This document shows positions 1 to 48,442 of a stretch of 48,442 nt of DNA, piece by piece. Position 1 is the stretch's first letter. Every line of letters begins with the position of its first letter. The translations under genes and the position numbers were made by a program. The notes under the pieces are model-generated. The model was not told where the DNA came from. It saw nothing but the letters and a program-made list of their open reading frames with translations, and did not search any database. Origin of the DNA: an uncultured beta proteobacterium (GTDB lineage Bacteria; Pseudomonadota; Gammaproteobacteria; Burkholderiales; Burkholderiaceae_C); contig CAIYWD010000260.1 in NCBI GenBank assembly GCA_903929815.1, positions 1 through 48,442 on the forward strand. The letters are read 5' to 3'.

Positions 1-89
1 ATGTTGACAGGGCTTGTCATCGCCTGAATGGCCAGATCGATGCGTTGATCAGGTAGAAGTTGGGATGCCGGGAAAGTCGTTGGTGTCAT
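1..89 (-). mobile_element. 5' end of a putative transposase-like gene running off the left edge of the window
   Basis: Minus-strand ATG at 89 reads MTPTTFPASQLLPDQRIDLAIQAMTSPVN..., resembling the HTH-bearing N-terminus of unclassified DDE transposases; a sequence similar to the family-D TIR lies upstream (163-179). Only 29 codons visible. Confidence 0.35.
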
Positions 90-556
90 GCCGATATGCT
101 GCTAAAAATGAAAAGCAGCAAGTATCAGTAAGTTCACCGGGTGAACATTTGCCTGAGTCAACCATCAGCGTTGAAACGCGGGTAAAGTGTTACCCCTATT
201 TGAACCATGCCTGCGATGCCATTAGTAACGCGCTGTTTGATTGAGAAGCCAAGCCCATTTCGATCATTTTTGATTCTTTTTATAGATGCAAATTTACATG
301 TCTGACATTCATCGCAACTTTCGGCAAATTTGCCGGCGGTTGTCTCATCGGATAATCAGCCAGATATTCGCAATAACCGCAGGAAAGAAAGTGGGCGATA
401 CCTCGTGTTTACCCCAATAAATCAAAGACATATATCGACCACACGCGACCAGGCATGGACGGTAATGGTTGAACACGTTACCGCTTGCCCGCCCATACGA
501 CCACCCAATCATCGTAAAAGCCAAGGCCATCCATTTGGCAAATATGGACTGAATTG

Positions 557-3500
557 ATGACAGCATCAGAACAACACATCGAACAAGCGCTGATCGAAAA
601 ACTGGGCGACTTGAAATACACCTTTCGCCCCGACATTCGCGACCGCGCCGCGCTGGAAGCAAACTTCCGCCAGCACTTCGAGACATTGAACCGCGTTAAA
701 TTGACTGACAGTGAGTTCCAGCGCCTACTGGAATCCATCATTTCCCCTGATGTATTCACCGCCGCACGCAGCTTGCGCAGCATCGACAGCTTCACTCGCG
801 ACGACGGCACGCCGCTCAATTACACCTTGGTCAATACCCGGGACTGGTGCAAAAACAGCTTCGAGGCCATCAACCAACTGCGCATCAACACAGACAACAG
901 CCACCATCGTTACGATGTCATTCTCCTTATCAACGGCGTGCCTGTCGTGCAAATCGAGCTGAAGACTCTCGGCATCAATCCGCGCAGGGCCATGGAGCAG
1001 ATCGTTGATTACAAAAACGACCCCGGCAACGGCTACACCCGCACGCTCCTTTGCTTCATCCAGCTCTTCATCGTCAGCAATCAGGGCAGCACTTACTACT
1101 TCGCCAACAACAACGCCCGCCACTTCGCCTTCAACGCCGAGGAGCGTTTCCTGCCCATTTATCAGTTCGCAGATGAGGCCAACAAAAAGATCGCCCACCT
1201 CGACGACTTCGCGGAAAGCTTCCTCGTCAAATGCACCCTGGGCCAGATGATCAGCCGCTACATGGTGCTCATCGCCAGCGAACAGAAGCTGATGATGATG
1301 CGCCCGTATCAGATCTATGCCGCCCGGGCCATCGTGGACTGTATCCACCAGAACTGCGGCAACGGCTACATCTGGCACACCACTGGCAGTGGCAAAACGC
1401 TGACATCCTTCAAGGCATCCACGCTGCTAAAGGACAACCCCGACATCGAGAAATGTCTCTTCGTCGTGGACCGCAAAGACCTGGACCGGCAGACGCGCGA
1501 GGAGTTCAACAAATTCCAGGAAGGCTGCGTGGAGAAAAACACCAACACCGGAATCCTCGTCAGTCGTCTCCTTTCCGACGACTACGCCGACAAGGTCATC
1601 GTGACTACCATTCAGAAGCTCGGCCTTGCGCTGGATGAAAACAGCAAGCGCAACAAGCAGCAAAGGATGGATGGAAAATCCACTTACAAAGAGCAGTTGG
1701 AACCGCTTCAGGGCAAACGCATCGTCTTCATCTTCGACGAGTGCCACCGCTCACAGTTCGGCGAGAACCACAAGGCCATCAAGGAATTCTTCCCGCAGGC
1801 CCAGCTCTTTGGCTTCACCGGCACCCCCATCTTTGAGGTGAACTCGACTTCCAAGCAGTTTGAAGGGGAGGTGGGGCAATTCAAGACCACGGTGGACATT
1901 TTCCAAAAGCAGCTCCACGCCTACACCATCACCCACGCCATCGAGGACGCAAACGTCCTGCGCTTCCATGTGGACTACTTCAAGCCCGAGGGAAAAGGCG
2001 CTCCCAAGCCCGGCGAGAGCCTCGCCAAACGCGCCATTGTTGACGCCATTCTGGCCAAGCACGATACCGCCACTGGCGGGCGTCGGTTCAATGCACTGCT
2101 TGCCACCACCTCCATCAATGACGCCATCGAATACCACGCCCTTTTCAAGACCCTTCAGGCCGAGAAACAGGCCGCCGACCTTGACTTCCAGCCGCTGAAT
2201 ATCGCTTGCGTCTTCTCCCCGCCCGCCGAGGGCGACAAGGATGTGCAGCAGATTCAGGAAGATCTGCCGCAGGAAAAGGAGGACAACGCCGTCGAGCCTG
2301 AGAAGAAAAAAGAAGCCCTCAAGGCCATCCTCGCCGACTACAACGCGCGCTTTGGCTCCAATCACACGGTGGCTGAGTTCGATCTCTACTATCAGGATGT
2401 GCAAAAGCGCATCAAGGACCAGCAATGGCCCAACGCCGACCTGCCCCATGCGCAGAAAATCGATATCACCATCGTGGTGGACATGCTGCTGACCGGCTTC
2501 GATTCCAAATACCTGAACACGCTTTATGTGGACAAGAACCTCAAGCATCACGGTTTGATCCAGGCCTTCTCCCGCACCAACCGCGTGCTCAATGGCACGA
2601 AGCCCTACGGCAATATCCTCGACTTTCGCCAGCAGCAGGATGCCGTGGATGCCGCCATCGCTCTCTTCTCGGGGGAAAGTTCCGTGCCCAAAGCCCGCGA
2701 AATCTGGCTCGTGGACAAAGCCCCCGTGGTCATCGGAAAGCTGCAATGCGCGGTTCAGAAGCTGGACGCCTTTATGAAATCCCAGGGCCTGGCCTGCGCT
2801 CCGGAAGCCGTGCCCAACCTCAAGGGCGACGACGCCCGCGCCGCCTTCATCAACCATTTCAAGGAAGTGCAGCGGCTCAAGACCCAGCTTGACCAATACA
2901 CTGACCTCTCCGACGACAACGCCGCCACCATCGAGCAAATTCTGCCAAAGGAAAACCTGCTCGGCTTCCGTGGCGCGTACCTGGAGACCGCCCAGCGCCT
3001 CAAAGCCCAGCAGGGCAAAGGCATCCACAAGCCCAGCTCAGATATTGACCAGTTGGATTTTGAGTTCGTTCTGTTTGCTTCCGCCGTCATTGATTACGAC
3101 TACATCATGGGACTCATCGCCCGCTTCACCGAGCAGACACCGGGCAAGCAGAAGATGAGCCGCGAGCAGCTCGTCGGCCTGATTCAGTCCGATGCCAAGT
3201 TCATGGACGAGCGCGAGGACATCAGCGCTTACATTGCCACCCTGAAGGCGGGCGAAGCCCTTAGCGAAGAGACCATCCGCGAGGGCTACCGGCGCTTCAA
3301 AGCCGAGAAACAGTCCCACGAACTCGCCGACCTCGCCAAGGGTCACGGACTCGAAACCCCTGCCCTGCAAGCCTTTGTGGACGGTATCCTCTTGCGCATG
3401 ATTTTTGATGGCGAGCGTTTAAGCGACCTCATGGCCCCGCTGGGCCTGGGCTGGAAGACCCGTGCCCAAAAGGAACTCGCCCTGATGGACGAACTCACCC

Positions 3501-3562
3501 CGCTCCTGCGCCAACGCGCCCAAGGCCGCGACATCTCGGGACTCAGTGCGTATGAGCAATAA
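557..3562 (+). CDS. hsdR: Type I restriction enzyme subunit R
   Basis: ~1000 aa; nuclease motif DVILLINGVPVVQIELK, Walker A HTTGSGKT, DECHRS box, FGFTGTP, MLLTGFD, QAFSRTNR helicase motifs. Confidence 0.97.
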   Translation: MTASEQHIEQALIEKLGDLKYTFRPDIRDRAALEANFRQHFETLNRVKLTDSEFQRLLESIISPDVFTAARSLRSIDSFTRDDGTPLNYTLVNTRDWCKNSFEAINQLRINTDNSHHRYDVILLINGVPVVQIELKTLGINPRRAMEQIVDYKNDPGNGYTRTLLCFIQLFIVSNQGSTYYFANNNARHFAFNAEERFLPIYQFADEANKKIAHLDDFAESFLVKCTLGQMISRYMVLIASEQKLMMMRPYQIYAARAIVDCIHQNCGNGYIWHTTGSGKTLTSFKASTLLKDNPDIEKCLFVVDRKDLDRQTREEFNKFQEGCVEKNTNTGILVSRLLSDDYADKVIVTTIQKLGLALDENSKRNKQQRMDGKSTYKEQLEPLQGKRIVFIFDECHRSQFGENHKAIKEFFPQAQLFGFTGTPIFEVNSTSKQFEGEVGQFKTTVDIFQKQLHAYTITHAIEDANVLRFHVDYFKPEGKGAPKPGESLAKRAIVDAILAKHDTATGGRRFNALLATTSINDAIEYHALFKTLQAEKQAADLDFQPLNIACVFSPPAEGDKDVQQIQEDLPQEKEDNAVEPEKKKEALKAILADYNARFGSNHTVAEFDLYYQDVQKRIKDQQWPNADLPHAQKIDITIVVDMLLTGFDSKYLNTLYVDKNLKHHGLIQAFSRTNRVLNGTKPYGNILDFRQQQDAVDAAIALFSGESSVPKAREIWLVDKAPVVIGKLQCAVQKLDAFMKSQGLACAPEAVPNLKGDDARAAFINHFKEVQRLKTQLDQYTDLSDDNAATIEQILPKENLLGFRGAYLETAQRLKAQQGKGIHKPSSDIDQLDFEFVLFASAVIDYDYIMGLIARFTEQTPGKQKMSREQLVGLIQSDAKFMDEREDISAYIATLKAGEALSEETIREGYRRFKAEKQSHELADLAKGHGLETPALQAFVDGILLRMIFDGERLSDLMAPLGLGWKTRAQKELALMDELTPLLRQRAQGRDISGLSAYEQ

Positions 3563-4565
3563 GCCTGTACCGGACTACGCCCAAGACTTTGCCGAGATGC
3601 TGGGACACATCCAGCAAACGCGGCAGCGCGTTTTTGCGCAGGCCAACACGGCCTTGATCGACCTCTATTGGCGTATTGGGCAAACCCTCAGCCACAAGAT
3701 AGCTCAGAGTGGCTGGGGCAAAGGGGTGGTGACCGAGCTGGCGCACTACATTGCGCAGGCCGACCCCAGCATCAAGGGCTTCAGCGACAAAAACCTGTGG
3801 CGCATGAAACAGTTTTATGAAGCCTACTGCGAGGAAGAAAAACTCTCACCACTGGTGAGAGAATTGCCGTGGTCACATAATCTTGTCATTTTTTCCCGCT
3901 GCAAAACAGCGCAAGAGCGTCAGTTTTACTTGGTCATGGCCGCAAAGGAAAAGCTCACTTTTCGTGAGCTGGACAGGCAAATCAGTTCCAGCTTCTTCGA
4001 GCGAACGACTGTGGCCCCGACAAAACTCTCAACAGTGTTGAGAGAAATTCACCCCAGTATCGGCAAAGCCTTCAAAGACCGCTACGTGCTCGAATTCCTG
4101 GGCCTGCCCGAGCCGCACAGCGAAAACGATCTCAAACGCGCACTGGTGCAGCACATAAAAGCCTTTGTGCTGGAGCTGGGCAAAGACTTCTTGTTTGTCG
4201 GCGAAGAATATCGCCTGCAAGTGGGCAACCAGGACTTTTTCATTGACCTGCTTTTTTACCATCGGGGCCTGTCGGCACTGGTAGCGTTTGAGCTGAAAGT
4301 GGGCCAGTTCAAGCCCGAACACATGGGCCAGCTCAATTTTTATCTGGAAGCGCTAGACCGCGACGTGAAAAAACCGCACGAGAACCCCAGCATCGGTGTG
4401 CTGCTGTGCCGCGACAAGGACGACGAAGTGGTGGAATACGCCCTCTCGCGCAACCTGTCACCCGCACTGGTGGCGCAATACCAATTGCAATTGCCCGACA
4501 AAAAACTGATTGCGGCCAAGTTGCATGAGCTGCTGGCGCTGCACGAAGGGGTGGGCGATGAGTAA
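3552..4565 (+). CDS. DUF1016/YhcG family PD-(D/E)XK nuclease (copy 1)
   Basis: LYWRIG...GWGKGVV, GFSDKNLWRMKQFY, LPWSHN, KDRYVLEFL, FIDLLFYHRGL...FELK, GQLNFY, SIGVLLC; start overlaps the hsdR stop. Confidence 0.92.
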   Translation: MSNKPVPDYAQDFAEMLGHIQQTRQRVFAQANTALIDLYWRIGQTLSHKIAQSGWGKGVVTELAHYIAQADPSIKGFSDKNLWRMKQFYEAYCEEEKLSPLVRELPWSHNLVIFSRCKTAQERQFYLVMAAKEKLTFRELDRQISSSFFERTTVAPTKLSTVLREIHPSIGKAFKDRYVLEFLGLPEPHSENDLKRALVQHIKAFVLELGKDFLFVGEEYRLQVGNQDFFIDLLFYHRGLSALVAFELKVGQFKPEHMGQLNFYLEALDRDVKKPHENPSIGVLLCRDKDDEVVEYALSRNLSPALVAQYQLQLPDKKLIAAKLHELLALHEGVGDE

Positions 4566-5688
4566 GGAGAAAACCAAAGGAGCGACACCACAGAACACAG
4601 CCCGCCTTTCCCGTGGCCGCACCCGTCCCGATGCCATCTTTCCGGTCGCGCCGGCGACCGCGTCGCTGCCACAGAGCTACGCCGCTACGCTGCAGGAAAT
4701 CAAGACCCATCTCCGCAGCGCTCGCATTCGGGCCGTGCTGGCGGCCAATCCCATCGTCATCGAAGCCTATTGGCACACGGGGAACATCATCCTCGCCCGC
4801 CAGCAGGAAGCCGCTTGGGGGGCCAAAGTCATTGATCGCCTTGCCGCTGATCTTCAGGAAGCCTTTCCTGACATGGGTGGCCTGTCTGTGCGTAACCTTC
4901 TGGCGATGAAGATATTTGCCCGCGAGTTCCCTTTTGATCCAATTGCGCAACAAGCTGTTGCGCAATTGCCTTGGGGCCATGTTCTTCAGATCATGCAGCG
5001 CCTCAAAGACCCCGCCTTCCGTGACTTCTACATCCGCCAGTGCCTGGCCGAAGGCTGGAGCCGTAGCATTCTGGAAATGCAAATTCAGAACCAGCTCCAC
5101 CTGCGCTCTGGCAAGGCTCAGAACAACTTTGCACTTACCATGCCGCCAGCCGAGTCCGACATGGCGGCGCAACTGTTCAAAGACCCCTACCTCTTCGACT
5201 TTCTGGGCACCGCCGACCCACGCCGTGAGGCCGAGGTGGAGCAGGCGTTGACCGATCACATCCAAAAGTTTCTGCTGGAGTTGGGCACGGGCTTTGCGTT
5301 TGTGGGGCGGCAGGTTCGTTTGGAAGTAGGCGGGCAAGACTACCCGCTCGACCTCCTTTTCTATCACCTCAAGCTGCGCCGCTACGTCGTCATTGAACTC
5401 AAAGCCCGAGCCTTCACCCCCGGCGACGTGGGCCAGCTCAACCTCTACCTCTCCGCCGTGGACGACCTCCTGCGCCACCCTGACGACCAGTCCACCATCG
5501 GCCTGCTGCTCTGCCGAAAAAAGAACAAGCTCGTCGCCGAGTATGCTTTGCGCGGGCTTGACCAATCCATCGCCGTCGCAGCCTGGCAGACCCAGCTCAC
5601 CGAAACCCTGCCCGACGATTTACGCAGCAGCCTGCCCAGCATCGACGAAATCGAAGCTGAACTGGCCAACGAAACCCCGCCTGTATGA
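4558..5688 (+). CDS. DUF1016/YhcG family PD-(D/E)XK nuclease (copy 2, divergent paralog)
   Basis: AYWHTG...AWGAKVI, LPWGH, KDPYLFDFL, DLLFYHLKLRRYVVIELK, GQLNLY, TIGLLLC; ATG 4558 overlaps the previous stop. Confidence 0.92.
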   Translation: MSKEKTKGATPQNTARLSRGRTRPDAIFPVAPATASLPQSYAATLQEIKTHLRSARIRAVLAANPIVIEAYWHTGNIILARQQEAAWGAKVIDRLAADLQEAFPDMGGLSVRNLLAMKIFAREFPFDPIAQQAVAQLPWGHVLQIMQRLKDPAFRDFYIRQCLAEGWSRSILEMQIQNQLHLRSGKAQNNFALTMPPAESDMAAQLFKDPYLFDFLGTADPRREAEVEQALTDHIQKFLLELGTGFAFVGRQVRLEVGGQDYPLDLLFYHLKLRRYVVIELKARAFTPGDVGQLNLYLSAVDDLLRHPDDQSTIGLLLCRKKNKLVAEYALRGLDQSIAVAAWQTQLTETLPDDLRSSLPSIDEIEAELANETPPV

Positions 5689-7086
5689 GCCATAAGCCAA
5701 ATTTAACGACCCCGAAGCCCGACGGCAAACCCGCGCTGGTTCCCAAGCTGCGCTTTCCGGAGTTTCGGAATGCGGAGGGGTGGGACACCACGCCCGGCGA
5801 TGAGTTGTTCGAGCAGATTAACAACCGCCAAGCACCCGCTGGGCTTCCGATTCTCGCCATCACACAAGAGCACGGAGCCATTCCACGCGACCTAATCGAC
5901 TATCACGTCTCGGTCACTGATAAGAGCGTCGAAACCTATAAGGAGGTTCTACCCGGAGATTTAATTATCAGCCTTAGATCCTTCCAAGGGGGTATCGAAT
6001 ATTCAGATTACCACGGCATTTGCAGTCAAGCCTATGTCATTCTTCGCAAAAGACCCGAGCTGTCTGACTTGTTCTTCAAGCAACACTTCAAGTCGCACAG
6101 CTTTAGGTATGCACCACTTATTGTTGCTCCAAAAAATTATAGCTAATTGTCAAAAAATCAGTCAGTTACGATGTGTTATTGGAGTAATAATAAGTGGGAC
6201 ATCCCTTATTCAGCAGTTAACGAAAAATCTCGAAGGTCTTCGAGATGGAAAAATGGTCAGTTACAAACAGTTTTCCGAACTGCTGCTGCTGAATCCCTCT
6301 CCACTCGAACAACAAAAAATCGCCGAGTGCCTGGGCTCCGTCGATGAGCTGATTGCGGCCCAAGCCCGAAAACTGGACGCGCTCAAGACACATAAAAAGG
6401 GGCTAATGCAGCAGCTTTTTCCCCGCGAAGGCGAAACCCAACCCCGCCTCCGTTTCCCCGAATTCCAAAATGCAGGGAAGTGGGAGGCAAGTCCGCTAAT
6501 TGGATTGAGCAGCGTAGGGCTACGTAACGGAGTTTTCAATGATCCGAAGAAAGTCGGCACCGGTTTCAAGCTGATCAACGTCTCGGACATGTATATCGAC
6601 ACAACGATAGATGAAGGGCGCTTGTCACTACTCGAACTCGCACTTTCCGACTTCGAAGCGAACCAAGTAATACACGGAGACATCTTTTTCACTCGCTCGT
6701 CTTTGGTTAAGTCCGGCATCGCTGTATCGAACATTTATCTCGGAAGCTCGAGTGATGTGACTTTTGATGGCCATCTAATCAGGTTCAGGACCAACACCAG
6801 CAAGGTGATCCCGTTGTTTACTCACTATCTTTTCAAGACAGCACCAATACGTGCGCAGCTCATCGCCCGAGGAAAGACAGCAACGATGACCACAATCGGC
6901 CAAGCAGACGTTTCGAGCGTAATACTGTTCTATCCTGAGCGGAAAGAACAACAACGCATAGCCGACTGCCTCACCACCCTCGACGACCTCATCGCCGCGC
7001 AAACCCAAAAGCTCGAAGCCCTCAAAACCCACAAGAAAGGGCTGATGCAACAGCTTTTTCCATCTCCTCAGGAGGTTGAAACATGA
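5685..7086 (+). pseudogene. hsdS: Type I RM specificity subunit, interrupted by MITE-A
   Basis: Repeated conserved blocks PKLRFPEF/PRLRFPEF and EQQKIAECL..KTHKKGLMQQLFP/EQQRIADCL..KTHKKGLMQQLFP. Removing 6106-6208 (103 bp) restores a single 432-aa frame (...HFKSHSFIQQLTKNLEG...). Confidence 0.93.
6106..6205. mobile_element. MITE family A, 100 bp, TTA target duplication
   Basis: 27-bp imperfect TIRs (GGTATGCACCACTTATTGTTGCTCCAA / GGGATGTCCCACTTATTATTACTCCAA); TTA at 6103-6105 and 6206-6208; near-identical copy at 48072-48171. Confidence 0.95.
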
Positions 7087-8093
7087 GCAACCTTATCCTC
7101 TACACCACCGAAGACGGCAGGAGCCAAATCAAGCTCCGCACGGAGAATCAGACCGTCTGGCTGACTCAGTTGGAAATGGCTGAACTCTTCGATGCCACGA
7201 AGCAGAACATCTCGCTGCACCTGAAGAACCTTTTCGAGGACGGGGAGCTGGACCCGGCGGCAACTGTCAAGGAATCCTTGACAGTTCAAGCCGAGGGCGA
7301 CCGCGACGTGCAGCGCCAGGTCATGCTCTACAACCTGGAGGCCATTCTGGCCGTGGGCTACCGTGTGCGCTCGTCCCGTGGCGTACAGTTCCGCCGCTGG
7401 GCATCCTCTGTTTTGAAAGAATATCTGCTCAAGGGCTTCGCCATGGACGATGAGCGGCTGAAGAACCCCGATGGCCGCCCCGATCACTTCGACGAGATGC
7501 TGGAGCGCATCCGGGACATCCGAGCTTCCGAGAAGCGCTTCTACCAGAAGGTGCGCGACCTGTTTGCCTTGAGCAGCGACTATGACAAGACGGACCAAGC
7601 CACGCAGGTCTTCTTCGCCACAGTGCAGAACATCCTTCTCTACGCCGTCACCCAAAAAACTGCCGCTGAACTGATTAGCGCACGTGCCAACCACAACGAT
7701 CCGAATTTTGGTCTCTTGCACTGGAAGGGAGCGAAAGTGCGCAAAGAAGATATCCTGACCGCCAAGAACTACCTGACCGAGGACGAGATTGATACCCTCA
7801 ACCGCCTAGTGGTGATTTTCCTGGAAACGGCGGAACTACGGGCCAAGAGTAAGCAGGAAACCCGCATGAGTTTCTGGAAGGGCAACGTGGACCAGATCAT
7901 CACCTCTAACGGCTTCCCGCTGCTCGCCCATGCGGGCTCGATCAGTCATGGGCAAATGGAGAGCAAGACGAACGCCCTCTATCTCGACTACGACCAGCGC
8001 CGCAAACAACAAGAAGTGCTGCAAGCAGACCAGCAGGACGAGGCCGAGCTCAAAGCCATCGAAAACAAAATCAAACGACGCCCGAAGACATGA
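7083..8093 (+). CDS. rhuM: RhuM family (virulence RhuM / putative DNA-binding) protein
   Basis: TVWLTQLEMAELF, NISLHLKNLFEDGEL, YNLEAILAVGYRVRSSRGVQFRRWA, KGFAMDDERLK, ERIRDIRASEKRFYQKV; ATGA overlaps at both ends. Confidence 0.9.
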   Translation: MSNLILYTTEDGRSQIKLRTENQTVWLTQLEMAELFDATKQNISLHLKNLFEDGELDPAATVKESLTVQAEGDRDVQRQVMLYNLEAILAVGYRVRSSRGVQFRRWASSVLKEYLLKGFAMDDERLKNPDGRPDHFDEMLERIRDIRASEKRFYQKVRDLFALSSDYDKTDQATQVFFATVQNILLYAVTQKTAAELISARANHNDPNFGLLHWKGAKVRKEDILTAKNYLTEDEIDTLNRLVVIFLETAELRAKSKQETRMSFWKGNVDQIITSNGFPLLAHAGSISHGQMESKTNALYLDYDQRRKQQEVLQADQQDEAELKAIENKIKRRPKT

Positions 8094-9718
8094 CCGACCA
8101 AAACCAAACCCAACTGGGCAAAACCCTCTGGAACATCGCCGACCAATTGCGTGGCGCGATGGACGCAGACGATTTCCGCGACTACATGCTGTCGTTCCTG
8201 TTCCTGCGCTACCTCTCGGACAACTACGTGGCGGCGGTCCAGCGCGAATTGGGCACGGACTATCCAAAGCTAGAAGCTGATGGCCGCCGCGTGCCTCTCG
8301 CCCTTTGGTATGCGAACAACCCCGATGATGTCGCCGAGTTTGAAAAACAGATGCGGCGCAAGGTGCATTACGTCATCAAGCCGCAATACCTCTGGACAAG
8401 CATCGCCAACATGGCCCGGCGGCAAGACGGGGAACTGCTGGGCACCCTGCAAGCGGGCTTCAAATACATCGAGAACGACTCCTTTCAAAGCACCTTCCAA
8501 GGGCTGTTCTCAGAGATTGATCTGGCCTCCCATAAGCTGGGCAAGACCTATGCCGACCGTAACGCAAAGCTCTGCACCATCCTCCAAAAGCTCGCAGAGG
8601 GCTTGGCCGAATTCTCCACCGACATTGATGCGCTTGGCGATGCCTACGAATACCTGATCGGCCAGTTCGCCGCCGGTTCCGGCAAGAAGGCGGGCGAGTT
8701 CTACACCCCGCAGCAGATTTCCGACATTCTCTCGGCCATCGTCACGCTCGACAGCCAGGAACCCGCCACCGGCAAGAAGCAACGACTAGAGAAAGTCCTC
8801 GACTTTGCCTGCGGCTCTGGCTCCCTGCTCCTCAACGTGCGAAAGCGCATGGGAGCACAACGGGATGGGAGCATCGGCAAAATTTATGGGCAGGAAAAGA
8901 ACATCACCACCTACAACCTCGCCCGCATGAACATGCTGCTGCATGGGGTGAAGGATTCGGAGTTCGAGATTTACCACGGCGACACCCTGACCAACGATTG
9001 GGATCTGCTGCGCGAACTCAACCCCGCCAGGAAGCCCTACTTCGACGCCATCGTCGCCAATCCGCCCTTCAGCTACCGGTGGGACCCCACCGACGCGATG
9101 GGCGATGATGTGCGTTTCAAAAACCACGGCCTTGCCCCCAAATCCGCCGCCGATTTTGCCTTCCTCCTGCACGGCTTCCACTTCCTGAAAGACGAAGGCG
9201 TGATGGCCATCATCCTGCCCCACGGCGTGCTCTTTCGTGGCGGCGCGGAGGAGCGCATCCGCACCAAACTGCTCAAGGACGGTCATATCGACACCGTCAT
9301 CGGCCTGCCCGCCAATCTGTTTTACTCCACGGGCATTCCGGTCTGCATCCTCGTGCTCAAGAAGTGCAAGAAACCGGACAACGTGCTCTTCATTAACGCC
9401 AGCGGTCCGGAAAACTTCGAGAAAGGCAAACGCCAGAACCGCCTCAAAGATGAGCACATCACCAAGATCATCGACACCTACCAATTCAGGAAGGAAGAAG
9501 AGCGCTATTCCAGGCGAGTTTCAATGGAGCGAATTGCCGAGGAAGGATTCAACCTGAATATCTCTCGCTACATCAGCACGGCGGTCACTGAGGAGGAGAT
9601 TGTTCTGGAGGATACCCATGCCGAACTGGTCAGAATTGAGGCGGACATCCGAAAGGCCACGCTCAAACACAATGAATTCCTGAAAGAACTGGGCAAGCCG
9701 TTGTTGCCGGTTGAATGA
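8090..9718 (+). CDS. hsdM: Type I RM m6A methyltransferase subunit M
   Basis: LWNIADQLRG, GDAYEYLIGQFA, GEFYTP, motif I LDFACGSGSLL, motif IV ANPPF, ILPHGVLFRGG. Confidence 0.97.
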   Translation: MTDQNQTQLGKTLWNIADQLRGAMDADDFRDYMLSFLFLRYLSDNYVAAVQRELGTDYPKLEADGRRVPLALWYANNPDDVAEFEKQMRRKVHYVIKPQYLWTSIANMARRQDGELLGTLQAGFKYIENDSFQSTFQGLFSEIDLASHKLGKTYADRNAKLCTILQKLAEGLAEFSTDIDALGDAYEYLIGQFAAGSGKKAGEFYTPQQISDILSAIVTLDSQEPATGKKQRLEKVLDFACGSGSLLLNVRKRMGAQRDGSIGKIYGQEKNITTYNLARMNMLLHGVKDSEFEIYHGDTLTNDWDLLRELNPARKPYFDAIVANPPFSYRWDPTDAMGDDVRFKNHGLAPKSAADFAFLLHGFHFLKDEGVMAIILPHGVLFRGGAEERIRTKLLKDGHIDTVIGLPANLFYSTGIPVCILVLKKCKKPDNVLFINASGPENFEKGKRQNRLKDEHITKIIDTYQFRKEEERYSRRVSMERIAEEGFNLNISRYISTAVTEEEIVLEDTHAELVRIEADIRKATLKHNEFLKELGKPLLPVE

Positions 9719-9739
9719 CGCTGGCGGACTGACATCCAT

Positions 9740-9904
9740 GTGCAAGCGCAGCAGTCCACGAAAAACGAGTTCTCACTTGTCCGTTTATCAGCGGCTGAAT
9801 ATCTGACCTTTATTGCGTCCAGCGGCCAGGGTGGCATCGATGCGGTGTATGCCGATGCAAATGTCTGGCTCACCCAGAAAATGATGGGACTGCTTTATGA
9901 CGTT
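9740..9904 (+). pseudogene. N-terminal fragment of a second RhuM-family gene
   Basis: SAAEYLTFIASSGQGGIDAVYADANVWLTQKMMGLLYDV matches the RhuM N-terminus; similarity stops at ~9904. Confidence 0.7.
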
Positions 9905-9973
9905 GCAAAAATGATAGCGCACAACGCAAGCTGGGCGTGCGTTAGAGGCCGATTTGTTATACAAAAAACCCAC

Positions 9974-11359
9974 TCAAACCCCGCCCCCCAGCACCTTGAA
10001 AAACGCTATTCTGTTTTGCAGAACTGCCAGGCGAGTTTGAATCAACGACTGCTGGGCTGCAAAGAGTGATCGTTGTGCATCAAGAGAATCAAGCAAACTT
10101 GAAGCGCCGTGGTCAAAGCGCAGTTGGGTTAAGTGCGAGCGTTTGGATTCTGACTGGAGCAAAGCCTCGCTGGCCTGGAGCTGTTGCGACAGGGTTTCGC
10201 GTCCGGCCAGGGCATCCGAGACTTCACGAAAGGCGGTTTGAATGGCTTTTTCGTACTGCGCCACGGCGATGTTTTTGGACGTGTTGGCCATGTCCAGATT
10301 GGCCTGGTTGCGTCCGGCATCAAAAATGGGCAGCAGCAGTTGGGGCGCCAGCGTCCAGCCCCATGAGCCATCCTTGAACAACTGCGAGAGTTCGCTGCTG
10401 GCAGACCCCACACCGGCTGTCAGACTGATGCGCGGAAAAAACGCTGCTCTGGCTGCGCCAATGTTGGCGTTGCTGGCGATCAGTAATTGTTCTGCCTGAC
10501 GGATGTCGGGGCGGCTGGTGAGTACCTCGGAGGGCAAACCTACCGGCAGATCAGCAAAGTGCAAGGTGTCAAGCTGACCCTTGGTCAATGCAGCGCGGGC
10601 AGTTTCTGGCAAGGCTTGCCCCAACAGCAAAACCAGTGCGTTTTCGTCTTGCAAACGCTGGCGCTGCAAAGCGGCCACGGTGACGCGGGCGCTTTGCAGC
10701 AGCGTTTGAGCTACCTGAACTTCGAGTTCAGAGGCTGCACCATGCTGCAATTTGAGTTCCATCAGTTTGAGCGAAGCTTCTCGGCTAGAGAGCGTTTGCT
10801 TTGAAATGGCCAGCAATTCTTCGTCTGCCAACAGATTCAGCCAGGCTTGCGCCACCGTGGTGATGAGGCTGATGCGCGCCGTGGTGCTGCCTTCCTGACT
10901 GGCTAAGTACTGAGCTAGGGCTTGTTCTTTCAGGCTGGCCACGCGGCCAACAAAATCAAGCTCATAGGCTGTCACGGTCAAACCACCGGCATAAGCGCTT
11001 TTGATAGCGCCATCGTTGTCAGGTGTTCGTGAGCCTGTCAGAGCAGCACTGATACTGGGGAACTGGTCGGCGCGGCGAATGCCCAACTGCGCTCTTGCTT
11101 GCTCCACGTTCAATACGGCCACACGCCAATCGCGGTTATGGACGAGCGCCGTTGCTATCAATTCATGCAAGGTTTTATCTGTAAAAAAACCCTGCCAGCC
11201 CTTGTCAGTACTGCGTAGTTCGCTATCATTTCCGCATGAACATTGATAGGGCCATCGGCTGTCAATGGGAGCATTGGGGCGCTCGTAGGTGGGAATCAGG
11301 GAGCAGGCGGACAGCACACAGGCCAGGCACGCCGGCAAAAAACTTCTGAAGTTACTCAT
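9974..11359 (-). CDS. oprM: RND efflux outer-membrane lipoprotein (OprM/NodT family)
   Basis: Lipobox VLSAC, GLPSEVLTSRPDIRQAE, IGAARAAFFPRISL, C-terminal KVLGGG; third gene of the RND operon. Confidence 0.9.
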   Translation of the reverse strand: MSNFRSFLPACLACVLSACSLIPTYERPNAPIDSRWPYQCSCGNDSELRSTDKGWQGFFTDKTLHELIATALVHNRDWRVAVLNVEQARAQLGIRRADQFPSISAALTGSRTPDNDGAIKSAYAGGLTVTAYELDFVGRVASLKEQALAQYLASQEGSTTARISLITTVAQAWLNLLADEELLAISKQTLSSREASLKLMELKLQHGAASELEVQVAQTLLQSARVTVAALQRQRLQDENALVLLLGQALPETARAALTKGQLDTLHFADLPVGLPSEVLTSRPDIRQAEQLLIASNANIGAARAAFFPRISLTAGVGSASSELSQLFKDGSWGWTLAPQLLLPIFDAGRNQANLDMANTSKNIAVAQYEKAIQTAFREVSDALAGRETLSQQLQASEALLQSESKRSHLTQLRFDHGASSLLDSLDAQRSLFAAQQSLIQTRLAVLQNRIAFFKVLGGGV

Positions 11360-14300
11360 GTGAATGCACTCCCAGATGGGCTGCCTGTTCGGCGTGGATG
11401 TGTTGTTGTCTTTCGCTGTCTTTGAACAGGGTGCGAACCACCACAAAGAAGATGGGAACAAACACCACCGCCAAAGTGGTGCCGGTCAAAATGCCACCAA
11501 TCACCCCTGTGCCAATGGCGCGCTGGCTGGCAGAACCGGCACCAGACGAGATAGCCAATGGCAACACGCCCAAAGTAAAGGCCATGGAGGTCATCAAAAT
11601 GGGGCGAAAGCGCAGATGGGCGGCTTCCAGTGCCGATGCCACCACGCTTTTGCCCTGGGCTTGCAGGTCTTTGGCAAACTCAATGATCAAAATGGCATTT
11701 TTGGAAGACAGCCCGATGATGGTGATCAAGCCCACCTGAAAATACACATCGTTGGCATAAGCGCGCAACAAGGTCGCAGCAATCACACCCAACACACCCA
11801 ATGGCACAACCAAGATCACCGACAGTGGAATCGTCCAGCTTTCATACAAAGCCGCCAGACATAAAAATACCGACAAAATCGCAAAACCATAGAGGATGAT
11901 GGCTTGCGAGCCGGCCAGTTTTTCTTCACGCGAAGTGCCCGTCCACTCAAACCCGAAACCTGTGGGCAATTTGGAAGCAAGTTGTTCCATTTCAGTCAGG
12001 GCAGCTCCAGTGCTAAAGCCAGGTGCAGCGCTGCCACTGATGCGCATGGCAGGGTAGCCGTTGTAACGAATGGTTTGCATAGCACCTGTGACCCAGCGGG
12101 TGCTGGCAAAGGCAGACAGAGGAACGGTTTGTCCTTTGCTATTTTGCACGTTCAGGTTCAAGACATCATCGCCTTGCATTCTGGTGGGGGCATCGGCCTG
12201 CACCACCACGCGTTGCAATCGGCCAACATTGGGAAAGTCATTGACATAGCTCGAACCCAGGGCGGTTGACAGCAAACTATTGATGGCATCAAAGCCCACG
12301 CCTAAGGCATTGGCCTTGTCGCGGTCAATGTCAATTTGCAATTGCTGGGCATCTTCCAAACCGTCTGGGCGCACCTGGGTGATGATTTTGCTTTGACTGG
12401 CCATGCCCAACAGTTGGTTGCGTGCAGCCAGTAGGGCATCGTGCCCGAGGCCGGCACGGTCTTGCAGCCGAAAACTAAAGCCCGAAGATGAACCCAGTTC
12501 AGGAATGGGCGGCGGGCTTAATGCAAAGATAAAGGCATCACGAATGCCCGACAAGGCACCAAACGCACGACCGGCCAATGCCTGTGCAGAACTGTCAGCG
12601 CCAGCACGTTCTGACCAGTCTTTCAGGGTGACAAATGCAAATGCTGCGTTTTGGCCTTGCCCTGAAAAGCTGAACCCCAAAACGCTCACCATGCTCTTGA
12701 CCTCGGGCTGCTTCAACATGAAACCTTCCACCTGCTGCATCACGGCCAGTGTGCGTTCCTGGGTAGCACCTGGTGGCAACTGCACATTGACCATCATGCT
12801 GCCCTGATCTTCATTGGGCAAAAATGACGTGGGCAGTCGCTGGTACATCAGGGCTGCGACGGCCACAATGGCCAAATAGATGAACAGATAACGAGCAGCA
12901 CGGGGCATCAATTTGGCTATGCTGCGCTCGTAACCCTTGGCAGTACGCGCAAAACCACGGTTAAACCAGCTAAAAAATCCGGTCTTGGCGTGATGGTGTC
13001 CGGCCTCCACAGGCTTGAGCAATGACGCGCACAAGGCGGGAGTGAGCGACAACGCCAAAAAGGCCGAAAACGCAATCGACACACCCATGACCGCTGCAAA
13101 CTGGCGGTAAATGTTGCCAATAGAACCGCTAAAAAATGCCAGCGGCACAAACACCGAAATCAAAACAACGGTCACGCCAATGATGGCGCCAGAGATTTGC
13201 CCCATGGCCTTGCGGGTGGCTTGAACGGGTGGCAAACCTTCTTCGCTCATGATGCGCTCGACGTTTTCAACCACCACAATGGCATCATCAACCACAATCC
13301 CAATCACCAGCACCATCGCAAACATGGTCAGGACGTTGATGGAAAAGCCCATCGCCAGCAAAGTGGCAAACGTACCCAAAAGCGCCACAGGCACGACCAA
13401 TGTGGGAATGAGGGTGTAGCGCCAGTCTTGCAAAAACAAAAACATCACCAAAAACACCAGCGCAATGGCCTCCAGCAAGGTTTCGGCCACCTGCCGCAAA
13501 GAGGTCTCGATAAAGCGCGAACTATCGTAAGGAATGGACCAGGTAAGACCTTTGGGAAAGAAGGGTTCAAGCTCGTGCATTCGGGCGCGAACGGCCTTGG
13601 CAGTGGCGAGCGCATTGCCACTGGGGGACAACTGCACACCGATACCCGTGGAAGGCTTGCCATTCAGACGTGCCGAAGTGGCATAAGACTGAGCACCGAG
13701 TTCAATGCGTGCGACATCTTTCAGGCGAACGGTCGATCCATCGGCGTTGGCGCGCAAAACCACATTGCCAAACTGTTCTGTCGTGGTCAATTGACCGTTG
13801 ACGACCACGGTTGCTGACATACCTTGGCCTGCGATGTTGGGCAGACTGCCAATTTCGCCGGCTGAGACCTGCGCGTTTTGAGAGCGAATGGCGGACGTCA
13901 CATCGGATGCCGATAAGTTGTAGCCGACAAGTTTGGCGGGGTCAAACCAGACCCGCATGGCGCGCTCTGTGCCAAACAATTGGGCCTGGCCTACGCCGGG
14001 AAGGCGTTGAATTTCTGGCACTACGCTGCGAGCTGCATAGTCGCCCAGCGCCACGGGGGTGAGATCGGGATTGTCAGACGACAAAATGGTAAACAACAAG
14101 AAGTTGCTGCGAGATTTCTCGACACGCACACCTTGCTGCGTCACGGCAGAAGGCAAGCGAGGTGCTGCGCGAGACAGTCGATTTTGCACATCGACCTGCG
14201 CCAAATCGGGTTGGGTGCCGGGTTGAAAGCTCAGCGTGATGCTGCCAGTGCCGTTGGCCTGGGCTGTGGCTTCCATGTAAATCAAGCCGGGTGAGCCATT

Positions 14301-14507
14301 CATCTCTTGCTCAATGATGGACAGCACGCTGTCTTCGAGCGTTTGAGCTGACGCGCCTGGGTAGGCCGCCGAGATGATGATGGAGGGCGGCGCGACCGGC
14401 GGATACTGGGCAATCGGCAACTGGGTGATGGCGACCATGCCCATCACCATGATAAACAGCGCAATCACCCACGCAAAAATGGGACGGTCTATAAAAAATT
14501 TGGCCAT
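11352..14507 (-). CDS. acrB: RND efflux transporter (AcrB/MexB family)
   Basis: MAKFFIDRPIFAWVIA, GIVVDDAIVVVENVER, KNAILIIEFA, LRFRPILMTS; 1051 aa. Confidence 0.96.
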   Translation of the reverse strand: MAKFFIDRPIFAWVIALFIMVMGMVAITQLPIAQYPPVAPPSIIISAAYPGASAQTLEDSVLSIIEQEMNGSPGLIYMEATAQANGTGSITLSFQPGTQPDLAQVDVQNRLSRAAPRLPSAVTQQGVRVEKSRSNFLLFTILSSDNPDLTPVALGDYAARSVVPEIQRLPGVGQAQLFGTERAMRVWFDPAKLVGYNLSASDVTSAIRSQNAQVSAGEIGSLPNIAGQGMSATVVVNGQLTTTEQFGNVVLRANADGSTVRLKDVARIELGAQSYATSARLNGKPSTGIGVQLSPSGNALATAKAVRARMHELEPFFPKGLTWSIPYDSSRFIETSLRQVAETLLEAIALVFLVMFLFLQDWRYTLIPTLVVPVALLGTFATLLAMGFSINVLTMFAMVLVIGIVVDDAIVVVENVERIMSEEGLPPVQATRKAMGQISGAIIGVTVVLISVFVPLAFFSGSIGNIYRQFAAVMGVSIAFSAFLALSLTPALCASLLKPVEAGHHHAKTGFFSWFNRGFARTAKGYERSIAKLMPRAARYLFIYLAIVAVAALMYQRLPTSFLPNEDQGSMMVNVQLPPGATQERTLAVMQQVEGFMLKQPEVKSMVSVLGFSFSGQGQNAAFAFVTLKDWSERAGADSSAQALAGRAFGALSGIRDAFIFALSPPPIPELGSSSGFSFRLQDRAGLGHDALLAARNQLLGMASQSKIITQVRPDGLEDAQQLQIDIDRDKANALGVGFDAINSLLSTALGSSYVNDFPNVGRLQRVVVQADAPTRMQGDDVLNLNVQNSKGQTVPLSAFASTRWVTGAMQTIRYNGYPAMRISGSAAPGFSTGAALTEMEQLASKLPTGFGFEWTGTSREEKLAGSQAIILYGFAILSVFLCLAALYESWTIPLSVILVVPLGVLGVIAATLLRAYANDVYFQVGLITIIGLSSKNAILIIEFAKDLQAQGKSVVASALEAAHLRFRPILMTSMAFTLGVLPLAISSGAGSASQRAIGTGVIGGILTGTTLAVVFVPIFFVVVRTLFKDSERQQHIHAEQAAHLGVHSHE

Positions 14508-14513
14508 GAGTTT

Positions 14514-15716
14514 TTATCCTTGATGGGCAGCGCTTGTACTTGAAGCGGGTGCAGAAGCTGCCTTGGCCTGCCACGGCACGGGCTTCACGGGCGCTGGGCC
14601 ACGCAGCTTTTGAAAGCCATCGACCATCACCTGCTCACCCGTTGCCAATCCACTCACAATAATCCACTGACCGTTTTGTTGAGCGCCCACCTTCACGGGG
14701 CGTGGTACAACCTTGCCGTCCGAAGACACCACCATCACGGAATCGCCCTGCGGTGAACGAGTGACAGCCTGTTGCGGCAGGGTGATGGCGTTGCTTAAAC
14801 GTGCCTGCTCCATGCGCACCCGAACAAAAAGACCTGGCAACAAAATACCTTGAGGGTTGGGGACGACGGCACGCAATGTGACCTGGCCACTGGTGCTGTC
14901 CACCGTCAGGTCTGAAAAAAGCAATTTACCCAGATGCGCGTATTCACTGCCATCTTCCATGAGAACCCGAACCGTCGGTTGGCCTGCGCGTTTGTGCTGG
15001 CGCAGTTTCATCACATCCGCGGCAGACTGGGTGAAATTGACATAGATGGGATCAATTTGTTGAACGAGTGCCAGAGGTGTGGCTTCACCTTGCCCTACCA
15101 GCGCACCTTCAGTTACCAAACCGCGACCAATTCGACCCGCAATGGGCGCGGTGATATTGGCGTAGCCTACGTTGATGCGTGCAGTTTCTACAGCGGCGCG
15201 TGCCATCGCCACATCGGCTTGTGCCTGCTTGTGGGCTGCTTGCGCGTTGATAAATTCTTGCTGACTGATGGCTTTTTCTGCCAGCAAAGGTTTGAAGCGA
15301 TCGGCCTGCGCTGCTGCTTGCATCACATTGGCCTCAGCCTTGGCCAGACTGGCCTGCGCGCTAGACAGGGCAGCTTCGTAAGGGCTGGCATCAATTTGAA
15401 AAAGCGGCTGGCCTGCGCGAACATCGCTGCCTTCGACAAACAAACGCTTGTGCAAAACACCCGCCACACGTGCCCTGATTTGTGCCACCCGCGAGGCCTC
15501 TAATCGACCGGGTAGATCAGTCATCACACCCACATCGGTTGGCGTGACAGTGACAACACCGACCTCAGCGGGGGGCATGGCAGAACCAGGCTGTCCGGCG
15601 GGCGGTGCATTCTGGCCACAGGCAGCAAGCACAATGGCTGCGCTTAAAGCCATAACGAATGGCGCGCCATACCGTGCTGAACAGAAACCATTAAAGGGGT
15701 GAGAACAATGAAACAT
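14514..15716 (-). CDS. acrA: RND periplasmic adaptor (AcrA/MexA family)
   Basis: Lipobox VLAAC, LPGRLEASRVAQIRARV, ITAPIAGRIG, VTEGALV, PNPQGILLPGLFVR; start codon uncertain. Confidence 0.92.
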   Translation of the reverse strand: MFHCSHPFNGFCSARYGAPFVMALSAAIVLAACGQNAPPAGQPGSAMPPAEVGVVTVTPTDVGVMTDLPGRLEASRVAQIRARVAGVLHKRLFVEGSDVRAGQPLFQIDASPYEAALSSAQASLAKAEANVMQAAAQADRFKPLLAEKAISQQEFINAQAAHKQAQADVAMARAAVETARINVGYANITAPIAGRIGRGLVTEGALVGQGEATPLALVQQIDPIYVNFTQSAADVMKLRQHKRAGQPTVRVLMEDGSEYAHLGKLLFSDLTVDSTSGQVTLRAVVPNPQGILLPGLFVRVRMEQARLSNAITLPQQAVTRSPQGDSVMVVSSDGKVVPRPVKVGAQQNGQWIIVSGLATGEQVMVDGFQKLRGPAPVKPVPWQAKAASAPASSTSAAHQG

Positions 15717-15765
15717 GGTGTTTTTCCGAGGGTAAATACGGATGAGAATGCTTGATGCAAGCAAG

Positions 15766-15926
15766 GGATAGGGTTAGAAATAAGTTTTGCATTTGGATTG
15801 TCAGATTTGGATGCACTGCGTTGTTACAAATCGCTTATGTGGCTGGGCGCAGACTGCGCGATTTGCGTCTAGCATTGCATCTTTAACTCTGACGGCCAAA
15901 TGCAAAACTTATTGTTGACCATATCA
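15766..15926. mobile_element. MITE family B, left end degenerate, without inner element
   Basis: Right arm AACTCTGACGGCCAAATGCAAAACTTATTGTTGACCATATC and interior match the copy at 34792-35072 minus its nested insert. Confidence 0.85.
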
Positions 15927-15977
15927 TTAGGGGGATTTGGATGTCACAAGCCCACCACATCACTTTGAATCGCACCC
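15927..15977. mobile_element. Right end of MITE family D
   Basis: TTAGGGGGATTTGGATGTC...CCACATCACTTTGAATCGCACCC matches the right end of 39271-39465. Confidence 0.85.
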
Positions 15978-15994
15978 GACCTTATCCAAAGTTA

Positions 15995-16021
15995 TTATAC
16001 ATACAAGCGTGAATGTATAAT
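15995..16021. promoter_or_regulatory. AcrR-type operator / acrA promoter region
   Basis: Imperfect palindrome TTATACATACAAGCGTGAATGTATAA, closely resembling the TACATACA...TGAATGTAT AcrR operator, upstream of acrA. Confidence 0.75.
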
Positions 16022-16054
16022 TAAAAACCGTCTCTACAATTCAATGATATCCGT

Positions 16055-16138
16055 GGCTTCCCACTTAATTCGGGACAGAGATGGAGTCGCAAGCCGATTC
16101 AGATGACTCCATCTCTGTCTCGCCTTAAGCGGGAAGCC
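16055..16138. mobile_element. Palindromic element family F (copy 1, 84 bp)
   Basis: GGCTTCCCACTTAA...TTAAGCGGGAAGCC termini plus inner stem GACAGAGATGGAGTC/GACTCCATCTCTGTC; no TSD seen. Confidence 0.7.
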
Positions 16139-16149
16139 GAAAAACGAGT

Positions 16150-16212
16150 GTTGAACGTGAAATTTAGCCGTGCGTGGTATCAGCGCTTGTCTGTTGGAAC
16201 GGCAAGTTGGAC
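16150..16212 (-). other. Degenerate integron attC-like site
   Basis: On minus: GTCCAAC-TTGCCGTTCCAACAGAC...CGGCTAAATTTCAC-GTTCAAC, 63 bp, overlapping the 3' end of the antitoxin gene. Confidence 0.45.
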
Positions 16213-16433
16213 GCAGTCATTTCAAGGCGATCAGCAAGCCAAACCTTGATCACGGATTGCCTTGTTACCCCGAGTTTTCTGGCTTCTTTATCCAAAGAAT
16301 CAACTATCCAGGTTGGAAAATCAACATTGACGCGCTTTTGCTGCTGTAGCACGCGCTTTGCTTTCGACAAGTCCAAGGAAACAGTCAGGTCAACATTTTC
16401 GTCAAACTGTTGTTCAAAATTTTTAGCTTTCAT
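16164..16433 (-). CDS. CopG/BrnA-like ribbon-helix-helix antitoxin
   Basis: MKAKNFEQQFDE...KRVNVDFPTWIVDSLDKEARKLGVTRQSVIKVWLADRL. Confidence 0.85.
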   Translation of the reverse strand: MKAKNFEQQFDENVDLTVSLDLSKAKRVLQQQKRVNVDFPTWIVDSLDKEARKLGVTRQSVIKVWLADRLEMTASNLPFQQTSADTTHG

Positions 16434-16484
16434 ACCATGCCACCTCTTCTGTGCGTCGCGACGAACGGATATCAATCGAATCCG
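16423..16484 (-). pseudogene. C-terminal remnant of BrnT-family toxin
   Basis: RIRLISVRR then, after a 1-nt frameshift, RTEEVAWYES* overlapping the antitoxin ATG. Confidence 0.65.
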
Positions 16485-16512
16485 CATCGGGTTTTGACGC
16501 ACTGCGTTGCAT

Positions 16513-16923
16513 TCATGTCGGATTCATCCAGTTTTCCAACGTCAGACCTTTGACCCGACCAAAATCCTTGACGTTGTTCGTCACGATGACAGCGCCCCTG
16601 CATCGGGCGTGTGCTGCAATCAACAAGTCGTTAGCGCCAATCTGCTGCCCCTTCATTTTGAGATCAGAGCGAATGTCGGCGTAGTGAATAGCCGCTTTTA
16701 TCGGCCATTCAAGGACATTGACATGTCGAACCAATAAATCAACAGCCTCGCGGTTTTCTTTTTTCATGGACGAAACCTGAACACCGTAGAGCAATTCAGC
16801 CCATGTCACCACGGACATGCACTGCTGCCGCAAAGGAATCGACTGGATGCGATTCAGCAATACCGCAGATGATTTGCGAAGAATGAACGCACAAGTGTCT
16901 GTGTCCAACATGTACTCGGTCAT
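16513..16923 (-). CDS. vapC: VapC PIN-domain toxin
   Basis: YMLDTDTC, VTWAELLYG, IGANDLLIAAHA, IVTNNVKDFGRVKGLTLENW. Confidence 0.93.
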   Translation of the reverse strand: MTEYMLDTDTCAFILRKSSAVLLNRIQSIPLRQQCMSVVTWAELLYGVQVSSMKKENREAVDLLVRHVNVLEWPIKAAIHYADIRSDLKMKGQQIGANDLLIAAHARCRGAVIVTNNVKDFGRVKGLTLENWMNPT

Positions 16924-17180
16924 GTGAAAGACCGCTCCTGGATGGGCATATCTTCAACACCTTCCATGAAATCACTGCTGGCGCACACTTTTGACTCGAT
17001 GAATAAAGTCCAATCTGCAAGGCGTGGCGACAAAATGACATCCATCCCGTCCTTGCGGATGTAAACATCCCGAATCCCCTCAGGAAACCGGAACGCCAGT
17101 GGAATTGTTACCACCTGGGCACGGTTATTTTTACCAACGCGGGCTGTTTGCCATGTCATGGGATGCTCCAAAGTTGCCAT
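16920..17180 (-). CDS. vapB: VapB (AbrB/MazE-type) antitoxin
   Basis: TARVGKNNRAQVVTIPLAFRF...VYIRKDGMDVILSP; ATGA overlap with vapC; true start may be 17159. Confidence 0.85.
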   Translation of the reverse strand: MATLEHPMTWQTARVGKNNRAQVVTIPLAFRFPEGIRDVYIRKDGMDVILSPRLADWTLFIESKVCASSDFMEGVEDMPIQERSFT

Positions 17181-17215
17181 GTGTCATAGTATATGGCTGC
17201 GATGCGCCTCTTGAC

Positions 17216-17340
17216 GGCTTCCCACTTATAGACTTTCAGATAAATAACTTCCATTTTGAACGAAAAAATATCTTTAAGATCAGCAGGTTACTTGAGCATA
17301 CTTGGAAACTATTTATCTGAAAGTCTATAAGTGGGAAGCC
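17216..17340. mobile_element. MITE family F (copy 2, 125 bp)
   Basis: Perfect 31-bp TIR GGCTTCCCACTTATAGACTTTCAGATAAATA; no TSD seen. Confidence 0.85.
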
Positions 17341-17656
17341 GCGGTGGGATTAGCACTGAAATTCTCGATCAGTTTAATCGTACGGCGATTACGTCTGGGG
17401 TCACCCAGATCAAGAGTTTCAAATTCAATGGCAGCCCAGCTCATATGTTTCCTCAATATTTGTTGCTATGAAAGACGGAGCATAACATATCAGGAAACTT
17501 GTGTATAACGATATGCGCCTTACGAGGGTGACCTGCTCTTGTGGAATGGTTTTTTTTGAAGTCTTTGGTATTTTGTGGCGCAAGGTGTCTGCGTTACACA
17601 CGATTTAGCCACAGGAATATTGTTAAAATAAACCAATCCGTTAATGAAATAAAACC

Positions 17657-19225
17657 ATGATACAAAAAAATAAATATGGTCAATATTTTACGCCAAACAT
17701 GGTGGCTGATTTCATGATTAATTTGTCTGATATTCCTGCCACCGCAAAAATTTTAGAACCTTCATGCGGTGAAGGTATTTTTTTGGAATTATTGAAACAC
17801 AAAGGATTTCATAATTTGACAGCTTACGAAATAGACGATTCATTGGCAAATAAATATCCCTTTGTCAAACATGAAAGTTTCGTCACGGCTAACATTAAAG
17901 ATAATTTTGATTTAATTATTGGAAATCCGCCATATATTCGCTGGAAAAATATGCAGAATGAATTAAAAAACGAATTAAAACATCACTATTTATGGAATAA
18001 ATATTTTAATTCATTGTGTGACTATTCGTATATTTTTATATTAAAAGCCATTGAATTATTGAATGAGAATGGCCAATTGATATTTATATGCCCTGAATAC
18101 TGGTTAAATACAACCCATTCGGTAACATTGCGAGACTACATGGTTCAAAACGGTTATTTTGAAAAAATATACCATTTCAATGAAACCCCAATCTTTGAAA
18201 AAGTCACTGTTTCCATTATTATTTTCAAATACATCAAATCAAAACACAAAACCGCAACTATTGATATCTCCAAGCATAATATGAATCAGAAACTAACAAT
18301 AAAAACATTGGAAATATTGCGACAGAAAATACAGACTGAATCCATCAAGCATTTTACAATTTCTCAATTTCAAACCAATGAACGTTGGCTTTTACATACC
18401 GATGAAGTAAAAAGCGAAATAAAAACCACAGAAGCCAGGTGCAAAAAGATACATCAAAACCAGTCACTTTTTGATAATAGTAGCCAGATCGACTATCACA
18501 CGATTGGAGATTTCTGTGATATAGGAAATGGACTGGTGAGCGGTCTTGACAAAGCGTTTCAGCTTCATGAACGCTCTTTGAACAGTGAGGAGGAAAAATC
18601 TGTTTTGGATGTTGTCAAATCGAAAGACATTAAACCTTATTATTATCAAGGCATCACAAAATACCTGTATATTTCTGACAATTACCATGAAGAAGATATA
18701 AAACGCATCTATCCAAATTTTTACAGTCATTTACAACCCTATAAAATAGAACTTGAAAAACGTTATCAATATAACAAAAAAATCCCTTACTGGCAATGGG
18801 TATTCCCACGCAGTTTCAGTTTATTCAGTCGTAACGAAAAACGAATTTTTGTGCCATGCAAGGAACGAATTTCAAATAAAAATTATTTTCGTTTTGCATT
18901 GGCAAACAGTGGAATTTACCCAACACAAGATGTCACAGCTATTTTAAAAAAGACATCAACAAAAGAAAGCATTGAGTATATTTTATGTTGGTTAAATCAT
19001 CACAGAACTTTTGATTGGCTCAAAGTCAACGGAATCATCAAAGGGAATATAGTTGAATTTTCAGAGAAACCAATAACGAGCATTCCATTTCGGGCAATAG
19101 ATTGGGACAATGAAGAGGAGACGATGATCCACCATCAAATTACAGAAATTTGCCAGTCTCTTGTGTGTATGAAAAATGACGATTTAATCTCTAAAATAAA
19201 TGAGCTGATTGACAAACTTTTTTAA
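17657..19225 (+). CDS. Type II m6A DNA methyltransferase, M.HincII-like (gamma class)
   Basis: YGQYFTP, LEPSCGEGIF, IIGNPPY, TaqI-like C-terminal region; strongly AT-rich; followed by a HincII-like endonuclease fragment. Confidence 0.9.
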   Translation: MIQKNKYGQYFTPNMVADFMINLSDIPATAKILEPSCGEGIFLELLKHKGFHNLTAYEIDDSLANKYPFVKHESFVTANIKDNFDLIIGNPPYIRWKNMQNELKNELKHHYLWNKYFNSLCDYSYIFILKAIELLNENGQLIFICPEYWLNTTHSVTLRDYMVQNGYFEKIYHFNETPIFEKVTVSIIIFKYIKSKHKTATIDISKHNMNQKLTIKTLEILRQKIQTESIKHFTISQFQTNERWLLHTDEVKSEIKTTEARCKKIHQNQSLFDNSSQIDYHTIGDFCDIGNGLVSGLDKAFQLHERSLNSEEEKSVLDVVKSKDIKPYYYQGITKYLYISDNYHEEDIKRIYPNFYSHLQPYKIELEKRYQYNKKIPYWQWVFPRSFSLFSRNEKRIFVPCKERISNKNYFRFALANSGIYPTQDVTAILKKTSTKESIEYILCWLNHHRTFDWLKVNGIIKGNIVEFSEKPITSIPFRAIDWDNEEETMIHHQITEICQSLVCMKNDDLISKINELIDKLF

Positions 19226-19232
19226 CAAAATC

Positions 19233-19342
19233 ATGACAATGAATTTTATAGAATTACAAAAAATCATCACAGGGTGCGCTATTCCAAAGCCGATTTCTGG
19301 GACTTTATCAGGTCATGCTGCGGGAGAACCGTTTGATAAAAA
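19233..19342 (+). pseudogene. 5' fragment of HincII-family restriction endonuclease
   Basis: MTMNFIELQKIITGCAIPKPISGTLSGHAAGEPFDK; SGTLSGHAAGEPF is the HincII N-terminal motif. Homology ends where a MITE-C end begins. Confidence 0.85.
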
Positions 19343-19466
19343 GTAACCGTTTAGGATATGGTCAACAATAAGTTGTGCATTTGGCCGTCGGAGTTGGGAT
19401 GCAATGCTAGGCGCAAATCCGACAAGCCAAATGCACAACTTATTCTTGACCATATCCTTAGACCCC
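19343..19466. mobile_element. MITE family C terminal repeat split by a MITE-B insertion
   Basis: GTAACCGT-TTA-[B]-TTA-GACCCC reconstitutes GTAACCGTTTAGACCCC seen at 34879 and 47935. Confidence 0.85.
19354..19457. mobile_element. MITE family B, short 104-bp form, TTA duplication
   Basis: GGATATGGTCAACAATAAGTTGTGCATTTGG ... CCAAATGCACAACTTATTCTTGACCATATCC; TTA at 19351-19353 and 19458-19460. Confidence 0.92.
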
Positions 19467-19648
19467 TCAGCGAATCAATGCATCGTAGATACTGTTATGA
19501 ATGTCAAGCCCCATGCAGCGACGGATCAAACTTTTTTCCAGATTTCAAGACTCCCAAAGCCACATGAATGAGTTTTCGCATCTACACACATCGTTATCCT
19601 GAAGATACGGATGGTTCTAAACGGAATCTGGTTGCCTCTGGAATCAAC

Positions 19649-22405
19649 ATGAATAAAGACACAAACTGTTCAAAGATTGAAGGAAATTCGTATTTCCATA
19701 GTCAGAAGTTGTTTGACTACTTGACCATGGGTGTCGTTTTTCAGGATGTTGACGGTCGTATCGTGGCTGCGAATCATGCCGCCCAGCAAATCCTCGGTTT
19801 AACCCTGGATCAAATGCGGGGGGTGACCTCTATAGACCCTCGCTGGTTGGCTGTCCACGAAGATGGCGCTCCGTTTTCGGGTGAAGATCACCCTGCGATG
19901 GTTGCCTTGAGAACGAAAAAACCTGTGCTGGATGTTGTGATGGGTGTCTTCAACCCCAAAATTGAATCGCAAACCTGGATCAACATTCATGCGTTCCCCA
20001 TCATCGACGATACAAATGCTTGTATCAGTGGTGTGTATGCGTTGTTTGAAGATGTCACCCAGCTCAAGCTGGCACACAAAAACGAACAGGAAAGCGACAC
20101 ACGATTTCATGCCATTTTTTCAGCCATGTCTGAAGGCGTGGCCTTGCACCAGCTTGTCTATGATGCACACAGAAAACCCACAGACTACACCATCATCGAT
20201 GCCAATCCTGCGTTTGAACGTCAGACTGGCATGAAACGGGCAGCCGTTTTGGGTAAGCTGGCCTCGCAAGTTTATGGGTCCGGAGAAGCGCCTTTTTTAG
20301 ACATTTTTTCAAAAACAGTGCTGACCCATGAACCCATCAAGTTTGAGCATTACTTTTCGCCCCTGCGACGGGTTTTTCTCATCAAGGCGTTCTCGTTTGA
20401 ACCCGACAGATTTGCTACTGTTTTTGAAGACATCACCGAATGCAAACAAGTTGAGGATCAACTGCGGTGCAGTCAAATCATGCTTGCCCGAACAGAAGGT
20501 ATTGCTCACATTGGCAGTTGGGAGTGGGACCCTGCTACAGATACCGTGACATGGTCTGATGAATTGTTCCGTATATTTCAACGCGACCCATCTATTGGTG
20601 CACCGTCTTTTGCAGAACACCCAACGCTTTATCGGCAGTCAGACTGGCAACGACTGCAAGATGCCGTTGGGCTTGCCTTAAGCCAGGCAACACCTTATGA
20701 ACTTGAACTTCACGCCATTCGCAAGGACGGTGCTGAGCGAGTTTGCTTGGCCCGTGGTCACGTAGAGACCAATGCTGACAAGCAAGTCGTGCGTCTATTT
20801 GGGTCATTGCAAGATATTACCAAACTTAAACAAACCCTTTTTGAGCGTGACTATCTGCTCAAAATTGTCGAGGAGTCGCCTGAATACATTGGAATGGTTA
20901 ACTTGCAGCACCGTTTTGTTTTTATGAACAGGGCGGGGCTCAGGCTGCTAGGGTTGCCAGAGGATATGGATGTCACCACGCTGGAAATCAAGGATGTTCG
21001 TCCCCAGCGGGTCATGAAGCACCTTATGGAGAATATTTTTCCCACCGTGTTGAATCAGGGTTTTTGGCAAGGCGAAACCTCAATGCTGCACAGCGATGGT
21101 CATGAGATACCGGTTTATCAAGTGTTGTTTGTTCAACGCGATGAATTCGGCCATCCGCAATATTTATCGACGGTCATTCGCGATATTTCCCAGCAGAAAG
21201 CCTATGAAAGCGAACTGACCCGGGCAAAAGAAACCGCAGAGGCAGCCAACCTTGCCAAAAGCAGATTTCTAGCCACCATGTCGCATGAAATTCGCACGCC
21301 CATGAATGGTATTTTGGGCATGGCACAGCTTTTGTTGATGTCTGAATTGACCGATGACGAGCGGCGTGAGTATGCAAGAACTATTCTGGTATCGGGACAA
21401 ACCCTATTGACTTTACTGAACAACATTCTTGACCTGTCAAAAATAGAAGCCGATCAATTGCAGCTAGACAGCACGGTTTTTGATCCTGCATCGCTTGTGC
21501 GTGAAACCAGTGAACTGTTTTTTGGTGCAGCGCTGGCCAAAAGGCTCAAACTTGAATATCGGTGGCATGGCACACCCGGACGCTGTTTCAAGGCTGATGC
21601 GTTCAGGGTGCGTCAGATGCTCTCAAACCTTATCGGCAACGCCATCAAGTTCACGAAAAATGGCAGTATCCACATTGAGGGTGTTGAAGGTGACGACGAT
21701 GGTGAGTCTGTCATGCTGGAGTTTTCAGTCAGGGACTCAGGCATTGGCATACCCCAGGACAAAATGGATTTGCTTTTCAAGCCGTTTTCGCAAACTGATA
21801 ATTCCATCACACGAGAATTTGGTGGATCGGGGCTGGGCTTGTCTATTGTTCGTACCCTGGCACAGCGCATGGGCGGCGATGTGGGCGTAGAAAGCCAATG
21901 GGGCACAGGCTCCAGATTTTGGTTTAGTTTGCGGGCGCATCCTGTGTTTGAGGATAATGAGAGTTGTTCTTCCGAGCATAAAAAGCACGATGCTGCGCAA
22001 GTTTCATCAGCACTGTCAGGCCGGCGGGTGCTGGTGGTTGAAGACAACGCTGTCAATTGCATGGTGATTGAATCCATTTTGTCCAAGCTGGGGATAAGCG
22101 CCACGATTGTTCACGACGGTCAGCAAGCGGTCGATATCATCATGAACGCAGATCACCCCGAACTTATTTTGATGGACATCCACATGCCGGTCATGGACGG
22201 TTACATGGCCACAGAGCGAATACGCCAATGGGAGGCCGCCCATCATCGGCCACGCCTGCCCATCATCGCCCTGACAGCCGATGCCTATGAACAAGACCAT
22301 CAGCATTGCCTGAACGTGGGCATGGATGATTATTTAACCAAGCCTGTTGTGATTGATGATTTGCAAATGGCTTTGGTTCGATGGCTAAAACCGCATAGTT
22401 CCTGA
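19649..22405 (+). CDS. Cytoplasmic multi-PAS hybrid sensor histidine kinase / response regulator
   Basis: Four PAS-like repeats, H-box FLATMSHEIRTPMNGILG, NLIGNAIKFT, DSGIGI, GGSGLGL, receiver VLVVEDN...LILMDIHMPVMDG...DYLTKP; ORF is open from 19568. Confidence 0.93.
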   Translation: MNKDTNCSKIEGNSYFHSQKLFDYLTMGVVFQDVDGRIVAANHAAQQILGLTLDQMRGVTSIDPRWLAVHEDGAPFSGEDHPAMVALRTKKPVLDVVMGVFNPKIESQTWINIHAFPIIDDTNACISGVYALFEDVTQLKLAHKNEQESDTRFHAIFSAMSEGVALHQLVYDAHRKPTDYTIIDANPAFERQTGMKRAAVLGKLASQVYGSGEAPFLDIFSKTVLTHEPIKFEHYFSPLRRVFLIKAFSFEPDRFATVFEDITECKQVEDQLRCSQIMLARTEGIAHIGSWEWDPATDTVTWSDELFRIFQRDPSIGAPSFAEHPTLYRQSDWQRLQDAVGLALSQATPYELELHAIRKDGAERVCLARGHVETNADKQVVRLFGSLQDITKLKQTLFERDYLLKIVEESPEYIGMVNLQHRFVFMNRAGLRLLGLPEDMDVTTLEIKDVRPQRVMKHLMENIFPTVLNQGFWQGETSMLHSDGHEIPVYQVLFVQRDEFGHPQYLSTVIRDISQQKAYESELTRAKETAEAANLAKSRFLATMSHEIRTPMNGILGMAQLLLMSELTDDERREYARTILVSGQTLLTLLNNILDLSKIEADQLQLDSTVFDPASLVRETSELFFGAALAKRLKLEYRWHGTPGRCFKADAFRVRQMLSNLIGNAIKFTKNGSIHIEGVEGDDDGESVMLEFSVRDSGIGIPQDKMDLLFKPFSQTDNSITREFGGSGLGLSIVRTLAQRMGGDVGVESQWGTGSRFWFSLRAHPVFEDNESCSSEHKKHDAAQVSSALSGRRVLVVEDNAVNCMVIESILSKLGISATIVHDGQQAVDIIMNADHPELILMDIHMPVMDGYMATERIRQWEAAHHRPRLPIIALTADAYEQDHQHCLNVGMDDYLTKPVVIDDLQMALVRWLKPHSS

Positions 22406-22413
22406 TGTCATTA

Positions 22414-22541
22414 GGATATGGCAACCATCAGTTTTCCACCTCATAATTTCAAAAAACATAGCAAACTATGCAGTACCAGAGCGGGTTATAGCCGAATTTT
22501 GTACAATTTTTGACGTAGAAAACTTTCCGTTAAGCGCTTAT
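22414..22541. repeat. Family E repeat (copy 1) preceded by a 12-bp stub of the MITE-B end
   Basis: 22424-22541 is a near-identical reverse complement of 24299-24420; TTA-GGATATGGCAAC at 22411-22425 resembles the B terminus. Confidence 0.85.
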
Positions 22542-22595
22542 GAAGTCCTGTAGCCAGGTACAGGCATAGCTGCCACCTACTGAGTAACCCCCGAT

Positions 22596-23267
22596 ATGCC
22601 TCGCCGCACCAAAGAAGATGCCCTTGCTACCCGTTGTCAATTGCTTGATGCTGCAGAGTGGGTTTTTTCTGAAAAAGGAGTTGCCAGAACCTCGTTGAGT
22701 GACATTGCACAGCAAGCAGGCGTGAGTCGGGGGGCCATTTATTGGCATTTCAAAAACAAGGCCGACGTGTTCAATGCGATGATGGATCGCGTCACCTTGC
22801 CCATGGAAGAAGCCTTGCACCAAAGTGGGCAACGGCCACAACAGGATTATTTGAGCGCTTTGGTCGGTGCCTTGCTGGATGCTGTTCGAAAAATTGCCAC
22901 TGACGAGCATACCCGTCGCGTCTTTGAAGTCGCTACCCACAAGGTGGAATTCATCGACGATCTGATGGCAGTCAAAGAGCGACAGGTGAAAAACCACCTG
23001 AAAATCGTCAGCCGGATACAAGATGCCATGCAAGTGGCATGTGCCGAACGCGGTTTGCCACCTTTGACACAACCGACGGCGCTGGCGCACGGGTTGTATG
23101 CGCTGGTGCTGGGGCTGGTTCAAAATTGGTTGCTGGTACCCGATGCGTTTGATTTGCCACCCACAACAGAGATTGCCATTGCCAGTTATTTGGCTGGATT
23201 GGGCCTGGGAGCGAGGGTATTGAATTTAGATTCAATGAATGGAAAAAATGTCGATAGCCTGCGTTAA
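22596..23267 (+). CDS. acrR: TetR/AcrR family transcriptional regulator
   Basis: MPRRTKEDALATRCQLLDAAEWVFSEKGVARTSLSDIAQQAGVSRGAIYWHFKNKADVF. Confidence 0.9.
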   Translation: MPRRTKEDALATRCQLLDAAEWVFSEKGVARTSLSDIAQQAGVSRGAIYWHFKNKADVFNAMMDRVTLPMEEALHQSGQRPQQDYLSALVGALLDAVRKIATDEHTRRVFEVATHKVEFIDDLMAVKERQVKNHLKIVSRIQDAMQVACAERGLPPLTQPTALAHGLYALVLGLVQNWLLVPDAFDLPPTTEIAIASYLAGLGLGARVLNLDSMNGKNVDSLR

Positions 23268-23999
23268 TAATGCCATAAAGGGTTTGTCAAGCATGGGTAA
23301 GGTGGATGCAATACCCACCATGCCGACGGTCAAGGTAATTGGAAAACCAATCGCATAAATATTCATTTGCGGTGCCACCCGAGACACTATACCTAATGCA
23401 AAATTGGCAAACATCATCATGCCAATCAGGGGCATGGCAATCCATAAACCGCTCGCAAAAATGGATGCCCCCAAACGGTACAGTTTCATGTATTGGATAG
23501 CTTGCAAGAAATTTTGATCGACAGGGAATGCCGTAAAACTGTTGATGACTGCCATCAGTACCATCAGGTGCGCATTCATGACGATAAATAAAAAGGTCGC
23601 CATCTGACCAAAAAATTTGGCTACTGCGCTGGTTTGTGCATTGAGAGAAGGGTCAAAAAAGGAGGCAAAGTTCAAACCCATTTGAAACCCAATCAATTCG
23701 CCCGCCAACTCAAATGCTGAAAATACCACCCGAATGGCAAAGCCAATCGCCAGGCCTACCCCCACTTGCTGAAGCACTGCACCTATGGCGCTTGAGCTGG
23801 TGATGCTGATGACTGTTTGCCCTTCCAGGCTAGGTTGAGCTGCCAGTGCCACAAAAAAAGACAATGCAACACGAGCACGAACAGGAAAAGCCCGAGATGA
23901 CAGCAAAGGAGCTGATGAAAAAACGGCCAGCGTACGCAAAAAAGGCCACAACAAGGGTGACAACCAAGTGGTGAGTTGTGTTTCTGTGAATGTAATCAA
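23232..23999 (-). CDS. fliR: Flagellar export protein FliR
   Basis: Hydrophobic; AGELIGFQMGLNFASFFDP, SRVAPQMNIYAIGFP; position after fliQ. Confidence 0.95.
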   Translation of the reverse strand: MITFTETQLTTWLSPLLWPFLRTLAVFSSAPLLSSRAFPVRARVALSFFVALAAQPSLEGQTVISITSSSAIGAVLQQVGVGLAIGFAIRVVFSAFELAGELIGFQMGLNFASFFDPSLNAQTSAVAKFFGQMATFLFIVMNAHLMVLMAVINSFTAFPVDQNFLQAIQYMKLYRLGASIFASGLWIAMPLIGMMMFANFALGIVSRVAPQMNIYAIGFPITLTVGMVGIASTLPMLDKPFMALLTQAIDIFSIH

Positions 24000-24017
24000 A
24001 ATGTTACATTACAAATG

Positions 24018-24287
24018 TTACATTACAAGTGCAGGAATGGCCTCGAAGGTACGACGAATGTAATCGACCAACATGCCCAACATCCACGGCCCGGCCAAGG
24101 CAAAAACTGCAACGGCGATCAGCAATTTTGGAACAAACGCCAACGTTGCTTCGTTGATTTGAGTGACAGCTTGAAACAGGCTAATCAGCAAACCGACCAC
24201 CAGAACGGCCATGAGCACGGGTGCTGAAATCATCATCAGCATCCATAAAGCCTCTTGGCCGATTGTCAAAACCATCTGAGCGTCCAT
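24018..24287 (-). CDS. fliQ: Flagellar export protein FliQ
   Basis: GLLISLFQAVTQINEATLAFVPKL. Confidence 0.96.
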   Translation of the reverse strand: MDAQMVLTIGQEALWMLMMISAPVLMAVLVVGLLISLFQAVTQINEATLAFVPKLLIAVAVFALAGPWMLGMLVDYIRRTFEAIPALVM

Positions 24288-24298
24288 GACGATACCTT

Positions 24299-24427
24299 AT
24301 AAGCGCTTAACGGAAAGTTTTCTACGTCAAAAATTGTACGAAATTCGGCTCTAACCCGCTCTGGTATTGCATAGTTTGCTATGTTTTTTGAAATTATGAG
24401 GTAGGCAACTTATGGTGAATCACTTAC
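24299..24427. repeat. Family E repeat (copy 2) in the fliP-fliQ spacer
   Basis: Inverted copy of 22424-22541; its ends ATAAGCGCTTAACGGAAAGTTTTCTACGTCA / GTAAGTGATTCACCATAAGTTGCCTACCTCA are degenerate inverted repeats; no clear TSD. Confidence 0.85.
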
Positions 24428-24429
24428 CT

Positions 24430-25194
24430 TCAAGTCACAAAGCTGGCAGCCAATGAGCCAATCAACAAATTCCAGCCATCTGCCAATACAAAAATCATCA
24501 ATTTGAATGGCAAGGCGACCAAAACTGGTGACAACATCATCATGCCCAAAGACATCAATATGCTGGCGACCACAATGTCAATCACCAAAAACGGAATAAA
24601 AATCATGAAGCCAATTTGAAAGGCGGACTTTAATTCGCTGATCACAAAAGCAGGCACCAAAACGCGCATGGGTGCCTGTAGCGCTGTGATGCCTGGTGTT
24701 AGCTTGCCAAGTTTCAAAAACAAAGCCAAATCAGATTGACGTGTTTGTTTGCTCATGAATTGGCGCATGGGTTCTTCGGCTTTCACGATGGCTTGTTCAA
24801 AAGGCATGGCATTGGTGCTATAGGGCAAGTAAGCTTCGCTATAGACGCGGTCAAGGGTGGGACCCATCACAAACAGGGTTAAAAACAAGGACAAACCTAC
24901 CACCACCTGATTCGGGGGTACGGCTTGTGTTCCAAGTGCTTGTCGCATCAGGGATAAAACGATAACGATACGTGTAAAACCCGTCATCATCAACAAAATG
25001 GCAGGTAAAAAAGACAGCGCTGTAAAAAAAAGCAGCGTTTGAACAGGGACAGAAAAACTGGTGTTGGCACCGCCAGTGCCAATCAACAGGGGCAGACTTG
25101 CTTGTGCCCACGCACCCCTGTGAAGGGTCAGCAGTATCCCTGCAAAAAACGCCAGACCGAGCCGGTGATGCCATCGAACAACGCACCAACTCAT
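24430..25194 (-). CDS. fliP: Flagellar export protein FliP
   Basis: MMTGFTRIVIVLSLMRQALGTQ, PAFVISELKSAFQIGF, LPFKLMIFVLADGW. Confidence 0.97.
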   Translation of the reverse strand: MSWCVVRWHHRLGLAFFAGILLTLHRGAWAQASLPLLIGTGGANTSFSVPVQTLLFFTALSFLPAILLMMTGFTRIVIVLSLMRQALGTQAVPPNQVVVGLSLFLTLFVMGPTLDRVYSEAYLPYSTNAMPFEQAIVKAEEPMRQFMSKQTRQSDLALFLKLGKLTPGITALQAPMRVLVPAFVISELKSAFQIGFMIFIPFLVIDIVVASILMSLGMMMLSPVLVALPFKLMIFVLADGWNLLIGSLAASFVT

Positions 25195-25209
25195 GATATA
25201 AAAAGTAAT

Positions 25210-25527
25210 TCAGGACGAAACATAAGCTGGTTCGTCTTGGGACAGCGCTGTTTTCAGGTGATGGTCAAATGTCACAGGTGTGCTGTGCAAACAAGTGATA
25301 GTCTGCGGTGTCACCCCCAGAGTGAGCCAAGTGCGATTGTTTTGTGGGCCAACCTCTACCGTCACCACCCGCTGCTGCGGCCCCACCCCCACCGCAGACA
25401 CAATGCGATTGGCCCCCACTGTGGCAGTGTTCAGGCCGGCAACACGCCGTTGCAGCCACTTCAAAGCCAAAGGTAAAAGCCCCAAAACCAGGAGCAATAG
25501 AACAATCGGAAACCAGGCTTGCAACAT
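25210..25527 (-). CDS. fliO: Flagellar protein FliO
   Basis: N-terminal TM helix then VGVGPQQRVVTVEV...LTLGVT; between fliN and fliP. Confidence 0.85.
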   Translation of the reverse strand: MLQAWFPIVLLLLVLGLLPLALKWLQRRVAGLNTATVGANRIVSAVGVGPQQRVVTVEVGPQNNRTWLTLGVTPQTITCLHSTPVTFDHHLKTALSQDEPAYVSS

Positions 25528-25549
25528 GATGAATGTTTTTCTCGAAAGC

Positions 25550-25978
25550 CTATCCGCCCTTGCTGACACGACGCAATCGCTCTGACGGTGTGACAACGTC
25601 GGTCAATCGAATGCCAAACTTGTCATTGACCACCACGACCTCACCTTGCGCAATCAGATAGCCATTGACCAAAACGTCCATTGGTTCACCTGCCAACGCA
25701 TCAAGCTCAACCACAGAACCTTGTCCCAATTGCAAAATATGCTTGATGGGGACTTTGGTGCGACCAAGTTCAACCGACAGTTGAACAGGAATATCAAGCA
25801 CCCTGTTGATATCGTTGATGGGTACATCAATTCCCCCTACTGAAAATGACCTTGGATGCTCACCTGACAACACCCCGCCAGGGTCACTCACACTGGTGCT
25901 GGTCTCCGCACTTTTTTGTTCCATCAACGCTTCAGCCCAATCGTCCATTGCGTCATCTTCAGGGGATTTGTCATTCAT
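25550..25978 (-). CDS. fliN: Flagellar motor switch protein FliN
   Basis: DDWAEA, LDIPVQLSVELGRT, GEVVVVNDKFGIRLTD. Confidence 0.97.
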   Translation of the reverse strand: MNDKSPEDDAMDDWAEALMEQKSAETSTSVSDPGGVLSGEHPRSFSVGGIDVPINDINRVLDIPVQLSVELGRTKVPIKHILQLGQGSVVELDALAGEPMDVLVNGYLIAQGEVVVVNDKFGIRLTDVVTPSERLRRVSKGG

Positions 25979-26972
25979 TGCGTTCACCTTTCCAGTTGGT
26001 GTCATTACTTCTTAAACATTTGTCAATTTTGAGCGCATATTTGGCATTATGAGTTCCGTATTGGCATTCAAAAATAGGGACTCCGTCGATTTTGGCCTGA
26101 ATACGAGGTTTGCGATCAAGCTCAATAAAGTCCCCTTTCTTCATGGCCAACAATTGCTCCACAGTGGTATCGGCGTGCGCAAGTTCTGCCACCAAAACCA
26201 CAGGCGCAGCCTGAATCTCTTGGGTGAGCACGTTCACCCAGCGTTTGTCAACCTCAATTGAATCACCTTGCGTGGATGAATACAGCACGTCACGGATGGG
26301 TTCTAGCGTGGCGTAGGGCATGCAAAAATGAATGGAACCGGTAATTTCGCCAATTTCAAGTTGAAATGAAGTTGAAATAACGATTTCGCTCGGTGTGGCA
26401 ATATTGGCAAATTGTGGCTGCATTTCAGATCGTTGGTATTCAAGCTCCAGTGGATAAATGCCAACCCAGGCTTTTTTGTACTCGGATGTAATAACATCCA
26501 CCAAACGATTGATCACGCGCTGCTCTGTGGCTGAAAAATCACGGCCTTCAATACGGGTCTGGAATTTTCCAATTCCCCCATACAAGGATTCAATCACACC
26601 AAAGACCAAAGCGGGTTCGCACACCACCATGCCACTGCCACGCAAAGGACGAATGGCCACAATATTGAAATTGGTGGGCACCGCCAACTCGCGCAAAAAG
26701 GCGCTGTAGCGTTGCACCGTGACAGGACCTACTGAAATTTCGGGACTTCTGCGAATGAAATTGAACAGACCCACGCGCAAATTGCGGGCAAATCTTTCAT
26801 TGACGATTTCCATCGTGGGCATACGCCCACGAACGATGCGTTCCTGGCTTGAAATGTTGTAGGGGCGAACTTCACTACTGTCATGCACCTCTTCCGTGAG
26901 CCTTTGACTCTCACCCGTGACACCTTCAAGCAGGGCATCAACTTCTTCCTGGGATAGGAAAGACTCACTCAT
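25971..26972 (-). CDS. fliM: Flagellar motor switch protein FliM
   Basis: LSQEEVDALL CheY-binding peptide, ERIVRGRMPT, EGRDFSATE. Confidence 0.97.
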   Translation of the reverse strand: MSESFLSQEEVDALLEGVTGESQRLTEEVHDSSEVRPYNISSQERIVRGRMPTMEIVNERFARNLRVGLFNFIRRSPEISVGPVTVQRYSAFLRELAVPTNFNIVAIRPLRGSGMVVCEPALVFGVIESLYGGIGKFQTRIEGRDFSATEQRVINRLVDVITSEYKKAWVGIYPLELEYQRSEMQPQFANIATPSEIVISTSFQLEIGEITGSIHFCMPYATLEPIRDVLYSSTQGDSIEVDKRWVNVLTQEIQAAPVVLVAELAHADTTVEQLLAMKKGDFIELDRKPRIQAKIDGVPIFECQYGTHNAKYALKIDKCLRSNDTNWKGERNE

Positions 26973-26990
26973 ATAACGTATTAAAAAAGT

Positions 26991-27587
26991 TCATTGAATG
27001 ACAAGACTGGAAAATAAAACACCAGTGACGGGATATTCGACGACTTGTCTCCTCTTTTTTTTCTTTTTTGCACTCGTTTCTTCTTCTTGGTCCTCGGCAT
27101 CACCTCCAAAGGGCACAGAAGCTTCACGCAAAATAGCGTCAATCAATTTCTGCTTTCCATCTGCACTCAGCAGTTCACTGGATGTCCTTTGCGATAGCAA
27201 AATCAGGACACCGCTGCGAATGGTTGGCAAATACGCCTTGACTGACTCAGCAGATTTAGCATCGGACAACTCAAAAACGATTCCCACTTGAGCCACTTTT
27301 TCGCCACCTTCGTCTGCGAGGTTCACCACCATATTGTCAAGCGGTAGATAGACAGGTGGTGTTTTGGGAGCGTTGTGATCGACTGCCTTTTTTGCCACAG
27401 GGGCGGGGTGAGCAGCAGGAGCTTCTGATTGACCATCGTCTGCATGTTTCTTGTTCAACATCAAAAATGCAACACCACCACCTAAAACCAATACAATAAC
27501 CAACCCAATGATAAGAAACAGCTTTTTATTACTCTTGACCGGTGGAGTAGTGGCATTTGCGCCTGCATCTGCATGTTTGGTAGCCAC
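26991..27587 (-). CDS. fliL: Flagellar basal-body protein FliL
   Basis: Basic N-terminus plus TM helix, LDNMVVNLAD, VLFSSLVIQ. Confidence 0.92.
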   Translation of the reverse strand: MATKHADAGANATTPPVKSNKKLFLIIGLVIVLVLGGGVAFLMLNKKHADDGQSEAPAAHPAPVAKKAVDHNAPKTPPVYLPLDNMVVNLADEGGEKVAQVGIVFELSDAKSAESVKAYLPTIRSGVLILLSQRTSSELLSADGKQKLIDAILREASVPFGGDAEDQEEETSAKKKKKRRQVVEYPVTGVLFSSLVIQ

Positions 27588-27641
27588 AATTTATCCTTTG
27601 CAAAAATTCAATTCTGATATGAAACGCTCCCAAGTCTAACG

Positions 27642-28901
27642 TCACGCAAAAACATCCAGCGATCGGCCTACCGACACATGCCTCATGTTGGGGGCAGCGA
27701 CTGGCGTTGCCACCGTCTTGACAAAAACCGCTTTTTTTCCTTCCGTGCGTTGCCGTGGTGTATTGCTGTGAGCGCTGTCGCGTCCAGAGCCTCCTATCGA
27801 CACACCTGCCAATTGCAAGCCTTGATCGGCCAATAGGTCACGCAGTTGCGTGGTTGCGTTTTCAAGCGCCAGGCGCACTTCGGGCTGATCACTGCGAAAC
27901 TCAATTTGAGCTTGATCGCCCTGCATGGAAATACTGACTTCAACAGGATTGTCGCCAAAGCCGTCGAGCTTTAATTCTGCGTTTTGTACGCCTTGTGTTG
28001 CCCAATACGTCACAGTTTCTGCCACTGCCGTATCAGGCACAGTAGCCACAGTGGCGGTCACTTGCTGGTCAATATTCAATGAATCGGCAGGGCCAAAATA
28101 AGATACAAATGCACCTTCAAGACCAGTCTCGGTTTTGGACGAAGATTTAAAGGTCGAACGATCCCCCGTGCCTGCTAACACCTCTGACATTCCCGCTGTC
28201 TGCACAAAAGTATCTGCCAGCGGCATGGACCACGTCTTCACATCTGACTTTCTGGTGTCATGCAGAGTTTGCGCAAAACTGGCGCCGCTTTGTGTGGCAG
28301 GTGTGTGCTTACTGGGCGGCATGGCGCTATCACCCACAGAAAGCATTCCGCTGGCCATCCCCGCGAGCTTACCGGATGTGAGCGTGTGGGTTGAAAGGCT
28401 TAGTGGACTGGAATCGGCTGTCTCAGCAGTTGCACGAGACATGGCCACAGGCTTGAACCGATTTTCAGGTGCGGATAAGACCGTGGCAGGTCCCATTTGA
28501 ACAGGCACATCGGTTGCATTGGTGATGCCTACAGTGTCATCTTTTAAAGCAGTGTCAATGACTGATGTGTCTTCTGACCCATTCTCGCCCTCATTTTTCA
28601 AAAGGGTGAGCAAGTCACTTTCATCCTGAGATGCTTCACTGCCTTTTTCCCCTGTTGAAGAAGGGGCGTAGGGTGACGTTGATGTCCTCAAGGGCAATGG
28701 CACATCCGTTTGAATCGTACTCTTGGGTACAACGGTTTCAATAGCAGAAGTGTCTTCAGACAAACTATTCATCAATGTCGAAAAATCGCCAGGGGTGCTT
28801 AAAAGCGTGGCATCTGCCCTAGCCAAAGCCTTCGTTCCATAACGATCAGCAGAAAGTGTGCTGCGTGTTTGAACAGCGGGCTTGTGTGATTCGATGCTCA
28901 T
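27642..28901 (-). CDS. fliK: Flagellar hook-length control protein FliK
   Basis: Low-complexity N-terminus, C-terminal QNAELKL...LRDLLADQGLQL domain; between fliJ and fliL. Confidence 0.85.
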   Translation of the reverse strand: MSIESHKPAVQTRSTLSADRYGTKALARADATLLSTPGDFSTLMNSLSEDTSAIETVVPKSTIQTDVPLPLRTSTSPYAPSSTGEKGSEASQDESDLLTLLKNEGENGSEDTSVIDTALKDDTVGITNATDVPVQMGPATVLSAPENRFKPVAMSRATAETADSSPLSLSTHTLTSGKLAGMASGMLSVGDSAMPPSKHTPATQSGASFAQTLHDTRKSDVKTWSMPLADTFVQTAGMSEVLAGTGDRSTFKSSSKTETGLEGAFVSYFGPADSLNIDQQVTATVATVPDTAVAETVTYWATQGVQNAELKLDGFGDNPVEVSISMQGDQAQIEFRSDQPEVRLALENATTQLRDLLADQGLQLAGVSIGGSGRDSAHSNTPRQRTEGKKAVFVKTVATPVAAPNMRHVSVGRSLDVFA

Positions 28902-29365
28902 GACGTTTCCTCTGTTCGTTGTTGGAGTGACCGTTGCATTTGCTGTGCTGCAAATTCATCCGAGTACTTTTGTTCTTGGCGCTGTTGTTGTTGTTTCAAC
29001 CCCATTTCTTTGCTGGCCAAGACTTTTTTGAAACTTGACAGACGTAATTCGGCATTCAAAACAATTTGTCGGGTATTCGCTACCTTTTTATCCAAAGCTC
29101 CCAGAGTTTCACCTTGCAATTGGATAGCCTGATACAAACGCTCCATAAATTGACGGTGGTGGTGCAGCAATTCAGGCGTTGTGCCCTGTTCTGCACGAAG
29201 TGCCCAGCGTTGATCTGTTTCACTGGCGTACTGTTGCAACTGCGTCATTTGATCGTGCCCGTTCGCCTGTGTGCGCAATGCAATTTGCCACTGTGCTACG
29301 GCTCGGTCGCGCTGAACGTGAGCAAACTCAATAGCCAAGGATAAACCTTTAAAAATAGACATCAT
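28898..29365 (-). CDS. fliJ: Flagellar export protein FliJ
   Basis: Q-rich coiled coil, EQKYSDEFA; follows fliI. Confidence 0.88.
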   Translation of the reverse strand: MMSIFKGLSLAIEFAHVQRDRAVAQWQIALRTQANGHDQMTQLQQYASETDQRWALRAEQGTTPELLHHHRQFMERLYQAIQLQGETLGALDKKVANTRQIVLNAELRLSSFKKVLASKEMGLKQQQQRQEQKYSDEFAAQQMQRSLQQRTEETS

Positions 29366-29380
29366 GGCTCCTGTATTGGA

Positions 29381-30805
29381 TCATTTCACGCCCACGCCCA
29401 CGCCCACACCCACACCCATAACCGAACCCATGTCTCGCACACTGGTCTGCAGACTGGCGGCCTCAAACATGTCTTGCTGTAAAAATTCACGCATAGGCCC
29501 TTGCAACGCAATGGATTCATCAAGTGCAGGGTCTGACCCATGAATGTAGGCACCGAGTTGAATCAAGTCACGTCCCTTTTCATAACGCGAATAAATAGCC
29601 CGAAAATTTCGCGCCAACTCAAAATGCTCGCGCGATGCCACGTTGTGCATCACGCGTGAGGCGGATCGCTCAATGTCAATGGCCGGAAAGTGACCCGACT
29701 CAGCCAGTGTGCGTGACAACACCACATGCCCGTCCAAAATGGCGCGTGCGGCATCTGCAATGGGGTCTTGCTGGTCATCGCCTTCGGCCAGAACGGTGTA
29801 AAACGCAGTGATAGAGCCTATGCCATGCAAGCCGTTGCCACTGCGCTCGACCAATTGAGGCAGTTTGGCAAAACACGAAGGCGGGTAGCCCTTGGTGGCC
29901 GGAGGTTCGCCAATGGCTAAAGCAATTTCACGCTGCGCCATGGCATAGCGCGTCAGTGAATCCATCAGCAGCAACACATGTTTACCTTTGTCACGAAAAC
30001 TCTCGGCCACCGCTGTAGCATACGCAGCCCCTTGCAAACGCAACAAAGGGGGTGTATCAGCAGGAACAGCCACAACCACGGATCGCGCACGCCCTTCTTC
30101 TCCCAAAATATCTTCGATAAATTCCTTGACTTCACGACCCCGCTCGCCAATCAATCCCACCACAATGACATCTGCCTGGGTGTAGCGTGCCATCATGCCC
30201 AGCAAAACGCTCTTACCCACCCCTGAGCCTGCAAACAAGCCCAAACGCTGGCCTTGCCCAACCGTGAGCAAAGCGTTGATAGCGCGAATGCCAGTATCTA
30301 GAATATTGCGAACCGGCGCACGATCCATGGCGTTGATGGGAGTGCGATCCATGGGGGCTGATGTCACATTTTGTAGCGGGCCTTTGTAGTCCAGCGGCGC
30401 TCCCATGGCATCGACCACCCGTCCCAACAAGCCATCGCCCAAAGGCAAACACAATGCGCCATGTGCCATCACTCGCAGTTCAGATCGACGCTCACCCAAC
30501 CGAGGCACAGGCACATAAGGGGGGGCTATTTGCACACTTGCACCACTCGAAAGTCCATGCACATCACCCGCAGGCATTAAAAAAGCACGTTCCCCTGAAA
30601 AACCAACCACTTCCGCCAACACAGGTGTTTGCGATGTCATACGAATCCAGCACTGTGATCCCACGGGGACTCGAATGCCCACCGCTTCAAGTACCAAGCC
30701 AGCCAGGCGGGTCAGCGTGCCACGCACTTCCAACGTGTTGGTGCTTTGGACATGGTGTTTGGCATCTGCCAAAAACGAGTGCCAGGTAGATTTAGCTTGG
30801 CTCAT
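29381..30805 (-). CDS. fliI: Flagellum-specific ATPase FliI
   Basis: [48 protein letters not shown]. Confidence 0.97.
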
Positions 30806-31532
30806 CTGGTGTCTCCCAGGCACTGTCCAAACCCAGGCTGGCCACAGCACGTTGCCAGCGCTTTTGCAAACTGGCATCGACTACGGTGCCGGCAGATTCA
30901 ATGTGACAGCCGCCAGGCAATATGGTGTTGTCAGCGCGCAGGGTAATTTGCATGTCGGCAAATTGATGTTCTACCAAGGGTAAAAACACATCAACATCCA
31001 CCGGATTCATGCGAAGAACAGCACTTTTATGCTCTGCACCCAATAAATCAAGCGCTTCACGAATCACGGGGACGAGCACGTGTGGGTTGATGGACAACTC
31101 CTGACGCAATATCTGGCGTGCCACTTCACACGATAATTCCAGCACGCCTTGAGCCATGACCTGTGCTGCATCAGCCAGATCACTTTGGATTTTGGCAAAA
31201 ATCGAGATCAGGCGATCTGCCTCCTGGCGTGCCTGTTTGGCTAAAAAGTCGTCCATTTGTTTCTTGTACTGCTGCTGTAGTTCAGCCTTCGCCAAGTCAT
31301 AACCCTGTGCGTGTCCCGTCTTGTGCCCTTGCGCCCTGCCTGCGGTAAATCCGTCTTGATAACTTTTTTTCAGATTTTCTGCAGTTTGAGTTTCCAGCAA
31401 GGCGGCTTCTCTGACCTTCACTTGGGCGGCCAACGTTTGCGCTGCAGTATCAATAGAACCAAAGTTCCACTGCGCCACGTCGTCAATTTCTTCGACGGGA
31501 ATAAAACGTGAATAATTGGTGTGCTTATTCAT
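30792..31532 (-). CDS. fliH: Flagellar assembly protein FliH
   Basis: YSRFIP..EI N-terminus, GxxxG repeats, PGGCHIE...VDAS. Confidence 0.93.
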
Positions 31533-32530
31533 ACCATGGCATCATCACCACCACCGCCGAGCACAATCGTGCCCTCGTCGGCCAAGCGGCGAACTGTTTT
31601 CAAAATTTCTTTTTGCTGTGCTTCCACTTCGGACAGACGCATTGGCCCGCGCGACTCCAGGTCTTCACGCAAGGACTCTGCCGCCCGCGATGACATATTG
31701 GCCAAAAATTTCTCCTTGAGTTCAGGTTGAGCACCCTTGAGCGCCACGATCAACACATCAGATGACACTTCCTTGAGCAGCGACTGAATGGCTTTATCAT
31801 CCAATTTGATGATATCGTCGAACACAAACATCTTATCCATGATTTTTTGAGCCAGATCAGGGTCATGGTTGCGAATAGACTCAATCACCGTGCCTTCAAT
31901 GGCTGTCCCCATCAAGTTAATCATTTCAGCAGCCGACTTGACACCGCCTAGAGACGATTTGCGCATCTTGTCGCCCCCTGCGAGCACATTGAACAAAACT
32001 TCGTTCAGGTCTTTCAAAGCCAAAGGTTGAATACCCTCCATGGTGGCCACACGCAGCATGACTTCGTTACGCTGACGTTCTGTGAAAAACTTAAGAATAT
32101 CAGCAGCCTGATCAAAATCCAGGTGGACCAAAATGGCCGCCACAATTTGCGGGTGTTCATTACGTAACAATTCCGCCACAGAAGAAGGATCCATCCATTT
32201 CAGGCTCTCAATGCCTGAAACATCCCCCCCTTGCAAAATACGGTCAATCAGCAAGGCAGCTTTGTCGTCGCCCAAGGCACGTTTCAGCACTGAACGCACA
32301 TAGTCGCTTGAGTTGGAGATCAATAAACTCTGCGCTGCGGCCACACCTGTGAACTTGTCAATCACTTCATTGACCCGTTCGCGGGTGATGGTTTTGGTTC
32401 TTGCAATGGCCTCGCCGAGTTTTTGAACCTCTTTGGGTGATAAGTGCTTGAAGACCTCTGCGGCCTCTTCTTCACCCAAAGACATCATCAAAATGGCGGC
32501 ATCTTCAAGTCCGTCGGCTTGTTGTGGCAT
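31529..32530 (-). CDS. fliG: Flagellar motor switch protein FliG
   Basis: AAILMMSLGE, EHPQIVA, MFVFDD, NMSSRAA. Confidence 0.97.
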   Translation of the reverse strand: MPQQADGLEDAAILMMSLGEEEAAEVFKHLSPKEVQKLGEAIARTKTITRERVNEVIDKFTGVAAAQSLLISNSSDYVRSVLKRALGDDKAALLIDRILQGGDVSGIESLKWMDPSSVAELLRNEHPQIVAAILVHLDFDQAADILKFFTERQRNEVMLRVATMEGIQPLALKDLNEVLFNVLAGGDKMRKSSLGGVKSAAEMINLMGTAIEGTVIESIRNHDPDLAQKIMDKMFVFDDIIKLDDKAIQSLLKEVSSDVLIVALKGAQPELKEKFLANMSSRAAESLREDLESRGPMRLSEVEAQQKEILKTVRRLADEGTIVLGGGGDDAMV

Positions 32531-32577
32531 GGTAAAAATATCCTATTCAAATCTTGGTCGTTTCTGACATGACGGTG

Positions 32578-34266
32578 TCATGAGGAAGCTTCGCCGTTGA
32601 TCCAGGCTTTGACGATGTTAGCAACTGCTGCTGGATTGTCACGCGTTAATTTGCGGGCTTCTTCAAGCGCTAGCTCTGCAGGTGTTGGCGGTGCGGGCAA
32701 GCTCGAACTGCTTTGCCCCGGCCCTTCAAGCAGTGGCCGATCTGGCTCTTCTGCTTCAAGAGCATCCACATGCCCTTCCGCTTCAACGACAGGCTCAGGC
32801 AGAGGTTGCGTCATGGCCTTTAAAGCGGGGCGCACTGCCCCCAACAGCACCAGCGCCCCCAATAACAGAGTGCCCAGTGGCCATGCCAACGCCCGCACCA
32901 TGTCAAGGATTTCTGGACGCTCCCACCATGGTATATCAGCCACGTTCGCTTTGTCGTCGGTAAAGGCTGCGTTCATCAAATTGACAGAATCGCCTCTGTC
33001 TTTGTTAAAACCAATGGTTTCGCGCACCAACGCAGTCATTTTTGTCAACTGTTCATCGCTGATAGGCATTGCGCTGGTTTTGCCCTTGGGATCGGTCACA
33101 TTTTGGTGGTTAATGACCACTGCTGCGCTGATGCGTTTGATCATCCCTGTGGCTCCTCGCACCACACGCACTGTTTTATCCACTTCGTAATTGATGATGG
33201 ACTCGCGCCTGGCACCGTTTGCAGCAGAGGCAGCCCCTGCTGCCACCGGCGTTTGAGCCGCCCCATTGATAAATGCGCCTGATGGACCTGGCGGTTGGTT
33301 CGTGGCAGCACCTGGGACACCCGTAGGCGGCTGGTTCGCAGCCAGTGTGCTCTCAAGCGTTTGCTGGCTGCGAACGCTCGATGAATCAGGCGTTTGGTTG
33401 GGTTTGTAGGCCTCAGTGGTGGACTCGGATTGTGAAAAATCCAGCTCTGCTGTCACTTGCGCCCGAATGTTTTTGCGCCCTACCACAGGCTCTAAAATGT
33501 CCAGAATCCGGTTGGTGTAGAGCTGCTCAATTTGTTGCACATGCTGCAACTGCTGTGCATCCGCCCCTAAGCCTGCTTCTTGATCTGGCGGTGTTGATAA
33601 AAGTTTGCCCGTATCGTCAAGAACACTCACGGCCTTGGGGTCCATCTCAGGAACACTCGACGACACTAAATGCACAATACCTGCCAACTGTGCCCGATCC
33701 AAGCTACGTCCGGCATTCAAGCTCACAAGTACCGATGCCGACGGTTTTTGCTGATCCCGAAAAAAACCGTTTTGGTTGGGCAATGCCAAATGAACCCTGG
33801 CACTTTGCACCGACGACAGCGCCTGAATGGATCGTACCAATTCACCTTCCAGCCCCCGCTGAAACGTCAATCGCTCCTGAAATTGCGTCATGCCAAAGCG
33901 ATTGGCCGTGTCCATCAACTCAAAACCAGTGACTGCACCCTTAGGTAAACCCAGCGAAGCCAGTTTAAGACGGGTGTCATACACCATATTGGCAGGCACC
34001 AAAATAGACCCTCCGCCCGTTCCATATTGGTAGGGCACATTCATTTGCGTTAACTGGGCAACAATGGCACCGCCATCTTTGTCAGGCAAATTGGCGTACA
34101 GTACGCGCCATTCGGACTGGCGTCCCATCATCAAACCAATGACGGCAATCGCCACAAACAACACAATACCCACTGCCAAACGGATTCTTTGTGCCCGATC
34201 CAGCCTTGCCACGCGCTGGGCAAAGGTAGGCTTCTCAGGGACAGTAAGAGCATCGGTCGTGGACAT
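32578..34266 (-). CDS. fliF: Flagellar M-ring protein FliF
   Basis: GFELMD..FGMTQFQE, RGLEGEL, ARVHLALP, NYEVDK, two TM segments. Confidence 0.97.
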   Translation of the reverse strand: MSTTDALTVPEKPTFAQRVARLDRAQRIRLAVGIVLFVAIAVIGLMMGRQSEWRVLYANLPDKDGGAIVAQLTQMNVPYQYGTGGGSILVPANMVYDTRLKLASLGLPKGAVTGFELMDTANRFGMTQFQERLTFQRGLEGELVRSIQALSSVQSARVHLALPNQNGFFRDQQKPSASVLVSLNAGRSLDRAQLAGIVHLVSSSVPEMDPKAVSVLDDTGKLLSTPPDQEAGLGADAQQLQHVQQIEQLYTNRILDILEPVVGRKNIRAQVTAELDFSQSESTTEAYKPNQTPDSSSVRSQQTLESTLAANQPPTGVPGAATNQPPGPSGAFINGAAQTPVAAGAASAANGARRESIINYEVDKTVRVVRGATGMIKRISAAVVINHQNVTDPKGKTSAMPISDEQLTKMTALVRETIGFNKDRGDSVNLMNAAFTDDKANVADIPWWERPEILDMVRALAWPLGTLLLGALVLLGAVRPALKAMTQPLPEPVVEAEGHVDALEAEEPDRPLLEGPGQSSSSLPAPPTPAELALEEARKLTRDNPAAVANIVKAWINGEASS

Positions 34267-34434
34267 TTTTTAGGCAATAGCAACAGTAGGGATGAGAAGG
34301 CAGATCCGATACGGATGATTATTGACTTTGAACGCCAAAAACTTGAGCTTGAAAAGGATGGTTTTTACCCGCTTATTCAAATTTATGTTTAGCGGATACC
34401 ATCATTAGCATTCATACACTTTCTTGGCACCATT

Positions 34435-34755
34435 ATGAACCTCAAACTCACTCCCAATGCATTGCCATCGACCATTCGCCCAAACCTCTCGGGTGCATCG
34501 TCCCTGGCGCGCAGCGGAAGTGTTACGTCTCCTAACGGGTTTGGCACAGCGCTCAAAGATGCACTGAATTCTGTCAGTGCGTCCCAAAATAATGCCAGCC
34601 AACTGCAAAAAGAAGTTCAATTGGAAAACCCAAAGGTCAGTCTGGAAGAAACCATGGTGGCCATGCAGAAAGCACAGATTGGATTTCAAGCCACGCTACA
34701 TGTGCGCAACCGCATGGTTCAAGCTTATACCGACATCATGAACATGCAGGTCTAA
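34435..34755 (+). CDS. fliE: Flagellar hook-basal body protein FliE
   Basis: SLEETMVAMQKA...VRNRMVQAYTDIMNMQV; divergent from fliF. Confidence 0.96.
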   Translation: MNLKLTPNALPSTIRPNLSGASSLARSGSVTSPNGFGTALKDALNSVSASQNNASQLQKEVQLENPKVSLEETMVAMQKAQIGFQATLHVRNRMVQAYTDIMNMQV

Positions 34756-34778
34756 GCCGAATTGACAGAAGGAAAAAA

Positions 34779-34791
34779 GGCTTCCCACTTA
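34779..34791. repeat. Terminal 13 bp of family F, interrupted by MITE-B
   Basis: GGCTTCCCACTTA, identical to the tips at 16055 and 17216; its TTA is the left flank of B. Confidence 0.7.
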
Positions 34792-35072
34792 GGATATGGT
34801 CAACAATAAGTTTTGCATTTGGCCGTCAGAGTTGGGCGCACTGCGTCGTTACAAATCGCTTAGGTGGCTGGGCCACACGTAACCGTTTAGACCCCCCCTC
34901 TGTTTTGAGGCCGTGGCAGGACAGCGTCCCAAAAAAATCAATCACTTGGAGAACACTGCGCAAAAAATCGCAGGGGGGGTCTAAACGGTTACGGCCACAC
35001 TGCTCGATTTGCACCTGGCATTGCATCTTTAACTCTGACGACCAAATGCAAAACTTATTGTTGACCATATCC
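34792..35072. mobile_element. MITE family B containing a nested MITE-C
   Basis: ~42-bp TIRs GGATATGGTCAACAATAAGTTTTGCATTTGG(C/T)CGTCAGAGTT; flanks TTA / TTG; 159 bp once the insert and one TSD are removed. Confidence 0.92.
34879..34992. mobile_element. MITE family C, 114 bp, 8-bp TSD (IS66-like ends)
   Basis: Perfect 21-bp TIR GTAACCGTTTAGACCCCCCCT; GGCCACAC duplicated at 34871-34878 and 34993-35000; GTAA termini with an 8-bp TSD are typical of IS66. Confidence 0.95.
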
Positions 35073-35329
35073 TTGGTATTTATTGGGGCTGATGCCATGA
35101 CATTTTGAAGTGCTTTTTGGGATGGTCAGACAAAGTTTCAGGGTGTCTAAACGATGACGCAAAAATAGGTTTTTTTACACATAAGTTATTGATTTATAAA
35201 AAAGTATGGCATGGGTTCGCTGAATGTTTATAAAATGGAAAATTCTTGATTTTACATTTACAACCCATTGATTTTAAACATATTACTTAAAATAAACGAG
35301 CCAAGGGTTGATATTTGTTACCAATGGAC

Positions 35330-35779
35330 TCAAGACCTGACCTCATCCACCAGTGTTTTGAACTCATCAATGTCTTTAAAACTGCGATACACGCTGGCAA
35401 AGCGAACATAAGCAACCTGATCGAGTTTCTTCAACTCCGACATGACCAGTTCACCAATGCGGGTTGAAAAGACCTCGCGCACGCCAAGGTTCAATAGTTT
35501 TTCTTCAATGCGATCCACAGCACAATCAACCAGTTCAATGCACACAGGGCGTTTACGCAGCGCCAGCTTCATCGAGGCTAGAAGTTTGACGTGGTCAAAC
35601 TCAACACGCTTGCCATTTTTTTTGACGATGGTGGGAAAAGGGACTTCAGGACGCTCATAAGTGGTAAAGCGTTTGTCACAAGAGGCGCAACGTCTTCTTC
35701 GACGCATCACAGCGCCATCTTCAGAGACACGGGTTTCTATCACTTGAGTTTCTAGATGACTGCAAAAAGGGCACTTCAT
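35330..35779 (-). CDS. nrdR: Transcriptional repressor NrdR
   Basis: MKCPFC...[20 protein letters not shown] cone, [10 protein letters not shown]. Confidence 0.98.
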
Positions 35780-37032
35780 GACTGAATTTCACCATAAACA
35801 GGAAAACGTGCTGTCAGTGCCATCACTTTATTTCGCACGGATTCAGTGTGGGCTGCGTCGTGTGGATGATCCAGCACATCTGCAATTAAATTGGCGGTGA
35901 GACGGGCTTCTTCGTCCTTGAAGCCTCGTGTCGTCATGGCAGGTGTGCCAATGCGAATGCCGCTGGTGACCATGGGCTTTTCGGGATCATTGGGGATGGT
36001 GTTTTTGTTGATGGTGATGAAGGCTTGCCCCAACACGGACTCGGCCTCTTTGCCTGTGATGCCTTTGGCGCGAAGGTCAACGAGCATCAGATGACTTTCG
36101 GTGCGACCACTCACAATGCGCAAGCCGCGCAAAATCAAGGTCTCGGCCATGATGCGCGCATTGGTCAGCACCTGTTGTTGATAGACCTTGAATTCGGGTT
36201 GCAGGGCTTCTTTGAAAGCGACCGCTTTGGCAGCAATCACGTGCATGAGCGGGCCACCTTGCAGGCCGGGGAAGACAGCACTATTGATGACTTTCTCAAA
36301 CTGCGATGGCATCAAAATAATGCCGCCACGCGGACCGCGCAGACTTTTATGCGTGGTGCTGGTCACAACATCTGCATAAGGCACAGGGTTGGGGTAAATC
36401 CCTGCTGCAATCAACCCGGCGTAGTGCGCCATATCGACCATAAAAATGGCCCCCACGCCTTTGGCCACTTGAGCAAAACGTTCAAAATTTATAGCTAAAG
36501 AATAAGCACTGGCACCAGCGATGATGAGTTTTGGTTTAAATTCATAAGCTCTGCGCTCCATGGCATCGTAATCAATCTCTTCTGCATCGTTCAAGCCATA
36601 ACTCACCACGTTAAACCATTTGCCACTCATGTTGAGGGACATGCCGTGCGTCAGATGCCCCCCTTCAGCCAGACTCATGCCCATGATGGTGTCGCCAGGT
36701 TTCAAAAAAGCCATTAACACAGCTTCGTTGGCGGATGCCCCGCAGTGCGGCTGCACATTGGCTGCCTGTGCGCCAAAAATTTGTTTGACACGGTCTATGG
36801 CCAATTGCTCGGCCACATCCACAAACTCACAACCGCCGTAATAACGCTTACCGGGGTAGCCTTCTGCATATTTGTTGGTCAACTGAGTGCCCTGTGCAGC
36901 CATCACGGCGGGTGATGCGTAGTTTTCGCTGGCAATCAGCTCAATATGATCTTGCTGGCGCTGGTTTTCAGATTGAATGGCGGCAAACAGCTCAGGGTCA
37001 GTTTGTTCGATAAGAATGTGACGATTAAACAT
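35776..37032 (-). CDS. glyA: Serine hydroxymethyltransferase
   Basis: [35 protein letters not shown]. Confidence 0.98.
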
Positions 37033-37199
37033 GGAAGTCCTTGAAGAAACGATACCTGCGAAACAGGCTGCTTCAGTGAGTCAAATAAAAGATACGAAAA
37101 TTGTTCAGTAAAAATGTCAATAAATGAGATACGTATCAATAGTTTATATTATAAATCAACAGCTTTGACTTATTAGTGCGATCAAGTCACAAAGTTGAG

Positions 37200-38459
37200 T
37201 CAAGAGTGATAACCCGCAAGCCCTGACCATAAAAGGTTAAGGTCATGAAAATTCCACTTGGACGGGTCTTCGCGTTGAATAATTTTTTCGGTAATGTGCG
37301 GACGTGACAGGTCTAGCACCACAGGCTCGAAACGCATCCCCGAGTTTGTTGAATAAAACACTTTGACAATGGGTGCGGTCAGTGTACTTGTAGCCTGCTC
37401 GGTCACTACACCAATACGCCCCGAACTTAACCGTACCAGAGACCCCACGGGATAAATGCCCACACTCTTGACAAAACACTGAAATACCCGCAGGTCGAAG
37501 TGACCGTTTGTCCACTCTGCCATTTTGCGCATGGACTCCGCCGGATCCCAACCTGCCTTGTAGGGGCGATTGGAAGTAATGGCATCATAAACATCGCAAA
37601 CCGATCCCATTTTGGAAAACAGACTGATCTTATCGGTTGTCAACCCCTTGGGATAGCCTGAACCATCCACTTTTTCATGGTGATGCAGCACCACATCAAG
37701 CGCCACATCATCCATGCAGTCGCTGCGTAGCAATATTTCGTGACCTTGCGCAGGGTGTGTTTTCATCATGGCAAATTCAGTTTCTGTTAATTTGCCGGGC
37801 TTGTTAAGGACTGACTTGGGTACTGTCATCTTGCCCACGTCATGCAGCAAACCCGCCAAACCACAAGAGCGAGTGGCTGTATCATCCAATGTCAACTGTC
37901 GTGCCAACGCAACCATCATGGCGCACACCGCTAAAGAGTGCATGTAGGTGTAATCATCAGCAGTTTTCAGTCGCGCCAAGCTAATGATGGCTCCGGGGTT
38001 GCGTATGACAGAGTCAGAAATTTCTTCAACCAACTCCTGCGCACCTCCTGTATCGACAGCGTTACCCATGCGAACTTCTTCAAACATGGATACCACAGCC
38101 GCCTTGGCTTGCAGACAAATACGTGCAGCACGTTTAATTTCTTGTGCAGCATCCACAGGTGTTCTGTTGCGTACGGGTTGAACCGGTCGAGCACAGGATT
38201 GATGAGCACTGTTGAGTGCTTTAACAACTTGTCGCTGTGCCTGTTCTTCAGTCACAGCAGTGCCGCCCTCTGGTACGTCCAGACCCTCAGATACATTGAT
38301 CCAGATTTCACGAATGCTGCTGTCCAAAATGGCCTCAAGGTCTTTGGGGTCAGTCAAAACAAAGCCGGTACGCCAAAAAGGATGCTCCATCCAGGAACCA
38401 CAAAATTCATGGATGTGCATTCCAATCACCAACTGATGAACTCCGATGCGCTTGAGCAT
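37200..38459 (-). CDS. HD-GYP domain c-di-GMP phosphodiesterase (DUF3391-type N-terminus)
   Basis: YTYMHS, LLHDVGK, HHHEKVDGSGYP, DVYDAITSNRPYK. Confidence 0.92.
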   Translation of the reverse strand: MLKRIGVHQLVIGMHIHEFCGSWMEHPFWRTGFVLTDPKDLEAILDSSIREIWINVSEGLDVPEGGTAVTEEQAQRQVVKALNSAHQSCARPVQPVRNRTPVDAAQEIKRAARICLQAKAAVVSMFEEVRMGNAVDTGGAQELVEEISDSVIRNPGAIISLARLKTADDYTYMHSLAVCAMMVALARQLTLDDTATRSCGLAGLLHDVGKMTVPKSVLNKPGKLTETEFAMMKTHPAQGHEILLRSDCMDDVALDVVLHHHEKVDGSGYPKGLTTDKISLFSKMGSVCDVYDAITSNRPYKAGWDPAESMRKMAEWTNGHFDLRVFQCFVKSVGIYPVGSLVRLSSGRIGVVTEQATSTLTAPIVKVFYSTNSGMRFEPVVLDLSRPHITEKIIQREDPSKWNFHDLNLLWSGLAGYHS

Positions 38460-38512
38460 ACTGGTCTTGGTGTCATTCGTTCGTGAAAACAGCCTGTGTC
38501 GCTACCGATACA

Positions 38513-39142
38513 TCAATGCAAATGACGCGGTTTGCGCCCATTGCCATGCACCGATGCGCTGGGGCCGCCCCGAGGTGGCCGTCCAAGTTGCAAGGAATTA
38601 ACCAGGTTATCAAAGCGCTGACGAAACAGTTGATCAATTTCAGCCACCACGCCACCTAGATCCGTCACATCAAAGTGAATTTCCATCAGGCTAATGACAT
38701 CTTGCACCAGTAAATTGCGCTGAACTTGCATGATGGCCGCAGGATCAGGGCCGACAAACAGCATGAAAAAATCATCACAGGAATCAACATCCTGATCAGT
38801 CTCTTCATCGTCATCATCAAATCGTGTGTCATAAAACGTCACCTCAATGGCTGCACCTTCGCTGACTAAATCATTGAGATTCATACACATTTCATCTAAT
38901 ATCTGACGAAAGTCATCATCACCCTCAACAGTCCAGCACATCCGCAAAAAATGCTCTGCGTCATCAAAGAAAATGCCAGGTTCGTCTTCGTAAAAACTGT
39001 CAGAAGCATCCGCCAACGAGCGCGCCCCCGCGTATTTCCATAATGGCTTGAGAGCATCTTGAAGCTGTGTAAAGCCGACCTCAAGTCGCAAGCTGATTTG
39101 ACCATGAACATGAATTTCAAAAGGAGCGTTGTAATGTGCCAT
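38513..39142 (-). CDS. Conserved hypothetical acidic protein
   Basis: 209-aa ORF with natural composition, co-oriented with the HD-GYP gene; no function recognised. Confidence 0.75.
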   Translation of the reverse strand: MAHYNAPFEIHVHGQISLRLEVGFTQLQDALKPLWKYAGARSLADASDSFYEDEPGIFFDDAEHFLRMCWTVEGDDDFRQILDEMCMNLNDLVSEGAAIEVTFYDTRFDDDDEETDQDVDSCDDFFMLFVGPDPAAIMQVQRNLLVQDVISLMEIHFDVTDLGGVVAEIDQLFRQRFDNLVNSLQLGRPPRGGPSASVHGNGRKPRHLH

Positions 39143-39270
39143 GGCTTAAGTGTACGTGTACGAGACAAAAAAACGATCATACGAGACTCAAAAATTCAGA
39201 TTATTGATTGGAAACTGGCTATGAAAACGATCACTGTACACCTGTCTGGGGTGTTGCTCCTGCCTTGCTG

Positions 39271-39465
39271 GGGTGCGTTTCAAAGTGATGTGGTGCAATA
39301 CAAAAACCAAATCCCCCCTAACCCCCCTTTTTCAAAGGGGGGGACAAATACAGCGCTGTGCCCAAATAGGCTAACTGTTCTCATTCCCCCCTTTGAAAAA
39401 AGGGGGGGTTAGGGGGGATTTGGATGTCGCACCCAAGCAAAGCCACATCACTTTGAAACGCACCC
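39271..39465. mobile_element. MITE family D, 195 bp, 9-bp TSD
   Basis: Perfect 23-bp TIR GGGTGCGTTTCAAAGTGATGTGG; GCCTTGCTG at 39262-39270 and 39466-39474; inner inverted pair of CCCCCCTTT..AAAGGGGGG hairpins (39307-39423). Confidence 0.95.
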
Positions 39466-39520
39466 GCCTTGCTGAATTCCTAACTGAAGTGCATCCGTTT
39501 GACGGACAATCACCAGCCTT

Positions 39521-40876
39521 ATGCAAAGCTTAAATACTTCTCCATGCCCCCTTGCGGATGCCAACAGTTCCCTAGATGACTGGTTGGTCTATGCAGAGCA
39601 CCTGCACCCGGTCAGCATCGATTTGGGGTTAGATCGCGTCAAGACCGTTGCAAATCGCCTGTCGCTGCACCTGACTTGTCCTGTTATCACGGTGGCCGGC
39701 ACGAATGGCAAAGGTTCAACCTGCGCCATGCTTGATAGCATTTTGCGACAGGCAGGCTACAAGGTCGGGGTTTATACCTCGCCACATCTGGTGCATTTTG
39801 AAGATCGTTTACGTATAGCCGATCAGCCCGTAAGCACTACTGAATTGGTAGCTGCTTTCGTAATGGTAGAGCGCTCCAGAGGCCAAAATGATGCTGAAGT
39901 TTCGCTCACCTTTTTTGAGTTCACCACGCTGGCTATTTTGCTGGTGATGGCGCAATCTGACCTAGACGTTGCCATTTTGGAAGTAGGCCTAGGGGGCAGA
40001 CTTGACGCCGTCAATATTATCGATGCCGACTGTGTGGTTATCACCAGCATTGATATGGATCATGTGGCATTCCTGGGAACGACGCGTGAGGCCATTGGCC
40101 ATGAAAAAGCCGGCATCATGCGCACCGGTCGGCCTGCGGTCATCAGCGACCCACTGCCCCCGCAAAGTGTGCTTGATCATGCCAAAGAAGTAGGTGCTGA
40201 CGTTTGGCGCGTTGGGGTTGATTTCAATGTGACAGGCGACCAACAACAGTGGGCATGGGCAGGGCGTGGTCGGCGTTATGGGGGACTGGCGTTTCCTGCC
40301 TTGCGAGGGGGTAATCAGTTGGTTAATGCCGCAGGGGTTTTGGCAGCACTCACCGCATTAAGGGATGTATTGCCCGTTTCTGCGCAAGCGGTGCGAACGG
40401 GGCTGGCGTTTGTTCAACTGCCCGGGCGCTTTCAAGTGGTGCCGGGGCAGCCGGTGCTGGTGCTTGATGTGGCACATAACCCCCACGCTGTGGCCACGCT
40501 TGCCGTTAATCTGGATGCTATGGGGTTTTTCCCTGTGACCCATGCCATTTTTGGTGTGATGGCCGACAAAGACATGAGTCAGATGCTGGTACGCATGAAT
40601 CCTCTGATCGATCGTTGGTATTTCACTGATTTGCCCACCGAAAGGGCTGCCTTGGCTTCTGATGTCATGTCATGTTGGCAAATCATCAACACCCCTCAAG
40701 ACGTTCATCACGCTCAGGCTGCGTGCTTTCAATCGCCAGAACAAGCCTTGAAAGCTGTTCTAGAAGCGGCAAACCCCACTGATAGAATTCTTGTCTTTGG
40801 TTCGTTCTATGCGGTAGGCGACATTTTGAAAAAAGGCGTACCGCAGCTCCAGGCACAACACCTGCCAAAATCCTGA
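39521..40876 (+). CDS. folC: Bifunctional folylpolyglutamate/dihydrofolate synthase
   Basis: VAGTNGKGST, YTSPHL, LEVGLGGRLDAVN, LDVAHNP, VFGSF. Confidence 0.97.
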   Translation: MQSLNTSPCPLADANSSLDDWLVYAEHLHPVSIDLGLDRVKTVANRLSLHLTCPVITVAGTNGKGSTCAMLDSILRQAGYKVGVYTSPHLVHFEDRLRIADQPVSTTELVAAFVMVERSRGQNDAEVSLTFFEFTTLAILLVMAQSDLDVAILEVGLGGRLDAVNIIDADCVVITSIDMDHVAFLGTTREAIGHEKAGIMRTGRPAVISDPLPPQSVLDHAKEVGADVWRVGVDFNVTGDQQQWAWAGRGRRYGGLAFPALRGGNQLVNAAGVLAALTALRDVLPVSAQAVRTGLAFVQLPGRFQVVPGQPVLVLDVAHNPHAVATLAVNLDAMGFFPVTHAIFGVMADKDMSQMLVRMNPLIDRWYFTDLPTERAALASDVMSCWQIINTPQDVHHAQAACFQSPEQALKAVLEAANPTDRILVFGSFYAVGDILKKGVPQLQAQHLPKS

Positions 40877-40895
40877 TCATCGTCAGACAAACCCT

Positions 40896-41660
40896 ATGGC
40901 TTTTTTCCAGTTTCGTGACACGGGCGACGTTGCTGATACACCTCCTCCCTTGAGCGTTGAGCTTCTTCGTCAGCGCGCCAAATATCGCCTGATTGGGGCA
41001 ACAGTCCTGGTGTTGATTGGCGTGCTGGGGCTGCCTATTCTGTTCGACCGGCAGCCGCGCCCTATTTCTGTGGATACACCAATTGAAATTCCAGACAAGA
41101 ACAAAGTGTTGCCTTTGACTTTTCCTGCGCCTGTCATACCTGTTGCTCCTCTGGCACCGGTTTCTTCGGTTGCTGCATCTGCATCTGCTCCTGATCCTGC
41201 GTCTGATCCTGAACCAGTACCGATCGAGTACTCTGACCCATCAAAAACAGAAGAAATTCTTGAAGGAAAATGGCCTGTAACGCCCGCTGCGTCTGCATTA
41301 GTCGCTCATCAAACTATAGCAAAGCGTGCAACACCCTCTCTAAGTATCCCTGCCATTGTCAAACCCAATGACGCAGCCAAAGTGCAGGCCCTGCTTAATG
41401 GCCAGACACCTGATGTGAGTGTTGTCCCCGTCAGTCGTTTTGTGGTGCAGGTTGGTTCATTTGAAGATGCTGCTCTGGCCCATAAAGTGCGTTTGAAGGT
41501 TGAACAATCTGGCCTGAAAACTTACATTCATGTGGCTGAAACCAAAGACGGCCAACGCACTCGAGTTCGTGTGGGGCCATTTAAGGTCAAGACTGAGGCT
41601 GAAGACGTGGTAAACAAAATCAGAAATCTGAATTTGCATGCCGTCTTGTTAACTTTATGA
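40896..41660 (+). CDS. dedD: SPOR-domain cell division protein (DedD-like)
   Basis: RLIGA + TM helix, Pro/Ala linker, VVQVGSF...RVRVGPF; between folC and cvpA. Confidence 0.85.
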   Translation: MAFFQFRDTGDVADTPPPLSVELLRQRAKYRLIGATVLVLIGVLGLPILFDRQPRPISVDTPIEIPDKNKVLPLTFPAPVIPVAPLAPVSSVAASASAPDPASDPEPVPIEYSDPSKTEEILEGKWPVTPAASALVAHQTIAKRATPSLSIPAIVKPNDAAKVQALLNGQTPDVSVVPVSRFVVQVGSFEDAALAHKVRLKVEQSGLKTYIHVAETKDGQRTRVRVGPFKVKTEAEDVVNKIRNLNLHAVLLTL

Positions 41661-41670
41661 CGTAGCGCTG

Positions 41671-42165
41671 ATGTCTGCTGTGGATTGGATTTTTCTGGTC
41701 ATTTTGTTGGTATCCTTGTTGTTGGGTGCGTGGCGCGGTTTTGTGTATGAAGTGCTGATGTTGGCGGCATGGGCTGCTGCTTTTATGGTGGCACAGGGGT
41801 TGTCACCTGCTGTCGCTCAGCGTCTTCCCATGCAGGGAGCGAGTGACGTGATGCGCTACGCCCCCAGTTTTGCACTGGTTTTCATTGTCACCGTCATGAT
41901 CGGTGGCTTGATGGCCACCTTGTTTAAAAAAATGATGGTCAAGGTGGGTTTACGACCGATCGATCGGATGCTGGGTGCTGCTTTCGGTTGGCTCAGGGGC
42001 GTTTTTGTGCTGTTGCTGACCACCATCCTGGTGGCCATGACCCCTTTCAAATCTTCTCCTGCCTGGCAAGAGTCCATGGGCGTAGGTCTGTCCTTGAAGG
42101 CCATCAAAGCTTTAAAGCCTGCCCTGCCGCGTGAGATGGGCAAGTATTTGCCGACCTTTATCTGA
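41671..42165 (+). CDS. cvpA: CvpA family membrane protein
   Basis: DWI..GAWRGFVYEV, DRMLGAAFGWLRG; upstream of purF. Confidence 0.93.
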   Translation: MSAVDWIFLVILLVSLLLGAWRGFVYEVLMLAAWAAAFMVAQGLSPAVAQRLPMQGASDVMRYAPSFALVFIVTVMIGGLMATLFKKMMVKVGLRPIDRMLGAAFGWLRGVFVLLLTTILVAMTPFKSSPAWQESMGVGLSLKAIKALKPALPREMGKYLPTFI

Positions 42166-42180
42166 ACCGATTGGAAAACC

Positions 42181-43680
42181 ATGTGTGGAATTGTGGGAGT
42201 TGTCAGCAATGAGTCAGTCAATCAGCTTATTTACGATGCCCTGCTGCTGCTTCAGCACCGCGGGCAAGACGCTGCAGGTATCGTGACGCAGCAAAATTGC
42301 AAGTTTTTCATGCACAAGGCCAAGGGCATGGTGCGTGACGTGTTTCGCACCCGAAACATGCGATCGCTGCCCGGACATTGTGGGTTGGGTCAGGTGCGTT
42401 ACCCGACGGCGGGCAACGCCTTTAGCGACGCAGAAGCCCAGCCTTTTTATGTCAACGCTCCTTTTGGCATTGTTCTGGTGCATAACGGCAATTTGACCAA
42501 TGCGCATGCTCTTAAAACTCAACTGTCCGACACCTATCACCGTCATGTCAACACCGAGAGCGATTCTGAAGTGTTGCTCAACGTGCTCGCGCACGAGATT
42601 GAAGTCACTACGCGCGGCATCACTCTTAGCCCCTGCGACATATTTGAGGCCGTGCGCCAGGTTCACAAGCGCGTGCGCGGATCGTATGCAGCGATTGTTT
42701 TGATTGCCGGACATGGTGTGCTGGCTTTTCGTGACCCCTTTGGTATTCGCCCCTTGTGCTTTGGGCACAACGACAACACTTGGATGGTGGCCAGTGAATC
42801 GGTGGCACTTGAAGGCACTTCGCACCAGTTTGATCGCGACATTGCTCCGGGTGAGGCTGTGTTCATTGATTTAAATGGCCGTATTCATACGCAGCAGTGT
42901 GCCGACAATGCCGTGCTTAGTCCCTGCATTTTTGAATACGTGTATCTGGCACGACCTGATTCTGTGATGGATGGCATCTCGGTCTATCAGGCACGCCTGA
43001 ATTTGGGCGAAGCACTGGCCAAGCGGGTGATTTCCACTGTTCCGCCTCATGACATTGATGTAGTGGTTCCCATCCCCGAGACCAGCCGTCCCAGCGCTGC
43101 ACAATTGGCGCAATTGCTGGGGCTGCCCTACCGTGAAGGTTTTGTCAAAAACCGATATGTAGGGCGCACCTTCATCATGCCAGGGCAGTCGGTTCGCAAA
43201 AGGTCCGTTCGTCAAAAGCTCAATGCCATTGCCAGTGAATTCAATGGCCGCAATGTGTTGTTGGTCGACGACTCCATTGTGCGTGGCACGACCAGCCGTG
43301 AAATTGTGCAAATGGCACGTGACGCAGGTGCTCGCAAAGTTTATATGGCCAGTTCGGCACCGCCGGTTCTCTTTCCCAATGTTTATGGCATTGATGTGCC
43401 GACGCAACAAGAGTTGGTAGCACACAATCGCACAGTAGAACAAGTACAAGCCATCATTGGCTGCGATGCATTGATTTATCAGGATGTGGATGGCATGAAA
43501 AAAGCCATTGGCTCTTTGAACCCTGCCATCCAGAATTTTGATGCATCCTGCTTTGACGGGATTTACGTGACAGGTGATATCACCCTTGAAGACGTTGTTC
43601 GCCTGAACACACACCGCGTGCGTGCCAACGACAATTCTGACGACACATCTCGCCTGGCCCTACCCAACACTGAAGACTGA
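42181..43680 (+). CDS. purF: Amidophosphoribosyltransferase
   Basis: MCGIVG, LQHRGQDAAG, VRYPTAG, LVDDSIVRGTT. Confidence 0.98.
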   Translation: MCGIVGVVSNESVNQLIYDALLLLQHRGQDAAGIVTQQNCKFFMHKAKGMVRDVFRTRNMRSLPGHCGLGQVRYPTAGNAFSDAEAQPFYVNAPFGIVLVHNGNLTNAHALKTQLSDTYHRHVNTESDSEVLLNVLAHEIEVTTRGITLSPCDIFEAVRQVHKRVRGSYAAIVLIAGHGVLAFRDPFGIRPLCFGHNDNTWMVASESVALEGTSHQFDRDIAPGEAVFIDLNGRIHTQQCADNAVLSPCIFEYVYLARPDSVMDGISVYQARLNLGEALAKRVISTVPPHDIDVVVPIPETSRPSAAQLAQLLGLPYREGFVKNRYVGRTFIMPGQSVRKRSVRQKLNAIASEFNGRNVLLVDDSIVRGTTSREIVQMARDAGARKVYMASSAPPVLFPNVYGIDVPTQQELVAHNRTVEQVQAIIGCDALIYQDVDGMKKAIGSLNPAIQNFDASCFDGIYVTGDITLEDVVRLNTHRVRANDNSDDTSRLALPNTED

Positions 43681-43691
43681 AGACTGACACC

Positions 43692-44915
43692 ATGACCACT
43701 CAAAAATTACCGGACCACCTGCACCAGGACACACTAGCCGTTCGTACAGGCATTGAACGCAGCCAGTATGGCGAAAACTCCGAAGCCCTGTATTTGACCA
43801 GCAGCTTCATCCAACCCGATGCCGAAACCGCCCGCAAGCGTTTTGCCAATGAGGAAGATGGTTACACCTACACCCGCATGGGCAACCCCACCGTCACCGG
43901 CATGGAGCAGCGCTTGGCAGCACTTGAAGGTACTGATGCCGCCATTGCCACCTCAAGCGGTATGGCGGCCATTTTTCTTTTGGGCATGGGGACATTAAAA
44001 ACTGGCGATCATGTCGTGTGCTCGCAATCCGTATTTGGTTCCACCTTGCGATTGTTTGCAGGGGAATTTGGCAAGTTTGGGGTGAGTACTACCTTTGTGT
44101 CACAAACTGACATTGCCCAGTGGAAAGCAGCCATTCAACCCAACACCAAACTGTTGTTTGCAGAAACGCCCACCAACCCCTTGACCGATATTTGTGACAT
44201 TGCCGCTTTGGCCTCTGTAGCGCACGAAAGCGGTGTGCTGCTGGCCGTTGATAACTGTTTTTGCACCCCTGTACTGCAACGCCCCGTGGCATTGGGGGCT
44301 GACTTTGTGATTCATTCCGGAACCAAATTTCTAGACGGGCAGGGTCGTGTCATGGCGGGGGCGATCTGCTGTTCACATCAGTATGCCAATGAGACGTTCG
44401 GATCTGTCCACCGCACTGTGGGCATGGTGCTGTCGCCTTTTAATGCGTGGGTAGTGACCAAGGGTATGGAAACACTGTCTATACGCATGAAAGCACAGTC
44501 TGACAATGCACTGGCCCTAGCCACCTGGCTACAAACCTGCCCTGAGGTTGCCAGGGTGTATTACCCAGGATTAGCATCTCACCCTCAACACGATTTGGCC
44601 ATGCGCCAGCAAAGCGGTCTTGGGGGCGCTGTGGTGTCGTTTGATGTGCCATCCACAGACGCAGCGCAAGCGCGCCGGCGCGCTTTTCATGTGATTGACA
44701 GAACGCAAGTGTGTTCCATTACCTCCAATTTAGGCGACACCAAAACCACCATCACCCACCCATCCACCACATCCCATGGCCGCCTGACCGAAGACCAGCG
44801 ACAGGCTGCTGGCATCGGTCAGGGGCTTATTCGCATGGCTGTCGGCCTGGAAAATATTGAAGACATCAAGACTGATTTGATGCGTGGCCTTCACAACGTG
44901 GGTGCATTGCAATGA
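43692..44915 (+). CDS. metZ: O-succinylhomoserine sulfhydrylase
   Basis: [42 protein letters not shown]; follows purF. Confidence 0.9.
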
Positions 44916-46353
44916 CTCTTAAAACCCGTACCCGTTTTGCACCATCGCCCACAGGGTTTATTCACCTGGGCAACATTCGATCAGCCCTGTACCCATGGGC
45001 GTTTGCACGCTCTACTGGCGGCGACTTTATTTTGCGCATTGAAGACACCGACCTTGAACGTTCAACGCAAGCGGCTGTGGACGTGATTCTGGACAGCATG
45101 AACTGGCTGGGTTTGGACTACGATGAAGGCCCGTTTTATCAGATGCAGCGTATGGATCGCTACAAGGAAGTCCTCGCTGGACTGATGGCTGCCGGCCATG
45201 TTTACCCTTGTTACATGAGTCTGGTAGAACTGGATGCCCTGCGGGACAGACAAAACATTGCAAAAGAAAAACCAAAGTATGACGGCACTTGGCGGCCTGC
45301 ACCTGGCAAGATTTTGCCCCCTGTTCCAGAGGGCATTCAACCCGTGTTGCGCTTTAAAAACCCGCAAAATGGCAGCGTGGTGTGGGAAGACAAGGTCAAA
45401 GGCCGCATTGAAGTGAACAATGATGAACTTGATGATTTGGTCATTGCCCGCTCGGATGGCACTCCCACCTACAACTTTTGTGTAGTGGTCGATGATATGG
45501 ATATGGGGATGACTCACGTCATCCGTGGCGATGACCATCTGAATAACACACCGCGCCAAATCAACATTTTCAAAGCCTTGGGACATGAGCCACCCGTCTA
45601 TGCCCACTTGCCCACCGTACTCAACGAACGGGGTGAAAAAATGAGCAAGCGCAACGGCGCCAAGCCTGTCACTCAATACCGTGACGAAGGTTATCTGCCG
45701 GATGCTTTGGTCAATTACCTAGCCAGACTGGGCTTTAGTCACGGCGACGACGAAATTTTCAGCCGTTCGCAGTTGTTGCAGTGGTTCAATCTGGATCACC
45801 TAGGCAAAAGTGCTGCACAATTTAATGAGGCCAAACTTCGCTGGGTTAATGCCCAGCACATCAAAATGACATCGGTAGATGTACTGATGCCGCTCGTTCA
45901 ATCGCAATTGCAAAAGCGCGACCTGCCCATTGATGATCGACTGCCCCGCCTCTGTGCTTTGTTTAAAGACCGTTGTGACACCATAGTGGCGATCGCAGAT
46001 TGGGCAGCTTTGTTTTATGCAGATGTGACCCCCAACCCCGATGAACTTGCCCTGCATGTGACGGATGCCATAAAACCGGCACTGGCCATGTTGGCACAAA
46101 AACTATCGGCATGTGTTTGGGACAAACCTTCCATTGCTGCTGCCATCAAAGAGGTGCTAACCGCGTGTAACCTGAAAATGCCACAACTGGCCATGCCTGT
46201 GCGCTTGCTGGTGATGGGAACGGCACACACCCCTTCGCTGGATGCTGTGCTGGAATTATTCGACCGTGAAAATGTTCTCTTTCGATTGAAAGGCGCATCA
46301 GTTTCATCATACAATTCCCATCTTGAAGATGACTTGCGGTGTCGTGTAGTCGA

Positions 46354-46363
<10 letters not shown>
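44912..46363 (+). CDS. gltX: Glutamate--tRNA ligase
   Basis: [14 protein letters not shown] (HIGH), LRIEDTD, IRGDDH, KMSKR; C-terminus runs into tRNA-Ala. Confidence 0.97.
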
Positions 46364-46429
<66 letters not shown>

Positions 46430-46470
46430 AGGTTTTCAAGTGTTAATTTTGACGCAAGTTCAAAGGTTTT

Positions 46471-46546
46471 GACCCCATCGTCTAGAGGCCTAGGACATCA
46501 CCCTTTCACGGTGAGTACCGGGGTTCGAATCCCCGTGGGGTCGCCA
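46471..46546 (+). tRNA. tRNA-Glu(TTC)
   Basis: GACCCCA/TGGGGTC acceptor, TCACC-CT-TTC-AC-GGTGA, GTTCGAAT, CCA. Confidence 0.97.
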
Positions 46547-46627
46547 GGTTATCGTAAGCACTGATGCAAGATAATATGACGAAGAGATTATCCTGCCATA
46601 GAATGAATATGGCAGGATTAACTATCA

Positions 46628-46704
46628 GGAGTGGTAGTTCAGTTGGTTAGAATACCGGCCTGTCACGCCGGGGGTCACGGGTTCGAGCCCCGTCCGCTCC
46701 GCCA
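46628..46704 (+). tRNA. tRNA-Asp(GTC)
   Basis: GGAGTGG/CCGCTCC acceptor, CCGGC-CT-GTC-AC-GCCGG, GTTCGAG, CCA. Confidence 0.97.
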
Positions 46705-46730
46705 AAAACTTAGTAAAATCAGTAAGTTAC

Positions 46731-46763
46731 AAAAGCCCGATTAAAACAGTCGGGCTTTTTTTT
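46731..46763 (+). terminator. Rho-independent terminator after the tRNA operon
   Basis: AAAAGCCCGA...TCGGGCTTTTTTTT stem-loop with U tract. Confidence 0.85.
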
Positions 46764-46983
46764 GGCTATTTTGAGATCGGCTCTGCCCCCAAATTGCCCC
46801 AACCTTAAATCAGTGGGAAGATGTTAGCTAAGGGGTGAAATTCGTAAGTGGTTTGCATGTATTACTCCAGTGTTGAAGTAATATGCGGGGTCGGAAATTT
46901 TTAGGAAAAGATACTACACGGCGGTTTTCTACTGGTAAACCCTGTGTTTTACCATGAAATTGCTTACTTTTTAATCGAAATAG

Positions 46984-47019
46984 TAGGGCGAATAGGGTAA
47001 ATAGGGTAAATAGGGTAGA
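46984..47019 (+). repeat. Four tandem 9-bp repeats (TAGGGTAAA consensus)
   Basis: TAGGGCGAA TAGGGTAAA TAGGGTAAA TAGGGTAGA; two inverted CCCTAC copies at ~47078-47092. Confidence 0.85.
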
Positions 47020-47136
47020 GCCTCCTCGCCATGTGTAAAAAATTTTTTCTGAAATCGGGGTAACAGTACCCGATTCACCCTACTGTCCCTACAAGCGGTC
47101 TGTGTACTCTAGCAAATTGGAGTTACAATAAGCCCG

Positions 47137-47415
47137 ATGAAGTTAACTTATGACAACGCTAAAAATATGCGCACTGTCGCTGATCGATGTCTAAGTTTTG
47201 AGAGAGCTTCTGATTTTGATTTTAAAACTGCGCGTATATGGCAAGACACGCGCAAGATTTATCCTGAAGATCGTTTCTTGGCACTTGGGTATTTAGACAA
47301 CAGACTGCATGTGCTGTGTTTTACCCCGGTCAACAATGGCATTCGGGTTATCAGCTTTCGCAAGGCTAACCAACGTGAAGGAGGAAAACATGGATTCGCG
47401 CTTACCCGTGATTGA
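47137..47415 (+). CDS. brnT: BrnT family toxin
   Basis: YDNAKN, DTRKIYPEDRFLALG, IRVISFRKANQRE. Confidence 0.88.
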   Translation: MKLTYDNAKNMRTVADRCLSFERASDFDFKTARIWQDTRKIYPEDRFLALGYLDNRLHVLCFTPVNNGIRVISFRKANQREGGKHGFALTRD

Positions 47416-47671
47416 TGATGATGGCGAAGTTGGTGATTTGTCAGAAGTGGACAGTTCACTATTTAAGCCTGCTGCTGATGTGTTGCCGCCGCACTTGCTT
47501 AAGATTATGGGAATCAAGCCACGTGGCAAACAAAAAGCTCAAATTAAACAGGCGGTAACAGTGCGATTCAGTCAAGATGTGCTTGAAGCTTTTCGATCCA
47601 CAGGTGCAGGATGGCAACCGCGCATGAATGATGCTCTACGCGATTGGTTGCGTACACATTCACCTGTGTAG
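47390..47671 (+). CDS. brnA: BrnA family antitoxin
   Basis: RGKQKAQIKQAVTVRFSQDVLEAFRSTGAGWQPRMNDAL; GGAGG RBS upstream of ATG 47390. Confidence 0.9.
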   Translation: MDSRLPVIDDDGEVGDLSEVDSSLFKPAADVLPPHLLKIMGIKPRGKQKAQIKQAVTVRFSQDVLEAFRSTGAGWQPRMNDALRDWLRTHSPV

Positions 47672-47688
47672 TGAGTGAAGGATATGAA

Positions 47689-47886
47689 TCAAAACATCGT
47701 CTGTTGATCAGCAACTTTCGATTGTTTCACATCATCTGTCAGCGATTTGAAGCTGATCATTTTGCAAGCTGGTAACTGTGCATCAGCAATTTTTTGGATA
47801 GCTGCCAGTTTCTCGTCTGTGATCGCTTCATCGTCACGCTCATAAGTCATTTTTTTAGTAGTAGTGTCGGTATTTTTCATGTGCAA
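47689..47886 (-). CDS. Small hypothetical protein or gene fragment
   Basis: 65-aa hydrophilic ORF; no family recognised. Confidence 0.35.
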   Translation of the reverse strand: MHMKNTDTTTKKMTYERDDEAITDEKLAAIQKIADAQLPACKMISFKSLTDDVKQSKVADQQTMF

Positions 47887-47934
47887 ATTTTTACATATTC
47901 ACTACGTCTCTGCAACTTGATCATGTGATCGTAG

Positions 47935-47951
47935 GTAACCGTTTAGACCCC
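47935..47951. mobile_element. Solo MITE-C terminal repeat
   Basis: GTAACCGTTTAGACCCC, identical to the start of 34879. Confidence 0.8.
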
Positions 47952-47964
47952 TGGCCCAAATGTT

Positions 47965-47990
47965 GTCATTCCCGCGAAGGCGGGAATCCA
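47965..47990. repeat. REP/dRS3-like palindrome
   Basis: GTCATTCCCGCGAAGGCGGGAATCCA fits ATTCCC-N8-GGGAAT. Confidence 0.75.
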
Positions 47991-48020
47991 GTGTATTGTG
48001 GTCTTCATGGATACAAAAAG

Positions 48021-48327
48021 TCGGAATGGTCCAACGTGTTTGTCGATGCCAAGATGACCACGGCGTTGTTAGGTATGCACCACTTATTGTTGCTCCAAAA
48101 AATCATGGCTAATTGTCAAAAAATCAGTCAGTTACGATGTGTTATTGGAGTAATAATAAGTGGGACATCCCTTAGATCGGCTCACACATCATTGCCACAT
48201 CGTGGAGACAGGCAACGAGTCGTATCGGTTTGCACAAAGTTCAATGGCGGCCAAGTCACGCATCAAGGGGCGCGAACAATTGCGTAAGGATAGCGCCAAG
48301 GCAGCACCGATGCCCGAGCCGATCTGA
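48021..48327 (+). pseudogene. istB: IS21-family IstB ATPase C-terminal remnant, interrupted by MITE-A
   Basis: Removing 48072-48174 gives [36 protein letters not shown]..., the IstB C-terminal signature. Confidence 0.9.
48072..48171. mobile_element. MITE family A, second copy, TTA duplication
   Basis: Differs from 6106-6205 at two positions that I can see (AATTATAG vs AATCATGG); TTA at 48069-48071 and 48172-48174. Confidence 0.95.
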
Positions 48328-48333
48328 AGCGGG

Positions 48334-48388
48334 GCGTGAGGGGGAAACCCGCTACGGGCTTCGCCCTTCGCGTCTTTCCCCCTCACGC
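48334..48388. other. Long stem-loop downstream of istB
   Basis: GCGTGAGGGGGAAA...TTTCCCCCTCACGC with an inner GGGC-TTC-GCCC hairpin. Confidence 0.65.
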
Positions 48389-48442
48389 ATTAAATCAATT
48401 CAGAACAACCAAGACAGGAAAACCCAAAAACCAGCAATTCAG

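Follow-up and report, generated by a model that had tools for sequence, protein, structure and literature searches.

The hsdS gene of a type I restriction-modification locus in an uncultured betaproteobacterium is split by a 100-bp MITE that shifts the reading frame within its first recognition domain (TRD1), and we conclude that this is probably a recent, population-wide OFF allele that has switched the type I system off. The insertion and its target-site duplication, the frameshift, the ancestral layout of the gene, the intact hsdR and hsdM genes, and the recurrence of the insertion junctions in several sequencing runs are all directly observed. That the system is off, a possibility already raised in a preliminary description of this DNA, is the most likely outcome, suggested by the frameshift, by the weak start signals of the 3' half, and by a parallel with the NgoAV system. 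The MITE frameshift would deprive HsdM and HsdR of their specificity subunit. The most likely reading is that of an ordinary event, in which a MITE burst silenced one more defence gene, here in an allele shared by samples of a freshwater population.

The MITE insertion and the ancestral hsdS gene

In the 48,442-nt stretch of DNA analysed here (the window), the element occupies positions 6106-6205 of the forward strand. It has imperfect 27-bp terminal inverted repeats (22/27 identical), folds into a long hairpin, has a GC content of 35% against 50-52% in the two parts of hsdS, and is flanked by a TTA duplication at 6103-6105 and 6206-6208. As first described, the MITE plus one TTA (103 bp) frameshifts TRD1, and precise removal of these 103 bp restores a 432-aa ORF with two TRDs and no internal stop. 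The pre-insertion junction reads HSF|IQQ, and the intact relative P0124 (427 aa), which belongs to the same 90% cluster as the hsdS 5' fragment, reads HSFIQQLTK across the site. The same TRD1-TRD2 pair is found in the full-length relatives P0006 (432 aa), P0007, and P0013. The HsdS layout of two TRDs and two helices is present in the pre-insertion gene and in relatives, and is absent from the current allele.

The 5' part of hsdS (5685-6105, forward strand), delimited from ORFs and relatives, comprises the N-terminal conserved motif and the first ~110 residues of TRD1. Its ORF runs into the MITE and ends at a TAA at 6144-6146, giving a product of 153 aa with no complete TRD and no dimerisation helix. 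The 3' part (6209-7086, same strand) is undamaged according to ORFs, Pfam, and a structural model, and comprises the tail of TRD1, a central dimerisation helix (6301-6417, model residues 65-103), a complete TRD2 with a predicted TRD fold, and a distal dimerisation helix (6940-7056, model residues 278-316). The regions of the two helices are identical at 31 of 44 positions. The central region of the gene shows no tandem tetrapeptide repeat. A prediction of the TRD2 motif from its likeness to EcoKI TRD2 was rejected, the match (E 1e-6) being too weak.

The frame of the 3' half is open from an ATG at 6034, upstream of the MITE, to 7086, which corresponds to 350 aa. Further in-frame starts are ATG 6109 (325 aa), ATG 6253 (277 aa), and a native internal ATG at 6406, from which a 226-aa ORF (6406-7086, forward strand), picked out from the ORFs and its SD score, covers a conserved motif, TRD2, and one helix.

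The rest of the type I locus

The gene order is hsdR, two DUF1016 genes, hsdS, rhuM, and hsdM, all on the forward strand. The preliminary description was right to consider hsdR (554-3562, 1002 aa) and hsdM (8090-9718, 542 aa) intact, as both retain their catalytic motifs. HsdR is EcoR124-like, with Pfam domains HSDR_N, ResIII, and EcoR124_C, a best PDB match to EcoR124 HsdR (E 1e-117), and all of the nuclease, Walker A, and DECH motifs; HsdM, identified by Pfam, has motifs I and IV (DFACGSG, NPPF), and EcoR124II is its second-best PDB match. With EcoR124 subunits among the closest solved relatives, we describe the locus as no more than type IC-like. Loss of HsdS ends methylation and restriction together and should not be toxic, so that hsdR and hsdM may persist intact for a while.

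The two DUF1016/YhcG PDDEXK genes (3552-4565 and 4558-5688) and the RhuM-family gene (7083-8093), all assigned by Pfam, lie inside the hsd run, where the nearest relatives carry other cargo; the stop of the second DUF1016 gene overlaps the hsdS ATG (ATGA). Elsewhere in the window, a 522-aa ORF with an NPPY motif (17657-19225) looks like another adenine methyltransferase.

The genome has other type I loci, with two intact-looking hsdS ORFs of 385 and 418 aa accompanied by hsdM and hsdR (contigs C131 and C14), and a further hsdM (C209). Its other HsdM proteins are only 28-37% identical to the one studied here, which makes the lending of subunits between loci unlikely, and these other loci are likely unaffected by the MITE insertion.

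A recent insertion from a multi-copy MITE family

The hsdS element has inverted repeats and a target-site duplication, and belongs to a family of short, multi-copy sequences without a transposase of their own, as MITEs do. We found ten near-full copies in the genome (84-100% identical, hsdS copy included), plus two lone ends, and eight of the ten carry a perfect TTA or TAA duplication; given a multi-copy family with such duplications, the insertion in hsdS is not due to chance. One of the copies lies in the window as well (48072-48171, forward strand, 98% identical, with a TTA duplication) and overlaps no ORF of at least 100 aa with an ATG start. A scan of genome contigs for the MITE ends returned 17 stretches, all of them in one other betaproteobacterial genome.

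A copy on another contig (C31, 5570-5669) matches the hsdS copy at 100% identity, indicating that the insertion in hsdS is recent. The C31 copy splits a very long YD-repeat gene (Rhs-like, a label given by eye) into ORFs of ~1121 and ~1056 aa. Identical copies in hsdS and in the YD-repeat gene point to a single recent burst that hit at least two genes.

No cognate transposase with matching ends was found in four Pfam families (two matches to PF01609, one to PF13359, none to PF13586 or PF13340, and MITE-like ends at none of them), a result that leaves room for one in unassembled repeats. A DDE_Tnp_4 transposase on contig C28 (10397-11300) was rejected as a partner, its surroundings being unlike the ends of this MITE. 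Other MITE-like inverted-repeat families occur in the window at 15763-15978, 16055-16138, 17215-17341, 19351-19461, 34783-35076, and 39271-39466, one of which has the ACTTATTGTTG motif in common with the hsdS element. The window also contains a 123-bp inverted repeat (22424-22546 / 24294-24416, 93%) around a 1.7-kb segment with TetR-like and fliR-like genes (labelled by eye); the segment has possibly been inverted, or the repeats may be two copies of another element.

Population evidence and sequence variation

We examined eight of 20 listed public runs, which are mostly from freshwater or lakes. The insertion junctions are present in four of the eight, from three studies (X1, X2, and X3 on both sides, X7 on the right side only); in X4, X5, X6, and X11, the pieces listed include none of the MITE-bearing hsdS allele at the site. 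A second assembly contains a 153-aa product, P0123, with the same MITE-derived tail.

Over ~6180-7000, the listed pieces of X1, X2, and X3 are identical to the window. Just upstream of the MITE, these runs differ from it by seven linked bases within 42 bp (6028-6069), causing five codon changes and one silent change, and this variant matches P0123. At four of the seven sites the window agrees with its nearest relatives, while at 6028 it stands apart (P115Q, a change that the X1-X3 allele does not have). These differences may reflect recombination over a short patch or clustered mutation; neither the genome nor the best 80 of 119 loci yielded a donor. As the seven differences look like a single event, they say little on selection.

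Compared with 80 relatives (the best 80 of 119), the 5' fragment departs at two of 53 near-invariant columns (F93L and P115Q, residues kept in 80/80), and the 3' part at one of 103, by a conservative change from Y to F. The 5' departures fit an early decay of the 5' piece, and are too few for a test; the undamaged 3' half is compatible with a recent knockout as well as with a half subunit that works.

Among metagenome loci that carry a related TRD (best 80 of 119), none contains the MITE; 70 of these 80 are intact, five run off the contig end, and five are interrupted after the central helix, and six intact relatives place this TRD second. At the DNA level, hsdS-like sequence was found in one of 40 relatives (from another family) and in none of 24 same-genus genomes, so that this search provided no sister allele.

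A contig in X1 and X3 has 376 other letters in place of TRD2 (6491-6946) between similar conserved flanks, and in X1 the read depth drops from 18.8 over the upstream gene to 10.1 over TRD1. These observations suggest that the samples also contain a second hsdS allele, one with other TRDs, although it could belong to another organism.

Translation of the interrupted gene and alternative readings

Neither hsdS nor hsdM has an SD match at its native start, and both starts overlap the upstream stop (ATGA), so that the two genes are probably translationally coupled to their upstream neighbours. Ribosomes would thus enter hsdS through ATGA coupling, make the 153-aa fragment, and stop within the MITE, leaving the 3' half without useful translation. 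A promoter scan of 5500-7200 gave no match on the forward strand, and one on the reverse strand against 1.1 expected. RNA run X11 yielded a single 196-bp piece (5678-5873) and no 3'-half piece among those listed, and is uninformative on expression. Relative to the end of the premature stop, the in-frame starts are located 113, 38, 26, and 23 nt upstream, or 106 and 259 nt downstream. Huber et al. report that intergenic gaps of ~20 nt nearly abolish coupling or re-initiation (PMC10666635); it was gaps that they tested, and applying this to long overlaps is an extrapolation. Silencing agrees with the literature on NgoAV, where a frameshift within TRD1 inactivates the system (PMC6789123; bioRxiv 10.64898/2026.01.10.698759), and with the treatment of early hsdS truncations as non-functional in PMC6918075. 

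Three ways in which the locus might nevertheless retain a function can be ranked, with use of the internal start at 6406 ahead of reversion, and reversion ahead of a start within the MITE. The first of these, which we regard as unlikely, holds that the native ATG 6406 is used, and that a 226-aa, TRD2-only homodimer would redirect HsdM and HsdR to a palindrome of the TRD2 half-site. There is a slim chance that this locus provides the whole population with a natural equivalent of the engineered EcoDXXI C-half, methylating and restricting a new palindromic bipartite motif, in which case the sole role of the MITE would be to remove the full-length subunit. The preliminary description had proposed such a motif from a one-TRD product started in the MITE; that source is not supported, whereas the 6406 start, which it did not name, could provide one.

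In known half subunits, a single TRD is accompanied by a single helix, which zips onto a second chain (PMC3874165), and the 226-aa ORF from 6406 is the only one here with this true half-subunit layout. If made, it could self-pair, judging from the 31/44 identity of the helix regions. ATG 6406 lies within the conserved KKGLM motif, 3 nt downstream of an SD-like AAGGGG whose score (-6.6 kcal/mol) is above 96% of sampled internal ATGs and above 52 of 55 scored relatives, and 226-aa ORFs starting from the same Met are gene-called elsewhere (P0093, P0103, and P0118). However, the match derives from the Lys-Gly codons of the conserved motif, its score falls to -2.8 once a spacing of at least 5 nt is imposed, and the ATG is the one lying 259 nt past the stop. 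Moreover, scoring relied on the canonical anti-SD motif rather than on the host's own 16S tail, and the first ATGs of long ORFs barely differ from internal ATGs, making this background a poor yardstick.

The EcoDXXI C-half (deltaN) is active, but was engineered by deliberate deletion, and EcoR124I delta50, EcoDXXI with Tn5 in the C-terminal TRD, and NgoAV HsdS200 are all N-halves (PMC3874165). The natural half subunits in the cited literature are likewise N-halves (PMC3874165; bioRxiv 10.64898/2026.01.10.698759; PMC6158711; PMC7383803), and we found no natural C-half HsdS in full-text literature searches, which covered few subscription papers. If ATG 6406 were used, the consequences would be broad: the Met of KKGLM being conserved, any TRD1 break in this large HsdS family could change specificity rather than abolish it, and many annotated hsdS pseudogenes would merit re-examination.

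In the course of this comparison, we observed a natural 224-aa N-half HsdS of the same TRD family, identical in two assemblies (L058:3382-4056 and L059:5986-6660). It has a complete TRD and one helix, its frame being broken immediately behind the central region, and makes a better candidate for a switch to palindromic specificity than the hsdS locus of the window.

Less probable again is a reversible on/off switch, operating by precise excision of the MITE, by loss of a base in its A6 run, or by recombination with another hsdS allele. MITE removal does give a perfect ORF, deletion of a single A from 6131-6136 would join the frames in a 466-aa ORF, two MITE-bearing alleles exist that differ by the seven linked bases, which may be a recombination patch, and X1 and X3 contain the related hsdS piece with another TRD2. 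Yet neither the empty-site joint (6105 to 6209), for which a search had been suggested at the outset, nor an indel at the A6 run was found in any of the eight runs among the pieces listed, bearing in mind that contigs drop rare variants, so that a rare excision could have escaped detection. An exact probe of the empty junction matched no metagenome contig, a weak result given that relatives differ at synonymous sites and that near genomes are possibly absent. Excision by DDE enzymes is rarely precise, and the search of four Pfam families described above returned no cognate transposase. The A6 tract is short, and the 34 extra residues of the fused product would fall in a TRD helix (from a by-eye match of TRD1 with the TRD2 helix, 245-255). 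The only homopolymer runs before the stop are this A6 and a G5, both in the TRD1 region, with no tract between the TRDs. The earlier suggestion that the insertion is revertible by excision therefore finds no support.

More doubtful still is translation from a start in the MITE (ATG 6109, or TTG 6121/6124), perhaps with re-initiation after 6146, yielding a one-TRD HsdS of 320-325 aa, or of 350 or 277 aa. The preliminary description had noted a 325-aa ORF opened by the ATG of the MITE and containing the central region, TRD2, and the distal region. This ORF exists and has that content; its frame, however, is already open from 6034, and it also keeps the last ~30 residues of TRD1, so that with this tail and both conserved helices it is not a half subunit. 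The 350-, 325-, and 277-aa products each contain TRD2 and both helices. In its favour, gene callers have predicted products of 325 and 277 aa, a weak SD (-3.7) precedes TTG 6121, and the hairpin's left arm would be opened by ribosomes as they translate through it. On the other hand, ATG 6109, 38 nt ahead of the premature stop, lacks an SD match (-0.2 kcal/mol) and is paired in the hairpin (-52.9 kcal/mol, z -5.1, reached by 0 of 200 shuffles). Moreover, an ATG at MITE base 4 followed by a stop-free frame is found in nine of the ten copies of this genome and in 13 of 13 full-length copies of the other genome. ATG 6109 and the open frame are thus fixed features of the element itself, and their in-frame match with the hsdS 3' half is due only to orientation and target phase.

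An AlphaFold2 monomer model of the 325-aa product (68 sequences, pLDDT 82.8, pTM 0.76) has a MITE-derived N-terminus of low confidence (pLDDT 55-65). Its residues 62-316 superpose as one body on the full-length HsdS 7vs4_C (Z 17.5, 2.5 A over 232 residues), and it matches EcoR124I with an rmsd of 3.1 A over 227 residues. From this superposition, the two helices are predicted to pair within the chain, which would leave a product with one TRD and no free helix; the model was built from aligned full-length subunits, which leaves a dimer with swapped helices conceivable. The proposal that a MITE-started, one-TRD HsdS dimerises is accordingly not supported.

Finally, we give almost no credence to an assembly artefact in which a collapsed repeat would mimic the insertion, since despite a 283-contig assembly and unitigs that reach only 25-27 bases into the MITE, below the 31-base bridging rule and as expected where unitigs meet a repeat, the TTA duplication is perfect, the same junctions recur in four runs from three studies, and the second assembly encodes the same MITE-derived tail.

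Comparison with known systems

Among comparable systems, known half-HsdS subunits, namely EcoR124I delta50, EcoDXXI Tn5/deltaN, and NgoAV HsdS200 (PMC3874165), as well as the half-S of S. aureus (PMC6158711), also belong to type I systems with similar central and distal helices, and EcoDXXI Tn5 (deltaC) provides a precedent for a mobile element that changes specificity (PMC3874165). These subunits keep one complete TRD and one helix, and in the natural ones, which are N-halves, the cut falls behind the central helix. In the present locus it is TRD1 that is destroyed, a product started in the MITE would have two helices, and only the 226-aa ORF matches EcoDXXI deltaN. Phase-variable hsdS genes with repeat tracts also combine an hsdS frameshift with intact hsdR and hsdM, but their tracts lie between the TRDs and lead to TRD1-only products (PMC7383803), whereas the present gene has no such tract and a broken TRD1.

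The nearest natural case of a TRD1 break is the HsdS62 allele of NgoAV in Neisseria gonorrhoeae, a type IC system reported to be inactivated by a frameshift in TRD1, which is common in the population, being carried by 35.3% of isolates (PMC6789123; bioRxiv 10.64898/2026.01.10.698759). It differs in its cause, a one-base insertion with a stop at residue 62, as opposed to a MITE with a stop at 153. The MITE pseudogenes of Anabaena sp. 90 share with the present locus a short, hairpin, multi-copy element within an ORF and the lack of an evident cognate transposase; in that genome, 15 MITEs lie within disrupted ORFs, and 13 RM pseudogenes are counted separately (PMC3542288). The element family is a different one, and in our case it is hsdS that is hit, with a 3' half that is still open. 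MITE-made pseudogenes are already known (PMC3542288), and the hsdS gene described here probably adds an example.
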